Part shown: positions 1 to 9,240 of the stretch, piece by piece
Position numbering within the stretch: the stretch's first letter is position 1
How the letters are laid out: each line of letters opens with the position of its first letter
Assembly: GCF_003334385.1 (NCBI RefSeq)
Contig: NZ_QOWN01000070.1
Source of the DNA: Escherichia coli
GTDB taxonomy: Bacteria > Pseudomonadota > Gammaproteobacteria > Enterobacterales > Enterobacteriaceae
DNA: 9,240 bases
Direction: 5' to 3' (one strand)
Notes under the pieces: generated by a model
Databases searched by the model: none
What the model was told of the DNA's origin: nothing
Seen by the model: only the letters and a program-made list of their open reading frames with translations
Position numbers and translations under genes: made by a program

Positions 1-34
1 AGGGGCTGAAGCCGCATTTCTGTATCACCATGAA

Positions 35-216
35 CATGGTGCCGGGTGCCTCCCGGTGAGTTCAGCCCGGTGCCACTAAACCCGCGTCATTCTCGTTTTG
101 ATAATCAGAGATTATACCGTCACCAGTCGCCCCTCCGCTCAGGGGGATTCACCATGCGAAATTTTTTTAACAAATGCCCAGTCTGACAGGCAACTGTCAA
201 CTTACTGAATTGTGAG
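35..216. repeat. Copy A of a ~180-bp imperfect direct repeat with hairpin-forming cores; candidate structured RNA or sRNA unit
   Basis: Three blocks recur about 483-484 bp downstream in the same order: 35-65 is identical to 519-549 (31/31), 129-157 matches 612-640 (28/29), and 205-216 is identical to 688-699. Block 1 contains the inverted repeat ccggg-tgcct-cccgg; block 2 contains cccct-ccgctc-agggg. Confidence 0.6.
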
Positions 217-253
217 CAACATAGCATTTAACGGGGAACCTGTTTTCTGCAGT

Positions 254-280
254 AAAAAGGCCCACCGGAGCGGATGGGCC
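254..280 (-). terminator. Intrinsic (rho-independent) terminator, minus-strand orientation
   Basis: A-run 254-258 followed by GC-rich hairpin ggccca-ccg-gag-cgg-a-tgggcc (259-280); on the minus strand this is a hairpin followed by UUUUU. Confidence 0.55.
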
Positions 281-471
281 TGGAAGGATAGCGGTCATGT
301 GATGCCGGTTTCCCGGTAACTCAGCACCGGTATCTGAGTCAACGTTTTCTCTACTGGGTCATTTCCGATACGCCCTGCCTGCTGACAGGCTTTCATCACA
401 TCTGAAAATATAGCACCCTGACTGATACTGTAGTACCCAAGGTTCCAGAAACTGTGATGTATCCGGCACAG

Positions 472-494
472 AAAAGCCCCTCCGGAGAGGGGCT
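472..494 (-). terminator. Intrinsic terminator, minus-strand orientation
   Basis: Perfect 8-bp inverted repeat agcccctc / gaggggct with loop cgga (475-494), preceded on plus by gaaaa; the minus-strand RNA is a hairpin followed by UUUUCUGUG. Confidence 0.55.
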
Positions 495-518
495 GGAGAG
501 TGGCGCTATGTGCCATTG

Positions 519-699
519 CATGGTGCCGGGTGCCTCCCGGTGAGTTCAGTATCAGCACCTGAACCCGCACAGAAAGGATAAGGGTCGGTGACAAAACACC
601 AGTTGCTGATTGCCCCTCCGCACAGGGGGATTCACCATGCCAGTTTCTTTTAACAAACTCCCCGCAAACCAGACAACAGTCAACCGCCTGAATTGTGAG
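519..699. repeat. Copy B of the ~180-bp structured repeat
   Basis: Same three conserved blocks as copy A (519-549, 612-640, 688-699) with diverged spacers. A second hairpin in both copies (gttcag...ctgaac in B, gttcag...ctaaac in A) varies between copies. Confidence 0.6.
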
Positions 700-704
700 A
701 CATT

Positions 705-729
705 TAAAAAAAAGCCCGCAAAAGCGAGC
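705..729 (-). terminator. Intrinsic terminator downstream of the tRNA cluster, minus-strand orientation
   Basis: A-run 705-713 then hairpin gcccgc-aaaa-gcgagc (714-729). The single C/A mismatch on plus becomes a G-U wobble in the minus-strand RNA, followed by eight or more U. Confidence 0.6.
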
Positions 730-744
730 CAGGGAAAATAAGTG

Positions 745-821
745 TGGCGCGTTCTACTGTATTCGAACCAGTGACCGATTGCTTAGAAGGCAATTGCTCT
801 GTCCGGCTGAGCTAACAACGC
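745..821 (-). tRNA. tRNA-Arg (anticodon UCU), phage-type (argO-like position)
   Basis: Minus-strand read: GCGTTGT-TA-GCTC-AGCCGGACA-GAGC-A-ATTGC-CTTCTAA-GCAAT-CGGTC-ACTGG-TTCGAAT-ACAGT-AGAACGC-G-CCA. D and anticodon stems are perfect, the T-loop is TTCGAAT, and the 3' CCA is encoded. One mismatch each in the acceptor stem and T-stem. Confidence 0.7.
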
Positions 822-834
822 AGGATACAGATAA

Positions 835-911
835 TGAACCGCCTTCGGGGACCCGAACTCCGCGCAACCAGCTTCGAAGGCTGGCGCTCTTTCCTGATGA
901 GCTAATGGCGG
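835..911 (-). tRNA. tRNA-like gene, possibly tRNA-Arg (anticodon UCG) or a degenerate tRNA pseudogene (argN-like position)
   Basis: Minus-strand read: CCGCCAT-TA-GCTC-ATCAGGAAA-GAGC-G-CCAGC-CTTCGAA-GCTGG-TTGCG-CGGAG-TTCGGGT-CCCCG-AAGGCGG-T-TCA. D and anticodon arms are perfect, but the T-loop is non-canonical (TTCGGGT), acceptor and T stems each carry one mismatch, and the 3' end reads TCA rather than CCA. Confidence 0.4.
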
Positions 912-918
912 TATGTGA

Positions 919-994
919 TGGTGGCCCTTGCTGGATTTGAACCAGCGACCTGGCGATTATGAGTCGCTCACTCTCACCACTGAGCTAAAGGGCC
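919..994 (-). tRNA. tRNA with anticodon CAU (tRNA-Ile2 or tRNA-Met type; ileZ-like position)
   Basis: Minus-strand read: GGCCCTT-TA-GCTC-AGTGGTGA-GAGT-G-AGCGA-CTCATAA-TCGCC-AGGTC-GCTGG-TTCAAAT-CCAGC-AAGGGCC-A-CCA. Acceptor and T stems are perfect, the T-loop is canonical, CCA is encoded; 76 nt. Confidence 0.75.
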
Positions 995-1004
995 GAGCCA
1001 AAAA

Positions 1005-1033
1005 ATAATAATCAGATGAAAATCAATAATCAA
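1005..1033 (-). promoter_or_regulatory. Sigma70-like promoter for the tRNA cluster
   Basis: On the minus strand, TTGATT (plus 1028-1033), a 17-nt spacer, then TATTAT (plus 1005-1010), ending about 10 nt upstream of the tRNA 5' end at 994. Overlaps the 3' end of the AraC-like ORF. Confidence 0.35.
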
Positions 1034-1736
1034 GCCCTTGCCTGGATACATATCTGTCTGGCGGGAAGCCATAATAGCGGTGAAATACAGAAATAAAGTA
1101 GGACCTGCTTGAATAACCGCATTTTTCTGCTATAGCCTGTCCATATCCATGCCGGGAACATAACATATTTACAGCAACACGCATCCGCTCTTCCAGCAAC
1201 AAGCGACTGAACATGCCCCCTTCATTTTTCAGTTTTGTCTTTAACAAACTCTCACTCATATGCAACTGTAGAGCAATCGCACCAAGCGTCCAGCTTGCTG
1301 ATATATCTGTCTGAATTATCGCCCTGACTTTGGCACTTATGCTGGATAAACATCCACTTAAAAACAATGACATCCGTTCATCTGTTTCAAACAGAGACAG
1401 GCAGGCCATCATAAGAAACATATCCGTGGCCTCTCCGGAAAATCCCTGGCTGGTAATTAAAGCCGCAGCCAACGCAGGATTGTTGGGTTCCAGCAACAGG
1501 TAAAGCGGAATGTCAGTCAGACGAGTCCTCGTCAGCTTATGCTGACTTTCCAGATATTGACTTACGACGGATTCGCTTATATCGACAATTTTAACTTTGC
1601 CATAATGCATAAGGAAAAGCTCCCTGATGCATTTGGTGGCCAGAACAACTGAGCCTGGCTTAAGTGACAACGTATCCTTTTCAAGAAAAATATTAATTGG
1701 GGAGCAAACCATGATAACTGAACAGACAACAGCCAT
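1023..1736 (-). CDS. AraC/XylS-family transcriptional regulator, YdeO/AppY/GadX-like
   Basis: ORF track, 237 aa, ATG start. The N-terminus MAVVCSVIMVC resembles the M-x-x-VCSV start I recall for YdeO/AppY. The C-terminal region (SESLLKTKLKNEGGMFSRLLLEERMRVA ... IAEKCGYSSRSYFISVFHRYYGFPP) has the pattern of the AraC-family HTH. From memory, not searched. Confidence 0.8.
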   Translation of the reverse strand: MAVVCSVIMVCSPINIFLEKDTLSLKPGSVVLATKCIRELFLMHYGKVKIVDISESVVSQYLESQHKLTRTRLTDIPLYLLLEPNNPALAAALITSQGFSGEATDMFLMMACLSLFETDERMSLFLSGCLSSISAKVRAIIQTDISASWTLGAIALQLHMSESLLKTKLKNEGGMFSRLLLEERMRVAVNMLCSRHGYGQAIAEKCGYSSRSYFISVFHRYYGFPPDRYVSRQGLDY

Positions 1737-1857
1737 TATAATTTTACTTTCATTAGCAATTGGTTAGCTCAATTATAGCCCCAAAAGGTAAATTATCATC
1801 AACACATAAGCAAAGGACTGACAGGTGTCGCCCCCCCACCAGCCGCCCATTCACCAC

Positions 1858-1884
1858 AAATAAAAAGCCTTCAGGACTGAAGGC
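1858..1884 (-). terminator. Intrinsic terminator at the 3' end of the small winged-helix ORF, minus-strand orientation
   Basis: A-rich run 1858-1866 then hairpin gccttca-ggac-tgaaggc (1867-1884); the minus-strand RNA is a hairpin followed by UUUUUAUUUG. Overlaps the stop codon at 1871-1873. Confidence 0.55.
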
Positions 1885-2068
1885 GTCTGTAACAACCGCA
1901 CTGATAGTCTGCCAGACCCGCCATAACAAGCTGGGTCAGTATTAACTGGCAGCGTTCGCGTGAAAGGTAAGTATTCTGCGCAATCTCCCCGACTGTCGCC
2001 GGTTCGGTAACGCTTAATTCATCAAACACAACTCTGGCGGTTTCTGTCATATCCTGCTGTTTCAGCAT
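1871..2068 (-). CDS. Small winged-helix DNA-binding protein, possibly FaeA/PapI-like
   Basis: ORF track, 65 aa, ATG start with a GGAAAGGG purine-rich stretch about 9 nt upstream. The pattern ATVGEIAQNTYLSRERCQLILTQLVMAGLA resembles the recognition-helix region of PapI/FaeA-type regulators as I recall them. Low-certainty assignment. Confidence 0.5.
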   Translation of the reverse strand: MLKQQDMTETARVVFDELSVTEPATVGEIAQNTYLSRERCQLILTQLVMAGLADYQCGCYRRLQS

Positions 2069-2192
2069 GTCTTTTTACCCTTTCCGGTTAACGTGACATA
2101 CCAATAACTCTTGTCTAAAAAGCCAGCAAGATAAAAAGCCAGTATTCACGACCACCAGCGTGTTTACTGTACTGCACCAAGTTTACAGGTAC

Positions 2193-2217
2193 AAAAAACC
2201 CGCTCAGTGGCGGGTTT
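2193..2217 (-). terminator. Intrinsic terminator (minus-strand, possibly weakly bidirectional) in the divergent intergenic region
   Basis: A6 run 2193-2198, perfect 6-bp hairpin acccgc-tcagtg-gcgggt (2198-2215), then ttt. The minus-strand RNA is a hairpin followed by UUUUUUGU; on the plus strand only three U follow. Confidence 0.5.
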
Positions 2218-2281
2218 AAGTTGTGTGGCGAAGTAACCACTCTTAACACAATACAATACTTTTTGCGTACGCGTTAGTGTT

Positions 2282-2322
2282 TTGATAGAATTTTCAGCCA
2301 CATAAAAATTCATTCTTATAAT
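2282..2322 (+). promoter_or_regulatory. Putative promoter elements upstream of the AT-rich cassette
   Basis: TATAAT at 2317-2322, 12 nt upstream of the ATG at 2335, and TTGATA at 2282-2287. The 29-nt spacing is too long for a canonical -35/-10 pair, so only the -10 is credible. Confidence 0.3.
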
Positions 2323-2334
2323 TCGGGATATATA

Positions 2335-3510
2335 ATGGATATAACTTGTTTAGAATGTGGCAATGTTCTTGACGACCCAACTGTAGCTTGCGATAAATGC
2401 GGTGCCACGCCTCATGTTGTAGTGCTGGGCAAACAATCGTACTTTCCTATTGGTGCTGTAACAGCAAATCTTGAAAAAAATGATTCAAGAGCATTTGATT
2501 ATCGATTAGGTGAAGTTTGGGATCTAAAAAATGAAGTCACATCTGAATTCATAACCAGAATTGAGAAAAAATTTAGCCGAAAAAACAAATTTCATAACTT
2601 CCTAGACTCAGATCACAACCCTTCATCCATTCCTACGATCCTAAAAAAATACATTAATAAAAATAATGAATTCATTGATTTATCTAGAGCTATAATAGAG
2701 AAGCTTAAACATAATGCTAATAACGAATCGAGAGTTGCCCAACTTCAGGGGGGGAGCGTTGTTTTCATCCACTATAAGTCTACCGAACCAGAGGATTTGG
2801 GGAAACTTCTAATCGTAATGGTTGATAAACAAAGCGCCTATGACTTTGATTCGGATAAGTTGACCCCAACAAGATTAAATCCAATTAATACCGATGCCTT
2901 ACGGCAGGCTGCGATGTTCGATTTAACTTTATTCGAAGCCAGTTATCCAGAAAACAAGGGTGACTCATATGTACATTTCTTGCAAGGTAAATCTAAAAGC
3001 GATTTTTTCAAAGACTCATTAGGTTGCCGACATGATTCGGACAATAAAAGAAGCATTCAGCAATTATTCAGTGCTATAGATATTTTTGCTAGTAAAAACT
3101 CACTCGGTCGTGTACTGCGTGATACTATTGACAATGAAGTTAAATCCTTACTGGAAAAAAAATCAAAAGATAAACACGGAAATAAGTCCGTTAAGATAGA
3201 GGATATTTCAAAAATAATTGACTCATGCCTGACTGATTCACACAAATGTAAGGGAACGTTTGTCGATTTTGTTAATCTTAATGGTTTCCAGATTGACCCT
3301 CAATTTGAACCAACTCCTAAAGCAGCTGAAAGCGCGCTTACAATTGAAGTGGCAGATAACGACAATAATTTTAAGTTGAAAATAATGCGTGGAGCTATTG
3401 GAGACGAAAAGTCAAATAAGCCTGTAATTCTCACTGACAACAAATGCGAAATTGTGATAAAATTGAGTCAGGCAAATTATGATGAACTCAAAAGATATAG
3501 AGACAGCTAA
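2335..3510 (+). CDS. Cassette gene 1: N-terminal zinc-ribbon fused to an NdpA/YejK-like (NA37 family) nucleoid-associated-protein-like domain
   Basis: ORF track, 391 aa. The DNA is AT-rich (about 30% GC on a sampled 60-nt line, versus about 58% on a sampled line in the helicase gene). CxxC-x10-CxxC at C5, C8, C19, C22. The motifs GGSVVFIHY ... LLIVMVD ... AAMFDLTLF ... YVHFLQGKSKSDFFKDSLG match the order and spacing I recall for E. coli YejK (GG-V-LF-HY ... LLVAVL ... ARIDLTEW ... [22 protein letters not shown]). From memory, not verified. Confidence 0.8.
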   Translation: MDITCLECGNVLDDPTVACDKCGATPHVVVLGKQSYFPIGAVTANLEKNDSRAFDYRLGEVWDLKNEVTSEFITRIEKKFSRKNKFHNFLDSDHNPSSIPTILKKYINKNNEFIDLSRAIIEKLKHNANNESRVAQLQGGSVVFIHYKSTEPEDLGKLLIVMVDKQSAYDFDSDKLTPTRLNPINTDALRQAAMFDLTLFEASYPENKGDSYVHFLQGKSKSDFFKDSLGCRHDSDNKRSIQQLFSAIDIFASKNSLGRVLRDTIDNEVKSLLEKKSKDKHGNKSVKIEDISKIIDSCLTDSHKCKGTFVDFVNLNGFQIDPQFEPTPKAAESALTIEVADNDNNFKLKIMRGAIGDEKSNKPVILTDNKCEIVIKLSQANYDELKRYRDS

Positions 3511-3512
3511 TA

Positions 3513-4727
3513 ATGACAATTGCTGATGACTTATCAAGATTAGCGCAGATTATTAACGGAGCCTCAAGCAGAGTTGAGGGCTACTACACTGTCATAAGTC
3601 TTGAAGAAAGCATTGTTATTGTAAATAGTTCTGAAATAATTAGACTGTTACAATCTATAGGTTATAAAAAGGCAACAACCTGCATCGAAAATAATGAAAT
3701 TTGGCTAGATCGCCAAGCTTCATCTTGGGATGACGCTATAATTTATGAGAATGTTGAGTCTTTTTGGTCTAGAGTAAACACCCAAAACGCTCTTCCGAAA
3801 AATTATATCATCGGAACGCCGTTAATACTCCCTACTTCTAAGAATGAAAGCATCGAAAAAATCCATATTTTCTTTATGTGGAAAGATATCCTTTCATTAA
3901 TTGCTGATCATCATAACAGTGACTGCTCTGTCTTATTTTTCACCAATGAAGACAAAAGTTATACAGTCGAACTCACGCATTTTTTACAATATAGCGAGAT
4001 TAATCGCTTATCGAACTCGTCTCTTAAATATGAAATTATAAAGGAGCTTCTCGACACAATAAAAATCAATGATTTACACAAAAGCGAGCGCAAGCTCGTT
4101 ATACGCTCAGCCATAAACGAAGTATTTAAAGCAAATGGTACGTTCAATTTCTTTGACTTGCTTAACTCTACTGAACTCGTCAGGAAAAAATATGATGAAC
4201 TATATGAGATTTACACAAAGAGGTTTTCTGTAAATAAAATTCTTAACGAACTCGATGAGAAAAATCTTGAGTTCACGAGTAAAATTAACGAATTCATATC
4301 ATCTAATCAGACAAAAGCATTGACTATTCCCGGTGCATTAATAGCTGCTGGTGGCTTAGTGAAGGCTAATGAAACAACCGAAGCAATATTGATTATCGCA
4401 GGACTTTGGATGATAAAAAAAGTCAATTACATTTCTATTGAGATATTCAATGAAACATTCGACAACTTACGTTCTCGAGTGGAGTCCGCTTTCGATAAGT
4501 ATTTAAAGTTTGAAGAAAATAAAGAAATCAAAGATAATGCAGATAGTATTAAGAGTAGCATTACAGGTTTGATTGATAAAGCTAAAAAAAGGATGAGAAC
4601 TGTTAAATATCTCGCATCAGCCATGTTTTATGGAGGCCTTATTTACGTTGGATATAAACAGTTCCCAGTCTTTTTTGAAAAATCGGCAGTAAATCTATTT
4701 TATTTTTTATGCCATACTATAAGCTAA
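3513..4727 (+). CDS. Cassette gene 2: predicted membrane-associated protein of unknown function (candidate effector)
   Basis: ORF track, 404 aa. The ATG lies 2 nt after the gene 1 stop, indicating an operon. AT-rich. Hydrophobic segments ALTIPGALIAAGGLV and AILIIAGLWMI (about nt 4318-4420) and the C-terminal YLASAMFYGGLIYVGY (about nt 4608-4680). No catalytic motif recognised. Confidence 0.8.
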   Translation: MTIADDLSRLAQIINGASSRVEGYYTVISLEESIVIVNSSEIIRLLQSIGYKKATTCIENNEIWLDRQASSWDDAIIYENVESFWSRVNTQNALPKNYIIGTPLILPTSKNESIEKIHIFFMWKDILSLIADHHNSDCSVLFFTNEDKSYTVELTHFLQYSEINRLSNSSLKYEIIKELLDTIKINDLHKSERKLVIRSAINEVFKANGTFNFFDLLNSTELVRKKYDELYEIYTKRFSVNKILNELDEKNLEFTSKINEFISSNQTKALTIPGALIAAGGLVKANETTEAILIIAGLWMIKKVNYISIEIFNETFDNLRSRVESAFDKYLKFEENKEIKDNADSIKSSITGLIDKAKKRMRTVKYLASAMFYGGLIYVGYKQFPVFFEKSAVNLFYFLCHTIS

Positions 4728-5063
4728 CATTGCTAAACAGCCGTCAACAAACCCCATTGCAGTTTGCAGTTCCTTCCTAATTGTGCCATCAGAGCATTTT
4801 CTCTTCTTCGCAATAGTACGTAATGAGATACCGATAACAAAGTGGGCGATGATGAGCTCATATTCCTCTGGTTTATACCTTCTCAACCGAGCCACACAAC
4901 TGTCTATCATGATGCCTTCGTCATCATCACACTGAATCCGTGACTTTTTGCCATGAGGTAAAAGTCCCTTGAAACCAGCCGCTATCGGCTGCCAGTCCAC
5001 TCCGCTATTGTCTGAAGCAGCCCAAGCTCCCCAACGATCCATTACTTCATACATATCACGCAT
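4707..5063 (-). CDS. Phage antitermination protein Q (QuuD-like small Q family)
   Basis: The ORF track calls 4707..5078 from a TTG. I prefer the in-frame ATG at 5061-5063, which has GGAGA 6 nt upstream and gives MRDMYEVMDRWGAWAA..., matching the M-R-D...ERWGAWAA start I recall for DLP12 QuuD-type Q proteins. The 3' end overlaps cassette gene 2 convergently by 21 bp. Confidence 0.75.
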   Translation of the reverse strand: MRDMYEVMDRWGAWAASDNSGVDWQPIAAGFKGLLPHGKKSRIQCDDDEGIMIDSCVARLRRYKPEEYELIIAHFVIGISLRTIAKKRKCSDGTIRKELQTAMGFVDGCLAMLAYSMA

Positions 5064-5080
5064 CAACTTTCTCCACAAAA

Positions 5081-6100
5081 TCAGGCCAGCACACCAATTG
5101 CCAGCGCACGATCGATAAAACGAAATATCAACTCCAGCTGGGAGCCATACTTCTCTTCAAATGCCACGGTATCCGCATGCAGCTCGTCGTGATGCTTTCT
5201 GCACAAAGGCAACACAAAGAGATCATGCGCTTTTGTACCCATTCCCCCCTGACCGTGGCCTATCAGATGGTGGGGATCATCAGCAGGCTTTCCACAACAT
5301 GCACACGGCTGCGTCTTAACCCAGCGCGTGTACTTTTCATTAACCCAGCGGCGACGTTTGGGGCGTAACATAAAAGACTCCGGCGACTCCGGATCCACTT
5401 TCAGCGCCAGCACCTTTTTCGCTTTATCCTGGATGATGCTGGTGGCAGGAACCGAAGGCACAAGGTCACTTTCCCGGGTGACAGACGGCACAACAGGCTT
5501 CGGTAATCTCAGTGCCTTACGGGCTGCACTTTCCGGTAAGGCATCCGCCAGGTCATTACGAATCAGCCACCAGCACAGTTCCGGCATTGTCACAACGTGA
5601 CTGTCATCAAAACCAAGATCACGGCGCACAACAGATAACACCCAGCGGGCACAGTTATCCGTTGCCATTGCTTCCAGCCGTTCCGTGAACTGGTCACGGA
5701 GAAGATTGTCACAGTGCCAGCACAGACGGATTGCACCCGGCGCGTGTCGCATTGTGGTCATGTTCTCGCTGTGCCATCCGGAATGAGGCCACTGACAGCC
5801 CTTTTCACGAAGTAACCAGCTTTCAAGACATTCCACCCCACCAGTACAACGAATAACTGCCTCATTGCGGAACACGGCCCGAACGGCAGGATCATCCGCC
5901 AGCGGTTGTGATGCTGCCGGAACGGCACCGCTGGCGAAAGATGAATAACGTTCCGGCTCAGGCTCCAGCAGGACACGCCCCTGCATAAACAGGGGCATCA
6001 GCTCTGAACCGGGCCTGAACAATACAATCCCCATACGCGGGGCAATTTCAGGGGTCAGCAGTGCTCTCACGGTCACCTCAGCAAACGATATTGAATGCAT
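5081..6100 (-). CDS. DUF968-like phage protein with a C-terminal Cys/His (HNH-like) motif
   Basis: ORF track, 339 aa, ATG start. The C-terminal motif CACCGKPADDPHHLIGHGQGG...LPLCRKHHDELH resembles the YdfU/DUF968 family found just upstream of Q in E. coli prophages. From memory. Confidence 0.7.
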   Translation of the reverse strand: MHSISFAEVTVRALLTPEIAPRMGIVLFRPGSELMPLFMQGRVLLEPEPERYSSFASGAVPAASQPLADDPAVRAVFRNEAVIRCTGGVECLESWLLREKGCQWPHSGWHSENMTTMRHAPGAIRLCWHCDNLLRDQFTERLEAMATDNCARWVLSVVRRDLGFDDSHVVTMPELCWWLIRNDLADALPESAARKALRLPKPVVPSVTRESDLVPSVPATSIIQDKAKKVLALKVDPESPESFMLRPKRRRWVNEKYTRWVKTQPCACCGKPADDPHHLIGHGQGGMGTKAHDLFVLPLCRKHHDELHADTVAFEEKYGSQLELIFRFIDRALAIGVLA

Positions 6101-6121
6101 ACAGAGAAAAAAACTCAGTCA

Positions 6122-6379
6122 TCACGCAGTAAACTCCTTCACCAGTATTTCAAACTGGCTTACCTGTCCTTCCAGTTCCGCCACGCAATCCACCAGCTCA
6201 TCCACCGCCTTTTGTGTGCGGTGTTTTGCCTGCAGCAGATCACGAAGCGCCGGAGTAAGCTGCTTGCGGAGCGTATCTTTTTTCACGCTCGTTTTTTCCA
6301 TCTGTTCAGCACAACGAAGCATCTCCTGCGCCTGCCGACGAAGTTGTTCCGGTGAAACAGTGATTGTTCTGTTGTTCAA
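6122..6379 (-). CDS. Hypothetical small phage protein (85 aa, predicted helical)
   Basis: ORF track; TTG start overlapping the helicase stop (TTGA), with GGAG about 8 nt upstream; no in-frame ATG until residue 20. Charged, helix-like composition. No family recognised. Confidence 0.45.
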   Translation of the reverse strand: MNNRTITVSPEQLRRQAQEMLRCAEQMEKTSVKKDTLRKQLTPALRDLLQAKHRTQKAVDELVDCVAELEGQVSQFEILVKEFTA

Positions 6380-7776
6380 AATAAACGCTCCGTTTTACTG
6401 CCCGACATGCGGTTATTGCTGTATCTGCGCGGATTGCCCGGCGTCATGGGTGTGGAAAGAACCCGGGCACTCTCCTGGTCCACAGGCAGAAAATGTCCGT
6501 TATGAAAACGCCGGTAAATGGTCCCGAGCGTGCCATTACGCTGTTTCGTGATGTTGATTTCTGCTATGCCTCTGGCCTGAGTTTCCGGGTTGTATACCTC
6601 ATCCCTGTAAAGCATCAGAATGATGTCGGCATCCGCCTCGATTTCCCCGGAGTTTTTCAGGTCCGAGTTCATTGGGCGTTTATTGGGTCTGGATTCCACG
6701 CCGCGGGAGAGCTGGCTCAGAGCAATCAGCGGAAAACCGCCGGATTTTGCCAGGCTTTTAAGTCCCTTTGAGATTTCCCCCACCGCAAGGTCGTGACGCC
6801 CCGTGCTGCGGGTTTTAATCAGGCCGAGGTAATCGACCACCACCAGCGCCGTTTCCGGGTGTTTCATCCGGTGGTGCTTCGTGGTTGCACATATCTCATC
6901 AATGGTCAGGTTTGCCTGGTCCACCATCCAGATATTACGCCCCGTCATTCGTCCCACGCCCTGCGAGAAACGCGCCCAGTCTTCATCTTCAAAACGGGCA
7001 ACAGACTTAAGACGGGATACCGGCATTCCACCGGCAGCAGACACCATACGTTCACCAATCTGGATGTTCGCCATCTCCATGGTGAACAGAAGCACGCCAT
7101 GCCCCTGCTCAGTCACCTTGTCGATGATGTCCAGCGCAAGTTCGGTTTTCCCCATCGAAGGACGGGCGGCAATGAATACCAGGTCTCCGGGCTCCATACC
7201 GCCCGTTTTTGCGTCCAGTTCATCAATACCGGTCATCAGCGCCCTGGATTTCTCCAGTCCCTGATTGCGGCATTCAACACGGTCGACCACTTCCGGAAGG
7301 ACATCATCAATGTGAACCGGCTGAATGACGCCCTTTCCGGTCGACAGTGAGGCCATCATGTTCTGCACATCCTTCAGGGCATCCTCGGCTGCTTCACAGG
7401 TATACGCATCACGTAAATTCTGTAATGCTTCAGTCAGTGTTTTTTCTGCATCGCGCAGTGCGGCATTGCGCCGCAACGCTGCGACATAGTGCTCCAGTGA
7501 AGACTTCACCCAGGTTTTGCGTCCGGTGTCGGTAATCACCGGGGCAAGTTCCGGCATCTCATTGCACAGCAGTACGGGGTCAATGACGCCGGATATGCGA
7601 GCCTGTCTGCAAATCCCCGCGTAAATATCCCGGTACTGACGCACAAAAAATACATCCGCCGGAAGTGTGGCCAGAATATCCATCACTTCCGGATCGGCCC
7701 CACGCAGAAAAAACGCACCGATGACAGCGCCTTCCAGGTCATCGTTACGCCATGCCGGGGTGTTCTGGCTGGTCAT
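6376..7776 (-). CDS. DnaB-family replicative DNA helicase (phage-encoded)
   Basis: ORF track, 466 aa, ATG start with GGAGGTG 7 nt upstream. Walker A ARPSMGKT, and the block ALSQLSRGVESRPNKRPMNSDLKNSGEIEADADIILMLYRDEVY closely parallels E. coli DnaB ([44 protein letters not shown]). Confidence 0.9.
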   Translation of the reverse strand: MTSQNTPAWRNDDLEGAVIGAFFLRGADPEVMDILATLPADVFFVRQYRDIYAGICRQARISGVIDPVLLCNEMPELAPVITDTGRKTWVKSSLEHYVAALRRNAALRDAEKTLTEALQNLRDAYTCEAAEDALKDVQNMMASLSTGKGVIQPVHIDDVLPEVVDRVECRNQGLEKSRALMTGIDELDAKTGGMEPGDLVFIAARPSMGKTELALDIIDKVTEQGHGVLLFTMEMANIQIGERMVSAAGGMPVSRLKSVARFEDEDWARFSQGVGRMTGRNIWMVDQANLTIDEICATTKHHRMKHPETALVVVDYLGLIKTRSTGRHDLAVGEISKGLKSLAKSGGFPLIALSQLSRGVESRPNKRPMNSDLKNSGEIEADADIILMLYRDEVYNPETQARGIAEINITKQRNGTLGTIYRRFHNGHFLPVDQESARVLSTPMTPGNPRRYSNNRMSGSKTERLF

Positions 7777-8672
7777 GCGGCAACACCTCCGATACGAGAA
7801 CGGTAGCTGGGCCAGTTAAACGACAACCAGTTGCGCCCGTCATCGGTGATCCTGTCGGCAATCCGGGGACTGATGAACGCCCACAATTCTTCCGGTGAAA
7901 GATTGCTGATCAAGATAGTTGGCAAAATACCCTCATACCGGGCATTGATAATTTCCTGCAAAATGGCCATTTCAGCCGCACTGCCAAACTGAACGCCGAC
8001 TTCGTCGACAATCAGCAAATCCAGTGACGCATAATGCTCAATGACGTCATCCGCTGTTTTTTCACTGTCATTCCGCCAGCAGTTTTTCACAGCCCGGGTA
8101 AGGCGCATCACGTCGGTGATCTCCACACTGGCCAGATAGTTACGGATGATGTGTTTTGCCATTGATACCGCCAGATGATTTTTCCCGGTACCGCAACTGC
8201 CGGTCATAACAAGACTGGTACCGTTCTCCAGCATATCTGGCCAGTTCTCCGCATAGCGGCGACAGGCCGCAAGATTTCTGGCTGCGTCAGGATTAACCTC
8301 CAGATAATTATCAAACTCGCAGTCCCGAAAACGCAGAGCAATTCCGGCGTTATCAGTCAGTTCTTCCGCCTTGAGGGACGACAGTTCCATGGTCAAATCA
8401 CTGGCCTCAGCGATCAAGCAGTCAGGGCAGCATGAAATTTTTTCTCTGTCCTCGCCATTACGATCGATCCACACCAGTATATGCGTACGATATTTACCGT
8501 GTTTTTCGCAATATCCGCGACCTTCACGCATCAGGCAGGAACGATAAGGCCATGGCTTTTCGCCCTTCTGAGCAAATGCAATCTCTGCCCGTAACTCATC
8601 CATTTCTGCCCGTAAATCATCCATTCGCGCCTGTAGTCTTGTTTGTTTCTCACGTTGGTCAATCGTCATCAT
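7773..8672 (-). CDS. DnaC-like helicase loader (AAA+ ATPase)
   Basis: The ORF track calls 7773..8681 from a GTG. I prefer the ATG at 8670-8672, with GAGGTGA about 5 nt upstream. Walker A GSCGTGKNHLA, Walker B LLIVDEVG, and C-terminal FNWPSYRSR (E. coli DnaC has FNWDSYRSR). The stop overlaps the helicase start (ATGA). Confidence 0.85.
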   Translation of the reverse strand: MMTIDQREKQTRLQARMDDLRAEMDELRAEIAFAQKGEKPWPYRSCLMREGRGYCEKHGKYRTHILVWIDRNGEDREKISCCPDCLIAEASDLTMELSSLKAEELTDNAGIALRFRDCEFDNYLEVNPDAARNLAACRRYAENWPDMLENGTSLVMTGSCGTGKNHLAVSMAKHIIRNYLASVEITDVMRLTRAVKNCWRNDSEKTADDVIEHYASLDLLIVDEVGVQFGSAAEMAILQEIINARYEGILPTILISNLSPEELWAFISPRIADRITDDGRNWLSFNWPSYRSRIGGVAA

Positions 8673-8682
8673 CGCTGTCACC

Positions 8683-9240
8683 TCAGAATGTCAATTTGTT
8701 ACTGGATTTACCAAATTTGTCAGACATGGCTCCCAGGCCAGCCAGGACATCGACCTGTCGCTGTCGCCCACCTCCGTGAGCGGCTGGCTGTTGCCAGTAA
8801 TCTTCGAAGTGACGATCGGGTCCAAAGAACGTCGCAGCCTGCTTCACGAACTGTGTGCCGGTATTTCCTGTAGCACGTACCCAGGCGGCATACCGCTTCA
8901 CGCCATCAAGCATGGTCTCCGGTTTTATTCCCTCCCTGATACGGGCTTTCCAGGCTTTGAAGGCTGCTGACTTGGAATTGCCACCAGCACGTTTGGGATA
9001 TTCCTGCCAGGCCTGTTCAAATTCCGGTGAATATTCCTGTCTGGCAGAACGCGCTGGTGCAGACGCGTCAGCGGATGCGCCAATAGTGTTTTTAGTCTCC
9101 GTTGTAATCTCTGTAGTAATCTCTGTATTTGTATCAACATTCGGCGTATCCCCTGTTCCGTTACGACGTCGGGGGGTGTTCCGTTTTAACGTAATAGCTG
9201 TATCGCTGATTGCATTATTGCTGTTACTTTCTGGCGAAAC
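8683..9240 (-). CDS. Phage replication initiator (O-like replisome organiser), C-terminal part; 5' end lies beyond the window
   Basis: I translated the minus strand by hand from 9240 down to the stop at 8683-8685 and found no in-frame stop. The track's 76-aa ORF (8683..8913) is the tail of this frame. The C-terminal sequence EFEQAWQEYPKRAGGNSKSAAFKAWKARIREGIKPETMLDGVKRYAAWVRATG...FFGPDRHFEDYWQQP resembles the conserved C-terminal domain of lambdoid replication proteins. It sits immediately upstream of the DnaC-like gene. Confidence 0.7.
   Translation of the reverse strand, partial: VSPESNSNNAISDTAITLKRNTPRRRNGTGDTPNVDTNTEITTEITTETKNTIGASADASAPARSARQEYSPEFEQAWQEYPKRAGGNSKSAAFKAWKARIREGIKPETMLDGVKRYAAWVRATGNTGTQFVKQAATFFGPDRHFEDYWQQPAAHGGGRQRQVDVLAGLGAMSDKFGKSSNKLTF
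9104..9127. repeat. Perfect tandem 12-mer (GTAATCTCTGTA x2) inside the O-like gene; candidate iterons
   Basis: 9104-9115 is identical to 9116-9127, with partial copies on both flanks. A 9-mer TGTTCCGTT also recurs at 9155-9163 and 9177-9185. The tandem encodes the TEITTEITTE linker on the minus strand. Confidence 0.55.

Follow-up and report, generated by a model that had tools for sequence, protein, structure and literature searches.

In eight prophages of the Sakai strain, Hfq-crosslinked small RNAs (sRNAs) are encoded at the moron site as convergent pairs (Tree et al., 2014, PMC4104026). Three EHEC RNAs, EcOnc27, EcOnc05 and EcOnc06, were detected there by both northern blotting and Hfq-CRAC (PMC4104026), and the northern probes, as given in the supplement to that paper, map inside units of the STnc100 family. 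EcOnc27 lies 3' of stx2B in Sp5/933W, EcOnc05 in Sp4 and EcOnc06 in Sp17. EcOnc27 is the same RNA as sRNA103, whose overexpression raised fimZ and espA, directly or indirectly (PMC7873438, PMC12711010), and sequence features predictive of haemolytic uraemic syndrome overlap with it (PMC12711010). An STnc100 copy is found 75 nt downstream of stx2, and its RNA was detected in outer-membrane vesicles by RT-PCR (PMC12370729). The literature demonstrates no direct target for an RNA of STnc100 proper, which we count against the regulatory role favoured below.

The other close relatives are PasD1 and PasD2 of EPEC E2348/69, which accumulate as discrete RNAs and for which RIL-seq established association with Hfq (Pearl Mizrahi et al., 2021, PMC8550237). 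PasD and STnc100 have been linked by structure and a common origin has been proposed for them (Zhu, Shabalina & Storz, 2026, bioRxiv 10.64898/2026.05.13.724894). [quoted passage not shown]

The window analysed here is a 9,240-nt stretch of Escherichia coli DNA, of which positions 1-729 had been described in a first-pass annotation as tandem structured repeats, offered as candidate prophage sRNA genes. We read this interval as a head-to-tail array of three paralogous STnc100-family sRNA genes, all on the minus strand and here called B, M and A in order of transcription; taken jointly with the mode of action discussed below, this reading is, in our judgement, likely correct. The repeats belong to a known, curated Rfam family in its usual genomic slot, and the family is not new.

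When the window was scanned against Rfam 15, the covariance-model search that the first-pass annotation had recommended, units A and B both matched STnc100 (RF02076) on the minus strand at well over the gathering score of 47 bits. Unit B scored 141.4 bits over the full model (669->464) and unit A 134.1 bits (186->1), the latter match being flagged as truncated at the RNA 3' end; the complete copy of unit A in the twin locus of E. coli STEC strain 2018-166 (L001, 9186->8977) reached 165.6 bits. Against R1, our own covariance model built from 42 STnc100-type units only, unit B scored 175.9 bits. An intrinsic 3' terminator is present on the RNA strand of all three units, at 494->475 for B, 281->258 for M and, in L001, 9007->8988 for A. 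Units A and B are members of the STnc100 family.

A repeat search returned a 31-nt block whose copies at 35-65 and 519-549 are 100% identical (spacing 484) and an 88-nt block with 80% identity between 129-216 and 612-699 (spacing 483), both far above chance expectation for 1.5 kb. The two copies about 484 bp apart that had been noticed earlier are real, as is their spacing, but the array holds three units, with starts at 641, 402 and 158; its period is ~240 bp and not 484, because the interval between B and A is a third, diverged unit, M. That interval (281-471) had been described as bounded by terminators, which it is, although it had not been recognised as a family member in itself. The earlier figure of ~180 bp per unit agrees well with the predicted RNAs of ~149-176 nt. 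Terminator-like minus-strand hairpins occur at 730->713, 494->475 and 281->258, out of a scan total of 7 sites against 1.0 expected from shuffles. Each copy does have a minus-strand terminator downstream, as had been proposed, that of A being complete in L001; the hairpin at 730->713, however, is the terminator of a tRNA gene.

The tRNA genes in question, of ileZ type (CAT; tRNA-Ile in RefSeq), argN type (TCG) and argO type (TCT), occupy 745..994 on the minus strand according to ARAGORN, the Rfam tRNA model and the RefSeq annotation of the twin locus. The ileZ-argN-argO series is the tRNA cluster of lambdoid and Stx phages and forms the context of the array, outside which it lies. The terminator of the last tRNA gene (713..730, minus strand; terminator scan and sequence reading), GGCUCGCUUUUGCGGGCU followed by U8, separates these genes from unit B. 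Unit B itself, at 468..640 on the minus strand, is a full STnc100-family sRNA gene of ~173 nt by Rfam, R1, terminator and fold. Its P1 helix pairs 640->633 with 525->518 and encloses P2 (629->613), a variable region (612->567), P3 (566->542) and P4 (540->526), after which a variable linker (517->495) leads into the terminator (494->475) and its U-tract. Where unit B lies in the twin locus, PGAP annotates a pseudogene ("hypothetical protein") on the other strand.

Unit A (1..157, minus strand; Rfam) ends within its terminator at the window edge and would be ~176 nt long when complete. The window and strain 2018-166 are 99.9% identical over positions 1-1100, and in that near-identical locus bases 1-7 of the window, read 7->1 in unit A, form the first arm of the unit's own terminator (AGCCCCUCUCCGGAGGGGCUUUCUU), the stem of which lies at 8988-9007 in L001; ~20-25 nt of unit A thus fall outside the window. 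Beyond unit A, L001 carries a convergent short sRNA-like element and then an esterase gene, and no further STnc100-type unit. Since position 1 is inside A's own terminator and L001 holds no additional unit, the array ends at unit A and does not run on upstream of the window start, contrary to what the first-pass annotation had thought probable.

Unit M (253..401, minus strand, ~149 nt) is a diverged paralogue. At a relaxed threshold it aligns over its full length with RF02076 (425->252) at 30.1 bits, with an E-value of 4e-5 on a 231-nt stretch, and so lies below the 47-bit gathering score. R1 gives it 35.2 bits (E 1e-9) and gives PasD1 and PasD2 31 bits, making M about as distant from STnc100 proper as they are. 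The unconstrained minimum-energy fold of M is the family architecture, and it is completed by the terminator at 281->258. Its P1 is AUGUGAUG/CAUCACAU, against GCAUGGUG/CACCAUGC in A and B, with both strands changed; its P2 is GCCUG...CAGGC, its P3 ACUCAG...CUGAGU, against GGGUUCAG/CUGAACUC, and its P4 CCGG-GAAA-CCGG. The architecture of M has therefore been kept through changes on both strands of its helices. As MAFFT misplaced the 5' end of M when aligning it with A and B, a covariance-model alignment was used for this comparison. Unit M is a third paralogue, a homologue that falls outside the curated family boundary just as PasD does. M-type sequence is present, unannotated, in 673 of 5,426 complete E. 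coli genomes (~12%), and unit M is kept at >=99% identity in ~347 E. coli genomes. The B-M-A arrangement recurs in several of the 80 esterase viral contigs considered below and also, in a version with 90% identity, in an unrelated prophage that lacks the esterase.

The fold shared by the units consists of the closing helix P1, then P2, P3 and P4, a linker and the terminator. For 42 units aligned by MAFFT without regard to structure, RNAalifold gave a consensus of 35 pairs, and 99.4% of cells were paired. Double-sided changes affected ten of these 35 pairs. Shuffling the columns 500 times never produced the observed values, and when the partners were displaced by 1-3 columns as a control, pairing fell to 38-52%. 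In a model-fitted alignment of 120 distinct Enterobacterales units, 29 of 35 pairs had changed on both sides while 96% of cells remained paired. The secondary structure is kept by compensatory changes, so the comparison of homologues that had been proposed as a check finds the hairpins maintained by paired substitutions. Among the 42 units the covariation sits in P1 and P3, and P2 (CCCCC/GGGGG) and P4 (CCGGG-AGGCA-CCCGG) are invariant. A switch based on cross-pairing between P2 and the terminator, which appeared in the minimum-energy fold of A and B, was dropped because it is not kept in M, in PasD or in units with other terminators.

The internal hairpin had been seen to differ between the two copies, and this difference is genuine: in RNA sense it reads GGGUUCAG/CUGAACUC in B and GGGUUUAG/CUGAACUC in A, a U.G wobble on minus-strand RNA. 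The corresponding pair, 90:105, is CG in 29 units and UG in 12, and the wobble is possible on the minus-strand RNA only. Pair 86:109 is G.U in 38 of 41 units, where the opposite strand would give an A.C mismatch, and the terminator U-tracts follow their hairpins on the minus strand only. The U-tracts, the frequent G.U pairs and the wobble between A and B together identify the minus strand of the window as the RNA strand, an assignment that the covariance models likewise support. Thermodynamic z-scores did not separate the strands (-2.40 vs -2.41).

No reading frame is open across the homologous units, all six being interrupted in some of them, and the shortest stop-free runs span 12-25 codons in units of ~60 codons. 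The ORFs present are short, and those of A and B do not correspond. There is no conserved reading frame and no small protein-coding gene by this test, in line with the earlier remark that the region lacks a convincing ORF. A 33-aa ORF in unit M was compared by eye with the DUF3927 peptide that precedes PasD2, and no resemblance was seen. It might still be argued that the repeats are inert products of prophage recombination, which must be frequent here given the mosaic make-up of the units, or that they encode small proteins, as the PGAP pseudogene on the opposite strand of unit B and the 33-codon ORF inside unit M could suggest. With no frame shared across units, differing ORFs in A and B, helices kept by covariation, strong Rfam matches and homologues known to be expressed (PMC4104026), we regard both versions of this argument as extremely unlikely.

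Upstream of the E. coli units, conservation extends to a TTG.C. hexamer, an 18-nt spacer and the sequence TGTTAAAAA, which ends 6 nt before GCAUGG. Across 160 distinct upstream regions, stringent sigma-70-type matches peak where the -10 element starts 14-9 nt before P1, over a background of ~1 per position. The predicted promoter of unit B (647..676, minus strand) has the -35 hexamer TTGTCT (676->671), an 18-nt spacer and the extended -10 TGTTAAAAG (655->647). That of unit A (164..193, minus strand) has TTGCCT (193->188), the same spacer length and the extended -10 TGTTAAAAA (172->164). For unit M, sequence reading gives a strong predicted extended -10, TGCTATATT (407..415, minus strand); no recognisable -35 precedes it, and the 90%-identical M variant of strain CRE1493 carries it unchanged. 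A strict canonical -35/-10 scan returned no promoter for any of the three units, and the proposed promoters therefore rest on conservation and the extended -10. The -10 hexamers of A and B (TAAAAA, TAAAAG) are weak, which counts against our preferred explanation. PasD carries TTGACT and TAAAAA in the same register as the STnc100-type promoters, and the 5' end of PasD2 determined by RNA-seq is the G equivalent to the unit start (PMC8550237 Table S6). Together these features suggest that the units have sigma-70-type promoters of their own.

The RNAs predicted on this basis run 640->~468 for B, ~401->~253 for M and, for A, from 157 to ~20-25 nt past the window edge. In its own unit, the EHEC EcOnc13 probe falls just 5' of the predicted start, and sizes of 177-247 nt on northern blots are on record for family members; from these two observations longer isoforms or read-through products exist, and the predicted 5' ends are accordingly uncertain.

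The annotation of the twin locus gives the order Q-family antiterminator, inserted genes, AraC-type regulator, tRNA-Ile/Arg/Arg and the three units, followed by a SASA-family esterase (nanS-p type), DUF1378, DUF826, holin and lysozyme. The array belongs to the late region of a lambdoid prophage: it has Q/pR' on one side and the lysis genes on the other, reads in the direction of the late operon and fills the "moron" slot that stx occupies in Stx phages; the order in an Stx2a phage is ileZ-argN-argO-stx2A-stx2B-STnc100-esterase. PADLOC found nothing relevant among the neighbouring genes. The esterase protein was used to retrieve 80 viral contigs that carry the esterase; 74 of them have one or more units immediately upstream of it in the same orientation, and in 14 of those 74 the units form arrays of 2-4 with a spacing of ~231-271 bp or ~404 bp. 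A pattern scan of one genome per species, which required exact P2 and P4 motifs and so has most of its cross-genus invariance built in, yielded 82 stretches from genera that include Citrobacter, Enterobacter, Klebsiella, Raoultella, Kosakonia, Leclercia, Pantoea, Serratia, Rahnella and Salmonella (arizonae, diarizonae). R1 recognised 124 units in those loci, frequently grouped in arrays with as many as five members. Holin, endolysin and spanin genes come after the array in Leclercia, and in Enterobacter cancerogenus the array comes directly after NinG and Q; the succession of Q, units and lysis genes is retained in both Leclercia and Enterobacter. Arrays of 2-5 units are common in the STnc100 family. 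With the Rfam matches, the lambdoid late-region setting, the compensatory changes and EHEC homologues that are discrete Hfq-crosslinked RNAs, the initial suggestion of prophage sRNA genes is borne out.

The same arrangement invites a reading in cis, in which the units are promoter-terminator modules that insulate the lysis genes in the lysogen until Q-modified polymerase overrides them, and the RNAs are by-products. Four strong intrinsic terminators do occur in a 730-bp stretch ahead of the lysis cassette, all oriented with late transcription, and the family is always found between Q and the lysis genes in this orientation. Termination, however, needs ~30 nt, whereas a 125-nt 5' domain is conserved here with compensatory changes in P1 and P3; each unit also has its own promoter signal, and homologues bind Hfq and accumulate in lysogens (PMC4104026). 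Lambda 6S (pR'-tR') and StxS are likewise short, terminated late-region transcripts, made constitutively and read through by Q-modified polymerase, and StxS acts in addition as an Hfq-binding sRNA (PMC7873438). The window units are not adjacent to Q as these late-leader RNAs are, but follow the tRNAs (or stx, in Stx phages). No similarity to the lambda pR'-tR' (6S) region was found, the best R1 score in the lambda Q-S interval being 1.1 bits. We therefore consider insulation in cis improbable as the main role of the units.

Compared with the EHEC members of STnc100, the units of the window have the same fold and lie in the same orientation in the same slot, with the late promoter region before them and the esterase and lysis genes after them. 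They differ in following the tRNA genes directly, with neither stx nor another coding moron, and in forming three units in a row, one of which, M, is below the Rfam threshold. The variable segment and linker of B and A also differ from those of the probed EHEC alleles, and none of the published EHEC probes matched the window within 4 mismatches.

PasD1 and PasD2 start at the 5' end with GCAUGGUGAAUCC as the units do, have the P2 and P3 hairpins in common with them and agree in promoter layout and in length (~172 nt), and the PasD slot, just upstream of the esterase gene, is that of the window units. PasD has no STnc100 match at the gathering score, however; its linker carries a UGUGAG seed that is absent from B, M and A, and its terminator differs from that of STnc100-type units. 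Similarity across the whole RNA, seed and terminator included, was not found, and only the 5' start and P2/P3 align. STnc100-type units are moreover in tandem here and at many other loci, which PasD reportedly is not.

The AsxR/AgvB dyads occupy the same moron site downstream of pR' (PMC4104026), and the succession of unit A and a short convergent sRNA-like gene on the opposite strand, outside the window, recalls the dyads of Tree et al. (2014). AsxR and AgvB are nevertheless RNAs of 51-60 nt that belong to a different family and lie on the opposite strand. The convergent partner at this locus resembles EcOnc08/21/42 rather than AsxR or AgvB: it has its own terminator and a sequence that almost matches both an Hfq-associated sRNA candidate of EPEC and the EHEC RNAs EcOnc08/21/42, and against Rfam it gave chance-level matches only. 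AsxR, AgvB (RF02703, RF02702) and Esr41 had no matches in the window or in L001.

We consider it probable that the array represents three independent, terminated sRNA genes whose products are Hfq-associated trans regulators, each combining a conserved 5' scaffold with a 3' part that varies. Each unit would be its own transcription unit, in which a sigma-70-type promoter starts the RNA at the first pair of P1. The RNA, ~150-175 nt long, would open with a 5' domain closed by the 8-bp P1 and enclosing the near-invariant P2 and P4, the freely covarying P3 and a segment that varies; next would come 16-28 nt of variable linker, the intrinsic terminator and a U-tail. The three RNAs may be made in the lysogen from their own promoters and may work in trans, either as regulators that associate with Hfq and base-pair with their targets or as sponges for transcripts of the host or the prophage. 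The 5' domain would then serve as a scaffold and the linker, which differs in B, M and A, would give each unit its own set of targets. As a by-product, the string of terminators may block read-through into the lysis genes until Q-modified polymerase overrides it.

The linker is completely different between B, M and A and is combined with various inner segments among homologues, which indicates modular reshuffling. Linkers are the least conserved segment and are single-stranded in part of the folds. The U-tails are UUUUCU (B), UUUUU (M) and UUUCUU (A), and those of B and A are short or interrupted for Hfq binding, a point against trans regulation through Hfq. It also counts against this explanation that the most conserved parts are structured hairpins and not a single-stranded seed, which is unusual for a base-pairing sRNA. 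Because the hairpins are invariant and the single strands variable, a scaffold or decoy role of the 5' domain has to be considered as well.

Such a role would make the conserved 5' domain, and not a base-pairing seed, the functional part: a structured decoy for, or ligand of, the ribosome or some conserved protein of host or phage, with arrays providing dosage and not target diversity. P2 (CCCCC...GGAGGGG) and P4 (CCGGG-AGGCA-CCCGG) are almost invariant across E. coli units, loops included, and both carry GGAGG-like sequences, whereas the linker and the segment between P2 and P3 are least conserved. The core extends from Salmonella to Pantoea, Serratia and Rahnella, in arrays that reach five units, although most of this cross-genus invariance follows from the exact P2 and P4 motifs that the scan required; 29 units from other genera that fall outside the search pattern still largely keep both motifs. 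M, on the other hand, has changed both hairpins (GCCUG/CAGGC in P2, a GAAA tetraloop in P4) and is nonetheless conserved in ~347 genomes. PasD does not have P4 as drawn here, and its RIL-seq targets are reached through a defined linker seed (PMC8550237). No protein partner besides Hfq is known. On balance a decoy or ligand function seems to us rather unlikely, though by no means negligible. A broader proposal, which we put forward tentatively, is that STnc100, PasD and M form a superfamily and a modular phage RNA system: the 5' domain would have its own task, for example the binding of a conserved factor from host or phage, the inner segment and linker would be reshuffled by recombination to give paralogue-specific targets, and M would be an unannotated third branch.

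Trans regulation by three separate sRNAs remains our preferred reading of an array that in itself offers little that is new. Its additions are incremental: a sub-threshold third paralogue, the 240-bp period, the commonness of tandem arrays, the promoter register and the spread across Enterobacterales. STnc100-type RNAs adjoin stx and lysis genes in pathogenic E. coli, and several features of this locus should be of use to those who study their function. It shows that tandem arrays are common for STnc100-type genes, unlike the copies of PasA and PasD as reported; that a diverged paralogue, M, has been overlooked by standard annotation; and that the conserved part of these RNAs is a structured domain rather than a seed.

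In units A and B, two of the three tandem STnc100-family sRNA genes, the near-invariant P2 hairpin of the 5' domain almost repeats the sequence of the terminator hairpin (GCCCCTCCGCACAGGGG and GCCCCTCCGGAGAGGGG; window 612-628 and 476-492 in unit B, 129-145 in unit A). When a slightly longer stretch was folded without constraints, P2 was predicted to pair with the terminator, rather than both hairpins being formed. Such cross-pairing was not seen in the diverged middle unit M, in the distant EPEC relatives PasD1/PasD2 or in units with other terminators.

Units B and A are each preceded, ahead of the predicted promoter, by a minus-strand leader, CTCACAATTCAG...GTTGAC (685-700 before B, 202-217 before A), whose conservation is specific to E. 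coli. It contains CUCACA, the motif reported as the target of the PasD seed. The northern probe and Hfq peak of the EHEC sRNA EcOnc13 fall just downstream of the leader and before the predicted start, so in at least some prophages transcription does cover this region.

The locus of a 99.9% identical genome (E. coli STEC 2018-166), which completes unit A, also carries a short sRNA-like gene convergent with it (L001 ∼8925-8981, plus strand of the locus) with its own terminator, CACGUUUUAUUGUUUAUUCCUUGCCGCCCGCGUCUCCCAGCGCGGGCUUUUUU. This gene lies 20-75 nt past window position 1, on the strand opposite to the STnc100 units. Its sequence is almost the same as that of E2348C_1409.E2348C_1408.IGR, an sRNA candidate from EPEC RIL-seq, and as that of EHEC EcOnc08/21/42, and together with unit A it forms a "convergent dyad" of the published kind. 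No match between the sRNA-like gene of L001 and any Rfam family was found.

The minus strand also encodes prophage replication and nin-region genes, namely an ORF (5081-6100) that is the positional counterpart of a gene annotated as DUF968 in the twin locus, a DnaB-type helicase (6376-7776) and a DnaC-type loader (7773-8681), confirming the lambdoid prophage context. Directly upstream of the tRNA genes is a minus-strand AraC-family regulator (1023-1736) related to YdeO and GadX (E 4e-31), with a score far below the equivalog cut-off. It resembles the Psr-type regulators encoded by EHEC prophages.

Inserted between the tRNA genes and the Q gene, and oriented against late transcription, are DS1_1, a nucleoid-associated anti-phage protein (2335-3510, plus strand; NCBIfam 451 bits against a curated cut-off of 330), and DS1_2 (3513-4727, plus strand; 375 bits against 315). 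Both scores exceed their cut-offs. The two genes make up the anti-phage system DS1 within the prophage; PADLOC 2023 contains no DS1 model. DS1_2 is convergent with a short Q-like antiterminator ORF (4707-5078, minus strand; 123 aa when read from TTG, whereas the twin genome's annotation gives 107 aa) and overlaps its 3' end by ∼20 bp. Q may have lost its end through insertion of DS1, and the usual region of the late promoter pR' may have gone with it; late transcription of this prophage would then be questionable.

Follow-up and report, generated by a model that had tools for sequence, protein, structure and literature searches.

Late-strand intrinsic terminators of an Escherichia coli lambdoid prophage: a probable PR'-tR' late start followed by cassettes with terminators of their own

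The window analysed here is a stretch of 9,240 nucleotides from an Escherichia coli contig. Its minus strand carries a late-gene antiterminator gene, Q, and further along a putative late promoter, a small open reading frame, a regulator gene, three tRNA genes and several small RNA (sRNA) units, among which lie five hairpins with U-runs, T1 to T5 (Table 1). The nearest genome matches positions 1-2400 at 100% identity and continues on the same strand with genes for an esterase, a holin, a lysozyme, Rz and terminase; these late genes are known from that related genome and lie beyond the window, of which none of the complete E. coli genomes covers more than 71%. The Q product matches phrog_79 ('anti-termination protein Q-like'), is annotated in RefSeq as 'antiterminator Q family protein', and is 46% identical to the Sakai/933W-type Q. 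Membership of the phage 82 family was considered and rejected, as Pfam puts the protein in the Q21/Q933W family. A phmmer search of the PDB gave no match for Q at the default threshold, and one with E values up to 10 gave a weak, borderline similarity to the solved Q21 structure (E 0.001). The two plus-strand genes beside Q form a DS-1 anti-phage cassette (NCBIfam DS1_1_antiphage, 451 bits against a cutoff of 330; DS1_2_antiphage, 375 bits against 315), which is context here and stands outside the terminator series; a consensus scan places a plus-strand promoter-like site at 2282-2309.

Table 1. Coordinates of the features discussed, listed in the direction of the minus strand.
Feature	Position	Strand	Evidence
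Late-gene antiterminator Q, Q21/Q933W family	4707-5078	minus	Pfam PF06530, E 3.5e-47
DS-1 anti-phage cassette, two genes, between Q and PR'	2335-4727	plus	NCBIfam
Putative late promoter PR'	2248-2277	minus	alignment with the annotated 'putative late promoter' of VT1-Sakai and with Sakai Sp5
Predicted PR' leader RNA, ~49 nt	2193-2241	minus	-19.6 kcal/mol, z -3.8
T1, assigned as tR', Q-responsive terminator of the late promoter	2193-2217 (stem 2217-2196, U-run to 2193)	minus	homologue annotated in AP000400; -13.8 kcal/mol, z -3.2
65-aa ORF, first after PR'/tR'	1871-2068	minus	phrog_331, E 6e-37
T2	stem 1884-1867, tail to 1858	minus	-11.1 kcal/mol, z -2.1
Promoter-like site upstream of AraC-like gene	1772-1799	minus	ATGATA-16-TATAAT, 10/12 positions
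AraC/YdeO/GadX-like regulator, 237 aa	1023-1736	minus	NCBIfam, phrog_1450
Promoter-like site directly upstream of tRNA cluster	1005-1033	minus	TTGATT-17-TATTAT, 9/12 positions
tRNA cluster: CAT anticodon (annotated tRNA-Ile, ileZ type), Arg-TCG, Arg-TCT	745-994	minus	ARAGORN, Rfam, RefSeq
T3	stem 730-713, tail to 705	minus	-11.4 kcal/mol, z -3.6
sRNA STnc100, complete copy	464-669	minus	Rfam RF02076, 141.4 bits (gathering score 47)
T4	stem 494-475, tail to 467	minus	-19.3 kcal/mol, z -3.7
Unnamed sRNA-like module ending in T5, predicted RNA ~150 nt (401-254)	250-415	minus	extended -10 TGcTATATT at 415-407
T5	stem 281-258, tail to 250	minus	-16.3 kcal/mol, z -2.2
Second STnc100 copy, cut by window edge	1-186	minus	RF02076, 134.1 bits, truncated at 3' end

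All five of the minus-strand terminators that a first-pass annotation had read from the sequence were found where it placed them. The free-energy folding that it had proposed as a check was run on 39-43 nt contexts, with z-scores taken against dinucleotide shuffles, and the values of -11.1 to -19.3 kcal/mol show that the hairpins are not thermodynamically insignificant. A strict scan (a single hairpin of at most 26 nt, a free energy of -9 kcal/mol or lower, and at least five T in the next 8 bases) returned exactly T1 to T5 on the minus strand of positions 1-2300 and, on the plus strand, a single site that is the antisense of a tRNA arm. The same scan of 100 dinucleotide shuffles of this region gave a mean of 0.14 sites and a maximum of 2, with none of the 100 reaching five. 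The U-tract, at least five T in the 8 bases 3' of the stem, is present at all five, for T1 provided that the A-U extension of its stem is left out of the count. Across the whole window the consensus scan reports 26 terminator-like sites against 9.2 +/- 3.3 in shuffles and recovers T2 to T5; it misses T1 solely because the T1 stem runs into its T-run. Another hairpin flagged by scanning, at 2138-2159, was not significant on folding (-7.4 kcal/mol, z -1.4). The left edge of the window cuts through a sixth terminator on the same strand, which is identical to T4 and can be seen in full in a related locus (L001, 9007-8980). T1 to T5 are thus confirmed as genuine elements of the intrinsic-terminator type, at which RNA 3' ends would be expected to fall.

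The first of the series, T1, had been described as lacking an upstream transcription unit and as a possible insulator of the regulator genes against antisense read-through. Neither proposal fits the alignment of window positions 2188-2248 with VT1-Sakai (AP000400), which runs through the annotated late promoter, the Q-utilization site and a 'putative rho-independent terminator for pR' transcript'. The PR' start would lie about 25-49 nt upstream of T1, and T1 itself corresponds to tR'. The putative promoter combines a -35-like CTAACG (2277-2272) with a -10 TATTGT (2253-2248) across an 18-bp spacer. At 2272-2265 (about -31 to -24) lies the palindrome GCGTACGC, which may serve as a Q-binding element. 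The -35 is a weak one, and at PR' the consensus scan calls no promoter on the minus strand; a search by eye for a -35 hexamer and a pause hexamer there found no convincing example of either, and both are assigned by homology. An invariant TAAGAGTGGTTACTTCGCC, with no clear TATAAT-like hexamer, spans the region annotated 'Q-utilization' in VT1-Sakai. Transcription would probably start at about A2241, which puts T1 at about +25 to +49, and in Sakai Sp5 a start at the equivalent A reproduces exactly the published PR'-to-tR' distance of 258 nt (PMC7547250). The predicted leader contains an invariant inverted repeat, GTGGTTAC..GCCAC, followed by T1.

Comparison of related loci suggests that this arrangement is maintained. 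The PR' block is conserved in 128 loci, 97 of which have a hairpin and T-run ending at a median of +45, with a weakened form in 29 more. Several unrelated stem sequences occupy the T1 position among the 128, including a compensatory CCCGT/ACGGG, and one common variant of T1 is weak (-5.7 kcal/mol). Across 111 loci the sequence of the 8-10 bp palindrome (about -31 to -24) changes in step with the Q allele, even where Q lies 1-3.8 kb away. PR' in the published systems is constitutive, with transcription stopped at tR' and Q reading through (PMC7547250). The tR' published for Sp5 (PMC7547250) is not the first hairpin at +45 but the second (+258), which has Term-seq support; the first is therefore evidently leaky in that phage.

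Beyond T1, each terminator closes a recognizable unit. T2 (1858-1884) follows the 65-aa ORF, which occupies the same position in Stx2 phages, and its 3' arm holds the stop codon of that ORF; an identical hairpin follows the same ORF in two related loci (L002 and L004). Since the consensus scan found no convincing promoter for this ORF, T2 may belong to the leader as a second terminator and not to a cassette. T3 (705-729) lies 15 nt past the last tRNA and closes a unit made up of the AraC-like gene, whose matches to NCBIfam YdeO (1e-31) and GadX (1e-24) are both under their cutoffs, and the three tRNAs. The T3 hairpin is also present after argO in Sp5, just upstream of stx2A, and in loci L002, L003 and L004.

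The remaining units are sRNA genes or resemble them. T4 (472-494) is the terminator of STnc100 itself, its helix being part of the RF02076 consensus, and a T4-type hairpin follows STnc100 downstream of stx2B in L002. The two STnc100 copies are direct repeats of one another, the period being about 484 bp, with the rest of the second copy being visible in L001; reading by eye, we also noted a weaker possible promoter upstream of each. Between them lies the module that ends in T5, which folds at -54.4 kcal/mol (z -2.6). Its promoter-to-terminator block is conserved in 673 of 5426 E. coli genomes and is found also in prophages with other Q types, and in a 91% variant both of its hairpins are kept through compensatory changes. 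That variant alters four of the six hairpin-spanning codons of a possible 33-aa ORF while keeping the hairpin, and we rejected the ORF as a constrained feature of the module. Neither could the module be assigned to a named sRNA: positions 252-425 score 30.1 bits against RF02076, below the gathering threshold of 47, and in a blastn comparison with the pasD2-esterase-pasA locus of E2348/69 the sole match was to the 5' motif of the two STnc100 copies. The fragments published for PasD and PasA are absent from the window. Weak Rfam matches to STnc130 (2103-2225, plus strand, E 0.57), to Plastid-ycf2 antisense to a tRNA, and to snoRNAs were treated as chance.

The closest parallels are the PR'-tR' regions of the Q21/Q933W family (phage 21, VT1-Sakai, Sp5 and 933W), which share with this prophage a Q in PF06530 and an order in which tR' is followed by tRNA genes and these by lysis genes. 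VT1-Sakai and Sp5 have a promoter, an initial transcribed region and a first hairpin homologous to those described here, and phage 21 has the same layout of Q, PR', a terminator within 50 nt, tRNAs and then holin, its annotated leader having a start site at 1674 and a terminator at 1676-1723 (coordinates of L007). There are three differences: the distance from PR' to the Q stop codon is 17-48 nt in the known systems as opposed to about 2.46 kb in the window; the palindrome upstream of the -10 is TACGATCGTA in those systems and GCGTACGC here; and the 258-nt StxS segment with its second terminator, as in VT1-Sakai, Sp5 and 933W, is absent, the 65-aa ORF and T2 standing in its place. The tR'/6S RNA region of phage lambda works by the same logic: the late promoter is constitutive, its short leader RNA is terminated, and Q, loaded at the promoter, lets polymerase read through the terminators downstream. 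The lambda Q, however, belongs to another family (PF03589), the region has no sequence similarity to the window, and in lambda no tRNA or sRNA cassettes separate tR' from the lysis genes. The units closed by T2 to T5 resemble morons, being short and of variable presence among related phages; all have terminators, and the regulator gene, the tRNA cluster and the T5 module each have a predicted promoter-like site ahead of them. They differ from morons in being mostly RNA genes (tRNAs and sRNAs) rather than protein-coding ones, and in the 65-aa ORF with no promoter found. The two STnc100 copies score far above the gathering threshold of a family found, with the related PasD sRNAs, in prophages of pathogenic E. 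coli; T4 and the sixth terminator are this sRNA's own, and the location of the copies, directly ahead of the genes for sialate esterase and holin, agrees with the published synteny.

Taken together, these observations make it likely that late transcription of a lambdoid, Stx-phage-like prophage begins on this minus strand, with a PR'-tR' start followed by cassettes that carry their own terminators and precede the lysis genes. T1 to T5 are all on the late strand between PR' and the lysis and structural genes, and polymerase starting at PR' must therefore cross every one of them. According to the mechanism that we propose, PR' would be constitutive and its transcripts would halt about 49 nt downstream at T1. 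Between this tR' and the lysis genes would lie the cassettes, each with an intrinsic terminator of its own, in the order 65-aa ORF and T2, AraC-like gene with three tRNAs and T3, STnc100 and T4, sRNA-like module and T5, and the second STnc100 copy with the sixth terminator. In the lysogen these terminators would set the 3' ends of short cassette transcripts and keep transcripts out of the lysis genes. After induction, Q would load onto polymerase at PR' and render it terminator-resistant, and the modified polymerase would then cross all of the terminators to reach the lysis genes; Q-loaded complexes are reported to disregard terminators (10.1101/651190).

The first-pass annotation had seen in the whole series a barrier that only Q-modified polymerase would cross. 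That all of the terminators lie on the late strand, after PR' and before the lysis genes, holds; a dedicated construction does not, T2 to T5 being best explained, from their positions and relatives, as the 3' ends of separately inserted units rather than as a purpose-built barrier. As a full alternative, a multi-layered barrier with T1 as an orphan insulator against antisense transcription through the plus-strand genes is improbable. Its attractions are that all five terminators share one orientation ahead of the lysis genes, that minus-strand transcription leaving Q would cross DS-1 antisense and meet T1 first, and that no minus-strand terminator was found between Q and the DS-1 cassette. T1 is nevertheless inseparable from the PR' block and has the same position in 39 loci where this block directly follows Q and there are no antisense genes, its homologue is annotated as the pR' terminator, and in other phages the remaining terminators are found together with the cassettes that they close. 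Moreover, 57 related phages have anywhere from 0 to 6 late-strand terminators within the 3 kb that follow PR', and five or six in a row are therefore not essential to the design.

We regard as very unlikely the idea that T1 and T2 belong to a regulated leader, an attenuator governing the 65-aa ORF and the genes downstream through a factor other than Q, with an RNA-binding protein and an sRNA-like activity of the leader itself as candidates. The absence of a separate promoter for the 65-aa ORF in our scan and the invariant hairpin ahead of T1 would suit such a leader, as would the precedent of Stx phages, in which the PR' leader has gained an Hfq-dependent sRNA function as StxS (PMC7547250). 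The invariant leader element coincides, however, with the annotated Q-utilization region of VT1-Sakai and sits where phage 21 has sigma-dependent pause elements, the upstream palindrome co-varies with Q, and an sRNA role would supplement that of tR' and not replace it. That the hairpins are not terminators at all and represent chance palindromes, protein-binding sites or recombination scars is hardly conceivable, for while the local-fold z-scores of T2 and T5 are moderate, the excess over shuffled sequence, the same-strand U-run on every hairpin, the placement of each exactly at the end of a recognizable unit, the membership of T4 in a curated RNA family consensus, and the pairing kept in T1 and T5 despite sequence change all speak against it.

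On this reading the PR'-tR' start with its cassettes represents the textbook Q mechanism combined with moron-like cassettes, both already known, and involves no new mechanism. It clarifies the annotation in that the seeming orphan terminator is tR', separated from Q by a defence cassette, and what remains of the supposed barrier comes down to the ordinary 3' ends of cassettes for tRNAs, a regulator and sRNAs, which are also found around stx genes in Shiga-toxin phages. When Q-dependent control of late or toxin genes is mapped, PR' and tR' should accordingly be sought beside the late genes and not necessarily beside Q.

The PR' block of the window starts 2461 nt past the Q stop codon, and the late promoter is not immediately downstream of Q, because the plus-strand DS-1 cassette sits between them. 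Displacement of this kind, by 622-3782 nt, is found in 75 of 114 related loci, and Q-PR' adjacency is therefore not universal in the lineage. It is tempting to suppose that in this Q21/Q933W-family lineage PR' and tR', together with the pause region and the candidate Q-binding element, make up a compact unit that remains attached to the late genes, that its junction with Q is a widely used insertion hotspot for anti-phage cargo on the opposite strand, that the allele-specific palindrome is the Q-recognition site, and that the 49-nt leader and the ~150-nt T5 RNA are undescribed sRNAs of the Hfq type; as a joint proposal this is tentative, and we think it rather doubtful that all of it is correct. 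PADLOC gives no match for the two plus-strand proteins of the window or for the cassettes in the related loci L004 and L005, and among the cassettes examined NCBIfam names only the DS-1 pair of the window. In all, about 40 architectures occur at the Q-PR' junction, including DS-1, PDC-S20, PD-Lambda-1 and NsnA-like systems.

The window is part of a lambdoid prophage of E. coli and a mosaic one: complete E. coli genomes cover at most 71% of it, the left 6 kb matching one prophage lineage at 99–100% and the replication region (about 6100-9240) matching other phages. A prophage of strain STEC2018-553 has 100% identity over positions 1-2400. From high to low coordinates the minus strand carries replication genes, an HNH/DUF968 gene and the late antiterminator gene Q, and in the nearest genome it continues past the left edge into sialate esterase, holin, lysozyme, Rz and terminase genes; this makes the minus strand the late one, in agreement with what the first-pass annotation had assumed.

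That annotation placed five hairpin plus U-run terminators (T1-T5) on this strand, and all five are confirmed. Free-energy folding of each hairpin, one of the checks it had proposed, used 39-43 nt contexts and gave -11.1 to -19.3 kcal/mol, with z-scores against dinucleotide shuffles of -2.1 to -3.7. A strict scan (a single hairpin of ≤26 nt, dG ≤ -9, at least 5 T among the next 8 bases) of minus-strand positions 1-2300 returns exactly T1-T5 and no others; the plus strand of the same segment gives one site, the antisense of a tRNA arm, and 100 dinucleotide shuffles give a mean of 0.14 and a maximum of 2. A consensus scan of the whole window reports 26 terminator-like sites versus 9.2 ± 3.3 in shuffles, picking up T2-T5 and missing T1 only because the T1 stem can run into its T-run. 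A sixth terminator, identical to T4, spans the window's left edge. Some 25-50 nt beyond this edge lies a strong terminator of opposite orientation to the late strand (8949-8978, plus, in L001, the locus extending past that edge; -15.5 kcal/mol), whose sequence matches the sRNA candidate 'E2348C_1409.E2348C_1408.IGR' of an EPEC RIL-seq study (supplement of PMC8550237).

Features of the terminator region and its surroundings, in window coordinates
Feature	Position	Strand	Details
Q, late antiterminator	4707-5078	minus	Pfam PF06530, Q21/Q933W family
Two-gene DS-1 anti-phage cassette, between Q and the terminators	2335-4727	plus	NCBIfam, above cutoff
VT1-Sakai "putative late promoter", equivalent	2275-2248	minus	depositors' annotation
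VT1-Sakai "putative Q-utilization", equivalent	2234-2227	minus	depositors' annotation
VT1-Sakai "putative rho-independent terminator for pR' transcript", equivalent	2215-2193	minus	depositors' annotation; T1
T1	stem 2217-2196, U-run to 2193	minus	-13.8 kcal/mol, z -3.2
T2	stem 1884-1867, tail to 1858	minus	-11.1 kcal/mol, z -2.1; stop codon of 65-aa ORF (phrog_331) within 3′ arm (T2 1858-1884)
Promoter-like site before AraC/YdeO-like gene	1799-1772	minus	10/12 matches
Promoter-like site before tRNA cluster	1033-1005	minus	9/12 matches
T3	stem 730-713, tail to 705	minus	-11.4 kcal/mol, z -3.6
STnc100 copy	464-669	minus	141 bits vs gathering score 47
T4	stem 494-475, tail to 467	minus	-19.3 kcal/mol, z -3.7
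sRNA-like module	250-415	minus	extended -10 TGcTATATT (415-407), ~150-nt RNA, T5
T5	stem 281-258, tail to 250	minus	-16.3 kcal/mol, z -2.2
STnc100 second copy, cut by window edge	1-186	minus	134 bits

T1, which had been suggested as a possible insulator with no obvious upstream gene, is instead, by sequence homology, the putative tR', the terminator of transcripts from the late promoter PR'. The 100 nt upstream of it are homologous to sequence found directly 3′ of Q in phages that lack the cassette, and VT1-Sakai aligns to window 2188-2248, its annotated pR' terminator falling on T1. In Sp5, the Sakai prophage with stx2, the PR'-to-tR' distance is 258 nt by dRNA-seq and Term-seq (PMC7547250), and a transcript started at the A of TAAGAG is exactly 258 nt long when it ends on the final U of the second hairpin. 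A2241 is the corresponding base of the window and puts T1 at +25 to +49. The -10 of this PR' (TATTGT) is reasonable, the -35 is weak and the consensus scan makes no call there; we infer its promoter activity from homology only. Phage 21, the structurally characterised member of the Q21/Q933W family, has the annotated order Q, PR' with a Q-binding element, pause element, terminator, tRNA genes and holin, and its terminator is likewise <50 nt from the start site.

Scanning viral contigs for the invariant core TAAGAGTGGTTACNTNGCCAC of the PR'-tR' block recovered 120 further loci with 74 distinct block variants. A hairpin and T-run ending at a median of +45 is present in 97 of 128 loci, and 29 more (L014, L028, L041 and 26 others, at +25 to +45) have a weakened first terminator in which GCGG replaces GCGGG, with one G-C pair lost (-5.7 kcal/mol) and a longer run of 7-8 T. 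There are at least five unrelated or compensated stems (CCCGC/GCGGG, CCCGT/ACGGG, CCGCC/GGCGG, CCCTGCC/GGCGGGG and CCCAC/GTGGG). As a terminator, the first hairpin may generally be leaky; that of Sp5 is evidently read through, since the 258-nt precursor of StxS, the sRNA from the PR' leader, ends at the second hairpin. An inverted repeat near the 5′ end of the PR' transcript, GTGGTTAC..GCCAC within nucleotides 1-20 (2225-2240, minus), overlaps the Q-utilization region annotated in VT1-Sakai and is invariant in 128 of 128 loci; this lack of variation leaves no covariation signal for its RNA hairpin.

A palindrome of 8-10 bp with an A-run after it closely precedes the PR' -10, at about -31 to -19 (2265-2272, minus, in the window), and across 111 loci it co-varies with the Q allele. 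It is GCGTACGC in all 38 loci of the window's Q cluster, two of them with ATGCGTACGC; TACGATCGTA or a one-base variant in the 34 loci of the Sp5/933W cluster; GCGGTCCGC in the 28 loci of EH2246-like clusters, but GCGGCCCGC in 2 of these; and TGTTATAACA (4 loci) and GGAATTCC (2+1 loci) in two divergent clusters. The association persists in every member of the window's cluster although 1.1-3.8 kb of differing cargo separates the block from Q. The palindrome may be the Q-binding element of phages in the 933W-like branch of the Q21 family, the association being inflated by shared ancestry; phage 21 has a direct repeat in its place.

The hairpin of T2 follows the same 65-aa ORF, in identical form, in two Stx2 phages. 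As this ORF has no promoter that we could find, T2 may be a second leader terminator, a role comparable to that of the +258 hairpin of Sp5. T3 lies 15 nt past the last of three tRNA genes, and the same hairpin comes after argO in Sp5, where it directly precedes stx2A, as well as in three further phages. One of these tRNAs, with a CAT anticodon (919-994, minus), is tRNA-Met according to ARAGORN versus tRNA-Ile (ileZ type) in RefSeq and the Sakai record. The 237-aa AraC-family regulator (1023-1736, minus) resembles YdeO and GadX below NCBIfam cutoffs; its gene has its own promoter-like site, with no terminator between it and the tRNA cluster, and related Stx2 phages have a DNA methylase gene in its place.

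The hairpin of T4 belongs to the Rfam sRNA STnc100 as its terminator helix; published work places this sRNA downstream of stx2, beside esterase and holin genes. A direct repeat with a period of ~484 bp (1-216 and 484-699) comprises two copies of the STnc100 gene and of the region upstream of it, and as the match to several genomes, including O104:H4 strains, begins only at position 473, the copy number of the module differs among strains. T5 ends an sRNA-like module that has no RefSeq annotation. The module has two variants and is conserved from promoter to terminator in 673 of the 5426 complete E. coli genomes; it is also found where the prophage has a Q of another type. In the 91% variant, compensatory changes and an indel leave the 5′ hairpin and the terminator both intact, and four of the six codons of a possible 33-aa ORF that span the 5′ hairpin are altered. 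The module folds with a z-score of -2.6, and in this fold a stretch rich in C and U stays single-stranded before the terminator. Its identification as STnc100 (30 bits against a gathering score of 47) or as PasD was rejected.

The best-supported account of the series is the textbook Q mechanism together with cassettes. PR' would fire constitutively, its transcripts halting at tR', and after induction Q would load at PR' and polymerase would ignore terminators, as described previously (PMC7547250; 10.1101/651190). T2-T5 would end short cassettes that lie within the late operon, and in the lysogen would keep cassette transcripts from the lysis genes. The proposed barrier crossed only by Q-modified polymerase thus holds in effect, but its reading of T1 was wrong and a purpose-built device is not supported: among 57 distinct relatives there are 0-6 late-strand terminators in the 3 kb after PR' (mean 2.5, versus 0.9 on the other strand), with the window's lineage at the top of the range. 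On this account the stack would have arisen as cargo accumulated. Each element has a described counterpart: the annotated pR' terminator, the tRNA terminator of Stx2 phages, STnc100 and moron-type cassettes.

The Q stop codon lies 622-3782 nt from the PR' block in 75 of 114 related loci, and the variable cargo between them comprises about 40 gene architectures, almost always opposite to the late strand. Matches to known or candidate defence systems are DS-1 in the window (NCBIfam) and, by PADLOC in other loci, PDC-S20 (589 bits), PD-Lambda-1 (299 bits) and NsnA-like and ATPase-Toprim/HEC-04-like proteins; many loci have cargo without any match. The interval looks like a cargo hotspot, of which a non-exhaustive literature search found no description. 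In the window Q and the second DS-1 gene are convergent, and their 3′ ends overlap by 21 bp (4707-4727). Neither strand has a terminator between the two genes, so that transcription of the cassette could enter Q antisense, and that of Q the cassette.

Follow-up and report, generated by a model that had tools for sequence, protein, structure and literature searches.

Probable decay of the two arginine tRNA genes in a prophage copy of the lambdoid ileZ-argN-argO operon of Escherichia coli

The 9,240-nucleotide stretch of Escherichia coli DNA analysed here (contig NZ_QOWN01000070.1 of assembly GCF_003334385.1; the window) contains, on its minus strand between positions 704 and 1033, the ileZ-argN-argO operon known from lambdoid and Stx-type phages. 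The operon, with its putative promoter and terminator, is already annotated in the record of phage 933W (AF125520) and is nothing new in kind. Both arginine tRNA genes are damaged in this rare copy of a known operon, which points to ordinary prophage gene decay. With a probability of roughly 65 %, the window can be read as holding a self-contained tRNA operon of known type that is undergoing neutral decay, in which argN, and probably argO, would be impaired or non-functional and in the process of becoming pseudogenes. Taken together, the sequence, its comparison with related copies and thermodynamic predictions suggest that argN is probably non-functional or poorly functional and that the function of argO is probably impaired.

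Three tandem tRNA genes, in the order CAU-UCG-UCU and separated by spacers of 6-7 and 13-14 nt, occupy positions 745-994 of the minus strand; the strand had not been given in the first-pass annotation of this DNA. ARAGORN distinguished a Met/Ile2(cat) tRNA at 919-994, an Arg(tcg) tRNA at 836-912 and an Arg(tct) tRNA at 745-821, all on the minus strand, and the Rfam tRNA model agreed, with scores of 70.1, 43.4 and 53.4 bits, respectively, against a gathering score of 29, and with E-values (4.3e-14, 9.3e-7 and 1.7e-9) far beyond chance. These correspond to an ileZ-like tRNA with the anticodon CAU (919..994), a degenerate allele of an argN-like tRNA-Arg(UCG) (835..912; Rfam body 838-911, then UCA at 837-835) and a damaged allele of an argO-like tRNA-Arg(UCU) with an encoded CCA (745..821). 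Identical gene copies are named tRNA-Ile, tRNA-Arg and tRNA-Arg in RefSeq. A 601-base query across the tRNA cluster matched 306 phage records, mostly of Stx2-converting phages, at 92-96 % identity, and the matched Stx-phage GenBank records name the genes ileZ, argN and argO, as had been proposed from the letters alone; the window could also be aligned to AP012539. The same query found matches in 3,099/5,426 complete E. coli genomes, at a median of two and a maximum of fifteen places per genome, the best of these (99.8 % identity) being lambdoid prophages of the non-Stx type in human isolates, O104:H4-like ones among them. AF125520 annotates pT, ileZ (AUA), argN ('CGH; CGG?'), argO ('AGA; AGG?') and a terminator, all of which align with the window. 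Searches of the full-text literature for the gene names ileZ, argN and argO, and for expression, tRNA-seq or Northern data, returned nothing. An 81-aa ORF on the plus strand (695-940), antisense to the tRNAs, has no RefSeq annotation and was rejected as spurious.

A putative sigma-70 promoter precedes the operon on the minus strand (1005..1033), comprising a -35 element TTGATT (1033-1028), a 17-nt spacer and a -10 element TATTAT (1010-1005), with 9/12 matches. It ends 10 nt upstream of G1 of ileZ, and its -35 element overlaps the final codons of the upstream AraC-like gene. The promoter scan is by itself not significant (5 sites vs 3.1 expected). The pattern TTGNNN-N17-TA[TC][TC]AT-N7-10-ileZ is found in 116/124 related copies, and over 36 unique upstream sequences conservation reaches 99.5 % in the -10 element and 85 % in the -35 element, against 55 % in the far flank. 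Furthermore, the site aligns with the feature 'pT; putative tRNA promoter' of AF125520, and the dedicated sigma70-like promoter postulated in the first-pass annotation is thus a homologue of the known pT. Its conservation supports the view that the cluster forms an independent transcription unit. The discriminator region after the -10 element is AT-rich in the window (TTTTTGGCTC) and GC-rich in 933W (CCTGCGCCC) and most copies, while some copy variants carry a terminator hairpin immediately ahead of the -35 element. The operon is closed by a predicted intrinsic terminator (704..730, minus strand), in which eight consecutive T come after a hairpin GGCTCGC-TTTT-GCGGGCT (730..713). The terminator scan hit both the window and a Stx2a phage, the hairpin is kept in most copies, and AF125520 labels the aligned site a 'possible rho-independent terminator upstream of the stx genes'.

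The phage genes of the window follow the order replication-protein fragment, DnaC-like loader, DnaB-like helicase, DUF968/HNH protein and Q, the last being a Q-like antiterminator on the minus strand (4707-5078). Between Q and the tRNA operon come a convergent DS-1 anti-phage system of two genes on the plus strand (2335-4727), a small ORF (phrog_331) and a regulator of the AraC/YdeO-like kind (1023-1736), and two copies of the STnc100 sRNA follow the operon (464-669 and 1-186). The operon thus belongs to the late region and lies downstream of Q, as had been suggested, but the DS-1 pair, the small ORF and the AraC-like gene intervene. Phage 933W has the three genes in the order seen in the window, and their strand with respect to the late genes agrees as well; the unit is about 91 % identical overall, and its promoter (TTGNNN-17-TATTAT, 9-10 nt upstream of ileZ) and terminator hairpin are homologous to those of the window. 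Unlike in 933W, however, no stx genes follow in the window, where the STnc100 copies come directly after the terminator, whereas the stx genes of Stx phages are found between the argO terminator and STnc100. Q is 3.7 kb upstream in the window, the DS-1 pair and AraC-like gene being inserted in the interval. In the near-identical prophage L001 (99.8 % over the 601-base query), genes for an esterase (nanS-p-like), a holin and a lysozyme follow the tRNAs. The whole window is present in no complete E. coli genome, the best coverage being 71 %, as is expected of a mosaic prophage. tRNA genes in the same niche downstream of Q, with a proposed role in rare-codon supply, have been described in Sf6, SfI, P21, ST64T and Stx2e/Stx2f phages (PMC3636060, PMC7366253). 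The sets differ among these lambdoid phages, with Asn/Thr in SfI, Thr/Gly in Stx2f phages and only Met/Arg in Stx2e phages, the last pattern corresponding to those sampled clusters in which the middle gene is dead.

The first gene of the window operon, ileZ, is the sole intact tRNA gene of this copy, encodes its CCA and is taken here to be functional. Its annotation in RefSeq and GenBank is tRNA-Ile, 'codon recognized: AUA', and it is of the lysidine-type Ile2 kind. One ileZ allele is common to 108/124 copies and scores 72.5 Rfam bits, as compared to 70.1 for the window allele. The difference from it is a private C25U change, unique in the sample, that converts the G10-C25 pair to a G·U wobble and so keeps the pairing. 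The first-pass annotation had considered both the CAU and the UCU tRNAs to look functional, and for the CAU gene this holds.

The window argN can be written as CCGCCAU-UA-GCUC-AUCAGGAAA-GAGC-G-CCAGC-CUUCGAA-GCUGG-UUGCG-CGGAG-UUCGGGU-CCCCG-AAGGCGG-U-UCA. Pairing is perfect in the D arm (GCUC/GAGC) and in the anticodon arm (CCAGC/GCUGG), and U8, A14, G18G19, A20, U33, C35 and the G53-C61 pair are kept. The acceptor and T stems are not fully paired, with mismatches A6·A67 and A52·C62, respectively, the T loop UUCGGGU has G58 in place of an A that is highly conserved in the Rfam consensus, and U73 at the 3' end is followed by UCA and not by CCA. The perfect arms, the T loop, the stem mismatches and the TCA end had all been described accurately from the letters alone. 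The argN of 933W (CGGGG-UUCGAGU-CCUCG-AUGGCGG-U-CCA) is a fully paired cloverleaf with A58 and CCA, and the window allele differs from it at eight positions, including the two new mismatches, G58 and UCA. These oddities are therefore specific to the allele and are not a property of argN in general. Four of the changes in the window allele, G52A, A58G, U67A and C74U, are derived and uncompensated.

The canonical argN alleles score between 53 and 58 Rfam bits, as compared to 43.4 for the window type, 43.0 for the argN of phage Stx2a_WGPS6 and 37.5 for a further-decayed relative, while none of the rearranged argN alleles were matched by the Rfam model. The Stx2a_WGPS6 gene, which has one T-stem mismatch, had been considered as a 933W-type argN; this was rejected, as the 933W allele differs from it and is fully paired. 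The three changes G52A, A58G and U67A occur together as a haplotype in fourteen sampled copies, six of which have the added C74U. With a 40-nt query of the argN-argO junction, centred on the C74U base, the UCA allele was found in 29/5,426 complete E. coli genomes, which is taken as the true count (blastn returned 30). A megablast search with the 78-nt argN allele gave 132 E. coli records at >=99 % identity, but CCA forms are probably counted among these, since megablast would trim the terminal C74U mismatch from the alignments.

The damage to argO had been overlooked in the first-pass annotation. In the window allele, the conserved G53-C61 pair is lost through C61A and the G6-C67 pair through C67G, leaving G53·A61 in the T stem and G6·G67 in the acceptor stem, both uncompensated; the 933W argO has neither of these pair-breaking changes. 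The window argO scores 53.4 Rfam bits as compared to 70.1 for the canonical allele, a cost of 16.7 bits, and its cloverleaf is predicted at -15.6 kcal/mol vs -22.0 for the canonical form, a loss of about 6 kcal/mol. The statement that the UCU tRNA looks functional is thus contradicted by two pair-breaking changes, although its Rfam score exceeds the gathering threshold and both ARAGORN and PGAP call the gene. The combination of A61 and G67 is present in 5/103 sampled argO copies, with C61 and C67 in 97/103, and 92/103 copies are free of any stem mismatch. The exact window allele was found in 93 E. coli records.

Predicted folding points to destabilisation of argN as well, with the caveat that the energies omit tertiary contacts and base modifications and are suggestive only. 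The cloverleaf of the window argN is predicted at -20.0 kcal/mol, as compared to about -28 to -31 kcal/mol for canonical alleles, and is outcompeted by a fold of -27.0 kcal/mol in which U54-G58 pairs with C63-A67 (a UUCGG/CCGAA helix), sequestering the T loop. The minimum-energy fold of canonical alleles is essentially the cloverleaf (-30 to -35 kcal/mol), while the Stx2a_WGPS6 argN has a cloverleaf energy of -20.1 kcal/mol, close to that of the window allele.

The constraint on the three genes was compared among related copies, for which 120 IMG/VR loci were fetched with the 3' end of ileZ as the anchor; 105 sampled copies include both the middle slot and argO, and 77 of the middle genes are length-intact with the UCG anticodon. 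In 70 comparable copies, nucleotide diversity amounts to 0.017 in ileZ and 0.018 in argO but to 0.090 in argN, which is thus about five times as diverse as either neighbour; the 13-nt spacer reaches 0.18. ARAGORN found no middle tRNA in 34/126 copies, and the middle gene is rearranged or carries indels in 28/105 (about 27 %) and is fully canonical in 43/105 (41 %). The rearranged alleles include a common 93-nt form, in which the anticodon arm is replaced, and a 79-nt form, in which it is deleted. Among the 77 length-intact argN genes, 47 have no stem mismatch, 53 have A58 and 68 encode CCA. A compensatory C50G/G64C allele is present in argO. No compensatory pair changes were found among the 27 unique argN alleles, with no double-sided changes and with shuffles matching the observed values, and, with the alleles 93 % identical to one another, this covariation test is uninformative. 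In some relatives the middle gene has a UCU or a UUU anticodon instead, and Stx phages are reported to include both a Met-Pro-Arg set ('proline' in TL-2011c) and Met-Arg-only sets (PMC7366253). Across the family, argN is under much weaker constraint than its neighbours, and the window argN appears to be at an early stage of decay, unlike its rearranged 79- and 93-nt relatives. Like tRNA pseudogenes of redundant multi-copy families, it has uncompensated mismatches and lost loop bases, evolves faster than its neighbours and has other copies in the genome; unlike these, it is still recognised by tRNA finders and has an apparently intact promoter.

The window-like argN and the argO changes are nested among the IMG/VR haplotypes, with a window-like argN ending in CCA beside a canonical argO in eight copies, the UCA form beside a canonical argO in one and the UCA form beside the damaged argO in five. 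A simple sequential decay is nevertheless only partly right, since the argO double mutant (93 records) is commoner than the UCA argN (29 genomes). This wider spread of the argO double mutant indicates that recombination has shuffled the alleles.

Codon demand was estimated from the window ORFs and the annotated genes of prophage L001. Per 1,000 codons, these contain 10.5-16.2 ATA, 10.5-12.1 AGA, 5.8-6.9 AGG, 3.7-5.4 CGA and 9.2-10.1 CGG, while E. coli genes on average contain roughly 4-5 ATA, 2-3 AGA, 1-2 AGG, 3.5 CGA and 5.5 CGG. The enrichment of AUA, AGA and AGG, but not of CGA, implies a strong demand for the ileZ and argO specificities and a weak demand for CGA decoding, and the weaker constraint on argN fits the finding that CGA is not over-used in the prophage genes. 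Furthermore, the genomes carrying the window copy have further argO copies at three to four places and argN copies at one to two places, and selection may be relaxed by this redundancy too.

The operon would be expected to work as follows. In the lysogen, pT would give basal expression of the tRNAs, while on induction Q-antiterminated late transcription would read through the operon, after which RNase P and 3' processing would free the individual tRNAs. These could then supplement the host supply for codons over-used by phage and moron genes, with Ile2-CAU reading AUA, Arg-UCG reading CGA and CGG, and Arg-UCU reading AGA and AGG. Given weak constraint on argN and further cluster copies in the genome, damage may accumulate neutrally in that gene.

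A less likely but still serious alternative is that the window argN is a working, if sub-optimal, tRNA-Arg(UCG), transcribed from pT, provided with CCA, charged by ArgRS and employed in decoding CGA and CGG, and that its changes are tolerated polymorphisms. The gene is called by ARAGORN and Rfam, is labelled tRNA-Arg in RefSeq, carries no pseudogene flag from PGAP and scores near the argN of a Stx2a phage. Major identity elements for ArgRS are A20 and C35, with A/G73 as a minor element; the window argN has both A20 and C35, and its discriminator U73 is shared with the family (76/77 length-intact members). G58 also occurs on otherwise perfect argN backgrounds (loci L080, L107 and L113), and the window-like haplotype persists in more than 100 E. 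coli records, recombined onto varied flanks. An encoded 3' CCA is the rule for E. coli tRNA genes, but its loss is not an absolute bar to function because CCA can be added enzymatically. Some tRNA genes of phage T4 are CCA-less, their transcripts maturing through RNase BN/Z together with the CCA-adding enzyme, and the window argN, which would need repair of this kind to be chargeable, could in principle be restored by the same established route. However, the CCA-less state in T4 is conserved and functional, whereas the UCA end here is a rare derived change in a family that otherwise encodes CCA. The four uncompensated changes affect conserved features, the predicted preference for a non-cloverleaf fold amounts to 7 kcal/mol, the adjoining argO has decayed in the same lineage and the argN slot often decays across the family, all of which favour neutral decay. 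The first-pass annotation had left the choice between a decaying pseudogene and an unusual tRNA reading the rare CGA codon; the former appears better supported, and as the UCG anticodon is the family norm, the latter description fits the whole family and does not single out the window copy.

It is improbable that the middle slot is a fast-evolving, anticodon-switching position in which the G58/A67 allele of the window has been selected as a tRNA-like RNA, perhaps a nuclease decoy or a resistant substitute. About as improbable is a shift of the middle gene to a non-translational role, as a tRNA-like decoy or replacement against tRNA-Arg nucleases (colicin D-like or anticodon nucleases) or in the processing or punctuation of the late transcript, with the UUCGG/CCGAA helix under selection. 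It is precisely through A58G and U67A that the alternative helix grows from 3 to 5 bp, the slot switches anticodon among relatives (UCG, UCU, UUU and the 'proline' gene of TL-2011c, PMC7366253), and the cluster lies within a moron and defence hotspot beside the DS-1 system. The alternative helix shows no sign of covariation, however, given that its carriers share it by descent and that G58 occurs without A67 in other argN alleles. The damage to argO and the frequent disruption of the slot are better accommodated by neutral decay, and no example of such a role in the ileZ-argN-argO family is known to us. Errors of sequencing or assembly can be rejected as the source of the unusual bases, since the same alleles are met with in many assemblies made independently: the UCA junction is identical in the 29 complete genomes and recurs in IMG/VR contigs L004, L023 and L028, and the exact argO allele is found in its 93 records from many laboratories, while nothing was found in favour of errors, the sole private change being C25U in ileZ (unique among 124 copies).

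Neutral decay of argN and probably argO is of little weight as a finding by itself, and its useful outcomes are practical. Annotation pipelines label damaged argN and argO genes as ordinary tRNA-Arg, and any tally of the rare tRNAs that phages supply to E. coli will thus over-state the number of functional copies. The unequal constraint, strong on ileZ and argO and weak on argN, parallels codon demand, and the family may provide a natural test case for codon supplementation. Finally, tRNA hits beside prophage sRNAs such as STnc100 represent phage cargo and not the remains of an integration site.

Immediately downstream of the tRNA-operon terminator (704-730, minus strand), the prophage sRNA STnc100 (Rfam RF02076) is present in two tandem copies on the minus strand, the first at 464-669 and the second at 1-186, where it is clipped by the window end, with bit scores of 141 and 134, respectively. 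The two copies flank a 99-aa ORF (295-594; phrog_23557). STnc100 likewise occurs in two of the sampled related copies of the tRNA cluster (L002 4662-4873 and L080 316-524). Since the interval between the argO terminator and STnc100 is occupied by the stx genes in Stx2 phages, the window looks like a toxin-less version of the Stx2-phage site in which the sRNA has been duplicated. A 2026 preprint connects STnc100 to the PasD sRNAs, and takes nearby tRNA matches as remnants of integration sites. By contrast, the tRNAs beside STnc100 in the window are phage cargo.

The middle gene of the cluster, argN, is represented among the related copies by two recurrent dead forms, of 93 and 79 nt, neither of which is recognised by ARAGORN or Rfam. 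In the 93-nt form, which is well conserved in many contigs, a sequence that includes AGCAGACGACACGATAACAGGGTTGTTGGTGCGGGGGCGGG substitutes for the end of the D arm, the anticodon arm and the T loop, leaving the acceptor halves and CCA in place. The 79-nt form is without an anticodon arm. Dead forms are found in one set of loci comprising L022, L040, L041, L046, L048, L060 and others (about 21/105 copies), and in a second set comprising L036, L044, L057 and L115. Some other homologues of the middle gene differ in the anticodon arm. These include a variant with a CCUUUAA loop, called as tRNA-Lys (UUU) and carrying C at position 33, which is followed on its 3' side by Thr (UGU) and Gly (UCC) tRNAs in place of argO, and a second variant with a UCU anticodon and an A73 discriminator. 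The anticodon variants likewise fall into two sets of loci (L005, L006, L009, L018, L064, L071, L072, L094, L095, L098, L104, L108 and L120; L003, L016 and L017). As the anticodon arm differs while the acceptor, D and T arms are unchanged, it is suggested that one phage tRNA lineage has switched anticodons. Variation also extends to argO, with the copy in phage 933W (L123 3296-3372) carrying G37 in place of A37 in its anticodon loop (CUUCUGA), a minority allele present in 5/103 sampled copies.

The tRNA promoter is directly adjoined on its upstream side by a gene for an AraC-family regulator related to YdeO/GadX (1023-1736, minus strand; phrog_1450; the match, at E = 4e-31, falls far short of the equivalog cut-off), the final codons of which overlap the -35 element. 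This regulator presumably resembles prophage-borne regulators described in EHEC, which control genes for acid resistance and type III secretion.

A DS-1 anti-phage system of two genes is encoded on the opposite strand, separating Q from the late region. The first of these genes (2335-3510, plus strand) scores 451 bits against NCBIfam DS1_1 ('nucleoid-associated anti-phage protein') and the second (3513-4727, plus strand) 375 bits against DS1_2, with both scores exceeding the curated cut-offs. The 3' ends of DS-1 and the Q-like gene (4707-5078, minus strand) overlap by about 20 nt. The first gene is annotated at only 864 nt in the closest genomes, and the DS-1 region therefore varies among relatives. 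Just past the DS-1 insertion lies a strong terminator-like hairpin, CCCGCCACTGAGCGGG followed by a T run (2190-2215, minus strand), similar to CCGCCGCCGAGCGGGTTTTTT, the hairpin that immediately precedes the tRNA promoter in other phages. For this type of Q, the late promoter pR' is probably located, together with its terminator, in the intergenic region 2069-2334, rather than beside Q.

Follow-up and report, generated by a model that had tools for sequence, protein, structure and literature searches.

PatE (z0321, OI-8) is a prophage-encoded, AraC-like activator of acid resistance in Escherichia coli, and PsrA and PsrB of enterohemorrhagic E. coli (EHEC) O157:H7 are reportedly prophage-encoded secretion regulators, said to have been described by Tree et al. 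2011 and Yang et al. 2015. The genes concerned are z1789 and z2104 of strain EDL933, and the published identity of PsrA and PsrB is 90%. The location of psrB (z2104) has been reported as O-island 57 (OI-57), and psr genes have been described on lambdoid prophages that also bear effector loci, with Pch regulator genes nearby (PMC10877973, PMC8565820). PsrB was reported to bind the hdeA and gadE promoters, raising acid resistance, and PsrA and PsrB to lower type III secretion via GadE and YhiF (PMC10877973, PMC8565820). Moreover, gadE and the AR2 system are under the control of each of the chromosomal or prophage-borne regulators GadW, GadX, YdeO, and AppY (PMC10057817).

The present work concerns a stretch of 9,240 nucleotides of E. 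coli DNA (the window), which is part of a lambdoid prophage and has most of its genes on the minus strand. The replication genes are followed by DUF968, the antiterminator gene Q, a low-G+C gene pair, a 65-aa ORF (the small ORF), a 237-aa ORF encoding an AraC-like protein (the AraC gene), and a tRNA cluster directly downstream of the latter, so that the small ORF and the AraC gene together have Q on one side and three tRNAs on the other. The original prediction had taken the two genes as regulatory cargo of this prophage; its two ORFs, the terminator, the run of seven C, and the position between Q and the tRNAs were all recovered (Table 1). The best DNA matches of the window are prophages of O104:H4-like and other human isolates, and its host background is probably not O157. 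The comparisons described below point, with good confidence, to two independent lambdoid late-leader modules, a conserved small-ORF unit and a cargo cassette of the PsrB type, and to a C tract that most likely does not act as a switch.

Table 1. Features of the window discussed in the text
Feature	Position	Strand	Remarks
Q	5078-4707	-	
Low-G+C gene pair (DS-1 defense pair)	2335-4727	+	between Q and small ORF
Terminator upstream of small ORF	2191-2217	-	-13.8 kcal/mol, z -3.2
Second Chi octamer	2152-2159	-	upstream of small ORF; conserved in O157
Small HTH protein gene	1871-2068	-	65 aa; phrog_331 at 6e-37; PGAP 'TrmB family'
Intrinsic terminator after small ORF	1860-1884	-	7-bp stem, 4-nt loop, U-run
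Chi octamer GCTGGTGG	1836-1843	-	exact match; overlaps first two G of tract
C7 run (G7 on coding strand)	1831-1837		length-polymorphic
AraC cargo cassette (predicted promoter and gene, no terminator)	~1010-1826	-	homology breaks vs UTI89
Predicted sigma-70 promoter of AraC gene	1772-1799	-	ATGATA, 16 nt, TATAAT; 10/12 consensus
psr-type (PsrB-like) AraC/XylS regulator gene	1023-1736	-	237 aa
tRNA-Ile2(CAT), tRNA-Arg(TCG), tRNA-Arg(TCT)	919-994, 836-912, 745-821	-	ARAGORN, Rfam, RefSeq annotation
Terminator after tRNA cluster	713-730	-	-11.4 kcal/mol, z -2.9

Family and closest relatives of the AraC-like protein

Profile searches with the 237-aa protein recovered the AraC helix-turn-helix on which the original prediction depended, as a Pfam HTH_18 match (E 1.1e-9, residues 155-230) and two HTH_AraC matches, and the protein thus carries the C-terminal double HTH of the AraC/XylS factors. 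The DNA-binding domain matched the solved GadX domain in a search of PDB sequences (7e-19), as well as Rns and ToxT, and the protein as a whole matched phrog_1450 (1.5e-98). Its nearest K-12 proteins and full-length models are YdeO, GadW, GadX, and AppY, with which it shares the AraC subfamily, including an N-terminal M..VCSVI motif and the C-terminal double HTH. The predicted acid-resistance-type AraC regulator between Q and the tRNAs was thereby borne out, as prophage cargo of the GadX/GadW/YdeO/AppY subfamily.

The narrower label 'YdeO/AppY-like' held for the subfamily and failed for the identity of the protein. YdeO was the best full-length NCBIfam model (NF007407), with 108.5 bits against a cut-off of 348, and the score for the GadX model was also far under its cut-off. 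Identities to the K-12 proteins amounted to 32% for GadW, 29% for YdeO, and 41% over the C-terminal half for GadX, and to 28.8% over 236 aa for AppY. YdeO was ruled out on its model score and its identity, and AppY on its identity and its other position in the prophage, i.e., at the far end of DLP12 and not in the slot between Q and the tRNAs. Since identity to the K-12 members is low and the YdeO score falls below the cut-off, the protein is, by sequence, a member of the acid-resistance AraC subfamily and yet none of YdeO, AppY, GadW, or GadX. PatE belongs to the same subfamily and has the same reported role, and the window protein shows 37% full-length identity to ECs_0287 of strain Sakai, the probable PatE orthologue as assigned from its location; in contrast to the window gene, this distant paralogue lies at the end of Sp1.

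The closest relatives were found on prophages of O157:H7, a type of regulator that the original prediction had not named when it proposed a comparison with GadX, YdeO, AppY, and prophage-encoded regulators. The AraC gene is present in about 725 (726) of 5426 complete E. coli genomes, and O157:H7 genomes carry two copies, with DNA identities to the window gene of 99.2% and about 90-94%. In WS4202, an EDL933-derived O157:H7 strain, 234 of the 237 residues are identical to the window protein (98.7%, three amino-acid changes). The prophage that carries this copy is located at ydfJ, terminates in three NleG-type effector genes, and forms a tandem with a second prophage; because the ydfJ site, the NleG end, and the tandem layout are as expected for OI-57, the WS4202 prophage is regarded as OI-57-like. 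The second O157:H7 allele is a paralogue of 90.7% identity, in a prophage that adjoins yccA. Both O157 loci have NleG genes and, a few kb downstream, a gene of the PerC/Pch family, and in the window's own prophage (19.7 kb examined) yfdN, labeled PerC family transcriptional regulator by PGAP, is among the early genes; no effector gene was seen in these 19.7 kb.

The likeness to PsrA and PsrB comprises a 237-aa AraC-like protein on a lambdoid prophage and, in O157, a second copy of about 90% identity. Differences between the O157 loci and the window are the three amino-acid changes, the DS-1 pair between Q and the module in the window, and a tract of C8 in O157 against C7 in the window. Judged by its sequence, the window gene is a PsrA/PsrB-type prophage regulator, that is, an ordinary representative of a kind that has already been characterized. 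Assignment to the PsrA/PsrB family is firm at the sequence level and the A or B label of the individual copies provisional; the link to psrB is made through synteny with OI-57 together with the published reviews, and cluster look-ups for the protein returned no Psr or z-number names.

The reported locations of psrA and psrB disagree in part with the resequenced O157 genomes. For example, the AraC gene is absent from CP-933N/Sp6 (OI-50, the reported psrA site) in both Sakai and resequenced EDL933, including a tblastn search of Sakai Sp6 at E=10, and in Sakai Sp10 and Sp14 the tRNAs directly follow Q.

Organization of the late leader and exchange of its cargo

The small ORF matches phrog_331, a family of unknown function. 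Its homologues have a constant length in Escherichia, Shigella, Salmonella, Klebsiella, Citrobacter, and Buttiauxella, and pN/pS amounts to 0.16 across 17 alleles; by these measures of sequence conservation it is a real gene. The winged-helix label given to it in the original prediction was weakly supported by sequence and better by the modeled fold. The best Pfam match was TrmB (i-E 0.0031), other winged-helix families scored weaker still, and a profile of the small ORF found no meaningful match among PDB sequences. In the AlphaFold model (pLDDT 81.6) a three-helix core was obtained, with the expected wing modeled as a low-confidence C-terminal helix, and most of the top Foldseek matches, the best included, were winged-helix proteins (PcaR, Z-alpha, IscR, PefI), at TM scores of 0.64-0.72 and probabilities up to 0.99 but E values of at least 0.4. 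A search of four proteins with PADLOC gave zero hits.

The small ORF ends in an intrinsic terminator, as originally predicted, of which the hairpin GCCTTCA-GUCC-UGAAGGC (1884-1867) is followed by UUUUUAUUU and overlaps the stop codon. At -10.5 kcal/mol (z -2.9 against shuffles), it has the features of a rho-independent terminator. In other prophages the stem is kept and the loop differs, and in O157 a SNP in the stem weakens it from -10.5 to -4.4 kcal/mol. Another strong terminator precedes the small ORF; its O157 equivalent shares the stem but not the loop, as would suit a terminator of the late leader, and this hairpin is possibly of the tR' type. A predicted promoter that is identical in allele A and allele B precedes the AraC gene. 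The two genes look like separate transcription units, on account of the terminator between them, the promoter-like site within the AraC cassette, and the roughly threefold wider spread of the small ORF, without the AraC gene; the original proposal of two units agrees with this. Downstream of the AraC stop codon, no convincing terminator was found before the first tRNA, and because the cassette itself has none, transcripts from the predicted AraC promoter would run into the tRNAs and end at the hairpin behind the cluster.

The window is homologous to the prophage of UTI89 from 2214 down to about 1835-1826 and again from 1009 onward, which delimits the AraC cassette. In UTI89 and MEC2025-PR a DNA methylase gene follows the small ORF, and in EBJ003 there is no cargo at all. 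The interval between Q and the small ORF forms a further variable slot: the DS-1 pair that occupies it in the window is replaced by DUF262/HEPN/Dcm in MEC2025-PR, a CPBP protease gene in FRIK2455, and a gene for a 205-aa hypothetical protein in 19AR1724, and the slot is empty in WS4202 and UTI89. Phage phiSTEC1575-Stx2k has Q, then the small ORF, the AraC gene (91.6% identical), the tRNAs, and stx2kAB.

The boundary of the cargo slot is abutted by a Chi octamer, which was kept in five of six related loci with other alleles or cargo, the sixth lacking the search anchor. Altogether, eight Chi sites were counted in the 9.24-kb window, where shuffled sequences would give 0.21, and six of the eight are on the late-sense strand. 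Lambdoid phages with this density of Chi and this strand bias have already been described (PMC12315714, PMC3784561); the abutment of Chi with the tract and the boundary of the cargo slot, as in the window, was not found in the sections consulted. Of about 40 genomes sampled among those without the AraC gene, almost all show a break in homology 4-38 nt 3' of the conserved Chi, and this, together with the conservation of Chi, suggests Chi-stimulated recombination anchoring the exchange of cargo. The small HTH gene, its terminator, and Chi might then form a fixed recombination anchor, with the slot as the point of Chi-driven exchange: RecBCD that enters at the cos or late end would cease to degrade the DNA on reaching Chi and initiate exchange within the conserved stretch of the small ORF, so that co-resident lambdoid prophages would trade the content immediately 3' of Chi, be it PsrA/B, a DNA methylase, or no cargo; the G-run would be a by-product of repeated repair at the junction. 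We consider this unlikely on the present comparisons, and the adjacency of Chi and slot could be coincidence, given that Chi is very dense in this class of phages (PMC12315714).

A single regulatory pair or operon, made up of the small HTH protein and the AraC regulator and with the former controlling or partnering the AraC gene, is very improbable. The small ORF does lie directly upstream of the AraC gene in 78 of 78 matches to the tract-flank pattern, its predicted fold resembles that of DNA-binding proteins, and the weakened O157 terminator (-4.4 kcal/mol) could allow read-through. However, a search of the 5426 complete E. coli genomes with the small ORF and the AraC gene (allele B copy) as query matched 2271 genomes, of which 725 covered the AraC part, so that the small ORF occurs without the AraC gene in about 1500 genomes; it is also seen beside other cargo. 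It is also found in phiP27, SfV, mEp460, and many Stx2 phages, and many such phages have no AraC gene. O157:H7 FRIK2455 shows the converse, a frameshifted small ORF beside an AraC gene that is intact. The terminator and the separate promoter-like site between the two genes likewise argue against an operon. The idea of a joint regulatory cargo was not upheld, as the small ORF, found in 2271 genomes against about 725 for the AraC gene, adjoins a methylase gene or nothing elsewhere; judged from this distribution, it is a lambdoid gene of wide occurrence beside which differing cargo is found, and not a partner of the AraC regulator. The K-12 safA-ydeO locus also has a 65-aa gene upstream of an AraC-family gene, and SafA is a membrane connector; the small ORF, with its soluble HTH-type predicted fold, was rejected as a SafA homologue.

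A role of the AraC protein mainly in regulation of the phage itself (tRNAs, late genes, or stx), rather than of host regulons, would suit a late-leader gene that the tRNAs follow at once, with no convincing terminator in between, and that precedes stx2k in phiSTEC1575-Stx2k. It is nonetheless very improbable, in view of the binding of O157 homologues to the host hdeA and gadE promoters and the effects on acid survival and secretion reported for them (PMC10877973, PMC8565820), and of the dispensability of the cassette, which is replaced by unrelated cargo in related prophages.

The homopolymeric tract between the two genes

The C7 run was located exactly where it had been predicted, within the 134-nt gap between the small ORF and the AraC ORF. 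The coding strand at this point reads GCTGGTGGGGGGGCG, the first eight bases being a perfect Chi, whose last two G form the start of the G-run. The window contains a second such run (G7 at 2748-2754), and at its G+C content of 46.6% about 0.5 C or G runs of at least seven are expected per 9.2 kb by estimate, so that C7 is not exceptional. The tract is intergenic and lies 32 nt upstream of the predicted -35, at positions of roughly -66 to -72 relative to the predicted start site, and thus in neither a reading frame nor the predicted core promoter or spacer. No plausible promoter hexamers were found flanking the tract. A frameshift role was rejected, as no real ORF crosses the tract, the small ORF stopping before it and the AraC ORF starting after it. 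The tract also lies outside the AraC cassette, on the small-ORF side common to prophages without the AraC gene. It is replaced by GTGTTAG in the paralogue, in methylase-type prophages, and in the Stx2k phage, the full site there being GCTGGTGGGTGTTAG, and its absence from the paralogue and other cargo types indicates that the homopolymer is derived in one allele lineage.

Uninterrupted tract alleles ranged from C6 to C9 among 78 IMG/VR matches to the tract-flank pattern. In the 54 loci with full flanks, C7 occurred 33 times, C8 eleven times, C6 seven times, and C9 three times. With identical 1020-nt flanks, 21 loci had C7 and one C8, and with O157-type flanks five had C8 and one C9. Across the 54 loci, parsimony required at least 11 independent changes in length, which corresponds to a rate about 35-fold that of substitution per site. 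Among 60 complete genomes taken as a spread sample from 660, C7 was the prevailing length outside O157 and C8 the prevailing one within it; C6, C7, and C9 turned up in single cases. Part of this variation may be homopolymer sequencing error.

The original prediction had placed the tract in the presumed promoter or leader of the AraC gene, as a possible slipped-strand switch. Length variation, on which such a switch would depend, was indeed found; the proposed position and function fared less well. In promoters that vary by phase, such as those of Neisseria porA/opc and Bordetella fim, the tracts occupy the spacer between -35 and -10 or separate an activator site from the -10, and are mostly longer; seven to eight bases are short for a switch in mismatch-repair-proficient E. 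coli. The tract in the window resembles these in being a G/C homopolymer upstream of a gene that differs in length between isolates, and differs from them in lying upstream of the predicted -35 and in having one dominant length per lineage. A phase-variable switch of psr transcription, which would generate subpopulations differing in acid resistance, draws on the C6 to C9 alleles among near-identical sequences (the single C8 among 21 C7, and the single C9 among five C8), on the high rate of change across the 54 loci, and on the occasional C7 and C9 among complete O157:H7 genomes that mostly have C8; it is highly improbable, set against a tract outside the spacer, any coding frame, and the cassette itself, that is not conserved (the paralogue and the other cargo types read GTGTTAG), keeps to one prevailing length within each lineage, as contingency loci typically do not, and may owe some of its variation to sequencing error. 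Most likely, the C7 run is an ordinary mutable homopolymer beside Chi and not a regulatory switch.

Proposed regulation and meaning for the biology of E. coli

In the arrangement of two independent modules favored here, the first module would consist of the small HTH gene, its intrinsic terminator, and Chi, a unit that a large proportion of the lambdoid prophages of E. coli carry after Q. The second would be the 0.8-kb cassette (about 1826-1010) with a promoter-like site and the PsrA/PsrB-type regulator, inserted between the first module and the tRNAs. The C7 homopolymer would have arisen beside Chi in one allele lineage, mutating in length faster than ordinary sites. In the lysogen, the AraC protein would be produced from its own predicted promoter, with the two upstream terminators shielding the gene from upstream transcription. 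After induction, Q-modified polymerase might read through into the AraC gene and the tRNAs; this read-through is an assumption, and a scan of the minus strand over 2219-4707 revealed nothing convincing as a late promoter of this Q protein.

By analogy with its 99%-identical O157:H7 counterpart, the window protein would bind AT-rich sites at the gadE and hdeA promoters. Such binding would turn on glutamate-dependent acid resistance and indirectly lower type III secretion in LEE-positive strains. The proposed rewiring of host regulons accords with what is reported for the close O157:H7 counterparts, i.e., regulation of the GAD regulon and of type III secretion (PMC10877973), from which the role in the host of the window is extrapolated.

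WP_000301785.1, annotated by PGAP as 'helix-turn-helix domain-containing protein', can thus be read as a PsrB-type regulator. The finding of a Psr-type gene in another lysogen helps annotation and strain risk assessment, and adds no new mechanism. The AraC gene occupies an exchangeable slot that extends from the unit of small ORF, terminator, and Chi to the tRNAs, and in the Stx2k phage this slot is located just upstream of stx2. Finally, Psr regulators on prophages tie phage carriage to acid survival and to the control of secretion in pathogenic E. coli.

AraC alleles in an Stx2k phage and in prophages

In phiSTEC1575-Stx2k (L090 4143-6824), the small ORF and a 91.6% identical AraC gene are located directly upstream of the tRNAs and stx2kAB. 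This phage is a sequenced Stx2k-converting phage, in which the toxin genes are followed by an IraM-like gene. A 90% identical AraC paralogue was encountered in the prophage adjoining yccA of strain FRIK2455 (L094). Reviews assign psrA of O157:H7 to prophage OI-50/CP-933N, but the resequenced versions of this prophage (Sakai Sp6, L005; EDL933 CP-933N, L006) lack an AraC gene. It appears that either the assembly of 2001 differs, or the assignment of the island does.

In the O157 allele, represented by O157:H7 WS4202, the stem of the terminator that follows the small ORF contains a SNP (L008 9833-9873, corresponding to window positions 1867-1884), which weakens this terminator from -10.5 to -4.4 kcal/mol, and the lineage with this SNP has a C8 instead of a C7 tract. 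Moreover, one prophage (IMG/VR contig 2695420847_000016, L067 2502-5466) contains both AraC alleles in tandem, approximately 1.2 kb apart, the order being allele B with the interrupted tract followed by allele A with C7.

Chi sites

The window contains 8 exact Chi octamers in its 9.24 kb, compared to 0.21 expected on basis of shuffled sequences, and 6 of these 8 are on the strand along which Q and the late genes read. Such density and strand bias fit the Chi-rich lambdoid phage class that has been published. In UTI89, which carries methylase-type cargo (L087 3736-3760), a Chi site in reverse orientation (CCACCAGC) is positioned 13 nt past the conserved Chi site, and thus two opposed Chi sites flank the junction.

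Features detected in the window
Feature	Position	Strand	Source
Chi octamers, exact	1836, 2152, 4347, 5438, 5567, 6190, 6840, 8981		
STnc100 sRNA family, strong copy	1-186	-	Rfam
STnc100 sRNA family, weak copy	252-425	-	Rfam
STnc100 sRNA family, strong copy	464-669	-	Rfam
Defence gene 1, YejK-like nucleoid-associated protein with N-terminal zinc ribbon	2335-3510	+	NCBIfam DS1_1
Defence gene 2, 404-aa protein with hydrophobic C-terminal segments	3513-4727	+	NCBIfam DS1_2

Late transcription and downstream RNA genes

The Q protein encompasses 123 aa, and its Q-utilisation site and late promoter were not located, the promoter scan covering 2219-4707 (-). The 3' end of Q (-) overlaps the 3' end of defence gene 2 (+) by 21 nt (4707-4727), and late transcription may need to pass antisense through the 2.4-kb defence pair. 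Downstream, the gene at 919-994 is designated tRNA-Met(CAT) by ARAGORN, whereas RefSeq lists tRNA-Ile (ileZ type). The STnc100 copies are positioned directly 3' of the tRNA cluster, and the two strong copies score 141 and 134 bits against an Rfam gathering score of 47.

The two-gene defence system

Between the small ORF and Q, the window encodes a two-gene anti-phage system of low G+C content (35%), detected by NCBIfam models DS1_1 (451 bits; cut-off 330) and DS1_2 (375 bits; cut-off 315); PADLOC 2023 has no model for this DS-1 pair. We infer that the YejK-domain system of DefensePredictor (PMC13092281) is DS-1, and the pair is similar to type II PANGU (bioRxiv 10.64898/2026.04.06.716658). The coding region of defence gene 1 includes a G7 run (2748-2754), in which a slip of one base would lead to a truncated defence gene 1 protein.

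Follow-up and report, generated by a model that had tools for sequence, protein, structure and literature searches.

Lambda RexA/RexB is a two-gene abortive system of a prophage, in which a cytosolic, DNA-associated sensor acts on a membrane protein and the membrane potential collapses. For DS-1, the system treated here, it is an analogy only; rexAB lies in the immunity region, whereas DS-1 occupies a slot beside the antiterminator gene Q. Type II PANGU, the described system that DS-1 resembles in architecture, is composed of Pag2A, a YejK-like nucleoid-associated protein (NAP), and Pag2B, a transmembrane effector, and both genes are needed for defence (Li et al., bioRxiv, April 2026; 10.64898/2026.04.06.716658). 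Its trigger is the phage-induced degradation of the host genome, dependent on EndoII in the case of T4: the YejK-like protein quits the degraded nucleoid, the membrane effector is switched on and the infection is aborted. In that preprint, Pag2A-GFP was seen to leave the nucleoid upon T4 infection, Pag2A bound the N-terminal domain of Pag2B with a KD of 19 nM, and T4 denA mutants evaded the system. This N-terminal domain, named DMK, is an acidic DNA mimic to which the NAP binds, and all constructs, including those with a single gene, were non-toxic. The systems PANGU-Ff and PANGU-Ecu restricted T4, and T1 and T5 were reported as unrestricted (10.64898/2026.04.06.716658).

Type I PANGU has a YejK-like sensor as well, the NAP Pag1A, paired with the GRel toxSAS protein Pag1B, and the logic proposed for it is the same, namely release from the degraded nucleoid followed by binding and activation of the partner. 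The effector of type I is, however, a soluble alarmone synthetase, whereas DS-1B contains neither a toxSAS nor any other Pfam domain. DS-1 itself was found with DefensePredictor and confirmed by experiment (DeWeirdt, Mahoney and Laub, Science 2026; PMC13092281). The copy that was cloned and tested (working id D390; source contig NZ_RRVY01000002.1) encodes DS-1A (WP_000355468.1) and DS-1B (WP_000150292.1).

Identification of the cassette as DS-1

The stretch of DNA analysed here, referred to as the window, comprises 9,240 nucleotides of an Escherichia coli contig. Two genes are the sole long plus-strand ORFs in it, amid minus-strand prophage genes:

2335-3510, plus strand: gene 1, an ORF of 391 aa; DS-1A, zinc-ribbon and YejK/NA37-like nucleoid-associated protein, putative sensor (NF053868.1, Pfam NA37, PHROG 3767)
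3513-4727, plus strand: gene 2, an ORF of 404 aa; DS-1B, putative membrane effector (NF053869.1, PHROG 5023)

They are joined by TAA-TA-ATG, with a gap of 2 nt, and are antisense to the phage backbone, as an earlier reading made from the sequence alone (the sequence-only reading) had described. The segment 2335-4727 is almost certainly DS-1. The first protein is identical to WP_000355468.1 of Table S8 (PMC13092281) over 391 of 391 residues (100%), and the second to WP_000150292.1 over all 399 printed residues, the gene product here having 404. The cloned system has its genes in the same order, 2 nt apart and over an equal span of 2,393 bp, and the genes themselves show no differences, whereas the prophage backbone differs to the right of position 6080. 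Against the curated NCBIfam equivalog models, protein A scores 451.4 bits with NF053868.1 (DS1_1_antiphage; residues 10-377 on profile positions 3-369 of 369) and protein B 375.2 bits with NF053869.1 (DS1_2_antiphage; the full profile, 1-337, aligned), the cut-offs being 330 and 315 bits, respectively. A DNA match of 100% identity in NZ_CP009050.1 is annotated with the same two accessions, and recent PGAP labels read 'nucleoid-associated anti-phage protein' for gene 1 and 'anti-phage protein' for gene 2.

The proposal that the cassette is a defence system has therefore been borne out, since the identical proteins restricted several phages in E. coli MG1655 (Tables S6-S8, PMC13092281), but the pair cannot be called undescribed: it carries a name, two NCBIfam equivalogs and PGAP labels, and is a known, tested system rather than a new one. 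Neither protein was matched in PADLOC-DB v2 (2023), which has no DS-1 model; this is due to the age of the database and not to lack of a defence role, and the pair was therefore unrecognisable from older knowledge. No complete E. coli genome of the collection covered at least 80% of the window. In genome scans, the locus should be labelled DS-1, with no discovery flag. What remains of interest in it is a phage range roughly the reverse of that of the PANGU systems characterised so far, a clade-specific zinc ribbon in the sensor and an N-terminal effector domain with no solved relative, which are considered below.

The YejK-like protein DS-1A

DS-1A belongs with the YejK (NdpA) proteins by its Pfam NA37 domain (E 1.5e-23), and it also matches PHROG 3767. 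By sequence, YejK itself (PDB 9be2; phmmer, E 1.2e-9) is the one solved structure related to it; YejK is the housekeeping nucleoid-associated protein of E. coli, and the two have the NA37 fold family in common. The two are nonetheless distinct: DS-1A reaches only 81.4 bits with the housekeeping YejK equivalog NF001557.0, for which the cut-off is 341, and it differs from YejK in having an extra zinc ribbon, in being encoded by an AT-rich gene of mobile cargo, and in the effector gene that always lies downstream. The ribbon is located as follows:

2347-2400, plus strand: zinc ribbon at the N-terminus of DS-1A, with the four cysteines C5, C8, C19 and C22

An N-terminal CxxC...CxxC motif together with the NA37 match is what had been anticipated for this protein, a zinc ribbon combined with an NdpA/YejK-like domain. 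The four cysteines are kept in 6/6 DS-1A-type proteins (30-44% identity) and are missing in the partners of three more distant relatives of DS-1B. This pattern, with the ribbon cysteines fixed among close relatives of DS-1 and missing at greater distance, is newly noted here. Pfam zinc-ribbon models match the region weakly (E 0.14-1.1), and in the HHpred analysis of the original authors it was NinF-like with 86% probability (PMC13092281).

The putative membrane effector DS-1B

The AF2 model of DS-1B, a confident one (pLDDT 86.4), predicts an alpha/beta and helical domain over residues 1-218, which would be cytosolic, followed by long helices. Three hydrophobic segments are located on these helices (aa ~269-285, 288-305 and 364-383), and they are conserved across the family, with Kyte-Doolittle values of 1.6-2.6 in most homologues. 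The highest 19-residue window of the allele present here is 1.56, borderline for transmembrane helices, so that the description of the second gene product as a membrane protein is favoured by the family but is less clear for this allele. The N-terminal part has a net charge of -9 over 265 aa (pI 5.2) and is no more than mildly acidic; this, like the borderline hydrophobicity, weighs against the PANGU-like mechanism proposed below. Besides PHROG 5023, a Pfam search of DS-1B gave nothing significant, and a search of PDB sequences with the family profile gave zero matches; the N-terminal domain has no solved structural relative, which is also noted here for the first time. Foldseek against AFDB50 rendered 112 matches at E <=0.001, and almost all of the matches listed are uncharacterised and about 400 aa long.

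An operon of two genes spaced by 2 nt, a partner that may damage membranes and carriage by a mobile element would also be expected of a toxin-antitoxin or addiction module. The toxin would then be the membrane protein, with the NAP as antitoxin, and resistance would be brought about by the shut-off of host gene expression. We consider this scarcely probable: type II PANGU constructs, single-gene ones included, are all non-toxic, proteins of 391 and 404 aa far exceed the usual toxin-antitoxin partners, and there is no sign of lability in DS-1A.

Proposed mechanism and phage range

The likeness of DS-1 to type II PANGU is one of described architecture. Both are bicistronic operons with the NAP gene first, DS-1B, too, is predicted to combine a cytosolic N-terminal domain with C-terminal hydrophobic helices, and both are associated with defence islands as well as with mobile elements. 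Because the architecture is the same, a PANGU-like mechanism can be proposed for DS-1. In the uninfected cell, DS-1A, as a zinc-ribbon YejK-like NAP, would bind DNA and be seated on the host chromosome. Upon infection, the host DNA would be degraded or displaced and DS-1A freed from the nucleoid, so that it could bind DS-1B at the cytosolic N-terminal domain; the helical membrane domain at the C-terminus of DS-1B would then be activated and damage the membrane, and the infected cell, which might die in the process, would no longer support phage growth, i.e., the infection would be aborted. A sensor coupled to a membrane effector in abortive infection, the logic put forward in the sequence-only reading, is what has been reported for the same architecture in the PANGU preprint (10.64898/2026.04.06.716658), and by analogy it may hold for DS-1. 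That DS-1 works like type II PANGU is, by itself, about an even bet; the best explanation as a whole, identity with DS-1 together with its proposed mechanism, is given a probability of roughly 70%.

The phages affected do not fully fit the comparison. When E. coli MG1655 carried DS-1 with its native promoter on a low-copy plasmid, the -log EOP was 7.6 for Bas1, 2.7 for Bas26, 1.7 for Bas3, 1.7 for T3, 1.0 for T5 and 0.9 for T7, with zero plaques counted for Bas1 and reduced plaque size for T3, T7, Bas3 and Bas26; there is no entry for T4 (Table S7, PMC13092281). The phenotype is marked as replicated (PMC13092281). Bas01 is a T1-like member of the Drexlerviridae and Bas26 a T5-like member of the Markadamsvirinae, while the family of Bas3 is presumed from BASEL numbering. 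T3 and T7 are T7-type phages, by which host DNA is degraded too. T1 and T5 are cited as host-DNA degraders (10.64898/2026.04.06.716658), and to this extent the targets suit the proposed mechanism. DS-1 therefore acts on T1-like, T5-like and T7-like phages and has no T4 entry, whereas PANGU-Ecu acts on T4 and is reported not to act on T1 or T5. This range, unlike that of the tested PANGU systems and roughly the reverse of those characterised so far, is a further point that had not been noted before. A second difference is the invariant N-terminal zinc ribbon of DS-1A, which goes unmentioned in the PANGU preprint.

These differences would fit direct recognition, in which the zinc-ribbon NAP binds phage DNA as it enters or replicates, or else a phage protein, and with its membrane partner stops the infection early, for instance at DNA entry or replication, with no killing of the cell and in the manner of superinfection exclusion. 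The range is narrow and uneven, and Bas1 is blocked by more than 7 logs, a near-complete block that would equally suit a direct, non-abortive action. T4, a thorough degrader of host DNA, has no DS-1 entry, and the tested PANGU systems spare T1 and T5, so DS-1 may answer another cue. Moreover, the limitation of the four-cysteine ribbon to the DS-1 clade, with its absence from more distant relatives, points to a clade-specific function. We regard direct recognition as unlikely, however, given that the same combination of NAP and membrane protein is abortive in type II PANGU and that the small plaques of T3, T7, Bas3 and Bas26 are what abortive or partial systems typically give. In addition, the phages affected are unrelated; T1-like, T5-like and T7-like phages have the degradation of host DNA in common and no obvious common protein.

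Pairing and genomic context of homologues

In support of the PANGU-like reading, the two partners are found together. At 8/8 distant loci with a DS-1B homologue (22-38% identity, profile E-values down to 1e-17), a NAP-sized gene is located directly upstream, and Pfam NA37 is matched in 7/8 of these upstream genes; the pairing is thus obligate among the loci compared. The surroundings also point to defence: neighbours of the homologous pairs include GajA/GajB (Gabija), PDC-M01A/B and BstA, and other pairs far from any Q are found beside integrases or among P2-type tail genes. A homologous pair in a Yersinia prophage occupies the same Q slot. In the phage record collection, neither the full cassette DNA nor, by tblastn, a DS-1B homologue was found, and DS-1A matched only distant NAPs of Pseudomonas phages (~20% identity).

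The cargo slot beside Q

The carrier of the cassette is a lambdoid prophage, whose minus-strand genes around DS-1 are a DnaC-like, a DnaB-like, a DUF968/HNH, a Q-like and a YdeO/GadX-like regulator gene, with three tRNAs. The elements next to the cassette are:

4707-5063, minus strand: antiterminator Q family gene (PHROG 79, E 3.3e-50; PGAP WP_001205470.1 at the same coordinates)
2282-2309, plus strand: possible cassette promoter of the sigma-70 type, TTGATA, 16 nt, AAAAAT (consensus scan, 9/12 matches)
2219-2287, minus strand: conserved segment upstream of the terminator, common to prophages 0H26 and PEC403
2193-2217, minus strand: intrinsic terminator hairpin, tR'-like, of the late leader (fold energy, Ayreon annotation)
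1871-2068: 65-aa ORF, between cassette and tRNAs
1023-1736: AraC-type regulator, between cassette and tRNAs

The GC content is 34.9% in the cassette, 47.9% in the left flank (1-2192) and 52.6% in the right flank (4728-9240). The cassette is therefore AT-rich relative to its surroundings, in agreement with a foreign origin, but the earlier figures of 30% against 58% overstate the difference. The cassette had also been placed between Q and the tRNAs; Q does adjoin it, but the tRNAs are separated from it by the hairpin, the 65-aa ORF and the regulator.

The hairpin, AAACCCGC-CACUGA-GCGGGUUU followed by a U run, has a fold energy of -13.8 kcal/mol (z -2.8); an identical 24 nt are annotated as 'terminator' in phage Ayreon, and the 150-220 nt around it are matched in 2,269 E. 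coli genomes. The segment 2219-2287 is common to 0H26 and PEC403, both with related Q alleles, while B20123, with a different Q allele, has it in common only up to 2250; it probably contains the Q-dependent late promoter and the Q-utilisation region. The candidate promoter of the cassette lies where homology to other prophages stops. It is a weak candidate, since the scan found 12 promoter-like sites in the region and 10.4 were expected from shuffled sequence.

Q and DS-1B are convergent and their 3' ends overlap by 21 nt (4707-4727). In the Yersinia prophage the overlap is similar (37 nt), even though the proteins of its cassette are only 38-44% identical to those of DS-1. In PEC403, the block 2195-5099, comprising late segment, DS-1 and Q, has been relocated as a unit onto a different prophage backbone. 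An arrangement so maintained might indicate that the pair serves the prophage and that defence from a plasmid is a side effect, the NAP silencing or organising AT-rich prophage DNA, or antisense transcription on Q stabilising lysogeny. This is very improbable, because the homologous pairs beside Gabija, PDC-M01, BstA, integrases and P2-type tail genes lie far from Q, and because defence was seen in MG1655 outside the prophage context. It is also conceivable, if doubtful, that the DS-1 clade is a branch of NAP-based immunity with a mechanism of its own, which would respond through its invariant four-cysteine ribbon to a cue other than genome degradation of the T4 type, perhaps one specific to infection by T1-, T5- and T7-like phages, and in which the conserved convergent overlap with Q might silence the defence, or temper Q, when its own prophage is induced.

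DS-1 occupies a variable cargo slot with Q on one side and the probable late promoter and the terminator of Q on the other, an arrangement newly noted here; the cargo position beside Q that had been proposed is confirmed by prophages that carry other cargo at this site. Related prophages contain different antisense cargo in it, e.g., in E. coli 0H26, two paired genes that lack annotation (WP_000868396.1 and WP_001131905.1). As a place to search for new systems, the slot is a better hunting ground than DS-1 itself.

Identification of the cassette as DS-1

Two AT-rich genes lying by the antiterminator gene Q of this lambdoid prophage, DS-1A and DS-1B, had been taken in the sequence-only reading for two linked plus-strand genes separated by 2 nt and facing a minus-strand backbone. 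With minor corrections this layout was confirmed: the ORFs at 2335-3510 and 3513-4727 are joined as TAA-TA-ATG, and all other substantial features of the window are on the minus strand.

Features of the window
745-994, minus, three tRNAs: Met/Ile2(CAT), Arg(TCG), Arg(TCT)
1023-1736, minus, YdeO/GadX-like AraC-family regulator (NF007407, 108 bits, below cut-off; PHROG 1450)
1871-2068, minus, 65-aa ORF
2193-2217, minus, terminator hairpin (-13.8 kcal/mol, z -2.8)
2335-3510, plus, DS-1A ORF (391 aa)
3513-4727, plus, DS-1B ORF (404 aa)
4707-5063, minus, Q-like antiterminator (PHROG 79, E 3e-50)
5081-6100, minus, DUF968/HNH protein
6376-7776, minus, DnaB-like helicase
7773-8681, minus, DnaC-like loader

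The contrast in composition is also real, but its size had been overstated (ca. 30% vs ca. 58% GC), the cassette having 34.9% GC, the left flank 47.9% and the right flank 52.6%.

There is good support for assigning the pair to defence, with a sensor and a putative membrane effector, but its supposed novelty was not upheld. DS-1A scores 451 bits against the NCBIfam equivalog NF053868.1 (DS1_1_antiphage; curated cut-off 330) and DS-1B 375 bits against NF053869.1 (DS1_2_antiphage; curated cut-off 315), and recent PGAP labels for the two genes are "nucleoid-associated anti-phage protein" and "anti-phage protein". Neither protein matched PADLOC-DB v2 (2023). DS-1 was described by DeWeirdt, Mahoney and Laub ("DefensePredictor", Science 2026; PMC13092281), with the working id D390 in the supplementary tables. 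The copy tested there (contig NZ_RRVY01000002.1, 220602-222994) spans 2,393 bp, the same as window positions 2335-4727, and encodes WP_000355468.1 (391 aa, YejK/NA37) and WP_000150292.1 (404 aa). Identity to the printed sequences is 391/391 aa for DS-1A and 399/399 residues shown for DS-1B. Judged by these matches, the cassette exactly duplicates a system that already has a name, experimental validation and curated family models, and is thus already known. What is left of interest in DS-1 is its mechanism, its unusual phage range, its clade-specific zinc ribbon and its cargo slot between Q and the putative late promoter.

Protein features and pairing

DS-1A has a Pfam NA37 (YejK/NdpA) domain (E 1.5e-23), preceded at the N-terminus by a CxxC-10 residues-CxxC motif. 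In six proteins of 30-44% identity none of the four cysteines varies, whereas the motif is absent from the nucleoid-associated protein (NAP) paired with each of three more distant relatives of DS-1B (loci L012, 2325-3011; L013, 1890-3008; L014, 1820-3001); the zinc ribbon is therefore a marker of the DS-1 clade. The NAP gene call of L012 (228 aa) looks truncated, because the sequence upstream of it is also NAP-like, in the same frame and without an intervening stop. The only solved sequence relative of DS-1A is E. coli YejK (9be2, E 1.2e-9), and its score against the YejK equivalog, 81 bits, is far under the cut-off of 341.

The AF2 model of DS-1B is confident (pLDDT 86.4) and consists of an alpha/beta domain (residues 1-165), helices to ca. 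218, a long helix (220-268) leading straight into a hydrophobic segment (269-285), and further long helices (288-331, 337-383, 385-403). Residues 226-284 are the best-conserved part of the family, and residues 1-265 are mildly acidic (net charge -9, pI 5.2). The position of the hydrophobic segments (ca. 269-285, 288-305 and 364-383) is conserved across homologues, with KD values of 1.6-2.6 in most of them vs only 1.56 in the window allele. A fold search was uninformative, almost all the AFDB50 matches listed being uncharacterised proteins of similar size.

Homologues of DS-1B form 69 clusters in a 90%-identity database, and a DS-1B profile rendered 769 matches at E <= 1e-3 (357 at E <= 1e-10) in a 50%-identity representative library. 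The sequence-only reading had proposed that co-occurrence of homologues and defence-island context be checked, and both were found. In all eight loci examined, the closest at 38% identity and the most distant at a profile E-value of 1e-17, a NAP-sized gene lies directly upstream of the DS-1B homologue, with a Pfam NA37 match in 7/8. Neighbours of the homologous pairs include the Gabija genes GajA/GajB, PDC-M01A/B, BstA, integrases, P2-type tail genes (GpD, GpU) and a WYL protein that is BrxR-like by its Pfam domains (its PADLOC match is WYL).

Phage range and proposed mechanism

D390 was challenged with 24 phages and is flagged as replicated (PMC13092281). In Table S7 of that work, -log(EOP) is 7.6 for Bas1, 2.7 for Bas26, 1.7 for both Bas3 and T3, 1.0 for T5 and 0.9 for T7, with small plaques for Bas26, Bas3, T3 and T7; for SECphi27 it is about 0, smaller plaques being the sole effect, and T4, RB69 and lambda have no D390 row. 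Bas01 is a T1-like member of the Drexlerviridae and Bas26 a T5-like member of the Markadamsvirinae. Comment on DS-1 is limited there to the YejK domain being newly validated in defence (PMC13092281).

A preprint that cites neither DS-1 nor DefensePredictor (bioRxiv, April 2026, 10.64898/2026.04.06.716658) applies the name PANGU to systems that combine a YejK-like NAP with an effector. In type II, the NAP Pag2A is paired with Pag2B, composed of an acidic "DMK" domain at the N-terminus and a TM domain at the C-terminus. In PANGU-Ecu, both genes are required, no construct is toxic, and infection is abortive to judge by the growth curves; Pag2A-GFP moves off the nucleoid when T4 infects, the KD of Pag2A for the DMK domain is 19 nM, and T4 mutants in denA (EndoII) escape. 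In type I, the NAP forms a dimer that threads DNA and needs fragments of more than ca. 200 bp for binding, and a DNA-binding-deficient NAP mutant renders the system toxic. The manner in which Pag2A activates Pag2B is left open (10.64898/2026.04.06.716658).

Since DS-1 appears to have the same architecture as type II PANGU, its best account is modelled on PANGU. By this analogy, DS-1A would be bound to the chromosome until destruction of the host DNA by infection freed it; free DS-1A would then bind the N-terminal domain of DS-1B, whose predicted helical membrane domain would become activated, so that the infection aborts. The phage ranges, however, do not match: neither of the two PANGU systems studied restricted T1 or T5 (10.64898/2026.04.06.716658), whereas DS-1 restricts T1-like and T5-like phages, with nothing recorded for T4. 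It is possible that DS-1 is a different member with another threshold or trigger, or that expression levels differ (native promoter and low-copy plasmid vs IPTG induction). It can also be the case that the mechanisms differ, and the main rival to the PANGU-like account is that DS-1 directly recognises a phage component and exerts a non-abortive block.

A variable cargo slot by Q

The full cassette is present in 106/5,426 complete E. coli genomes and, as DNA, in 0/50,697 phage records. Only the leftmost 150-240 nt of the query (window 2069 to ca. 2290) are widespread, in 2,269 genomes and many lambdoid/Stx phages. The strong hairpin at 2193-2217 sits within this stretch, and in phage Ayreon the same sequence has a terminator annotation, ahead of the first late ORF. 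Ayreon carries two copies of the 24-nt hairpin of window 2193-2216 (L002, 3123-3146 and 3800-3823), both annotated as terminators and flanking small ORFs that separate Q from the first late gene. Such an arrangement could provide a recombination handle for cargo exchange.

In pairwise comparisons, E. coli 0H26 (NZ_CP081782.1) matches the window as far as 2287 and from 4759 onwards; between them (L003 3265-4726, corresponding to window 2288-4758) it has a different antisense pair, WP_000868396.1 (308 aa) and WP_001131905.1 (182 aa), a candidate uncharacterised defence pair with no NCBIfam or PADLOC match for either protein. E. coli B20123 (NZ_CP142930.1) is common up to 2250 and then from 5053, with a different Q allele and a single slot gene on the same strand as Q (L004 3279-3896; WP_000360285.1, 205 aa), which has only faint WYL-like PADLOC matches (E 0.0014). 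Other strains therefore have unannotated alternatives in this slot. In E. coli PEC403 the shared stretch is exactly 2195-5099 and lies in a DLP12-like backbone, and by this alignment Q, DS-1 and the late-leader segment travel there as one block. A Yersinia enterocolitica prophage has a pair of the DS-1 family in the corresponding slot, facing the same way (A protein 44%, B protein 38% and Q 71% identical to those of the window). We infer from these alignments that DS-1 occupies a variable site for cargo, with Q on one side and the late promoter and terminator of Q on the other.

The 3' ends of the convergent Q and DS-1B overlap by 21 nt (4707-4727), and a scan of both strands near this junction found no terminator-like site; in the Yersinia prophage the overlap is 37 nt (L010 5260-5296). 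Antisense interplay of Q with the cassette is possible from this arrangement.

The PEC403 prophage has further genes for a BstA C-terminal domain protein (L005 9555-10484) and for the serum-survival lipoprotein Iss, and by its gene content may carry more than one defence gene.

Other features of the prophage

The backbone is a mosaic, in which the best E. coli matches are 99% identical over 473-6080 and diverge beyond, with KilA-N and RusA genes vs the DnaB-/DnaC-like genes of the window (6080-9240), and none of the complete E. coli genomes in the collection covers at least 80% of the window. Two copies of STnc100 (RF02076, an Rfam sRNA family) lie on the minus strand downstream of the tRNAs in the late region (1-186 and 464-669), scoring 134 and 141 bits (gathering score 47), the first being cut by the window end. 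The tRNA arrangement is typical of a Stx-type lambdoid late region, no toxin gene following within the window; the CAT tRNA is annotated as tRNA-Ile by PGAP in NCCP15648. The AraC-family regulator at 1023-1736, another cargo gene, sits between the late terminator and the tRNAs and may resemble the acid-stress and type III secretion regulators that EHEC prophages carry.

Follow-up and report, generated by a model that had tools for sequence, protein, structure and literature searches.

Genes and features of the locus

The window, that is, the whole 9,240-nucleotide stretch of Escherichia coli DNA that was analysed, carries on its + strand two adjacent genes. The upstream one (positions 2335..3510) encodes protein A, a YejK-like nucleoid-associated anti-phage protein of 391 residues that is identical (391/391) to WP_000355468.1, the first protein of the DS-1 system (D390 in Table S8 of the DefensePredictor study, PMC13092281). 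The downstream one (3513..4727) begins 2 nt past the stop of the first and encodes protein B, a presumed membrane effector of 404 residues, which matches WP_000150292.1 at 399/399 of the residues printed in the same table. The amino acid sequences, the order of the genes and their spacing are all identical to those of DS-1, with no difference at the sequence level. Because both proteins are sequence-identical to the published ones, the pair is DS-1, an already known and experimentally validated defence system.

Family models and annotation pipelines give the same assignment. The NCBIfam equivalog NF053868 (DS1_1_antiphage) scores 451.4 bits on residues 10-377 of protein A (cutoff, 330 bits), and NF053869 (DS1_2_antiphage) scores 375.2 bits on residues 46-378 of protein B (cutoff, 315 bits). 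In NZ_CM167690.1, which contains identical DNA, PGAP assigns the accessions WP_000355468.1 and WP_000150292.1; the products are named by PGAP ‘nucleoid-associated anti-phage protein’ and ‘anti-phage protein’, respectively. Neither protein was matched in PADLOC-DB v2 (2023), a silence that is uninformative because the library predates DS-1.

The start of protein A was placed at the ATG at 2335, the first start codon past an in-frame TAG at 2275, a GTG at codon 30 being the sole alternative in-frame start within codons 1-70. The idea that the cysteine-rich N-terminus described below could derive from a mis-called start was rejected, both on the position of this ATG directly after the in-frame stop and on the retention of the cysteine codons down to approximately 30% overall identity. 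A candidate promoter region (2282..2322, + strand), proposed from consensus matches, comprises TTGATA-16-AAAAAT at 2282-2309, with 9/12 promoter matches in a region where hits are not above those of shuffled sequences, and a perfect TATAAT at 2317-2322, as read off the sequence.

The two genes lie within a low-GC accessory module, or ‘moron’ slot (2288..4740, no strand assigned), delimited by its base composition and by the breaks in phage homology. This 2.45 kb slot adjoins the prophage Q gene on the downstream side and has a GC content of 0.33-0.37 as opposed to 0.52-0.56 in the flanks. Homology with phage mEp460_4F5 ends at 2287 and restarts at 4741, and this phage has another + strand gene at the place of the DS-1 cassette, the strand of which is opposite to that of the phage genes. 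The neighbours (a tRNA cluster and genes for the Q antiterminator, DUF968 and DnaB-like and DnaC-like proteins) confirm the prophage setting suggested by the first-pass annotation, and the cassette is a low-GC accessory insert just past Q in a lambdoid E. coli prophage.

The DS-1 pair is present in 106/5426 complete E. coli genomes (approx. 2%), O104:H4 strains among them. A nucleotide search of the INPHARED phage genomes matched only the left flank (positions 2200-2287 of the window) and not the cassette, while a search of phage proteins returned NA37 proteins of F116-like Pseudomonas phages with approximately 20% identity; thus, DS-1 is absent from the records of isolated phages.

The YejK-like body of protein A

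Residues 36-391 of protein A (2440..3507, + strand) form the NA37/YejK-fold body, which is the predicted DNA-binding, nucleoid-associated part of the protein, as indicated by Pfam, AlphaFold2 (AF2) and Foldseek. The profile search proposed by the first-pass annotation returned a significant match to Pfam NA37 (PF04245; E 1.5e-23), which covers residues 64-376 and positions 27-318 of the 325 of the model. In the AF2 model, the pLDDT of the body is mostly 84-95, with weaker blocks around residues 161-190. Similarity to a solved YejK structure, also anticipated, was found with Foldseek, which among PDB entries retrieved E. coli YejK (9be2) with E 1.8e-14, probability 1.00 and 359 aligned columns as the sole significant match, all others having E ≥ 0.2. 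At the sequence level, the matches to 9be2 had E values of 1.2e-9 for the sequence and 4.6e-19 for the profile. Superposition of the model on 9be2 yielded TM scores of 0.43/0.49 and an rmsd of 17.4 Å over the 359 columns, values that possibly reflect a different orientation of the domains with respect to each other.

The three motifs from which a YejK-like domain had first been recognized (GG-VVF-HY, FDLTLF and YVHFLQGK-SDFF) are found as GGSVVFIHY at residues 139-147, FDLTLF at 195-200 and YVHFLQGKSKSDFF at 212-225, and they fall on invariant or near-invariant columns of the family, namely Y147, F200, Y212, F215, G218, S220 and F225. Position 10 of the YejK model aligns with residue 43 of protein A, and residue 24 of 9be2 with profile position 45, in keeping with the earlier remark that host YejK has no N-terminal ribbon. 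Protein A was also considered as the host YejK orthologue, which was rejected given a score of 81.4 bits with NF001557, whose cutoff is 341 bits. Protein A belongs to a paralogous, mobile family distinct from host YejK.

The N-terminal zinc ribbon

The body is preceded, as first noticed in the 391-residue open reading frame, by a four-cysteine zinc ribbon of the CxxC-x10-CxxC type (2347..2400, + strand; CLECGNVLDDPTVACDKC), with the ligands arranged as C5-x2-C8-x10-C19-x2-C22. The ribbon is part of an acidic N-terminal extension formed by residues 1-35 (pI 4.35), which host YejK lacks. The assignment of the ribbon rests on the conservation of its cysteines. The Pfam zinc-ribbon models remained below threshold on protein A (Zn_Ribbon_1, E 0.14; DZR, E 0.32; Zn_ribbon_3, E 1.1), as a motif of about 20 residues would lead one to expect, and were set aside.

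In a word-indexed search for homologues, all four cysteines were kept, always with the x10 spacing, in 33/33 of the ribbon-bearing proteins, so that the conservation expected by the first-pass annotation is complete. The other ribbon positions drop to 7-36% identity, except that a glycine directly follows the knuckles in 76% and 94% of these sequences. Because four cysteines at a fixed spacing persist in all 33 homologues while the remaining positions have diverged, the ribbon is not a chance cysteine pattern, and this conservation argues for a real, selectively maintained knuckle that is predicted to bind a metal. In the AF2 model, calculated without metal, the ribbon has pLDDT values of 58-66, residues 3-4 and 11-12 form short strands, and the linker at residues 26-33 falls below 50; the ribbon is thus predicted to be flexibly tethered to the body.

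The fusion of the ribbon with a YejK-like domain, initially regarded as unusual, turned out not to be so. Table S8 of PMC13092281 already lists protein A as ‘ZF 3-43 + YejK 42-382’ on the basis of HHpred, which in the same work related the ribbon to HypA with a probability of 0.83 and to NinF at 86%. In a search in which the family was reduced to clusters at 50%, the ribbon is present in 11/37 clusters, with spacings from x8 to x11, and another three have four-cysteine variants, for a total of 14/37. The clusters outside this ribbon-bearing fraction of approximately 40% mostly have acidic, disordered tails devoid of cysteines, or else no extension at all, the latter being the case of a Vibrio-type clade that persists without it. 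Where extensions are present, they are net acidic in every clade (from −2 to −7). Among 93 weaker NA37 matches that were checked, no full-length sequence has a ribbon, and the sole ribbon match is a 54-residue fragment of a DS-1-like ribbon protein.

Two ribbon-less homologues, P0089 and P0095, exceed the DS1_1 cutoff, and their partners are of the DS1_2 type, one of them scoring slightly below the cutoff (310 rather than 315 bits). At another homologous locus, P0092, a gene encoding a 446-residue protein lies downstream. The exchange of the ribbon with acidic tails, or its absence, next to partners of the same type suggests that it is accessory rather than part of the core of protein A.

Protein B

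The first-pass annotation missed the functional pairing of the protein A gene with the downstream open reading frame at 3513-4727. The A and B genes co-occur as a pair across Enterobacterales, Pseudomonas and Vibrio-like clades. The AF2 model of protein B (mean pLDDT, 84.3) and its hydropathy profile, from which alone the membrane topology is derived, describe a soluble N-terminal α/β domain followed by long helices and by C-terminal hydrophobic helical hairpins. The first hairpin is at residues 269-309 (4317..4439, + strand), with Kyte-Doolittle peaks spanning 267-309 and model helices at 271-284 and 288-331; the near-invariant columns at approximately 226-284, the most conserved stretch of the protein, directly precede it. 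A second pair of hydrophobic segments is found at residues 363-403 (4599..4721, + strand), with Kyte-Doolittle peaks at 363-380 and 384-400 and model helices at 337-383 and 385-403. Residues 1-270 are mildly acidic (pI 5.28; 38 D/E versus 30 K/R; net charge, −8).

A Pfam search of protein B returned no domain, and a fold search of the PDB gave no significant match (best E, 0.38). The non-significant fold matches include the α-pore-forming toxins AhlB, SmhB and MakA, and CorA, to be taken as a lead only.

Defence activity and proposed mechanism

DS-1 is one of the two-gene systems of DefensePredictor (Science 2026, PMC13092281), in which its defensive activity was found and replicated. The two-gene unit cloned in MG1655 (construct pCV1-D390) provides up to 7.6 logs of protection, and the first of the nine parts of Table S7 reports −log EOP values of 7.6 for Bas1, 2.7 for Bas26, 1.7 for Bas3 and 1.7 for T3. 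The DS-1 rows in that part include Bas1, Bas3, Bas26, T3, T5, T7 and SECphi27, and T4 is absent among them; the range of phages affected may be wider than these values indicate. The first proposal, of a YejK fold put to a new use by a prophage, is supported in that the identical protein belongs to a validated anti-phage system.

A mechanistic framework is offered by the PANGU systems, described in a recent preprint (bioRxiv 10.64898/2026.04.06.716658). The type II systems consist of a nucleoid protein, Pag2A, and a transmembrane effector, Pag2B, whose N-terminal domain is acidic and whose transmembrane region is C-terminal. In the E. coli system (PANGU-Ecu), both genes are required and the phenotype is that of abortive infection; Pag2A exits the nucleoid upon T4 infection, and it binds the N-terminal domain of its partner at 19 nM. 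Non-specific DNA binding and co-localization with the nucleoid were reported for both Pag1A and Pag2A, and the PANGU nucleoid protein was found to bind an acidic DNA-mimic surface. T4 escapers of PANGU mapped to the nuclease EndoII. The mechanism was mainly established with type I, which employs a toxSAS effector, and the account of type II stops short of the activation of Pag2B by Pag2A. The words ‘zinc’, ‘cysteine’ and ‘ribbon’ are absent from the text of the preprint, as is ‘DefensePredictor’ (bioRxiv 10.64898/2026.04.06.716658).

By analogy with PANGU, we infer a similar mechanism for the DS-1 pair. In a healthy cell, protein A would reside on the host chromosome, from which it would be released as the phage degrades the host DNA. 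Once free, protein A would bind protein B at its N-terminal domain and trigger this membrane effector, so that growth of the infected cell would stop and the spread of the phage would be blocked, leading to abortive infection. The locus is read with considerable confidence as DS-1 on a prophage cassette, acting most likely by a PANGU-type release mechanism and equipped with an accessory ribbon. The nucleoid-targeting part of the role originally imagined for protein A gains support from the preprint, in which YejK-like proteins of such operons are reported to sense the integrity of the nucleoid (bioRxiv 10.64898/2026.04.06.716658).

Possible roles of the N-terminal module

The best guess for the acidic N-terminal module is a regulatory or protein-contacting function, through which it might tune the release from DNA or the binding of the partner, or meet a phage factor. 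It is conceivable, if somewhat doubtful, that the ribbon or acidic tail is a specificity or trigger module contacting protein B or a phage protein, be it an activator or an inhibitor, in which case swaps of the N-terminus would alter the phages that are sensed or the ease of firing. Indeed, variation in this otherwise well-conserved protein is greatest at the N-terminus, with a ribbon, a tail or neither in different clades; the surface residues of the ribbon have strongly diverged around a fixed cysteine scaffold, and acidity is kept throughout. Furthermore, as an acidic DNA mimic is the ligand of the PANGU nucleoid protein, an acidic N-terminal tail could compete in cis. However, in the Vibrio-type clade a protein with no extension functions, or has at least been retained, and AF2 docks the ribbon nowhere with confidence.

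A regulatory element in a narrower sense, either a DNA or partner mimic acting in cis to set a damage threshold or a dock for a phage protein, is put forward tentatively and is on the unlikely side. If it were so, the mimic would set the amount of chromosome damage at which the sensor is released, the dock would serve a phage trigger or an anti-defence protein, and the exchange of ribbon and tail would retune sensitivity or phage range. A regulatory N-terminal module is addressed by neither the DefensePredictor paper nor the PANGU preprint.

Zinc ribbons contact nucleic acids in many proteins, and the ribbon of protein A, with its strongly constrained cysteines, is attached to a predicted DNA-binding fold. 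These considerations would favour an added nucleic-acid-binding module conferring extra or specific recognition of DNA or RNA, such as that of a phage, along the lines of the nucleic-acid-sensing role advanced by the first-pass annotation. Against it, the ribbon and extension have a net negative charge in all clades (from −2 to −7, with a pI of 4.35 here), sister clades with cysteine-less tails or no tail keep the partner and pass the family model, the non-cysteine surface residues are poorly conserved, and the model shows the ribbon detached from the body. Being net acidic, replaceable or absent in sister clades and, as predicted, flexibly tethered, the ribbon is probably not the part of the protein that binds nucleic acid, and such recognition by it seems improbable.

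Finally, that protein A would serve the prophage by DNA binding alone (in chromosome organization, silencing or superinfection control), with no abortive-infection pair, is most improbable and largely refuted by the published phenotype of the two-gene unit: F116-like Pseudomonas phages do encode distant NA37 proteins (approx. 20% identity), and ‘nucleoid associated protein’ is the label of one PHROG family, but in the data of PMC13092281 considered, which are for the two genes together, the identical unit protects MG1655 by up to 7.6 logs, 2 nt separate the genes, the pair recurs in Enterobacterales, in Pseudomonas and in Vibrio-like clades, and the cassette has a foreign GC content, a swappable slot and a strand opposite to that of the phage genes.

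The importance of the locus as a discovery is limited, the pair being already published and annotated: the gene pair, the defence function, the YejK domain and the zinc-finger annotation are all in print, and RefSeq names both proteins. The pair, the defence phenotype and the ZF + YejK architecture are what was already known. What is added here is the invariance of the ribbon cysteines, the optional distribution of the ribbon, its net acidity and its predicted flexible tether. A nucleoid-protein-based immune cassette is confirmed in a swappable slot just past Q of lambdoid prophages, and the ribbon emerges as an acidic module that is conserved but looks dispensable and that does not extend beyond the DS-1-type defence family. 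It offers a well-defined way to address the tuning of a nucleoid-protein sensor.

Comparison with known systems

Protein A shares with E. coli YejK/NdpA (9be2, NF001557, PF04245) the NA37 fold and the core motifs. The two are only approximately 19% identical, and the 35-residue N-terminal ribbon extension is found in protein A only; unlike host YejK, protein A is encoded on a prophage cassette of low GC content that also encodes a membrane partner. As for the published DS-1, the difference lies in the prophage background, with a DnaB/DnaC-type replication module here and KilA-N, RusA and Rha genes in the comparison genome L001.

With type I PANGU (Pag1A and the toxSAS GRel Pag1B), the likeness is that of a YejK-like sensor of host DNA degradation that activates a neighbouring effector. 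The type I effector is a soluble alarmone synthetase whose C-terminal domain mimics DNA, whereas that of DS-1 is a membrane protein with no recognizable enzymatic domain. Type II PANGU and DS-1, compared by architecture only, both have the gene of a YejK-like protein ahead of that of a partner in which a soluble N-terminal domain is combined with membrane helices at the C-terminus. The N-terminal domain of the type II partner is acidic, while the acidity of that of protein B is moderate. Type II PANGU was assayed on T4 and Bas34, and DS-1 was reported on Bas1, Bas26 and T3. Since the reported phages differ, and T4 is absent from the DS-1 rows in the first part of Table S7, the triggers of the two systems may differ. 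By its architecture, which connects the two systems, DS-1 would belong with type II PANGU.

Identification of the two-gene cassette

The zinc-ribbon/YejK-like protein encoded by ORF1 (2335-3510, + strand; 391 residues) and its partner encoded by ORF2 (3513-4727, + strand; 404 residues), which begins 2 nt past ORF1, form an anti-phage defence system, DS-1, that has been described before, validated by experiment and annotated in databases. ORF1 scores 451 bits against the NCBIfam equivalog NF053868 ('DS1_1_antiphage, nucleoid-associated anti-phage protein'; cutoff, 330) and ORF2 scores 375 bits against NF053869 ('DS1_2_antiphage'; cutoff, 315). The DS1 names trace to DefensePredictor (Science 2026, PMC13092281), where the YejK nucleoid-associated domain is one of the newly validated defence domains and where DS-1 (D390) is defined in the tables as WP_000150292.1 plus WP_000355468.1. 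The translations are identical to the sequences in Table S8 of that work (391/391 residues for ORF1; 399/399 for ORF2 over the printed residues). Recent PGAP annotations of identical DNA name the products 'nucleoid-associated anti-phage protein' and 'anti-phage protein'. The 2023 PADLOC-DB has no model for either. Among the entries of Table S7 (PMC13092281), the -log(EOP) values for DS-1 are 7.6 for Bas1, 2.7 for Bas26, 1.7 for both Bas3 and T3, 1.0 for T5, 0.9 for T7 and about 0 for SECphi27.

Genomic setting

The GC content across ORF1 and ORF2 is 34-37%, against 52-56% in the surrounding DNA. The locus of phage mEp460_4F5 shares both flanks, up to 2287 (93% identity) and again from 4741 (91% identity), and carries in the corresponding slot (3089-4629 of that locus versus 2288-4740 here) a different + strand gene of 308 codons, for which no NCBIfam or PADLOC match and no known family was found, and which is a candidate accessory or defence gene. 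As judged from these alignments, the cassette occupies a replaceable slot, a swap site directly downstream of Q. The Q gene (4707-5078, - strand) is convergent with ORF2, the 3' end of which (stop codon, 4725-4727) overlaps that of Q by 21 nt, and the variable module has its right junction (4741) within the last approximately 11 codons of Q. One complete E. coli genome has the cassette flanked by the Q antiterminator on one side and by the tRNA cluster, SASA esterase and lysis genes on the other, with the cassette on the strand opposite to them. Of 5426 complete E. coli genomes, 106 carry 80% or more of the cassette, O104:H4 strains included; nucleotide and protein searches of deposited phage genomes returned no phage that carries it.

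A short distance upstream of the cassette, a GC-rich hairpin (2193-2219; AAAAAACCCGCTCAGTGGCGGGTTT), bordered by an A-run on one side and a T-run on the other, reads as a putative intrinsic terminator on the - strand; it is absent from the list produced by a simple terminator scan. Between the cassette and the AraC-like gene lies a hypothetical 65-codon ORF (WP_000917737.1; 1871-2068, - strand), the only match of which, a marginal one to PADLOC SWIM_XIII (E 0.0047), is probably due to chance. The AraC-family regulator itself (1023-1736, - strand; 237 residues; approximately 43-44% GC) is most similar to YdeO, GadX and HilD, far under their cutoffs (106 bits versus 348); this, too, is probably an accessory gene of the prophage, and it could act on host regulons. 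The three-tRNA cluster (745-994, - strand) begins with tRNA-Arg(tct) (745-821) and tRNA-Arg(tcg) (836-912); the third tRNA, with a CAT anticodon (919-994), is called Met by ARAGORN and tRNA-Ile by PGAP in an identical prophage region. Lambdoid and Stx-type prophages usually carry these tRNAs in the interval from Q to the late genes. The sRNA family STnc100 (Rfam RF02076; gathering score, 47) is represented twice on the - strand, at 1-186 (134 bits, cut by the window edge) and 464-669 (141 bits).

The YejK-like body of ORF1

The ATG at 2335 is the first start codon past an in-frame TAG at 2275, and the only alternative in-frame start within the first 70 codons is a GTG at codon 30. The first-pass annotation described the protein accurately: the reading frame, the four cysteines (residues 5, 8, 19 and 22; CLECGNVLDDPTVACDKC) and the quoted motifs (at 139-147, 195-200 and 212-225) are all present. 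Its proposal of an NdpA/YejK-like domain was borne out by a Pfam NA37 (PF04245) match over residues 64-376 (E 1.5e-23). The one relative in the PDB is E. coli YejK (9be2), detected with E 1.2e-9 from the single sequence and 4.6e-19 with the 69-sequence family profile. The AlphaFold2 model built from the same family alignment (mean pLDDT, 85.6; pTM, 0.78; NA37 body mostly 84-95) had YejK as its sole significant Foldseek match in the PDB (E 1.8e-14, probability 1.00; TM 0.43/0.49, 19% identity). A score of 81 bits, where NCBIfam NF001557 has a curated cutoff of 341, shows that ORF1 is something other than the housekeeping YejK. The broad idea that a prophage has repurposed a nucleoid-protein fold was right, as was the statement that host YejK lacks the ribbon: the first approximately 35 residues have no counterpart in YejK.

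Conservation and possible role of the zinc ribbon

The ribbon was already noted in the supplementary annotation of DS-1, where Table S8 labels residues 3-43 as 'ZF' (HHpred 0.83 to HypA) and residues 42-382 as 'YejK', and a further table gives residues 3-26 as an 86% HHpred match to NinF, of the Zn_Beta_Ribbon clan (PMC13092281). It is carried by 33 of the 69 aligned full-length homologues, in all of which the CxxC-x10-CxxC spacing is exact and the four cysteines are invariant, even in distant clades where the other ribbon positions are only 7-36% identical to ORF1. On this conservation the predicted zinc ribbon is a real motif, and its distribution makes it optional within the family: Cys-less N-terminal tails of 21-35 residues, mostly acidic, are found in a Pseudomonas-type clade and of 14-48 residues in further clades, and in a Vibrio-like clade the extension is missing altogether. 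Two ribbonless homologues (P0089 and P0095) still score above the DS1_1 cutoff and are followed by DS1_2-type partners (322 and 310 bits versus the cutoff of 315; 28% identity to ORF2).

When 1.84 billion cluster representatives were searched exhaustively, the family, taken as full-length matches with E <=1e-30, comprised 37 clusters, with a strict ribbon (spacing x8-x11) in 11, four-Cys variants in three and neither in 23. Among 93 weaker NA37 hits, ordinary YejK-like proteins included, no full-length protein carried a ribbon, the single match being a 54-residue piece of a ribbon protein of DS-1-like type. A neighbour-joining tree built on the NA37 core places the ribbon in one large Enterobacterales clade and in a separate pair (P0071/P0092); it has therefore been lost or exchanged on more than one occasion. 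The N-termini of the family representatives P0216, P0219 and P0228 carry altered four-Cys patterns in place of the canonical one (e.g. CxxC-x8-CxC, CxxC-x11-CxxxxC), which suggests remodelling of the metal site in some lineages.

A nucleic-acid-binding role of the ribbon is argued against by its acidity (pI 4.35 for residues 1-40; net charge of −2 to −7 in every ribbon segment examined), by the net negative charge of most of the tails found in its place, and by its low-confidence, flexible placement in the model (pLDDT 58-66; below 50 for linker residues 26-33), where it is predicted to be loosely attached to the body. We favour, by inference, an accessory regulatory or protein-contact module. 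Neither the DefensePredictor paper (PMC13092281) nor the preprint on the PANGU nucleoid-protein defence systems (10.64898/2026.04.06.716658) mentions any test of a ribbon, and the words 'zinc', 'cysteine' and 'ribbon' do not occur in the text of the latter.

ORF2 and comparison with the PANGU systems

No Pfam domain was found in ORF2. Its AlphaFold2 model (pLDDT 84) shows an alpha/beta N-terminal domain followed by long helices and has no significant match among PDB folds (best E 0.38). The non-significant top matches repeatedly include the alpha-pore-forming toxins AhlB, SmhB and MakA, and also CorA; a pore-forming helical hairpin effector is weakly hinted at by the model.

PANGU systems are defined as operons of two genes, one of which encodes a YejK-like nucleoid protein that senses degradation of the chromosome caused by phage (10.64898/2026.04.06.716658). 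In type I, the nucleoid protein is reported to bind DNA only when it is long, and mutations in DNA binding to render the system constitutively toxic. In type II, the nucleoid protein is Pag2A and its partner is Pag2B, which has an N-terminal acidic 'DNA-mimic' domain and a C-terminal transmembrane region. In an E. coli example of type II, defence requires both genes, the phenotype is abortive infection, Pag2A-GFP departs the nucleoid upon T4 infection, and Pag2A binds the N-terminal domain of its partner at 19 nM (all from 10.64898/2026.04.06.716658).

ORF2 fits the description of Pag2B, with a soluble N-terminal part (residues 1-270; pI 5.28) and C-terminal hydrophobic helices (269-309 and 363-403). 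By architecture, the ORF1/ORF2 pair is a candidate relative of type II PANGU and of its E. coli example, PANGU-Ecu, and the likely mechanism of the pair would be of the PANGU type, with the YejK-like ORF1 as the sensor of phage-induced chromosome degradation.

What the first reader, a model, noticed from the sequence alone, without database searches (positions are those of the whole stretch)
2748..2754. G7 homopolymer inside the AT-rich cassette gene 1
A run of seven G encodes the conserved Gly-Gly of the GGSVVF motif. It stands out against the AT-rich background and is a potential slipped-strand frameshift site that could switch the cassette on and off. An A8 run at 3155-3162 is less remarkable given the composition. 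Seven is at the low end of lengths that slip appreciably.
Basis: seen in the sequence. Interest (0 to 1): 0.3.

Follow-up and report, generated by a model that had tools for sequence, protein, structure and literature searches.

The report
G7 frameshift hotspot in DS-1 gene
A run of seven G's inside a recently described prophage anti-phage gene does occasionally gain or lose a base in natural E. coli, but only in about 1% of copies and no more often than other short runs nearby, so it looks like an ordinary mutational weak spot and not a dedicated on/off switch.

Summary
The G7 run at 2748-2754 is real. It is read CAG GGG GGG AGC (Q138 G139 G140 S141) in a 391-aa gene, and it is unusual for this AT-rich cassette (P about 0.005 under synonymous resampling).

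The cassette (2335-4727) is exactly DS-1, a two-gene anti-phage system validated in the DefensePredictor paper (Science 2026). It has a YejK/NA37-like protein and a 404-aa partner, and it sits next to the Q antiterminator of a lambdoid E. coli prophage.

Tract length does vary in public assemblies. G8 and G6 alleles each occur on at least five SNP backgrounds of the cassette. All variant lengths truncate the protein at 146-158 aa. They are rare: 2 of 107 complete-genome records, and about 1% of index entries.

G5 alleles mostly come with other homopolymer deletions on megabase contigs, so they are probably long-read artefacts.

The G7 run behaves like the A7 runs of the same cassette.

The tract is interrupted in the 96% (GGA GGG), 90% (GGT GGC) and more distant homologues.

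Verdict: an incidental homopolymer that acts as a minor loss-of-function hotspot. A programmed phase switch is not supported.

The parts
2748..2754 (+). G7 homopolymer. It covers the third base of CAG (Q138) plus GGG GGG (G139 G140) of gene 1. It is a minor frameshift hotspot.
   Evidence: Sequence. Natural G6 and G8 alleles occur on several haplotypes. G5 alleles are probably long-read artefacts.
2335..3510 (+). DS-1 gene 1: a 391-aa YejK/NA37-like 'nucleoid-associated anti-phage protein' with an N-terminal CxxC...CxxC zinc-ribbon-like stretch. Identical to WP_000355468.1.
   Evidence: NCBIfam NF053868 DS1_1_antiphage, 451 bits against a cutoff of 330. Pfam PF04245, 1.5e-23. PHROG 3767. PDB 9be2 YejK, 1.2e-9. 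RefSeq annotation of loci identical in this gene. Paper supplement.
3513..4727 (+). DS-1 gene 2: a 404-aa partner protein with no Pfam domain. Identical to WP_000150292.1. Its start lies 2 nt after the gene 1 stop.
   Evidence: NCBIfam NF053869 DS1_2_antiphage, 375 bits against a cutoff of 315. PHROG 5023. Annotation. Paper supplement. Junction AGC TAA TA ATG.
3155..3162 (+). A8 homopolymer (E274 K275 K276). This is the main frameshift hotspot of gene 1. A7 gives a 287-aa product and A9 a 279-aa product.
   Evidence: A7 in 4 and A9 in 4 of 107 complete-genome records. 373 and 97 contigs respectively. 744 and 246 index blocks. Each is on at least 4 haplotypes.
2474..2480 (+). A7 run in gene 1, used as a calibrator for a 7-nt run.
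   Evidence: The exact -1 frameshift product is on 58 contigs and the +1 product on 6.
2643..2649 (+). A7 run in gene 1, calibrator.
   Evidence: The -1 product is on 14 contigs. The +1 product is absent.
4415..4421 (+). A7 run in gene 2, calibrator.
   Evidence: The -1 product is on 53 contigs. The +1 product is absent. The -1 change co-occurs with G5 in suspect long-read assemblies.
4584..4590 (+). A7 run in gene 2, calibrator.
   Evidence: The -1 product is on 8 contigs. The +1 product is absent.

Best explanation
The G7 run is an incidental result of codon choice. Two GGG codons, preceded by CAG, encode the Gly-Gly that opens the GGxxxFxHY stretch shared with YejK, in gene 1 of the known two-gene prophage defence system DS-1.

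Like any 7-nt homopolymer in E. coli, it is a replication-slippage hotspot. Rare +1 and -1 slips give G8 or G6, shift the frame and end the protein after 147 or 158 residues. That removes most of the NA37 domain.

Inferred, not shown: these slips inactivate DS-1, possibly with polar loss of gene 2, whose start lies 2 nt after the gene 1 stop.

The resulting alleles arise recurrently but stay at about 1% of copies. The tract is therefore one of several ordinary routes by which this defence cassette is lost, and the A8 run at 3155-3162 is the dominant one. It does not look like an evolved on/off device.
For: - **Identity of the cassette with DS-1:**
- **Frame consequences of G5/G6/G8:**
- **Recurrent natural variants:** G8 on at least 5 cassette SNP haplotypes and G6 on at least 6, mostly with no other indel. 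One further G6 is in an IMG/VR prophage (L037).
- **Low frequency:** 105 of 107 complete-genome records are G7. Index blocks are 10,333 for the intact protein against 50 (G8), 42 (G6) and 46 (G5).
- **Same order as other 7-nt runs in the cassette:** the -1 products of the A7 runs are on 58, 14, 53 and 8 contigs, against 28 for G6 and 27 for G8. The A8 run is about tenfold higher, at 373 and 97 contigs.
- **One G6 allele arose in a gene that was already broken:** UTAK-10 also carries the +T after 3325 that it shares with WL1467.
- **Tract not conserved:** GGA GGG at 96% identity, GGT GGC at 90%, GGC GGA / GGT GGG / GGT GGA at 54-56%, and no Gly-Gly at 46-47%.
- **Literature:** indel rates in E. 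coli rise exponentially with run length, and 7-8 bp G.C runs are hotspots in mismatch-repair-defective lines (PMC8510543).
Against: - The tract is statistically unlikely given the cassette's codon usage (P = 0.0045). It is retained in the 92%-identity clade despite about 12% nucleotide divergence. Weak selection to keep it is therefore not excluded.
- Insertions (+1) are relatively more common at G7 (27 contigs) than at the A7 runs (0-6 contigs).
- Assembly surveys cannot see within-population mixtures or reversion, which is where a true switch would show.
- Whether a truncated gene 1 abolishes defence was not tested here. I did not find that test in the paper text or supplements I read.
Confidence: 0.8

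Rival explanations
1. Programmed phase variation (a contingency locus). On this reading the G7 tract is maintained by selection so that slipped-strand mispairing reversibly switches DS-1 off and on in the population. That would balance the cost of defence against phage pressure, as the G tract in pglX does for the Pgl system of Streptomyces coelicolor.
For: - The tract is in frame in a defence gene, and every length change is an OFF allele.
- G6 and G8 occur on many haplotypes.
- The tract is improbable from codon usage (P = 0.0045).
- It is kept in the 92% clade.
- There is a precedent in pglX, which switches at 1e-2 to 1e-4 (PMC4365076).
Against: - OFF alleles at the tract make up only about 1% of copies.
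- Its variability matches the ordinary A7 runs and is about tenfold below the A8 run.
- The tract is interrupted in the 96% and 90% clades and in all more distant homologues.
- One G6 allele sits in a gene that was already broken.
- From my own knowledge: seven is shorter than the poly-G/C tracts of established contingency loci, which are usually 8 or more, and E. coli is normally mismatch-repair proficient.
Confidence: 0.1
2. All apparent length variation is a sequencing or assembly artefact, and the tract is stably G7 in every real genome.
For: - G5 alleles lie mostly on megabase contigs. In 6 of 10 loci read they are accompanied by other homopolymer deletions (A8 to A7 or A6, the A7 runs, an A6 run). 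One more of the ten (L089) has a scrambled stretch in gene 2.
- The G5 complete genome also has a 'frameshifted' rzpD nearby.
- Several G6 loci are also on chromosome-scale contigs.
Against: - G8 alleles, an expansion, are mostly on short-read-sized contigs, metagenome scaffolds and Logan assemblies. They carry no other indel in 2.5 kb and are on at least 5 haplotypes.
- G6 also occurs on 10-27 kb contigs (L077, L081, L082).
- The same truncated proteins carry many independent accessions.
Confidence: 0.06
3. Recoding signal. G_GGG_GGG is in the canonical X_XXY_YYZ phase, so ribosomes (-1 frameshift) or RNA polymerase (slippage) could deliberately make a short 147-aa N-terminal isoform alongside the full protein.
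For: The heptamer is in the right phase relative to the zero frame. The -1 frame closes after 8 codons, giving the same 147-aa product as G8.
Against: - There is no stable structure downstream (80 nt, z = -0.77, 43 of 200 shuffles fold as well).
- The heptamer is destroyed in the 96% and 90% clades and in all distant homologues.
- From my own knowledge: efficient bacterial slippery sites usually end in A AAG or similar, and transcriptional slippage needs longer A/T runs.
Confidence: 0.03

Closest known systems
DS-1 anti-phage system (working id D390) of the DefensePredictor study (Science 2026, PMC13092281). NCBIfam NF053868 / NF053869.
   Same: Both proteins are the very accessions cloned and listed as a replicated defence system (WP_000355468.1 and WP_000150292.1). 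The gene order is the same, and both NCBIfam equivalog cutoffs are passed.
   Different: Nothing differs at the protein level. The paper text and supplements I read do not mention the homopolymer tracts or natural frameshift alleles.
YejK / NdpA nucleoid-associated protein family (Pfam NA37, PF04245; PDB 9be2)
   Same: Residues 64-376 match NA37. GGSVVFIHY aligns with GGFVLFCHY of E. coli YejK.
   Different: The relation is distant: 81 bits against the YejK equivalog cutoff of 341. Gene 1 has an extra N-terminal CxxC...CxxC stretch. It is prophage-borne, AT-rich and paired with a second gene.
Homopolymer indel hotspots in E. coli (mutation-accumulation studies from the Foster laboratory)
   Same: A 7-bp G.C run with recurrent +/-1 changes. 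The frequency scales with run length, with A8 far above the 7-nt runs.
   Different: Here the evidence is a survey of natural assemblies, not measured rates.
Simple-sequence contingency loci in defence genes, for example the G tract in pglX of the Streptomyces coelicolor Pgl system, and phase-variable mod genes of type III restriction-modification systems
   Same: A mononucleotide tract inside the coding frame of a phage-defence gene, where length changes abolish the product.
   Different: OFF alleles are at about 1%, not a substantial fraction of copies. The tract is not conserved among orthologues. It is no more variable than neighbouring A7 runs. Reversibility is unknown.

Membership tests
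DS-1 anti-phage system | Gene 1 matches NF053868 (DS1_1_antiphage) above the curated cutoff. | tested here: met
   451.4 bits against a cutoff of 330, residues 10-377.
DS-1 anti-phage system | Gene 2 matches NF053869 (DS1_2_antiphage) above the curated cutoff and lies directly downstream on the same strand. | tested here: met
   375.2 bits against a cutoff of 315. The start lies 2 nt after the gene 1 stop.
DS-1 anti-phage system | The proteins are identical to those tested experimentally (WP_000355468.1 and WP_000150292.1). | tested here: met
   RefSeq loci with no difference in the respective gene carry these accessions. The supplement lists them as D390 = DS-1, replicated TRUE.
DS-1 anti-phage system | Protects against phage when expressed. 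| not testable with these tools
   Taken from PMC13092281. Not re-tested here.
NA37 / YejK family | Significant match to Pfam PF04245 over most of the domain. | tested here: met
   E = 1.5e-23, model positions 27-318 of 325. PDB 9be2 YejK E = 1.2e-9.
NA37 / YejK family | Orthologue of chromosomal YejK (NCBIfam NF001557 equivalog cutoff). | tested here: not met
   81.4 bits against a cutoff of 341. It is a distant paralogue, not YejK itself.
Simple-sequence contingency (phase-variable) locus | The repeat tract is placed so that length changes toggle expression. | tested here: met
   G5, G6, G8 and G9 all give stops at 146-159 aa. Only G7 is in frame.
Simple-sequence contingency (phase-variable) locus | Tract length varies among closely related isolates, with OFF lengths a substantial fraction. 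| tested here: not met
   Variation exists but is about 1%. There are 2 variants among 107 complete-genome records. Index blocks total 138 for the three variant products against 10,333 for the intact protein.
Simple-sequence contingency (phase-variable) locus | The tract is more mutable than comparable sequence in the same gene. | tested here: not met
   G6 is on 28 and G8 on 27 contigs. The -1 products of the A7 runs are on 8-58 contigs, and the A8 variants on 373 and 97.
Simple-sequence contingency (phase-variable) locus | The tract is conserved or over-represented among orthologues. | tested here: inconclusive
   It is improbable from codon usage (P = 0.0045) and kept in the 92% clade. It is interrupted at 96%, at 90% and at 56% or less.
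Simple-sequence contingency (phase-variable) locus | Reversible high-frequency switching within a clone. | not testable with these tools
   Needs deep sequencing or fluctuation assays.
Programmed -1 ribosomal frameshift site | Slippery heptamer X_XXY_YYZ in phase. | tested here: met
   G_GGG_GGG, with GGG GGG as zero-frame codons.
Programmed -1 ribosomal frameshift site | A downstream stimulatory structure, and conservation of the site. | tested here: not met
   The downstream 80 nt fold with z = -0.77. The heptamer is lost in most homologues.

The most novel reading that the evidence does not exclude
The G7 and A8 runs together act as low-rate contingency tracts. They would let lysogen populations reversibly shed and regain DS-1 defence, which would be a first example of homopolymer-driven phase variation of a prophage-encoded defence system in E. 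coli. On this reading the G7 tract would be weakly selected for, since it is improbable from codon usage and retained in the 92% clade.
Probability: 0.08. Interest if true: 0.45.

Novelty: already known. Interest (0 to 1): 0.15.

Why it matters
**If the switch idea were true,** it would show that E. coli prophages tune the cost and benefit of a defence system by slipped-strand phase variation. Reversible loss of DS-1 could then be tested directly.

**As the evidence stands,** the value is practical.
- The window carries the recently validated DS-1 system in its intact (ON) form.
- About one in ten natural copies is broken, mostly at the A8 run and more rarely at G7. Surveys of defence repertoires should check these two tracts before scoring DS-1 as present.
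- G5 calls at this site flag long-read homopolymer errors in public 'complete' genomes.

Tried and rejected
- **PADLOC-DB 2023:** no hit for either protein. The database predates DS-1, so this says nothing.
- **INPHARED phage genomes:** no megablast match to the cassette, so no deposited phage record could be compared.
- **-1 frameshift or transcriptional slippage signal:** rejected. There is no downstream structure and the site is not conserved.
- **G5 alleles as evidence of slippage:** largely rejected as long-read artefacts, because other homopolymers are shortened in the same loci.
- **Selection on the tract from its retention in the 92% clade:** only three synonymous sites are involved, so retention has no statistical power either way.
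- **Phage specificity of DS-1:** I looked for it in the paper's supplements, but the passages returned did not show the D390 rows clearly. No claim is made.
- **Promoter and terminator scan around the cassette:** only consensus-level matches, not used.

Full report
**Observation.** Positions 2748-2754 are seven G's on the + strand. The ORF 2335..3510 reads them as CAG GGG GGG AGC GTT GTT TTC, that is Q138 G139 G140 S141 V V F.

This is the only G run of 7 or more in the window. The other G/C run of 7 is C7 at 1831-1837. The cassette 2335-4727 has about 34% G+C against about 52% in the flanks, and G is 17.9% of its bases.

An i.i.d. model expects 0.012 G runs of 7 or more in the cassette. Only 3 of the 30 Gly codons in the two genes are GGG, and two of them make this tract. 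Synonymous resampling with the cassette's own codon usage gives such a run in gene 1 in 0.45% of trials. So the tract does stand out locally. Over the whole window it is unremarkable (34 of 200 shuffles reach the observed count). The A8 run at 3155-3162 is real and is expected from composition (P = 0.65).

**What the cassette is.** Gene 1 (391 aa) passes the NCBIfam equivalog NF053868 'DS1_1_antiphage' at 451 bits against a cutoff of 330. Gene 2 (404 aa) passes NF053869 'DS1_2_antiphage' at 375 bits against 315. Gene 1 also matches:
- Pfam NA37 / PF04245, E = 1.5e-23;
- PHROG 3767;
- the solved YejK structure 9be2, E = 1.2e-9, with GGSVVFIHY aligned to GGFVLFCHY.

RefSeq loci that are identical in these genes carry WP_000355468.1 and WP_000150292.1. 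The supplement of the DefensePredictor paper (PMC13092281) lists exactly these two accessions as transcription unit D390 = DS-1. It was cloned as pCV1-D390 in MG1655 and is marked as replicated. The main text names 'a YejK nucleoid-associated domain' among the domains newly validated in defence. The 'AT-rich cassette' is therefore a known anti-phage system, present here in its intact form.

The cassette lies in a lambdoid prophage. Gene 2 converges on, and overlaps by 21 nt, the antiterminator Q gene (4707-5063, minus strand). Upstream on the minus strand are:
- a 65-aa ORF;
- an AraC-type HTH gene;
- three tRNA genes;
- two STnc100 sRNA copies.

The cassette occurs in 106 of 5,426 complete E. 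coli genomes, always at 99% identity or more. It is absent from the INPHARED phage records.

**Does the tract vary?** Among 107 complete-genome records, 104 are identical over the 71 nt around the tract. One more has an unrelated synonymous change, one is G6 (UTAK-10) and one is G5 (UID2309220009). UTAK-10 also carries a +T after 3325 that it shares with WL1467, so the gene carries a second, lineage-shared frameshift.

In IMG/VR prophages, one of about 28 near-identical copies is G6 (L037) and one has an extra G just after the tract (L036).

I also looked up the exact frameshift products in a collection of about 15 billion proteins.

| Allele | Product length | Contigs |
|---|---|---|
| Intact (G7, A8) | 391 aa | 1,000 or more (capped) |
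| G8 | 147 aa | 27 |
| G6 | 158 aa | 28 |
| G5 | 146 aa | 34 |
| A7 | 287 aa | 373 |
| A9 | 279 aa | 97 |

The contig index counts, on one common scale, are 10,333 blocks for the intact protein, 50 (G8), 42 (G6), 46 (G5), 744 (A7) and 246 (A9). G-tract variants are therefore about 1.2% of copies and A8-tract variants about 8.6%.

**Are the variants real and independent?** I aligned ten loci per allele to the window.
- G8 sits on at least five SNP haplotypes of the cassette. It is mostly in short-read-sized contigs or metagenome scaffolds, with no other indel in 2.5 kb.
- G6 sits on at least six haplotypes, some of them in 10-27 kb contigs.
- These two look like real, recurrent slips.
- G5 is different. 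Of ten loci, eight are on contigs of 0.7-5.4 Mb. Six also have shortened A8, A7 or A6 runs, and one more (L089) has a scrambled stretch in gene 2.
- That is the signature of long-read homopolymer compression. The G5 'complete genome' also has a frameshifted rzpD nearby.
- A7 is on at least four haplotypes and A9 on at least six.

**Is G7 special among runs?** I used the same exact-product look-up for the four A7 runs of the cassette.

| Run | -1 product (contigs) | +1 product (contigs) |
|---|---|---|
| A7 at 2474 | 58 | 6 |
| A7 at 2643 | 14 | 0 |
| A7 at 4415 | 53 | 0 |
| A7 at 4584 | 8 | 0 |
| G7 at 2748 | 28 | 27 |
| A8 at 3155 | 373 | 97 |

G7 therefore behaves like an ordinary 7-nt run, with somewhat more insertions. 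This fits the published rule that indel rates in E. coli rise exponentially with run length, and that 7-8 bp G.C runs are hotspots (PMC8510543).

**Is the tract conserved?** Codons at the motif in 53 related viral loci:

| Identity to the window protein | Codons at the motif |
|---|---|
| 97.7% or more | CAG GGG GGG AGC |
| 96% (Salmonella type) | CAG GGA GGG |
| 92% (Raoultella type) | CAG GGG GGG TGT (tract kept) |
| 90% | CAA GGT GGC |
| 54-56% | GGC GGA, GGT GGG or GGT GGA |
| 46-47% | no Gly-Gly at all |
| 32-43% | GGA GGA, GGA GGG, GGC GGT and similar; two loci have no Gly-Gly |

The protein alignment shows Gly-Gly in about 25 of 31 relatives, not invariant. There is thus no sign that selection maintains a slippery tract. 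Retention in one clade involves only three synonymous sites and proves nothing either way.

**Mechanism.**
- Shown: G6 and G9 stop after 158 and 159 aa. G5 and G8 stop after 146 and 147 aa. All of them remove most of the NA37 domain.
- Inferred: these alleles inactivate DS-1. Because gene 2 starts 2 nt after the gene 1 stop, a premature stop about 700 nt upstream may also lower gene 2 expression through lost coupling or polarity.
- Best reading (about 0.8): an incidental homopolymer that serves as a minor loss-of-function hotspot in a defence gene that is often lost. Counting the A8 alleles, a shared +T, an IS5 insertion (H38) and gene 2 indels in one plasmid copy, roughly 10% of complete-genome copies are broken.

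**Rivals.**
- A true contingency switch, as for the pglX G tract that switches at 1e-2 to 1e-4 (PMC4365076), is not excluded. It is disfavoured by the rarity of variants, the lack of excess mutability and the lack of conservation (about 0.1).
- 'All variation is artefact' fits G5 but not G8 or G6 (about 0.06).
- A recoding signal is formally possible, since G_GGG_GGG is in X_XXY_YYZ phase. It has no downstream structure (z = -0.77) and no conservation (about 0.03).

**Verdict.** The cassette is the already published DS-1. The tract is an ordinary hotspot, so interest is low. The most useful by-products are two:
- the A8 run is the main natural inactivation site of DS-1;
- G5 calls at this site flag long-read assembly errors.

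Noticed in passing
A7 and A9 alleles are on 373 and 97 contigs, each on at least 4 haplotypes, and in 8 of 107 complete-genome records.
   Followed up: yes
loci L083-L092 (G5 alleles), for example L084, L086, L087, L088, L091: Public chromosome-scale E. coli assemblies with G5 at this site usually also have A8, A7 or A6 runs shortened in the same 2.5 kb. This looks like systematic long-read homopolymer compression, and it splits both DS-1 genes in the annotation.
   Followed up: partly
window 1-186 and 464-669, minus strand: Two tandem copies of the sRNA family STnc100 (RF02076, 134 and 141 bits) about 483 nt apart. They were also seen as direct repeats D1 and D2. The first copy is cut by the window end.
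   Followed up: no
window 745-994, minus strand: Three tRNA genes in a row: Arg-tct, Arg-tcg, and a CAT-anticodon tRNA that ARAGORN calls Met and RefSeq calls Ile. The cluster lies on the minus strand beyond Q and the cassette.
   Followed up: no
window 4707-4727: The 3' end of DS-1 gene 2 (+ strand) and the 3' end of the antiterminator Q gene (minus strand) overlap by 21 nt. The 2.4-kb cassette therefore sits antisense between Q and the genes to its left on the minus strand: a holin in most other prophages, and a 65-aa ORF with an AraC-type HTH gene here. Where the Q-dependent late promoter lies relative to the cassette was not worked out.
   Followed up: no
window 2193-2221: A GC-rich hairpin, AAAAAACCCGC-TCAGT-GGCGGGTTT, flanked by A and T runs upstream of the cassette. 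It looks like a terminator that could work in either direction. The simple terminator scan did not list it.
   Followed up: no
window 3325/3326; loci L003 (WL1467) and L008 (UTAK-10): A non-homopolymer +T insertion in gene 1 is shared by two US meat isolates. UTAK-10 has in addition lost one G from the G7 tract, so this copy has accumulated two frameshifts.
   Followed up: partly
window 2347-2400 (gene 1 residues 5-22): Gene 1 starts with CxxC...CxxC (C5, C8, C19, C22), a zinc-ribbon-like stretch with only weak Pfam hits. It is absent from chromosomal YejK and from the Pseudomonas-type homologues in the alignment.
   Followed up: no
H38, NZ_CP182203.1 (strain JB2), and L006 (MS 69-1 plasmid unnamed3): Other ways the cassette is broken in nature. 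One is an IS5-like ISKpn26 insertion. The other is a second copy on a 64-kb plasmid-like replicon, where gene 2 has A6 to A5 at 3856 and T6 to T5 at 4703 while the chromosomal copy matches the window over both tract regions checked.
   Followed up: no
window 1831-1837: C7 on the + strand (G7 on the minus strand), in the gap between the AraC-type HTH gene and the 65-aa ORF. This is the only other G/C run of 7 in the window.
   Followed up: no

Follow-up and report, generated by a model that had tools for sequence, protein, structure and literature searches.

The 21-bp tail-to-tail overlap between the predicted Q antiterminator gene and the second gene of the adjacent cassette is most probably the left junction of a DS-1 module of about 2.45 kb, which occupies a cargo hotspot between Q and Q's own late promoter/terminator block, the latter being displaced to the far side of the module. 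We put the probability of this reading at roughly 0.8. The window, by which we mean the whole analysed stretch of 9,240 nucleotides from Escherichia coli contig NZ_QOWN01000070.1, carries on its minus strand the early-right arm of a lambdoid prophage. The following anatomy was observed:

7773-8681, minus strand: DnaC-like gene, upstream of Q
6376-7776, minus strand: DnaB-like gene, upstream of Q
5081-6100, minus strand: DUF968 gene, upstream of Q
4707-5078, minus strand: predicted Q antiterminator gene, with 123 aa from TTG 5078 in the list of open reading frames
4707-4727, both strands: overlap of Q and DS-1 gene 2, encoding LAYSMA and the stop of Q, and LCHTIS and the stop of gene 2
3513-4727, plus strand: DS-1 gene 2, 404 aa, identical to WP_000150292.1
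2335-3510, plus strand: DS-1 gene 1, 391 aa, identical to WP_000355468.1
2291-4737 (approximate, about 2.45 kb), both strands: AT-rich cargo module, with a GC content of 0.30-0.41 inside versus about 0.50 in the flanks
2282-2309, plus strand: candidate cassette promoter TTGATA-16-AAAAAT, from a consensus scan only, back-to-back with the late-promoter block
2193-2277, minus strand: candidate late-promoter block, on the far side of the cassette and facing the other way, following Q directly in cargo-free relatives
1871-2068, minus strand: TrmB-like gene, 65 aa, the first gene past the late-promoter block, with a homologue annotated as 'TrmB family transcriptional regulator'
1023-1736, minus strand: AraC-like regulator, past the block and oriented like it
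745-994, minus strand: three tRNAs (Met, Arg, Arg), likewise past the block and oriented like it

Q lies where it is expected in a lambdoid prophage, with replication and nin-type genes upstream and late genes downstream. In the identical stretch of E. coli NCCP15648, PGAP/RefSeq starts the gene at the position corresponding to ATG 5063, which results in a protein of 118 aa, and the RefSeq label is 'antiterminator Q family protein'. The Pfam family PF06530 (Phage_antitermQ) matches Q over its full length with an E-value of 3.5e-47, residues 6-120 corresponding to model positions 1-115 of 118, and the structures of phage 21 Q (6P18 and 6JNX) are distant matches (E 0.0011). By profile and position, the window Q is assigned to the PF06530 family, and antitermination activity is predicted for it. 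In the identical locus of NZ_CP009050 the AraC-like gene and the tRNAs are followed, with unchanged strand, by genes for an esterase, a holin, a lysozyme, and terminase, and this locus also contains portal and protease genes with no pseudogene flag in that stretch. Copies of an STnc100-type sRNA are also present on the minus strand of the window beyond the cassette.

The cassette proteins score well above the cut-offs of two NCBIfam equivalogs, gene 1 reaching 451 bits against NF053868 (DS1_1_antiphage, cut-off 330) and gene 2 reaching 375 bits against NF053869 (DS1_2_antiphage, cut-off 315). In PMC13092281 (DefensePredictor, Science 2026), WP_000355468.1 and WP_000150292.1 are listed as DS-1 (working id D390) and as validated in MG1655. 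Because both equivalogs are found above cut-off and both proteins are identical to the validated accessions, the cassette is, judged by its proteins, the already known and validated two-gene DS-1 anti-phage system, and protection is as reported in PMC13092281. The pair is adjacent and on the same strand as in the published system, from which the proteins do not differ at all. The location between Q and the late promoter and the overlap with Q are not described in the passages of that paper covered here. Gene 1 combines an N-terminal CxxC...CxxC motif, a putative zinc-ribbon, with a YejK/NA37-like nucleoid-associated domain, and its Raoultella homologue contains PF04245 NA37. A PADLOC search of the window proteins gave no DS-1 match; the library is older than DS-1. 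On the Q side, homology of the surrounding sequence to relatives ends at about 4744-4957, and it restarts at about 2270-2290. The AT-rich composition, measured at 0.30-0.37 GC in the composition profile, extends from about 2290 to about 4740.

The stop codons of Q (4707-4709) and gene 2 (4725-4727) are arranged such that the 21 bp from 4707 to 4727 are common to both genes. The earlier note had described this overlap from the letters of the window, and it is confirmed by the list of open reading frames and by NCCP15648, for whose 100% identical stretch RefSeq/PGAP gives the same two coding sequences with the same 21-bp overlap. The note was also right that the space between Q and gene 2 cannot accommodate a terminator or a promoter, as the genes overlap and there is no hairpin on either strand. 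The terminator scan did not report any terminator-like site at the junction, the predicted RNA folds of the junction are on either strand no more stable than those of shuffled sequences (z-scores of +1.47 and +0.64), and an Rfam search gave no match at the junction or at the late-promoter block. A strong hairpin (dG of -10 or below) within 50 nt past the Q stop was found in about 20 of 31 other representative junctions, to which a few more have to be added because odd-length hairpins were skipped, while there is none at the DS-1 junction.

About 31 loci in the phage collection contain the DS-1 cassette. The distance from the Q stop to the block is 2457-2460 bp in these loci, and the Q proteins end with LAYSMA in all of them except one, which has LTYSMA. 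At least 80% of the window region 2000-5100 is present in 106 of 5426 complete E. coli genomes, and a cassette of 87% identity is found at the same site in Raoultella, with a 30-bp overlap and likewise without a hairpin. With distance and Q tail matching in about 31 loci, and given the 106 E. coli genomes and the Raoultella copy, the overlap is, in the light of this comparison, a fixed junction and not the product of chance. In the comparison with same-clade Q genes, the nucleotide similarity declines around codon 114 (window positions of about 4737-4744). These Q genes are alike up to the motif ...GF[VI][DE]G, after which every cargo class has its own hydrophobic tail. The C-terminus of gene 2, FYFLCHTIS, is kept in the homologues from Citrobacter, Klebsiella, and Raoultella. 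This conservation across genera means that the 21 overlap bases are cassette DNA, and the last six codons of Q (LAYSMA) together with its stop codon read as the antisense of the conserved C-terminal codons of gene 2. The suspicion that the insertion junction lies inside the 3' end of Q, for which an alignment with related prophages had been proposed, is therefore borne out by the fading homology, the antisense codons, and the cargo-specific tails of the same-clade Q genes.

In 13 cargo-free loci (the Stx2a phage LC567837, PhiR49_2, and 11 others) a conserved block begins 16-45 bp past the Q stop, or 6-45 bp in a separate count over the 13 loci. In minus-strand order it consists of a short palindrome, a -10-like hexamer, a 26-mer, and a hairpin followed by a T-run, and in the window copy an A-tract lies between palindrome and hexamer. 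The window homologue of the sequence following Q in the cargo-free relatives extends on the minus strand from 2270 down to 1835, and all genes past the candidate terminator tR' are on the minus strand, the same as the block. The single elements are:

2265-2277, minus strand: CTAACGCGTACGC, with a -35-like CTAACG (2277-2272) overlapping the palindrome GCGTACGC (2272-2265), a candidate Q-binding element
2248-2253, minus strand: -10-like TATTGT of the candidate late promoter pR', with a predicted start near 2241
2222-2247, minus strand: conserved 26-mer GTTAAGAGTGGTTACTTCGCCACACA, the presumed initially transcribed region
2193-2217, minus strand: candidate tR' terminator with the stem AAACCCGC/GCGGGTTT, a 6-nt loop, and a T-run at 2198-2193
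2138-2159, minus strand: second terminator-like site downstream of tR', whose sequence is kept in the related locus L001 and in other relatives

The palindrome and the 26-mer each have one copy in the window, 0 being expected by chance for the latter. The 26-mer is found in more than 120 loci of the phage collection, where its invariance is by construction because this set was selected for the 26-mer, and loci picked by the Q protein alone contain a diverged form. Among 62 distinct sequences, 54 have a TAnnnT hexamer abutting the 5' end of the 26-mer; the remaining eight represent one cargo-free clade B type, in which the hexamer is replaced by CAGTAT and TATGTT follows three bases downstream. 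The -35-like CTAACG is weak (three of six positions, spacer of 18 bp), and the promoter scan of the window did not flag this site, while the promoter of the DLP12 type has the arrangement TTTACG-16-TATGCT with a good -35. The RNA fold of 2185-2250 has -20.1 kcal/mol (z-score -2.15), and all relatives have a hairpin and a T-run at the tR' position, the divergent members with a different hairpin sequence. The terminator scan misses the 2217-2193 hairpin, probably since A-T pairs extend the stem into the T-run. An apparently Q-type-specific, host-independent element between -35 and -10, followed by a predicted short terminated transcript, matches the pattern of Q-binding elements in late promoters (bioRxiv 10.1101/651190; PMC7547250). 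From this we infer the exact promoter elements, according to which the late promoter would span about 2248-2277 and transcription would begin close to 2241. The literature searched does not contain a mapped transcription start or Q binding for this block or for a QuuD-family Q site.

Several other elements were considered in the block and rejected. A small hairpin within the 26-mer (GUGG..CCAC) shows one apparent compensatory change, but its fourth pair is broken in variants from the sample selected by Q protein and from Raoultella. The motif AAGAGT, considered as a sigma-dependent pause element, is absent from the Raoultella copy, and no other pause element could be assigned in the block. Two 8-bp direct repeats as in the Q-binding element (QBE) of phage 21 are present in one clade only (GTATGTCA GTATGTTA in L001), whereas the palindrome tracks the Q clade.

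The loci for the comparison were gathered in two ways, by the 26-mer and by the Q protein alone, which together resulted in 176 loci having a Q of this family and the block. Besides the 13 cargo-free loci there are 163 with cargo between Q and the block, which fall into 28 sequence-distinct classes. The foreign DNA usually comprises 0.6-3.8 kb, all cargo classes are AT-rich (GC content of 0.30-0.46), and 26 of the 28 classes are antisense to Q. When loci are selected by the Q protein only, 76 have downstream sequence that extends far enough, and in every one of these CTAACGCGTACGCAAAAA and the block follow the cargo. No cargo is met more often than nmpC, the porin gene of DLP12. In E. coli K-12, the quuD gene of DLP12 is succeeded by antisense nmpC and then by the block, which is located 175 bp upstream of essD. 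Judged by this synteny, DS-1 sits in the cargo hotspot of DLP12/QuuD-type lambdoid prophages, at the site that nmpC occupies in K-12. Foreign cargo has long been known at this site in the form of nmpC, and the window adds one more example, with a defence system that had been described before. Literature searches for a defence hotspot between Q and the late promoter did not reveal any description.

The type of palindrome is predicted by the Q clade in 176 of 176 loci without exception:

Window Q clade: palindrome GCGTACGC in 100 of 100 loci, with at least 15 cargo classes
Second Q clade: palindrome GCGGTCCGC in 22 of 22 loci, with 8 cargo classes
QuuD Q clade: palindrome TTTACGTACGTAAA or TTTACRATCGTAAA in 50 of 50 loci, with 5 gap-size classes
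Three singleton Q clades: an own palindrome each

This agreement of palindrome and Q clade holds for all 176 loci, with 28 types of cargo among them, and makes the palindrome the likely Q-binding site. The sequence just past the terminator recombines freely between Q clades. However, each cargo class has been met with one Q clade only, and therefore it could be that the linkage of Q and palindrome is partly due to common descent and not to functional constraint.

According to the reading that we prefer, the late-promoter block would have been neither lost nor left beside Q and would now occupy minus-strand positions 2193-2277, past the cassette. The Q protein, a product of the early operon, would act in trans on a site 2.46 kb away, and late transcription would start at the block and run away from the cassette into the TrmB-like gene, the AraC-like gene, the tRNAs, and the lysis and head genes. 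The Q proteins of lambda, 21, and the Stx phages are established to work in trans, at a site close to a promoter from which a short terminated transcript is made (bioRxiv 10.1101/651190; PMC7547250), and PMC7918800 reports, citing Rueggeberg 2013, that a Q-type antiterminator controls the lysis operon of DLP12. DS-1 would have a promoter of its own, from which transcription diverges from pR' and converges on Q, and its expression in the lysogen would be independent of late transcription. Because there is no terminator at the junction, both transcripts should cross it. The DS-1 transcripts would run on into antisense Q, and the early Q transcript would run on into antisense DS-1 until it is stopped by Rho or by collision.

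The two read-through events might have regulatory consequences. On induction, the Q transcript continuing antisense into the cassette might lower DS-1 by collision or antisense pairing, and in the lysogen the DS-1 transcripts antisense over Q might damp leaky Q, as with paQ of lambda. The latter is a CII-activated promoter inside Q giving rise to an RNA antisense to the 3' part of Q. The likeness consists in the transcription antisense to this part of Q, which here would be putative read-through from the defence operon. Such a regulation would add to the displaced-block reading and not replace it, and we consider it possible, with the odds rather against it. It would agree with the lack of a hairpin or terminator on either strand of the junction, which stands out against the roughly 20 of 31 other junctions having a hairpin and which is kept in the Raoultella overlap, and with the scan for plus-strand terminator-like sites, which found none between 4727 and about 6530. 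However, the minus-strand RNA past the Q stop is richer in C than in G (plus-strand GC skew of +0.23 to +0.28 at 4401-4700) and untranslated, which would favour Rho termination of a polymerase without antitermination. Some antisense transcription over DS-1 by early read-through past Q is plausible, and we infer that this would be a weaker form of the earlier note's idea by a different route.

It is unlikely that the layout is just the result of decay, in which case the insertion would have uncoupled Q from its promoter and the prophage would be a defective remnant, whose layout has no regulatory meaning. Carrying cargo is the majority state (163 of 176 loci), and the same gap is found in sequenced phage records, for example in phiP27, with a gap of 1362 bp in the phiP27-like locus L052. 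Although many prophages of this type are cryptic, such as DLP12, and inducibility is not readable from the window alone, the Q gene is full length by Pfam, the lysis, terminase, portal, and protease genes that follow in the identical NZ_CP009050 locus are not flagged as pseudogenes, and action of Q at a distance in trans is standard.

It is very hard to maintain that the late promoter lies beside Q, in the 3' end of gene 2, from where late transcription would run antisense through the cassette and silence it on induction: there is indeed no intergenic space or terminator behind Q, and a weak promoter-like match is found inside gene 2 (minus strand, 4437-4410), but the scan gave 16 such matches where AT-rich DNA should yield 12 by chance. 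The block found right after Q in cargo-free relatives has its only copy in the window past the cassette, where it is intact, and 28 unrelated cargo classes, among them nmpC in K-12, show the block displaced in the same manner. The earlier note had reasoned that, if the late promoter is near Q, late transcription must run antisense through the cassette. The comparison does not support this inference, because the cargo-free post-Q block was found past the cassette at 2193-2277 and is directed away from it, and therefore late transcription need not cross the cassette. The candidate promoter is located below about 2300, a position which the note itself had set against its idea, and this placement comes from comparison and not from 5'-end mapping.

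The late cassettes of lambda, 21, 82, and the Stx phages, consisting of pR', QBE, sigma-dependent pause element, and tR', have in common with the window a Q gene, an intrinsic terminator that would end a short transcript, and late genes beyond; the palindrome of the window may correspond to their Q-type-specific promoter-proximal binding element. In the classical Q systems pR' is located directly after Q, whereas in the family of the window the two are usually separated by foreign DNA. The Q-binding element of phage 21 consists of two direct 8-bp repeats (bioRxiv 10.1101/651190), while in the window the candidate is a palindrome. Among the systems closest to the window is quuD-nmpC-essD of DLP12 in K-12: its Q belongs to the same family, its cargo is antisense to Q, and the block follows that cargo. 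However, DLP12 carries a porin gene that brings along a hairpin terminator, at 33-51 nt past the Q stop, while the window contains a two-gene defence cargo whose last codons overlap Q and which does not have a terminator. The lc porin gene of phage PA-2 is presumably a similar case to quuD-nmpC-essD.

Lambdoid phages are also known to carry morons as defined by Hendrix and colleagues, for example bor, lom, and stx. The window cassette resembles morons in its foreign composition (GC content of about 0.35 versus about 0.50), in its presence or absence between related phages (13 loci without and 163 with cargo), and in probably having its own promoter. Morons have their own promoter and terminator, and here there is a candidate promoter only and no terminator after gene 2. 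Also unlike a moron, which would be part of the late operon, the cassette precedes the late promoter.

If late transcription were forced through a defence cassette, as would follow from the earlier note, the design would be unusual. The evidence points to an ordinary one instead: as in K-12 with nmpC, a foreign cassette precedes the late promoter, which has been displaced. The comparison provides a concrete candidate late promoter, Q-binding element, and terminator for the large QuuD antiterminator family, including the Q of some Stx2 phages. The gap between Q and the promoter is well bounded, and its two conserved flanks could serve for collecting candidate defence cassettes in the prophages of enterobacteria. 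More doubtful than the read-through regulation discussed above is the wider proposal that this gap is an orientation-constrained hotspot and possible source of new defence systems, in which DS-1 and Q would be mutually regulated by convergent transcription, with DS-1 read-through serving as anti-Q RNA that steadies lysogeny and early read-through shutting DS-1 off at the commitment to lysis. In most of the cargo classes, a soluble and a membrane protein are encoded as a pair that lacks annotation.

The two-gene anti-phage cassette DS-1 and the palindrome of the conserved block beyond it are unchanged in several related prophage loci of the phage collection, yet the -10 region and the 26-mer of this block occur in two variants (L130, L132, L134, and others versus the window). 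Together with DS-1 and the same palindrome, the -10 region and 26-mer are found either as GTATTGTATTGT and GTTAAGAGTGGTTAC or as ATATCGTAATCT and GTTAAGTGTGCTCAC. Because the same cassette and palindrome are combined with both variants, recombination also takes place between the palindrome and the -10 region. The candidate promoters at this end of the cassette are arranged back-to-back within about 60 bp:

2282-2309, plus strand, candidate DS-1 promoter
2248-2277, minus strand, candidate late promoter

Therefore, the two may use the A-rich region upstream in common or in competition.

Diverged gene pairs are found at the DS-1 site in L103, L015, and L209 (about 380 and 406 aa) and in L032 and L085 (344 and 395 aa). 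By eye, these pairs resemble DS-1 in combining a possibly YejK-like protein with a partner of about 400 aa. In L103, the stop of the latter overlaps the stop codon of the antiterminator gene Q, with 4 nt in common. Many of the cargo classes in the hotspot that separates the Q stop from the conserved block are unannotated two-gene sets of a 300-360 aa protein and a 150-220 aa protein, the smaller of which looks hydrophobic or membrane-spanning by eye. Examples of cargo in this interval come from L005, L024, L037, L046, L022, L127, L051, L158, L164, and L170. None of the submitted two-gene cargo proteins, a set from which the small hydrophobic partners and several classes (L037, L127, L051, L164, and L170) were left out, matched NCBIfam or PADLOC. 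The only recognised cargo comprises PDC-S20 (L108), PDC-S42/LAPAL (L006), and a Clp-like protease (L102).

Further features lie just upstream of Q and downstream of the candidate late promoter:

5085-5105, minus strand, terminator-like hairpin with T-rich tail at the DUF968 gene end, just upstream of the Q start
1023-1736, minus strand, AraC-family regulator of 237 aa carried by the prophage, flanked by the TrmB-like gene and the tRNAs along the late transcription path
919-994, minus strand, tRNA gene
1-186, 252-425, and 464-669, minus strand, copies of STnc100 (RF02076, Rfam sRNA family) just past the tRNAs

The hairpin may make Q expression dependent on early antitermination. Matches of the AraC-family regulator to YdeO and GadX are both sub-threshold. 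The tRNA is called Met(CAT) by ARAGORN while the identical gene is tRNA-Ile in RefSeq, which fits a lysidine-modified ileX/ileZ-type tRNA. Two of the STnc100 copies are strong and one is weak according to Rfam. Each ends at a terminator-like hairpin and T-run (192-175, 281-258, and 494-475); an additional one, which spans 730-713, precedes the copy at 464-669 on its upstream side.

Follow-up and report, generated by a model that had tools for sequence, protein, structure and literature searches.

The last gene of the delayed-early operon in a lambdoid prophage of Escherichia coli is, by its sequence, an intact allele of the YdfU/DUF968 family, and its product is best explained, with moderate confidence, as a metal-dependent DNA nickase or endonuclease. 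Such an enzyme would act on replication and recombination intermediates in an accessory role, possibly with a link to RecA. The gene lies on the minus strand of the window, which is the whole 9,240-nucleotide stretch of E. coli DNA analyzed here (contig NZ_QOWN01000070.1 of assembly GCF_003334385.1). Its C-terminal domain carries the residues expected of an HNH nuclease, and its N-terminal domain carries a second cluster of cysteines and histidines that is conserved even better.

Positions 5081-6100 of the minus strand form one long open reading frame (ORF) of 339 amino acids in the ORF listing of the window. Residues 170-336 of this frame align with model positions 2-171 of 171 of Pfam DUF968 (PF06147; E 7.6e-81), and the frame also matches PHROG 96 (“HNH endonuclease,” E 3.4e-174), from residue 11 of the 339-aa ORF to its end. 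There is also a partial match to Pfam HNHc_6 (PF16784; E 7.5e-6, model positions 123-184 of 204). Because of these E-values, the match to the family is not a matter of chance. In RefSeq, close homologs with 97% identical DNA carry the label “DUF968 domain-containing protein.” In the same profile searches, no NCBIfam model matched the protein, and none of the PADLOC 2.0 defense-system models did so at E <= 0.01.

The relationship to YdfU, which is encoded in the Qin prophage of E. coli K-12, is seen along the full length of the protein. The two are 56% identical over 329/349 residues (BLASTP, E 5e-145) and share the same two-domain architecture, and their last ~110 residues are nearly identical. 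The ydfU gene is likewise directly upstream of a Q homolog, ydfT. YdfU differs in its N-terminal half, which is another allele, and in a 20-residue insertion in the linker between the domains. The original prediction had named a DUF968-like protein with an HNH-like Cys/His cluster at this place, and both the Pfam match and the identity to YdfU agree with it.

The true start of the gene is probably GTG at 6070 rather than ATG at 6100, which gives a coding sequence of 329 amino acids (5081..6070, minus strand, stop codon at 5081-5083). Several observations argue for the later start. The RefSeq homologs are 329 amino acids long, the database homologs and PHROG 96 all begin at residue 11 of the 339-aa ORF, and the start Met of K-12 YdfU is at the position equivalent to GTG 6070. 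In addition, a Shine-Dalgarno-like GAGGTG (6074..6079, minus strand) is placed three bases (ACC) 5' of the GTG, and inspection of the sequence before ATG 6100 found no comparable site. Starting at ATG 6100 would add 10 residues that are absent from all homologs. Residues are numbered here in the 329-aa version unless the 339-aa ORF is stated.

The minus strand of the window is the delayed-early, or “nin,” operon of the prophage. In the direction of transcription, the C-terminal part of a replication initiator (8683-8913) is followed by a DnaC-like loader (7773-8681) and a DnaB-like helicase (6376-7776), then by an 85-aa ORF without assigned function (6122-6379) and, as the last member, the DUF968 gene. 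Directly downstream is the gene for the antiterminator Q (4707..5063, minus strand), whose profile match is to PHROG 79 (“anti-termination protein Q-like,” E 3.3e-50). The Q frame reaches back to TTG 5078 in the ORF listing (4707-5078, minus strand), and its start is probably ATG 5063, 18 nt past the DUF968 stop. A homologous E. coli locus in RefSeq, with 97% identical DNA, has the identical gene order and the same 18-nt spacing, with an “antiterminator Q family protein” as the next gene. The DUF968 gene is thus in an early operon and not next to terminase or portal genes; at one homologous locus, a separate HNH gene of the PF01844 family is found beside the terminase. In the ORF listing and the profile searches of the window, there was no Rap, RusA, or NinB gene between DnaB and Q. 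A scan of positions 4600-6500 for promoters and terminators gave no promoter-like site and just weak terminator-like hairpins. A defense island is located ~350 bp downstream of Q.

Adjacency to Q extends well beyond this prophage. A search with an alignment of 10 sequences found 79 IMG/VR loci, which are alleles at least 97% identical and inform on the mosaic flanks of the gene, not on its diversity; in 78 of these 79, a Q-like gene is next downstream. Three PHROG families account for these Q genes: 43 loci have family 79, 31 have 127, and 4 have 753. The upstream neighbor is a KilA-N regulator in 67 loci and DnaB in 12. The position upstream of Q, which was part of the original prediction, is therefore borne out by the profile match to Q, by RefSeq annotation, and by nearly all of these loci. 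Among distant homologs, the gene likewise follows replication genes and precedes RusA and/or Q, and DUF968 or its relative YbcO frequently adjoins RusA. A Vibrio homolog is in an early region after an HTH_36 gene, and no Q was called on its downstream side. From Enterobacterales to Vibrio and P1, the gene keeps its position and its product the two-domain architecture.

Residues 251-300 (5171..5320, minus strand) almost certainly form an HNH, or His-Me finger, core within the DUF968 family, in both fold and family membership. The C-terminus of the 5081-6100 frame reads ...KTQPCACCGKPADDPHHLIGHGQGGMGTKAHDLFVLPLCRKHHDELHADTVAFEEKYGSQLELIFRFIDRALAIGVLA and holds all the motifs quoted in the original prediction; the C-terminal part of the 339-aa translation, with the quoted motif in the HNH core, includes ...QPCACCGKPADDPHHLIGHGQGGMGTKAHDLFVLPLCRKHHDELH.... 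An AlphaFold model was built on an alignment of 39 diverse full-length homologs. In this predicted model (mean pLDDT 89), residues 265-299 are two strands and a helix, so that the beta-hairpin followed by an alpha-helix of the His-Me finger fold is present. The pTM of the whole-protein model is 0.58, which leaves the arrangement of the domains uncertain, and the metal sites are absent from the model. The zinc-site pattern CxxC...Cxx[CH] is represented in the sequence alignment by C256, C259, C290, and H293, which may bind a structural zinc. The residues of the catalytic or metal site are H268 at the end of beta-1, D283, H294, and H298. Among the 39 homologs, H268 is found in 36, H294 in 35, and H298 in 35, and D283, K238, and P288 are invariant. 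Judging from the residues it retains, the HNH domain is likely to be catalytically competent and is a putative nuclease.

The regions on either side of the core are conserved as well. The linker (residues 191-250; 5321..5500, minus strand), defined from the alignment, is partly flexible, has lower pLDDT values of 71-85, and is inside the Pfam DUF968 model. It carries the conserved motif “VDPE(P/S)P..FM.RPK..RW,” in which D226 and P237 are nearly invariant across the 39 homologs, and a basic patch, RPKRRRW, just N-terminal to the HNH core. The C-terminal tail (residues 301-329; 5084..5170, minus strand), recognized in the alignments and the predicted model, has helices at 301-308 and 311-324. 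Its motifs “WE..(Y/H)GSQ...” and “ALxxGV” are conserved across the family and with YbcO.

The place of DUF968 among nucleases has been considered in earlier work. The HNH zinc-finger motif of DUF968-type proteins was noted by Curtis et al. in 2014, together with fusions of such proteins to Orf, Erf, Rad52, and RusA (PMC4118853). A nuclease function was predicted for YbcO/DUF1364 by Kaur and Subramanian in 2016 (PMC4999995). In 2017, Jablonska et al. placed DUF968 and DUF1364/YbcO in group 7 of the His-Me finger superfamily, naming YdfU, noting RusA and Q as neighbors, and proposing a role in recombination (PMC5714182). The present comparisons agree with the link to YbcO of the DLP12 prophage (DUF1364, PDB 3g27), for which profile homology has a probability of 82.6% and an E-value of 9.6e-6. 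The hhalign match runs to the C-terminus of the DUF968 protein, with the catalytic His aligned. YbcO itself is a single domain of 96 residues, without the N-terminal domain or the linker, and the equivalent of H298 is Asp. A match to PDB 3g27 from an alignment that contained YbcO was discounted as circular; the independent evidence for YbcO is the separate profile comparisons. PDB searches with the protein alone, the full-length profile, and the N-domain profile gave no meaningful match and were rejected as a lead.

Among characterized proteins, the closest relatives are Ref of phage P1 and Gp16 of the Staphylococcus phage PhiNM1, the latter an HNHc_6 protein. The HNH cores of Gp16 and the DUF968 protein are 41% identical over 59 residues, with an hhalign probability of 95.2%. 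Gp16 cross-matches Pfam DUF968, and the DUF968 protein cross-matches HNHc_6. The spacing of CxxC, His, CxxH, H, and H is identical in the two cores. For example, the zinc ligands C256/C259 align with C145/C148 of Gp16 and C290/H293 with C181/H184, and H268, H294, and H298 align with H157, H185, and H189. Both genes are early ones, with replication genes close by. As an early protein, Gp16 introduces nicks into plasmid DNA, and it binds RecA, which stimulates it; it also causes condensation of the nucleoid and inhibition of host replication and raises the yield of phage (PMC12817073, NAR 2026). Mutation of its zinc ligands abolishes its activity, and mutation of the His residues of the catalytic site relieves its toxicity just in part (PMC12817073). 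This partial relief is the reason that binding to DNA or protein may matter as much as cleavage. The two proteins differ at their N-termini, where Gp16 has a NinB-like domain; the N-terminal part of the DUF968 protein has no NinB/Orf-like domain.

The Ref protein of phage P1 is a RecA-dependent HNH nuclease (PMC4330346, PMC4713147). Ref (PDB 3plw, PF16786) has a disordered basic N-terminus of 76 residues and lacks a folded N-terminal domain, unlike the DUF968 protein, whose match to Pfam RecA_dep_nuc (PF16786) is not significant at E 0.45. Because the N-terminal parts of both Ref and Gp16 differ from that of the DUF968 protein, a link to RecA cannot be transferred from them. A RecA link, which would rest on analogy with these two enzymes, is accordingly a tentative suggestion.

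The active site is not uniform across the family, and three states were seen in the 188 family proteins that cover the sites. The full set of CC-H-D-C[CH]-H-H is present in 164 of these, including the protein described here. In another 16, at least two zinc ligands are lost and all three His are kept. In three PdcB-like proteins, and in one more with three ligands, the Cys set is kept and all three His are lost. These states suggest that the family includes apparently zinc-independent catalytic variants, as well as one branch that is probably non-catalytic. The latter is represented by PdcB of phage P1, a homolog along the full length (26% identity, E 1e-39) in which the two domains and the two Cys clusters are all present. 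PdcB is without H268, H294, and H298 and is probably not a nuclease, so at least this branch would work without HNH catalysis. The pdcB gene, which is directly upstream of the late-promoter activator gene lpa, has been listed as nonessential with no function assigned (PMC10695390).

The N-terminal domain (residues 1-190; 5501..6070, minus strand) is specific to the family and is outside the Pfam DUF968 model. PDB searches found no solved structural counterpart for it. Modeled alone, it reaches a pLDDT of 93.5 and a pTM of 0.79. Within this domain is the second cluster of cysteines and histidines (C92, H100, C117, (H119), and C120; 5711..5797, minus strand), which reads “CQ...H...RLCWHCDN.” The pattern is C-x7-[HC]-x16-C-x2-[CH], with the family motif “LCWH[HC]DN.” In the alignment of 39 homologs, C92 is found in 38, His or Cys at 100 in 38, C117 in all 39, and Cys or His at 120 in all 39. 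The cluster is thus better conserved than the zinc site of the C-terminal HNH core, and it is retained even in branches where the zinc ligands of the HNH core or its catalytic His have been lost. In the predicted model, a beta-hairpin (104-117) ends at C117, and C120 is part of the first turn of the helix after it (118-124). The cluster is probably a structural zinc site of the treble-clef or beta-beta-alpha type.

When the region of the N-terminal cluster and the HNH core are aligned with hhalign, they are collinear, with C117/C120 paired with C290/H293, in a weak match (P 0.009, probability ~4%). The N-terminal region may be a structural zinc module and is possibly a degenerate duplicate of the HNH core. 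A second active nuclease site in this domain was rejected, as residue 109, the equivalent of the catalytic His, is not conserved. An extension of this idea, which has only a slim chance of being correct, is that the N-domain is a degenerate second HNH/treble-clef module, produced by internal duplication, that docks on RecA, SSB, the replisome, or a DNA structure, with nicking taking place before Q acts. Nicking of this kind could switch replication to a recombination-dependent or rolling-circle mode and shut down the host chromosome, and the His-less PdcB branch could then keep the docking function alone. If this were true, a very common E. coli prophage gene would represent a new class of host-coupled nuclease.

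The favored explanation as a nickase or endonuclease can be put together from these observations. The protein would be made early in lytic growth from the delayed-early operon. A structural zinc on C256, C259, C290, and H293 would stabilize its HNH core, H268 at the end of beta-1 would serve as the general base, and H294 and H298, with D283, would hold the catalytic divalent metal. The N-terminal domain and the basic linker may target the nuclease to DNA structures or to partner proteins. The substrates would be replication and recombination intermediates of the phage or the host, and coupling to RecA may occur, as in P1 Ref and PhiNM1 Gp16. The nuclease reading is supported by the homology to characterized Gp16, the conservation of the residues, the genomic position, and the view taken by Jablonska et al. 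An accessory role, not an essential one, is expected for the protein, and the nonessential status of its P1 homolog, PdcB, supports this.

One could also consider the protein to be mainly a non-catalytic factor that binds DNA or other proteins at the early-to-late transition, as a regulator or as a modulator of the replisome or RecA. The HNH site would then be vestigial or secondary, with both zinc modules acting as fingers for binding. The PdcB-like branch, which keeps both domains and all the Cys without the catalytic His, is consistent with such a role, as is the conservation of the N-terminal cluster above that of the HNH zinc site. The place of the gene immediately ahead of an activator of late genes (Q of three families, or Lpa in P1) and the label “transcriptional regulator” that some records give to neighbors or homologs point the same way, and the toxicity of Gp16 depends on its zinc-finger residues more than on its catalytic His. 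However, the three catalytic His are kept in 164 of the 188 proteins, this one included, and D283 is unchanged among the patterns listed. The 16 proteins without zinc ligands also keep all three His, from which it can be argued that selection acts on catalysis. Adjacency to Q, moreover, is also expected where an operon module ends in a mosaic phage. A mainly non-catalytic role is, on this evidence, unlikely.

Within the family of nuclease explanations, the protein could be a functional counterpart of lambda Rap (NinG). As a branch-specific endonuclease, it would trim or resolve branched intermediates of recombination and replication for the packaging of concatemers, independently of any contact with RecA. 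This is a possibility that falls short of being probable, and it overlaps with the nickase or endonuclease explanation favored here. Rap (PF05766) stimulates recombination, belongs to the His-Me finger superfamily (PMC5714182, group 24; PMC4118853), and is encoded in the same nin-region slot, after the replication genes and before Q. In the window, the stretch from DnaB to Q lacks Rap, RusA, and NinB. HNH modules of the DUF968 type are also found fused to Erf, Rad52, and RusA. However, Rap has another domain organization and no sequence-profile match to the DUF968 protein, and the Pfam scan of the latter gave no NinG match. DUF968 and YbcO are also often beside RusA, so a simple substitute for a resolvase is not what the neighborhood suggests. 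Phage HNH domains are known in other roles too, as packaging-associated enzymes of the HK97 gp74 type, homing endonucleases, and defense or exclusion nucleases, and the island downstream of Q could be taken to hint at the last of these. All three are highly improbable for the present protein. Its gene belongs to the early operon and is distant from the terminase, and a homologous locus has its own terminase-adjacent PF01844 HNH, which speaks against packaging. A conserved position and a two-domain architecture are unlike those of a free-standing homing endonuclease, and a defense role finds no match in PADLOC or NCBIfam.

The fold classification of DUF968 has been known since 2017 (PMC5714182), and the gene family was already annotated. 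What is added here is a probable corrected start, a second and better-conserved Cys/His cluster, and a residue-level link to Gp16, along with the three states of site conservation and the almost constant presence of a neighboring Q, whichever Q family it comes from. The original prediction had seen in the Cys/His motif a zinc-binding, nuclease-like fold, and the profile and structure comparison that it proposed did return similarity to the HNH fold, through the profile matches, the predicted model, and the homology to YbcO and Gp16. It had also called the family poorly characterized functionally, and literature searches found no experimental work on DUF968, YdfU, or PdcB proteins. The gene raises no question beyond this existing gap of an uncharacterized DUF.

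The same prediction had described the family as widespread in prophages, and the counts agree. Of 5426 complete E. coli genomes, 3722 contain similar DNA, in up to 6 copies per genome. With such DNA in about two thirds of complete genomes, the gene is among the commonest prophage genes of the species. Among phages, 187 records gave matches to the protein; mEp460, SfIV, ST64B, many Stx2 phages, Klebsiella and Vibrio phages, and P1 (PdcB) are among these, so the family is also carried by Stx2-converting phages and by the Shigella phage SfIV and the Salmonella phage ST64B. The RecA-linked nucleases P1 Ref and PhiNM1 Gp16, relatives of the nuclease core, cause damage to host DNA and affect phage yield, and Ref enhances killing by antibiotics. 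If YdfU-type proteins act like Ref and Gp16, they could influence the induction of prophages, the replication of Stx phages, and the mosaicism that is driven by recombination.

The stretch between the antiterminator gene Q and the prophage tRNA genes carries a two-gene anti-phage system on the plus strand (2335-3510 and 3513-4727), convergent with Q. The two genes match the NCBIfam models DS1_1_antiphage (451 bits, cutoff 330) and DS1_2_antiphage (375 bits, cutoff 315), and neither protein is recognised by PADLOC 2.0 (2023). The DS1_1 protein is YejK-like, a nucleoid-associated type, with a CxxC...CxxC ribbon at its N-terminal end. The GC content of the island that holds the pair is low, at 35-38%. 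Since a related prophage has a DNA methyltransferase in this slot in place of the DS1_1/DS1_2 pair, the space between Q and the tRNA genes looks like a variable cargo site.

The same low-GC island contains a 237-aa AraC-family regulator (1023-1736, minus strand), which is closest to YdeO and GadX, with scores far under the cutoffs of both. A 65-aa ORF (1871-2068) is also found on the minus strand. Beyond the regulator lies the tRNA cluster (745-994, minus strand), made up of tRNA-Arg(tct), tRNA-Arg(tcg) and a tRNA with a CAT anticodon. ARAGORN calls the last of these Met, whereas RefSeq lists its counterpart in a related prophage as tRNA-Ile; the cluster is of the usual ileZ-argN-argO type, as seen downstream of Q in Stx-like phages. 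Two minus-strand copies of the sRNA STnc100 (Rfam RF02076) are present at 1-186 and 464-669, with scores of 134 and 141 bits where the gathering score is 47, and the copy at 1-186 is incomplete, as it runs off the window end.

On the other side of Q, an 85-aa ORF (6122-6379, minus strand) sits between the DnaB-like helicase gene and the DUF968 gene and has a 4-nt overlap with the DnaB stop. Its PHROG hit is to the C-terminal portion of family 2565, which has no known function, and it gives a marginal PADLOC match to PDC-M40C (E 9e-4). In a related RefSeq prophage, a hypothetical gene of equal size takes its place.

The PdcB branch of the DUF968 family is represented by phage P1 PdcB (4001-5044 of the P1 locus, L008) and by proteins P0188, P0195 and P0257. 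This branch retains both domains and all of the Cys ligands, with the HNH-core histidines H268, H294 and H298 all substituted; from these residues, it is probably a non-catalytic derivative. In P1, pdcB lies immediately upstream of the late-promoter activator gene lpa, which parallels the DUF968-Q order.

Four database proteins of 584-587 aa (P0006, P0008, P0014 and P0020), each a singleton cluster, carry DUF968 and the Pfam Antiterm (Q) domain in one chain. Rather than being genuine fusions, these entries probably reflect gene calling that ran on, by read-through or a frameshift, past the short junction of DUF968 and Q. A weak terminator-like hairpin (5085-5105, minus strand; 7 pairs, then CTGATTTTGT), a consensus match only, occupies the extreme 3' end of the DUF968 gene, immediately ahead of Q. 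Terminator-like sites number 5 in the scanned region (4600-6500), compared to 1.7 expected from shuffles.

The window DUF968 protein has just 56% identity overall to K-12 YdfU (L006), yet the last ~110 codons of the two genes (5084-5410, minus strand) are nearly identical. In the ST131-type allele P0046, a changeover from YdfU-like to window-like sequence occurs near the "LCWHCDN" motif of the N-terminal Cys/His cluster. Judged by these allele comparisons, the DUF968 gene is a mosaic. Because of the mosaic alleles and the three different Q families found next downstream (PHROG 79, 127 and 753), the data suggest that Q and the late modules are swapped by recombination at the conserved 3' end of the DUF968 gene, which would act as the joint.

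Follow-up and report, generated by a model that had tools for sequence, protein, structure and literature searches.

Stop/start overlaps in the replication block of a lambdoid Escherichia coli prophage

The early right operon of phage lambda encodes an initiator (O), then a factor that delivers the DnaB helicase (P), and then a small open reading frame (ren), and the O/P and P/ren junctions are each overlaps of 4 nt. According to RefSeq annotation, overlaps of the same length are found at the 18/12 and 12/ninA junctions of P22 and at both the 38/39 and 39/40 junctions of Bacillus phage SPP1, whose genes 38-39-40 follow an initiator-loader-helicase order. More closely related blocks are carried by phiP27 (L17-L18-L19-L20), by many Stx1- and Stx2-converting phages, and by E. 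coli prophages. The Stx-phage replication regions have been classified in the Eru papers, which do not mention DnaC, and our search of titles and abstracts found no literature on this particular replication module.

We analyzed a window of 9,240 nt of E. coli DNA, the minus strand of which carries, in order, an initiator gene, a gene for a DnaC-family loader, a gene for a DnaB-family helicase, and an 85-codon open reading frame (Table 1). In nucleotide comparisons, the block was 99.7% identical to that of one E. coli prophage and 85–95% identical to those of Stx phages and phiP27, and at least 80% of it was present in 315 of 5426 complete E. coli genomes. Taking the evidence as a whole, we consider it likely that the block is the replication part of the early rightward operon of a lambdoid prophage of the phiP27/Shiga-toxin-phage type, that its helicase is of the P22 gp12 type, and that its initiator is a putative origin-binding protein outside the lambda-O family. 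Reading the minus strand reproduced every coordinate of the original prediction, and the compactness that it had described was borne out, with only 10 of 2564 bases non-coding when the loader is taken to start at ATG 8672. The accompanying claim that all of the genes abut or overlap by 1–4 nt held for the loader/helicase and helicase/ORF junctions but not for the initiator and loader genes, which with the ATG start lie 10 nt apart. A crude consensus search of positions 4600–9240 found no promoter-like sites and no intergenic terminator-like sites, and the weak terminator matches all fell within coding sequence. We therefore rejected the idea that internal promoters or terminators divide the block; a single mRNA would carry all of its genes.

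Table 1. Positions of genes, junctions and other sequence features in the replication block
Feature	Position	Strand	Evidence
Replication-initiator gene, 3' part, 185 codons	8683..9240	minus	PHROG_270 "replication initiation protein", E 1e-53
Loader ribosome-binding site GAGGUGA	8678..8684	minus	Duplex with 16S rRNA 3' end, -11.3 kcal/mol
DnaC-family AAA+ helicase-loader gene, 299 aa, start ATG 8672	7773..8672	minus	Pfam IstB_IS21, E 4.9e-14
21-nt tandem duplication in loader N-terminal helix	8584..8625	minus	Tandem Repeats Finder: period 21, 2.0 copies, 95% matches
Helicase ribosome-binding site GGAGGUG, inside last loader codons	7784..7790	minus	-13.4 kcal/mol
ATGA, loader stop/helicase start overlap	7773..7776	minus	Read directly
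DnaB-family replicative helicase gene, 466 aa	6376..7776	minus	PHROG_19, E 4e-115
Weak GGAG ribosome-binding site, 8 nt before TTG	6388..6391	minus	-6.9 kcal/mol
TTGA, helicase stop/85-aa ORF start overlap	6376..6379	minus	Read directly
Gene for 85-aa helical protein, TTG start, lambda ren position	6122..6379	minus	PHROG_2565 and PHROG_2539, both of unknown function

The predicted helicase has the N-terminal DnaB domain and the C-terminal RecA-type ATPase domain of the DnaB family at full length. Residues 11–426 aligned to positions 5–425 of the 435 in TIGR00665 (E 6e-92), with a score (308.8 bits) under the equivalog cut-off of 385; E. coli DnaB structures matched residues 15–429 (E 9e-64); and the protein was 40% identical to P22 gp12 (E 2e-112). 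The loader matched PHROG_50 (E 3e-87), and its residues 93–296 aligned to residues 44–242 of E. coli DnaC (6qel; E 3.7e-28) with both the Walker A and Walker B motifs in register, which places it in the DnaC/IstB AAA+ clade. Its score against the DnaC equivalog NF005931 of NCBIfam was 124.4 bits, as against a cut-off of 357, so by sequence it is a DnaC-family relative and not a DnaC orthologue. From this homology and from the constant adjacency of a DnaB-family gene, we infer that the protein would load a DnaB-type hexamer onto single-stranded DNA. All 12 of the loci in other genera that have the closest loaders carry the helicase too.

In the first 92 residues of the loader, a long helix and a second helix are predicted to flank a three-stranded unit that carries an invariant Cys3His site. 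The tandem duplication in this region yields a seven-residue repeat (MDDLRAE/MDELRAE), and 299-aa and 292-aa loader alleles are each common. A confident model of the N-terminal module had no significant match among solved structures. The Firmicute DnaC-like family model PRK08116 aligns to the loader from residue 49, so the module is probably not unprecedented, and the N-terminal region is also found in loaders that have no neighboring helicase gene. It is conceivable, but in our view rather doubtful, that the first ~90 residues are a new adaptor to the P22 gp12-type helicase or to the phage initiator; if so, the invariant ATGA overlap would enforce matched output of the loader and its partner. 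The idea that the loader or the 85-aa ORF serves in defence was rejected, as the PADLOC matches were only marginal (E 2.5e-4 and 9e-4).

The initiator gene, whose stop codon is the TGA at 8685–8683, extends beyond the edge of the window, and its product is named "replication protein" in RefSeq. The original prediction had called it O-like. The label suits its position and presumed role; it does not extend to sequence, because there was no match to Pfam Phage_rep_O and no meaningful similarity to lambda O (a BLASTP match of 26 residues, E 0.024), and membership of the lambda-O family was rejected. A Pfam scan of the full-length 330-aa initiator from another locus of this type (L001) returned no family, with HTH_36 alone at E 0.11, and a search of NCBIfam gave no match. 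A relationship to SPP1 G38P was likewise rejected, as we found no sequence similarity (E 0.72). The PHROG_270 match and the position of the gene directly upstream of the loader gene identify it as a phage replication initiator in the broad sense, and initiator homologues occupy the same position in the 12 loci from other genera. The only repeats found within the gene were a pair of 16-nt direct repeats and one short 12-nt tandem array, which are too few to be called iterons or an origin.

Two of the starts in the open reading frame listing, GTG for the loader and TTG for the 85-aa ORF, are non-ATG codons, as the original prediction had noted, and each is the first start after the preceding in-frame stop. 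The loader has three candidate starts: GTG 8681–8679, which begins one base past the initiator stop codon; ATG 8672–8670, which is 9 nt further on; and a second ATG at 8669–8667. The GTG lies within the predicted ribosome-binding site GAGGUGA (8684–8678), which also overlaps the stop codon of the initiator gene. The pairing energy of this site can be set against a scale on which about 2% of gene-strand 22-mers reach -10.8 kcal/mol or better, and the preference expressed earlier for an ATG 9 nt downstream with a better ribosome-binding site was upheld (-11.3 versus -1.5 kcal/mol). The comparison of homologues that had been proposed as a check gave the same answer. A set of 24 loader homologues, drawn from Klebsiella, Enterobacter, Salmonella, Citrobacter, Serratia, Pantoea, and other genera, all start at the methionine aligned with ATG 8672; homologues at 53–60% identity invariably do so. 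RefSeq uses the same ATG in the 99.7%-identical prophage, and the exact 299-aa protein is found in public collections. These comparisons place the start at ATG 8672, with the GTG forming part of its ribosome-binding site. A 302-aa loader beginning at the GTG and abutting the initiator stop would use the first start codon of the open frame, which is retained in 85 of 87 E. coli-type loci; the GTG is accounted for by its place within GAGGUGA. It has no usable upstream ribosome-binding site (-1.5 kcal/mol at zero spacing), and phiP27 has GCG, and one further locus (L079) GGG, in its stead, with ATGATG kept in both. In the ten non-Yersinia loci from other genera, the homologue-aligned loader ATG lies 12–16 nt past the initiator stop, behind a ribosome-binding site, and in two Yersinia loci it overlaps that stop. 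The extra upstream in-frame starts in four loci (L091, L093, L095, and L096) lack a well-spaced ribosome-binding site, with the exception of one ATG in L095, and public collections contain no 302-aa form, all of which makes a start at the GTG scarcely credible. The exceptional ATG in L095 lies deep within the initiator gene.

The annotation of phage ASU11 raises two other readings of these starts. It begins the loader at the second ATG, giving 298 aa, and the duplex model puts GAGGUGA 7 nt from ATG 8669, a spacing that would also be acceptable. We nevertheless regard this start as improbable: loader genes of other genera have ATG at the aligned first codon but a codon for Leu, Phe, or Thr at the second, so that only the first ATG position is a conserved start, and the first ATG is the one used in RefSeq and in every public copy, with the 298-aa form absent. 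The choice between the two ATGs is based solely on spacing and homologue alignment. The same annotation begins the small ORF at its first ATG (codon 20), giving a protein of 66 aa that does not overlap the helicase, and AGGAG does precede this ATG, but immediately, at zero spacing. Residues P10 to E19, upstream of codon 20, are almost entirely invariant among homologues; variation in codons 2–19 is biased to the third position (8:3:14 by codon position), as elsewhere in the gene; an Enterobacter orthologue has ATG at the homologous start codon; and TTGA is retained even in a divergent allele (L169). A start at codon 20 is therefore very improbable, and by comparison TTG 6379 is the true start of the 85-aa ORF. 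The original prediction had held that an N-terminus at the TTG would count against it, and on this point it was mistaken. The ORF ends with a TGA at 6124–6122, and a Pfam search of its product found no family. The ORF is not demonstrably a replication gene, as the Enterobacter orthologue follows an unrelated nuclease gene.

With these starts, both downstream junctions have the stop/start overlap expected of a coupled gene pair: in ATGA the helicase ATG (7776–7774) overlaps the loader TGA (7775–7773), and in TTGA the ORF TTG (6379–6377) overlaps the helicase TGA (6378–6376). All 16 of the loci compared, from about ten genera, retain the ATGA overlap, and in nearly every one it provides the first in-frame start, while ungapped identity of its flanks dropped to 27–40% in other genera; in those loci a GGAG, GAGG, GGGG, or AGGA motif lies ~7–10 bases upstream of the helicase ATG. 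Of 86 E. coli-type loci, 85 retained TTGA, and GGAG was present upstream of the TTG in all junction variants; an energy of -6.9 kcal/mol is reached by ~16% of 22-mers on the minus strand. A single stop/start overlap is not improbable by chance, but retention of ATGA and TTGA at these frequencies exceeds chance. From the overlaps and their conservation we infer that translation of each gene would depend on that of the gene before it. Ribosomes ending the loader gene would stop within the helicase start and may re-initiate there, assisted by the strong ribosome-binding site that the final codons of the loader gene contain. Helicase output would then be tied to loader output, which would suit a stoichiometric loader/helicase complex by analogy with E. 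coli DnaB6-DnaC6. The loader gene would be reached across the 10-nt gap, its ribosome-binding site overlapping the initiator stop. Because of its TTG start and weak ribosome-binding site, the 85-aa ORF would probably depend most on re-initiation. RNA folding of ~100 nt around each junction revealed no masking structure (z-scores of -0.45 to +1.28), and we rejected RNA structure that hides the downstream starts; any coupling would therefore act by termination and re-initiation.

The overlaps could instead reflect genome compaction alone, with each gene initiated independently at its own ribosome-binding site. The helicase and loader sites are strong, and significant secondary structure that could conceal a start is absent from every junction, so independent initiation is possible and the overlaps may add little to expression; moreover, 4-base overlaps are the commonest type of junction in phage operons generally. 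Compaction does not readily explain why the exact ATGA register persists in every locus despite indels and near-random divergence of the flanks at both gene ends, which supports selected coupling at the loader/helicase junction, and the 85-aa ORF, with its TTG and weak ribosome-binding site, has a poor stand-alone initiation site. We therefore consider compaction alone unlikely, though deserving of some weight.

The analysis establishes what the genes encode and that the overlaps are conserved, and comparative evidence fixes where the genes start. The observation is correct but ordinary, as had been anticipated for a phage operon, because the overlaps resemble those of lambda, P22, and SPP1 and the corrected loader start is already used in public annotation; the principle of the stop/start overlap is itself textbook knowledge. 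The main value of the analysis concerns annotation quality. Within this prophage family, gene calling by longest ORF gives the loader three false residues, the neighboring DUF968 and Q genes are probably over-extended by the same logic, and some published phage annotations truncate the 85-aa ORF by leaving out its true TTG start. The cross-genus loader/helicase overlap also offers a handy natural case in which a stop/start overlap may set the helicase:loader ratio.

Compared with its closest relatives, the block has the same genes in the same order at 85–99.7% nucleotide identity, and its ATGA and TTGA junctions are identical to those of phiP27 and the Stx phages. Its differences include the seven-residue duplication of the loader allele and a DUF968/HNH gene that separates the 85-aa ORF from Q, which the ORF adjoins directly in phiP27 and the Stx1 phages; the old annotation of phiP27 places the starts of L18 and L20 further downstream. 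Lambda O-P-ren lies at the corresponding place in the early right operon and shares the layout and junction style, but the initiator of the window is not a Phage_rep_O protein, its loader is a DnaC-family AAA+ protein and not lambda P, and its phage supplies its own helicase. The 85-aa protein gave no BLASTP alignment to lambda Ren at E <= 100, and its identification as Ren, with which gene position alone agrees, was rejected. P22, despite the kinship of gp12 to the helicase, has no DnaC-like loader gene between its initiator and helicase genes. SPP1 follows the same initiator-loader-helicase logic; the loader of the window has no sequence similarity to SPP1 G39P, and a relationship between them was rejected. 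G39P is not known to be an AAA+ protein. With E. coli DnaC, the loader shares the Walker A (GTGKNHLA), Walker B (DLL.VDE.G), and C-terminal FNW.SYRSR motifs, whereas the short N-terminal helicase-binding segment of DnaC is replaced by the 92-residue helix/Cys3His/helix region.

Read on the minus strand, the block runs from an initiator gene through a DnaC-family loader gene and a DnaB-family helicase gene to an 85-aa ORF, and every coordinate in the original prediction, which described a compact, translationally coupled replication module, agrees with our reading. Also as predicted, the ORF listing gives two non-ATG called starts: the supplied gene calls open the loader at GTG and the 85-aa ORF at TTG. 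Both codons are merely the first start codons past the preceding in-frame stops, which explains how they were picked. The proposal that the genes abut or overlap holds for the ATGA and TTGA junctions and fails between initiator and loader, which lie 10 nt apart when the loader starts at ATG 8672. A pattern scan found no promoter-like or intergenic terminator-like pattern interrupting the block.

Junctions of the block and neighboring features (window positions)
Feature	Position	Strand	Remark
Initiator linker region with repeats	9096-9127, 9154-9192	minus	
Initiator stop TGA	8685-8683	minus	read from sequence
Loader ORF opening GTG	8681	minus	next ATG codons at 8672 and 8669
21-nt tandem duplication in loader gene	8584-8625	minus	
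ATGA shared by loader stop and helicase start	7776-7773	minus	read from sequence
TTGA shared by helicase stop and TTG of 85-codon ORF	6379-6376	minus	read from sequence
End of 85-aa ORF	6122	minus	read from sequence
Mosaic joint	6071-6124	minus	
DUF968/HNH gene, start region	6068-6100	minus	
Antiterminator Q gene, start region	5063-5078	minus	
DS-1 genes	2335-3510, 3513-4727	plus	
AraC-family regulator	1023-1736	minus	
Three-tRNA cluster	745-994	minus	Arg(tct), Arg(tcg), CAT anticodon
STnc100 sRNA copies	464-669, 1-186	minus	second listed incomplete at window edge

The second gene is identified by its sequence matches as encoding a DnaC-family AAA+ loader: it matches Pfam IstB_IS21 (E 4.9e-14), and residues 93-296 align to residues 44-242 of E. 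coli DnaC (E 3.7e-28), including the Walker motifs and a C-terminal FNW.SYRSR motif. At 124 bits, against a cut-off of 357, it does not qualify as a DnaC orthologue. The prediction that this gene starts at the ATG 9 nt downstream of the GTG, behind a better ribosome-binding site, was upheld on six lines of evidence. ATG 8672 has GAGGUGA (8684-8678) as its ribosome-binding site, pairing with the 3′ end of 16S rRNA at -11.3 kcal/mol, whereas GTG 8681 scores -1.5 kcal/mol with no spacing and no ribosome-binding site upstream; a pairing energy of -10.8 kcal/mol or stronger occurs in about 2% of 22-mers on the gene (minus) strand. The GTG forms the center of GAGGUGA, and this accounts for its usual conservation; among 87 E. 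coli-type loci it is replaced by GCG in phage phiP27 and by GGG in a second locus (L079), with the ATGATG intact. The suggested comparison of start positions gave the same answer: 24 homologues of 53-95% identity, drawn from many genera of enterobacteria, each open at a Met aligned with the first ATG, and the next position holds Leu, Phe, Thr, Ala, or Met, a pattern that favors 8672 over 8669. The loader ATG of ten loci in other genera follows the initiator stop by 12-16 nt and is preceded by a ribosome-binding site; in two Yersinia loci it overlaps that stop. The RefSeq annotation of a near-identical prophage starts the loader at the aligned ATG, and the exact 299-aa protein is found in NCBI and UniRef; the 302-aa (GTG) and 298-aa (ATG 8669) versions are absent from a collection of 15 billion proteins.

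The module and the corrected loader start are already present in public annotation, and the block is common in E. coli, where at least 80% of it is carried by 315 of 5426 complete genomes. Over its 3.2 kb the block shares 99.7% identity with a prophage of E. coli strain 3059; its identity with phiP27 and with many Stx1- and Stx2-converting phages is 85-95%. Papers on the Eru types sort Stx-phage replication regions into classes and take up neither the loader nor its start codon.

The first 92 residues of the loader stand in place of the short N-terminal segment of DnaC. AlphaFold2, given 39 sequences, yields a confident model (pLDDT 87.6), with a helix at 4-36, three strands across 47-79, and a helix at 83-108; C55, H58, C82, and C85 are invariant. 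The module is unlikely to be new in kind, because the region is also found in related loaders without an adjacent helicase gene and a Firmicute DnaC-like family model aligns to the loader from residue 49. In the window's allele the 21-nt tandem duplication lengthens the first helix by one heptad (MDDLRAE/MDELRAE), and both alleles are frequent among viral contigs (299 aa in 44 loci, 292 aa in 36).

The third gene encodes a DnaB-family helicase 40% identical to P22 gp12. When one genome per species was scanned, 12 loci proved to carry the initiator-loader-helicase trio; they belong to Citrobacter, Pseudocitrobacter, Enterobacter, Raoultella, Serratia, Superficieibacter, Kosakonia, Phytobacter, Yersinia, and an unclassified Enterobacteriaceae genome. 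Adding four E. coli-type loci (the window, phiP27, and two further phage loci) makes 16, all of which keep the exact ATGA overlap; its ATG is the first in-frame start in nearly all. The overlap persists although the 60 flanking bases are only 27-40% identical (ungapped) to the window in the 12 other-genus loci and both the loader C terminus and the helicase N terminus vary in length, which is good evidence of selection for this register. Such selection would make mechanistic sense if, as in E. coli DnaB6-DnaC6, loader and helicase act in fixed proportion. Conservation of ATGA does not prove that downstream genes depend on upstream translation. The loader and helicase starts each have a strong ribosome-binding site of their own and folding revealed no masking RNA structure at any junction; coupling is an inference. 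In the other-genus loci, a GGAG, GAGG, GGGG, or AGGA motif can be read about 7-10 bases upstream of the helicase ATG. Of the genes in the block, the 85-aa ORF, with its TTG start and weak ribosome-binding site, is the likeliest to depend truly on termination upstream.

Comparative evidence indicates that this TTG is the real start. Of 86 E. coli-type loci, 85 retain both the TTGA and an upstream GGAG (the sole exception has a truncated helicase gene), as does a divergent allele (L169) whose codons 2-8 differ. Nearly every residue from P10 to E19, ahead of the first ATG, is invariant in the homologues, and variation by codon position (1:2:3) is 8:3:14 in codons 2-19, like the 26:16:47 of codons 20-85. 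In an Enterobacter orthologue the homologous codon 1 is ATG, and an ATGA overlap joins the orthologue to the gene upstream. The annotations of shorter products in phages phiP27 (80 aa) and ASU11 (66 aa) are thus likely to be incorrect. The protein is helical, has family matches of unknown function, and is largely confined to Escherichia. Its inclusion in the replication module is unsupported: it occupies the position of lambda ren but is unrelated to Ren, and the gene preceding the Enterobacter orthologue resembles a RecA-dependent nuclease rather than a helicase.

Downstream, GTG 6070 is the probable start of the DUF968/HNH gene, in preference to the first ATG (6100). This GTG lies behind the same ribosome-binding site as the loader start, UGAGGUGAC (-11.3 versus -2.2 kcal/mol for the ATG); RefSeq also starts there, and the match to PHROG_96 opens at residue 11 of the longer form. 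In allele L169 the stop of the 85-aa ORF is followed immediately by this ribosome-binding site. The probable start of the Q gene is ATG 5063 (GGAG, 7 nt, ATG), not the first TTG (5078); the resulting product, like the Q homologues of phiP27 and Stx1 phages, opens MRDM. In those phages the 85-aa ORF abuts Q via TGATG, whose ATG is the Q start; the window retains TGATG (6124-6120), but the DUF968/HNH gene intervenes, with a 51-nt spacer. Between Q and the tRNA cluster, on the opposite strand, lies a two-gene DS-1 anti-phage system (NCBIfam NF053868, 451 bits, cut-off 330; NF053869, 375 bits, cut-off 315) with no PADLOC v2 match; its 3′ end convergently overlaps that of Q at 4707-4727. The AraC-family regulator, in the prophage late-region cargo position, is a distant YdeO/GadX relative (NF007407, 108 bits, far below cut-off; PHROG_1450, E 1.5e-98). 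The CAT-anticodon tRNA is called Met by ARAGORN, and RefSeq calls its equivalent in a related prophage Ile. The STnc100 copies (Rfam RF02076) score 134 bits (1-186) and 141 bits (464-669) against a gathering score of 47.

The initiator matches PHROG_270, a phage "replication initiation protein" family (E 1e-53). A Pfam scan found no Phage_rep_O domain, and protein comparison found no real similarity to lambda O or SPP1 G38P, so the predicted label "O-like" is apt for position and presumed role and not for family. Its linker region carries a 12-nt repeat (2.7 copies) encoding TEIT repeats and two 16-nt direct repeats, TGTTCCGTTACGACGT and TGTTCCGTTTTAACGT, 23 nt apart. These may be origin iterons as in lambda O; the copies are too few to say.

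The architecture had been called ordinary for phage operons, and the comparison agrees: the annotation of three well-studied phages gives 4-nt overlaps at six junctions (O/P and P/ren in lambda, 18/12 and 12/ninA in P22, and 38/39 and 39/40 in SPP1), so overlap is the norm for phage replication modules. Unlike the window block, lambda lacks its own helicase and P22 lacks a loader. SPP1 has the parallel three-part content of initiator, loader, and own helicase, although its initiator and loader are unrelated to those of the window.

Follow-up and report, generated by a model that had tools for sequence, protein, structure and literature searches.

A probable replication origin inside the initiator gene of an Escherichia coli prophage, with a 12-mer array conserved as DNA across phyla

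Tandem repeats within the coding sequence of a replication initiator pose a simple question: do they serve the protein, as a repetitive linker between two domains, or do they serve the DNA, as an origin of replication placed inside the gene of its own initiator? We address this question for a prophage locus at the end of a 9,240-nt stretch of E. coli DNA (NCBI RefSeq assembly GCF_003334385.1, contig NZ_QOWN01000070.1), the whole of which is referred to here as the window. An initial annotation of this DNA had proposed origin iterons within an O-like initiator gene, as in lambdoid phages, and had given a simple peptide-repeat linker as the alternative. Taken alone, the 2.7 copies of a 12-mer and the two copies of a 9-mer found here are weak evidence, and their significance comes from comparison with related sequences. 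On the basis of these comparisons, window positions 9088 to 9202 are probably the replication origin of the prophage, lying inside its own initiator gene, and both repeat types within it are features of the DNA rather than of the encoded peptide.

Initiator gene and neighboring genes

The initiator, loader, and helicase genes are all encoded on the minus strand (Table 1). Extension upstream, which the initial annotation had suggested as a way to see the whole initiator gene, was possible in E. coli prophages that are 98.9% identical to the window, where the gene is 993 nt long and encodes 330 residues (8683 to 9675 in window coordinates); its upstream half, outside the window, was read only from these near-identical prophages. 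The identity refers to window positions 8600 to 9240 compared with prophages in E. coli chromosomes, and matches to this segment are present in 480 of 5426 complete genomes. The protein belongs to PHROG 270, "replication initiation protein" (E 3e-77). Pfam searches returned no domain, none below E 0.1, and in particular no Phage_rep_O, and PDB sequence searches gave no matches.

Residues 1 to 140 form an N-terminal domain with a confident winged-helix model (pLDDT 93.7), which gives equally good scores against generic winged-helix regulators. The conserved C-terminal domain begins near residue 205, and the structural likeness of this part to DnaD scores below a convincing level. The repeats fall at approximately codons 158 to 196 of the 330, that is, in the interdomain linker to which they had initially been assigned; the span first given for them, 9091 to 9185, equates to approximately codons 164 to 195. 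Judged from these family assignments, the initiator is O-like in architecture only and stands outside the family of lambda O, given its lack of a Pfam domain and its placement in PHROG 270 as opposed to PHROG 277 for lambda O; the two proteins have in common only a weak match to PHROG 391.

The loader gene directly downstream matches PHROG 50 (E 3e-87), with NCBIfam DnaC-type matches that are under their cut-offs, and is annotated in RefSeq as "ATP-binding protein." Near its 5' end, a 21-bp tandem duplication (8584 to 8625; TRF score 77) is in frame and gives rise to a repeated heptad, MDDLRAE/MDELRAE.

Table 1. Features of the initiator locus in the window
Feature	Position	Strand	Remarks
Replication initiator gene, 3' part (approximately codons 146 to 330)	8683..9240	-	Translation; gene cut by window end
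DnaC-like helicase loader gene	7773..8681	-	Directly downstream of initiator; presumed origin-complex partner
DnaB-family replicative helicase gene	6376..7776	-	TIGR00665 (E 6e-92), PHROG 19 (E 4e-115); presumed origin-complex partner
AT-rich 12-mer array, TACAGAGATTAC TACAGAGATTAC AACGGAGACTAA AAAC (sense)	9088..9127	-	Encodes TEITTEITTETKN; proposed unwinding/helicase-loading tract
Spacer between iteron 2 and array	9128..9149	-	About one iteron period, no recognizable repeat
Candidate iteron 2 core, ACGTCGTAACGGAACA (sense)	9154..9169	-	Starts 23 nt after iteron 1; read as R-R-N-G-T
Candidate iteron 1 core, ACGTTAAAACGGAACA (sense)	9177..9192	-	Dyad arms ACGTT/AACGg; read as T-L-K-R-N
Extra 12-mer-like copy, TACAGCTATTAC (sense)	9191..9202	-	10/12 identical; on the other side of the iterons

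Repeat elements of the linker

Two types of repeat are found in the linker. The first is the perfect tandem 12-mer previously noted at 9104 to 9127, which is borne out as two copies of GTAATCTCTGTA and which TRF reports as 2.7 copies of period 12 over 9096 to 9127 (score 50). Two more copies that resemble the 12-mer are present, a degenerate one recognized by eye at 9092 to 9103 and another beyond the second repeat type (Table 1). Allowing at most two mismatches, the 12-mer has six matches in the window against 0.40 expected. No part of the gene is richer in AT than the array (GC 0.32), and a duplex-stability scan that ran from the helicase gene to 600 bp upstream of the initiator found the least stable 40-bp duplex at 9102 to 9142 (ΔG -45.8 kcal/mol; gene mean -57.7, sd 4.1).

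The second repeat type is the 9-mer TGTTCCGTT, which occurs exactly twice, at 9154 to 9162 and 9177 to 9185 (0.10 copies expected; none of 200 shuffles reaches two). The latter copy is where the initial annotation had put it, and the former lies one base away from the 9155 to 9163 originally given. Each copy extends to a 16-mer of the pattern ACGTYnnAACGGAACA, with dyad arms ACGTY/AACGG and a start-to-start distance of 23 nt (Table 1). Since 23 is not a multiple of three, the two copies are read in different frames, as TLKRN and RRNGT, and the repeat therefore lies in the DNA and not in the protein. In iteron 2, the window allele has CGT where most alleles have CAT, a change located between the dyad arms, in the central spacer that is free to vary. 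The core dyad pattern by itself is nonsignificant in the window, with two matches against 0.73 expected and 30 of 200 shuffles reaching two.

Homologues were retrieved from genome contigs with the N-terminal domain, taking one genome per species, which gave 80 loci, 78 of them distinct; a scan of viral contigs with the N-terminal alignment recovered near-identical E. coli prophages only, and the diversity came from the genome-contig scan. In a subset of the homologues retrieved by the N-terminal domain alone, we find a family of iteron-like units that approximate ACCCTCCYACGTTnnAACGTAAC, with a core dyad ACGTT-nn-AACGT, present in two to six copies at a period of 22 to 23 bp and in all three reading frames. 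This family accompanies a homologous N-terminal domain in Yersinia, Xenorhabdus, Acinetobacter, Sporosarcina, Caldanaerobacter, and an Atribacteria genome; an Acinetobacter phage with an N-terminal domain 46% identical to that of the window has three copies at 23 bp. The window has only two recognizable units. The distance from the start of the last iteron to the array is 43 nt here and in one other locus (L099), as opposed to 21 nt in most relatives, and thus one unit seems to have decayed, which is probably what the spacer at 9128 to 9149 represents. From these sequence patterns, the 16-mers at 23-bp spacing are likely to be iterons that travel with this N-terminal domain.

Might the repeats have no function as DNA and simply supply the coding sequence of a flexible, repetitive linker in the protein? 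In favor of this reading, the 12-mer keeps to the reading frame and specifies a hydrophilic T/E-rich stretch that is typical of disordered linkers, and its copy number varies freely, with one, two, three, or four copies among near-identical E. coli alleles of the class to which the window belongs (class A, below). Against this, the 16-mer spacing of 23 nt gives different peptides, and the linker is the least variable part of the gene among the E. coli alleles, with four variable sites in nt 481 to 600 compared with two to 10 (mostly four to eight) variable sites per 30 nt in the N-terminal domain; the 12-mer copies themselves carry no substitutions. The comparisons of the array across species, described below, also weigh against a peptide-only role, which we consider very improbable.

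Co-variation of the repeats with the N-terminal domain

To place the 23-bp repeats in the context of other array-bearing initiators, we grouped N-terminal domains into clusters at ≥50% identity, single linkage at E < 1e-6 being too coarse (two groups). Other N-terminal clusters carry different 9-mers with the same 23-bp period (GAGGTCAAA, GGGAAACCC, TGCGGAAAA, AACCGGTCG, and TCCTACAAA). In a set of 154 distinct array-bearing genes, the 190 nt ahead of the array contain three or more copies of some 9-mer in 129 cases, and in 84 there are two or more spacings of 22 to 24 bp, a number reached by none of 153 N-terminal coding segments and none of 152 downstream segments used as controls. The commonest repeat spacing in these genes is 23 (189 cases), followed by 22 (60 cases). 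The 23-bp repeats thus co-vary with the N-terminal domain, and the common layout is that of a DNA-binding domain, several domain-specific 23-bp repeats, the array approximately 20 nt later, and the C-terminal domain.

The E. coli prophages in our set (L005 to L084, from IMG/VR) make this modularity explicit, as a single C-terminal domain (95 to 100% identical) occurs in combination with no fewer than five unrelated N-terminal classes, with the junctions at the array or just past it. The array is found in class A, which includes the window, in class C, found in Stx phages, and in class E, each with its own upstream repeats; those of class C are of the GGGAAACCC type and those of class E are GTGGAAACCCCGCAAAC, both at 23 bp. 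Homology between the window initiator and the Stx-phage initiators stops exactly at the array, at window position 9126. In classes B and D, the C-terminal domain and the downstream loader gene are the same but the array is missing; class D carries a different tandem 12-mer, GAACCAGTCAAW, at that point, and a repeated AAAACATGAACC is found in class B. Because these two classes use the same loader, the array cannot be essential to that loader and helicase, and we therefore reject the phage loader or helicase as the factor that reads it.

These findings also bear on the proposal that the tandem 12-mers are themselves the initiator-binding iterons. In its favor, the tandem of 12-mers is perfect and suitably placed within the gene, and 12-mer-like copies lie on both sides of the 16-mers. 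The same array is, however, attached to at least three E. coli prophage N-terminal classes and to many others elsewhere, each of which has its own 23-bp repeats; a 12-bp period would place successive sites on different faces of the helix, unlike a period of 22 to 23 bp; and a copy number that ranges from one to four among near-identical alleles also speaks against it. We regard this proposal as distinctly improbable. The initial description of the repeats as candidate iterons is thus retained for the 9-mer, which is really a 16-mer, and is given up for the 12-mer tandem, which is shared by unrelated N-terminal domains.

Conservation of the 12-mer array

In the 78 species, the core ACAGAGAWTAC (at most one mismatch) has 145 matches in the linker zone and, counting both strands, 12 outside it, corresponding to 3.46 matches per kb in linkers and 0.026 per kb elsewhere, a 134-fold enrichment. 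The linker matches are not confined to one reading frame: 118 are read as T-E-x-T, 26 are in the next frame (Y-R-D-Y), and one is in the third, such that 27 of 145 (18%) are off-frame. We then asked which codons specify the TExT motifs, defined from the peptide alone (n = 86). The Glu codon is GAG in 75 of 86 (87%) compared with 369 of 945 in the rest of the genes (p 1e-18), and the first Thr is ACA in 81 of 86 (94%; p 2e-27). The codon for x is AAT in 35 cases and AAC in four, or ATT in 28 and ATC in one, and the third base of the last codon is free. As a control, in the same genes the synonymous codons of the most conserved peptide motif, [IL]LS[DE]I[VI]YW, are fully scrambled.

The array also exists outside any initiator reading frame. 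In the 8.4-kb Bacillus velezensis plasmid pBamNAU-B3a (NC_022531.1), positions 7282 to 7380 contain three CCTACAGGGAAA repeats, spaced by 23 and 22, followed 19 nt later by three copies of ACAGAGATTAC, and this module is noncoding. Taken together, the fixed synonymous sites, the use of a second frame, and the noncoding plasmid copy indicate that the array is selected as nucleic acid. The simple peptide-repeat linker offered at the outset is contradicted by these same three observations, together with the 23-nt period of the second repeat type. The plasmid is a small rolling-circle replicon that encodes no matching initiator, and its module might serve as an origin decoy directed at a phage or might allow a phage to replicate the plasmid. 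Two other small Bacillus plasmids (H213 and H215) also have the array.

A DNA pattern of two adjacent copies is found in more than 120 viral contigs at the least. Among the matches listed, almost all lie in initiator linkers, and the array-bearing initiators vary in both their N- and C-terminal domains and come from Gram-negative and Gram-positive hosts. Isolated phages with the array include those of Acinetobacter, Bacillus, Klebsiella, Staphylococcus, Escherichia, Erwinia, Synechococcus, Burkholderia, Lactobacillus, Vibrio, and Xanthomonas. The array is also present in plasmid records, many of approximately 40 to 60 kb, where the gene beneath it encodes a DnaD-domain protein, a replication protein, or a "conserved phage C-terminal domain" protein. 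In the literature that we searched, in which older phage papers are thinly covered, we found no account of a cross-phylum 12-mer array or of a strict 23-bp layout.

One further match, in contig L088 (approximately 1480 to 1620, minus strand), was set aside. Here, an array, ATACAGAGATTACAACAGAGACTAC, lies between genes for a DNA-ejection protein and an integrase and is possibly a chance match; by our estimate, the collection searched should hold one or two chance matches to 18 specified bases. A DnaA-box-like palindrome, GACAGTGGATAACTGTC, is found upstream of it.

Comparison with known origins

In-gene iterons with an adjacent AT-rich tract are a textbook kind of origin, to which this locus adds a member in an initiator family other than that of lambda O. 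The lambda origin sits in the middle of O, and two iterons plus the AT-rich tract suffice for unwinding and for replication in vitro (PMC7466680). As in the window, dyad-containing repeats approximately 20 to 24 bp apart are followed, in the sense direction, by an AT-rich tract; the annotated lambda iterons are spaced by 20, 24, and 23 bp, and the tract, ACAAAAGACACTATTACAAAAGAAAAAAGAAAAGATTATTCGTCAGAGAATTC, lies in the same direction. The division of labor is also alike, with the N-terminal part of the lambda protein giving origin specificity and the C-terminal part recruiting the helicase system. There are differences, in that the window has two recognizable iterons and lambda has four, and the window initiator is accompanied by a DnaC-like loader and the phage's own DnaB-like helicase, whereas lambda uses P and the host DnaB. 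The tandem 12-mer of the window is matched only loosely by the lambda tract, which contains loose copies of the core (e.g., TCAGAGAATTC, 9/11). The initial assignment of a lambdoid-type, in-gene origin is hence supported by the anatomy of the locus and by the broad comparison, with the qualification that the likeness to O extends to architecture only.

A more direct alignment of the two tracts comes from an array-bearing initiator that shares the C-terminal domain of lambda O (39% identity, E 4e-25). The array lies 17 residues, and the lambda AT-rich tract nine residues, before the shared C-terminal homology, and the array thus occupies a position equivalent to that of the lambda tract. By analogy, the 12-mer tandem more likely corresponds to the AT-rich unwinding tract of lambda than to its iterons.

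The record of lambda marks two recombination points inside the AT-rich tract (39157 to 39166; positions 558 to 567 of our locus L365), at a loose copy of the core, TCGTCAGAGAATTC, a position compatible with crossing-over between the two halves of initiators in this tract. This brings up the possibility that the array is mainly shared homology at a module boundary, where N- and C-terminal parts are swapped, or that it acts at the level of RNA, for example as a translational pause that favors binding in cis. Besides the lambda recombination points, the exact end of window and Stx-phage homology at 9126 and the many existing combinations of N- and C-terminal domains fit an exchange site; crossover accounts for mosaicism, however, and not for purifying selection across phyla. 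As to RNA, the array region has no RNA structure (z 0.10), no Rfam family, and no promoter or terminator pattern, and a codon-specific pause is made less likely by the preservation of the array in another frame as well. We consider an explanation mainly in terms of exchange or RNA unlikely.

Origins of comparable anatomy are known beyond lambda. In Bacillus phage SPP1, oriL, with its repeats and AT-rich unwinding element, lies within gene 38 (PMC6316719). As in the window, the element is in the linker of an initiator gene (encoding G38P), with direct repeats and then an AT-rich element, an arrangement experimentally validated in SPP1, and genes for a loader and a DnaB-type helicase follow. G38P and the window protein both match PHROG 428 and PHROG 1701. 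The SPP1 repeats and AT-rich sequence are different ones (GAAAAAGACAC; AACAATGATAAC...), and the ACAGAGAWTAC array is absent. In pSK41, the origin is central in rep, and the encoded linker peptide is dispensable when the protein is supplied in trans (PMC5703833). Its Rep (RepA_N) belongs to a Gram-positive plasmid system with other repeats and no detectable sequence similarity to the window protein. In Lactococcus phage TP901-1, the rep gene (ORF13) carries two TTTTCCAGATGTGG repeats and then a stretch of very high AT content within the linker of a DnaD-like initiator, which is marked as "experimental" in the TP901-1 record. The repeats are said, from work by Ostergaard and colleagues in 2001, to be needed for replication. 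The TP901-1 element bears only a loose resemblance to the 12-mer array.

Finally, the DnaD recognition element (DRE) of Bacillus subtilis oriC is a sequence-specific single-strand element in the unwinding region that is read by a DnaD-type protein (PMC10201434). The DRE belongs to a chromosomal origin and consists of TnnT pairs with flexible spacing, which differs from the 12-mer tandem of the window. By analogy, the DRE is a possible model for why the sequence of the array is conserved.

Proposed mechanism and significance

We propose the following sequence of events at the window origin. Dimers of the N-terminal winged-helix domain would bind the two dyad-containing iterons, and the resulting initiator–iteron complex would destabilize the adjacent AT-rich 12-mer array. 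The C-terminal domain would then recruit the phage DnaC-like loader and DnaB-like helicase, whose genes lie immediately downstream, for loading of the helicase onto the opened array. On this view, the peptide of the linker (...TLKRNTPRRRNGTG...TEITTEITTET...) would be largely a by-product of translating the origin.

An unwinding function does not by itself account for all features of the array. The fixed G, that is, GAG where GAA would be synonymous, means that plain AT-richness is insufficient and points to sequence-specific recognition beyond the unwinding model, and the identity of the motif across phyla is equally unexplained by plain meltability. We therefore put forward, tentatively and at somewhat less than even confidence, that the 12-mer array is a new sequence-specific origin element, probably recognized in single-stranded form by some conserved part of the initiation machinery, and that it serves in addition as an exchange joint for modules. 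On the same tentative reading, the element would be common to the origins of phages, prophages, and phage-plasmids, from Proteobacteria to Firmicutes, cyanobacteria, and Chloroflexi.

A related reading, in which the iterons mark the origin and the array, as more than an easily melted tract, is recognized by a factor that many bacteria or all of these initiators have in common, is possible, if doubtful. Candidates, to which as a group we attach the same doubtful standing, are a single-strand site for the DnaD-like C-terminal part (compare the DRE), a priming site, and a helicase-entry site. The fixed G and the cross-phylum motif favor a reader of this kind; on the other side, N- and C-terminal domains as well as loader types differ among array-bearing initiators, and classes B and D, which lack the array, share their C-terminal domain and loader with the array-bearing ones. 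For a DnaD-like reader in particular, the subthreshold structural link to DnaD counts against it, and TnnT is too short for sequence-based testing.

For the window, the result gives the origin of this prophage a probable place and separates its specificity elements from a generic one. The recurrence of the layout in a very large and diverse set of phage initiators provides a simple sequence rule for the prediction of phage and prophage origins and helps to explain how initiators come to be mosaic. It also prompts one to ask what factor recognizes a 12-mer retained from E. coli through to clostridia.

Other features of the window

Beyond the Q-like gene, window positions 2335 to 4727 (plus strand) encode a two-gene anti-phage system of the "DS1" type, identified by matches to NF053868 (nucleoid-associated anti-phage protein; 451 bits against a cut-off of 330) and NF053869 (375 against 315); the system was not detected by PADLOC v2. 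In the near-identical prophage L001, a WYL-domain gene is found past the Q gene instead of the DS1 system. Adjoining the defense genes of the window is a gene for an AraC-family regulator (1023 to 1736, minus strand) that resembles YdeO/GadX, with scores under the family cut-offs.
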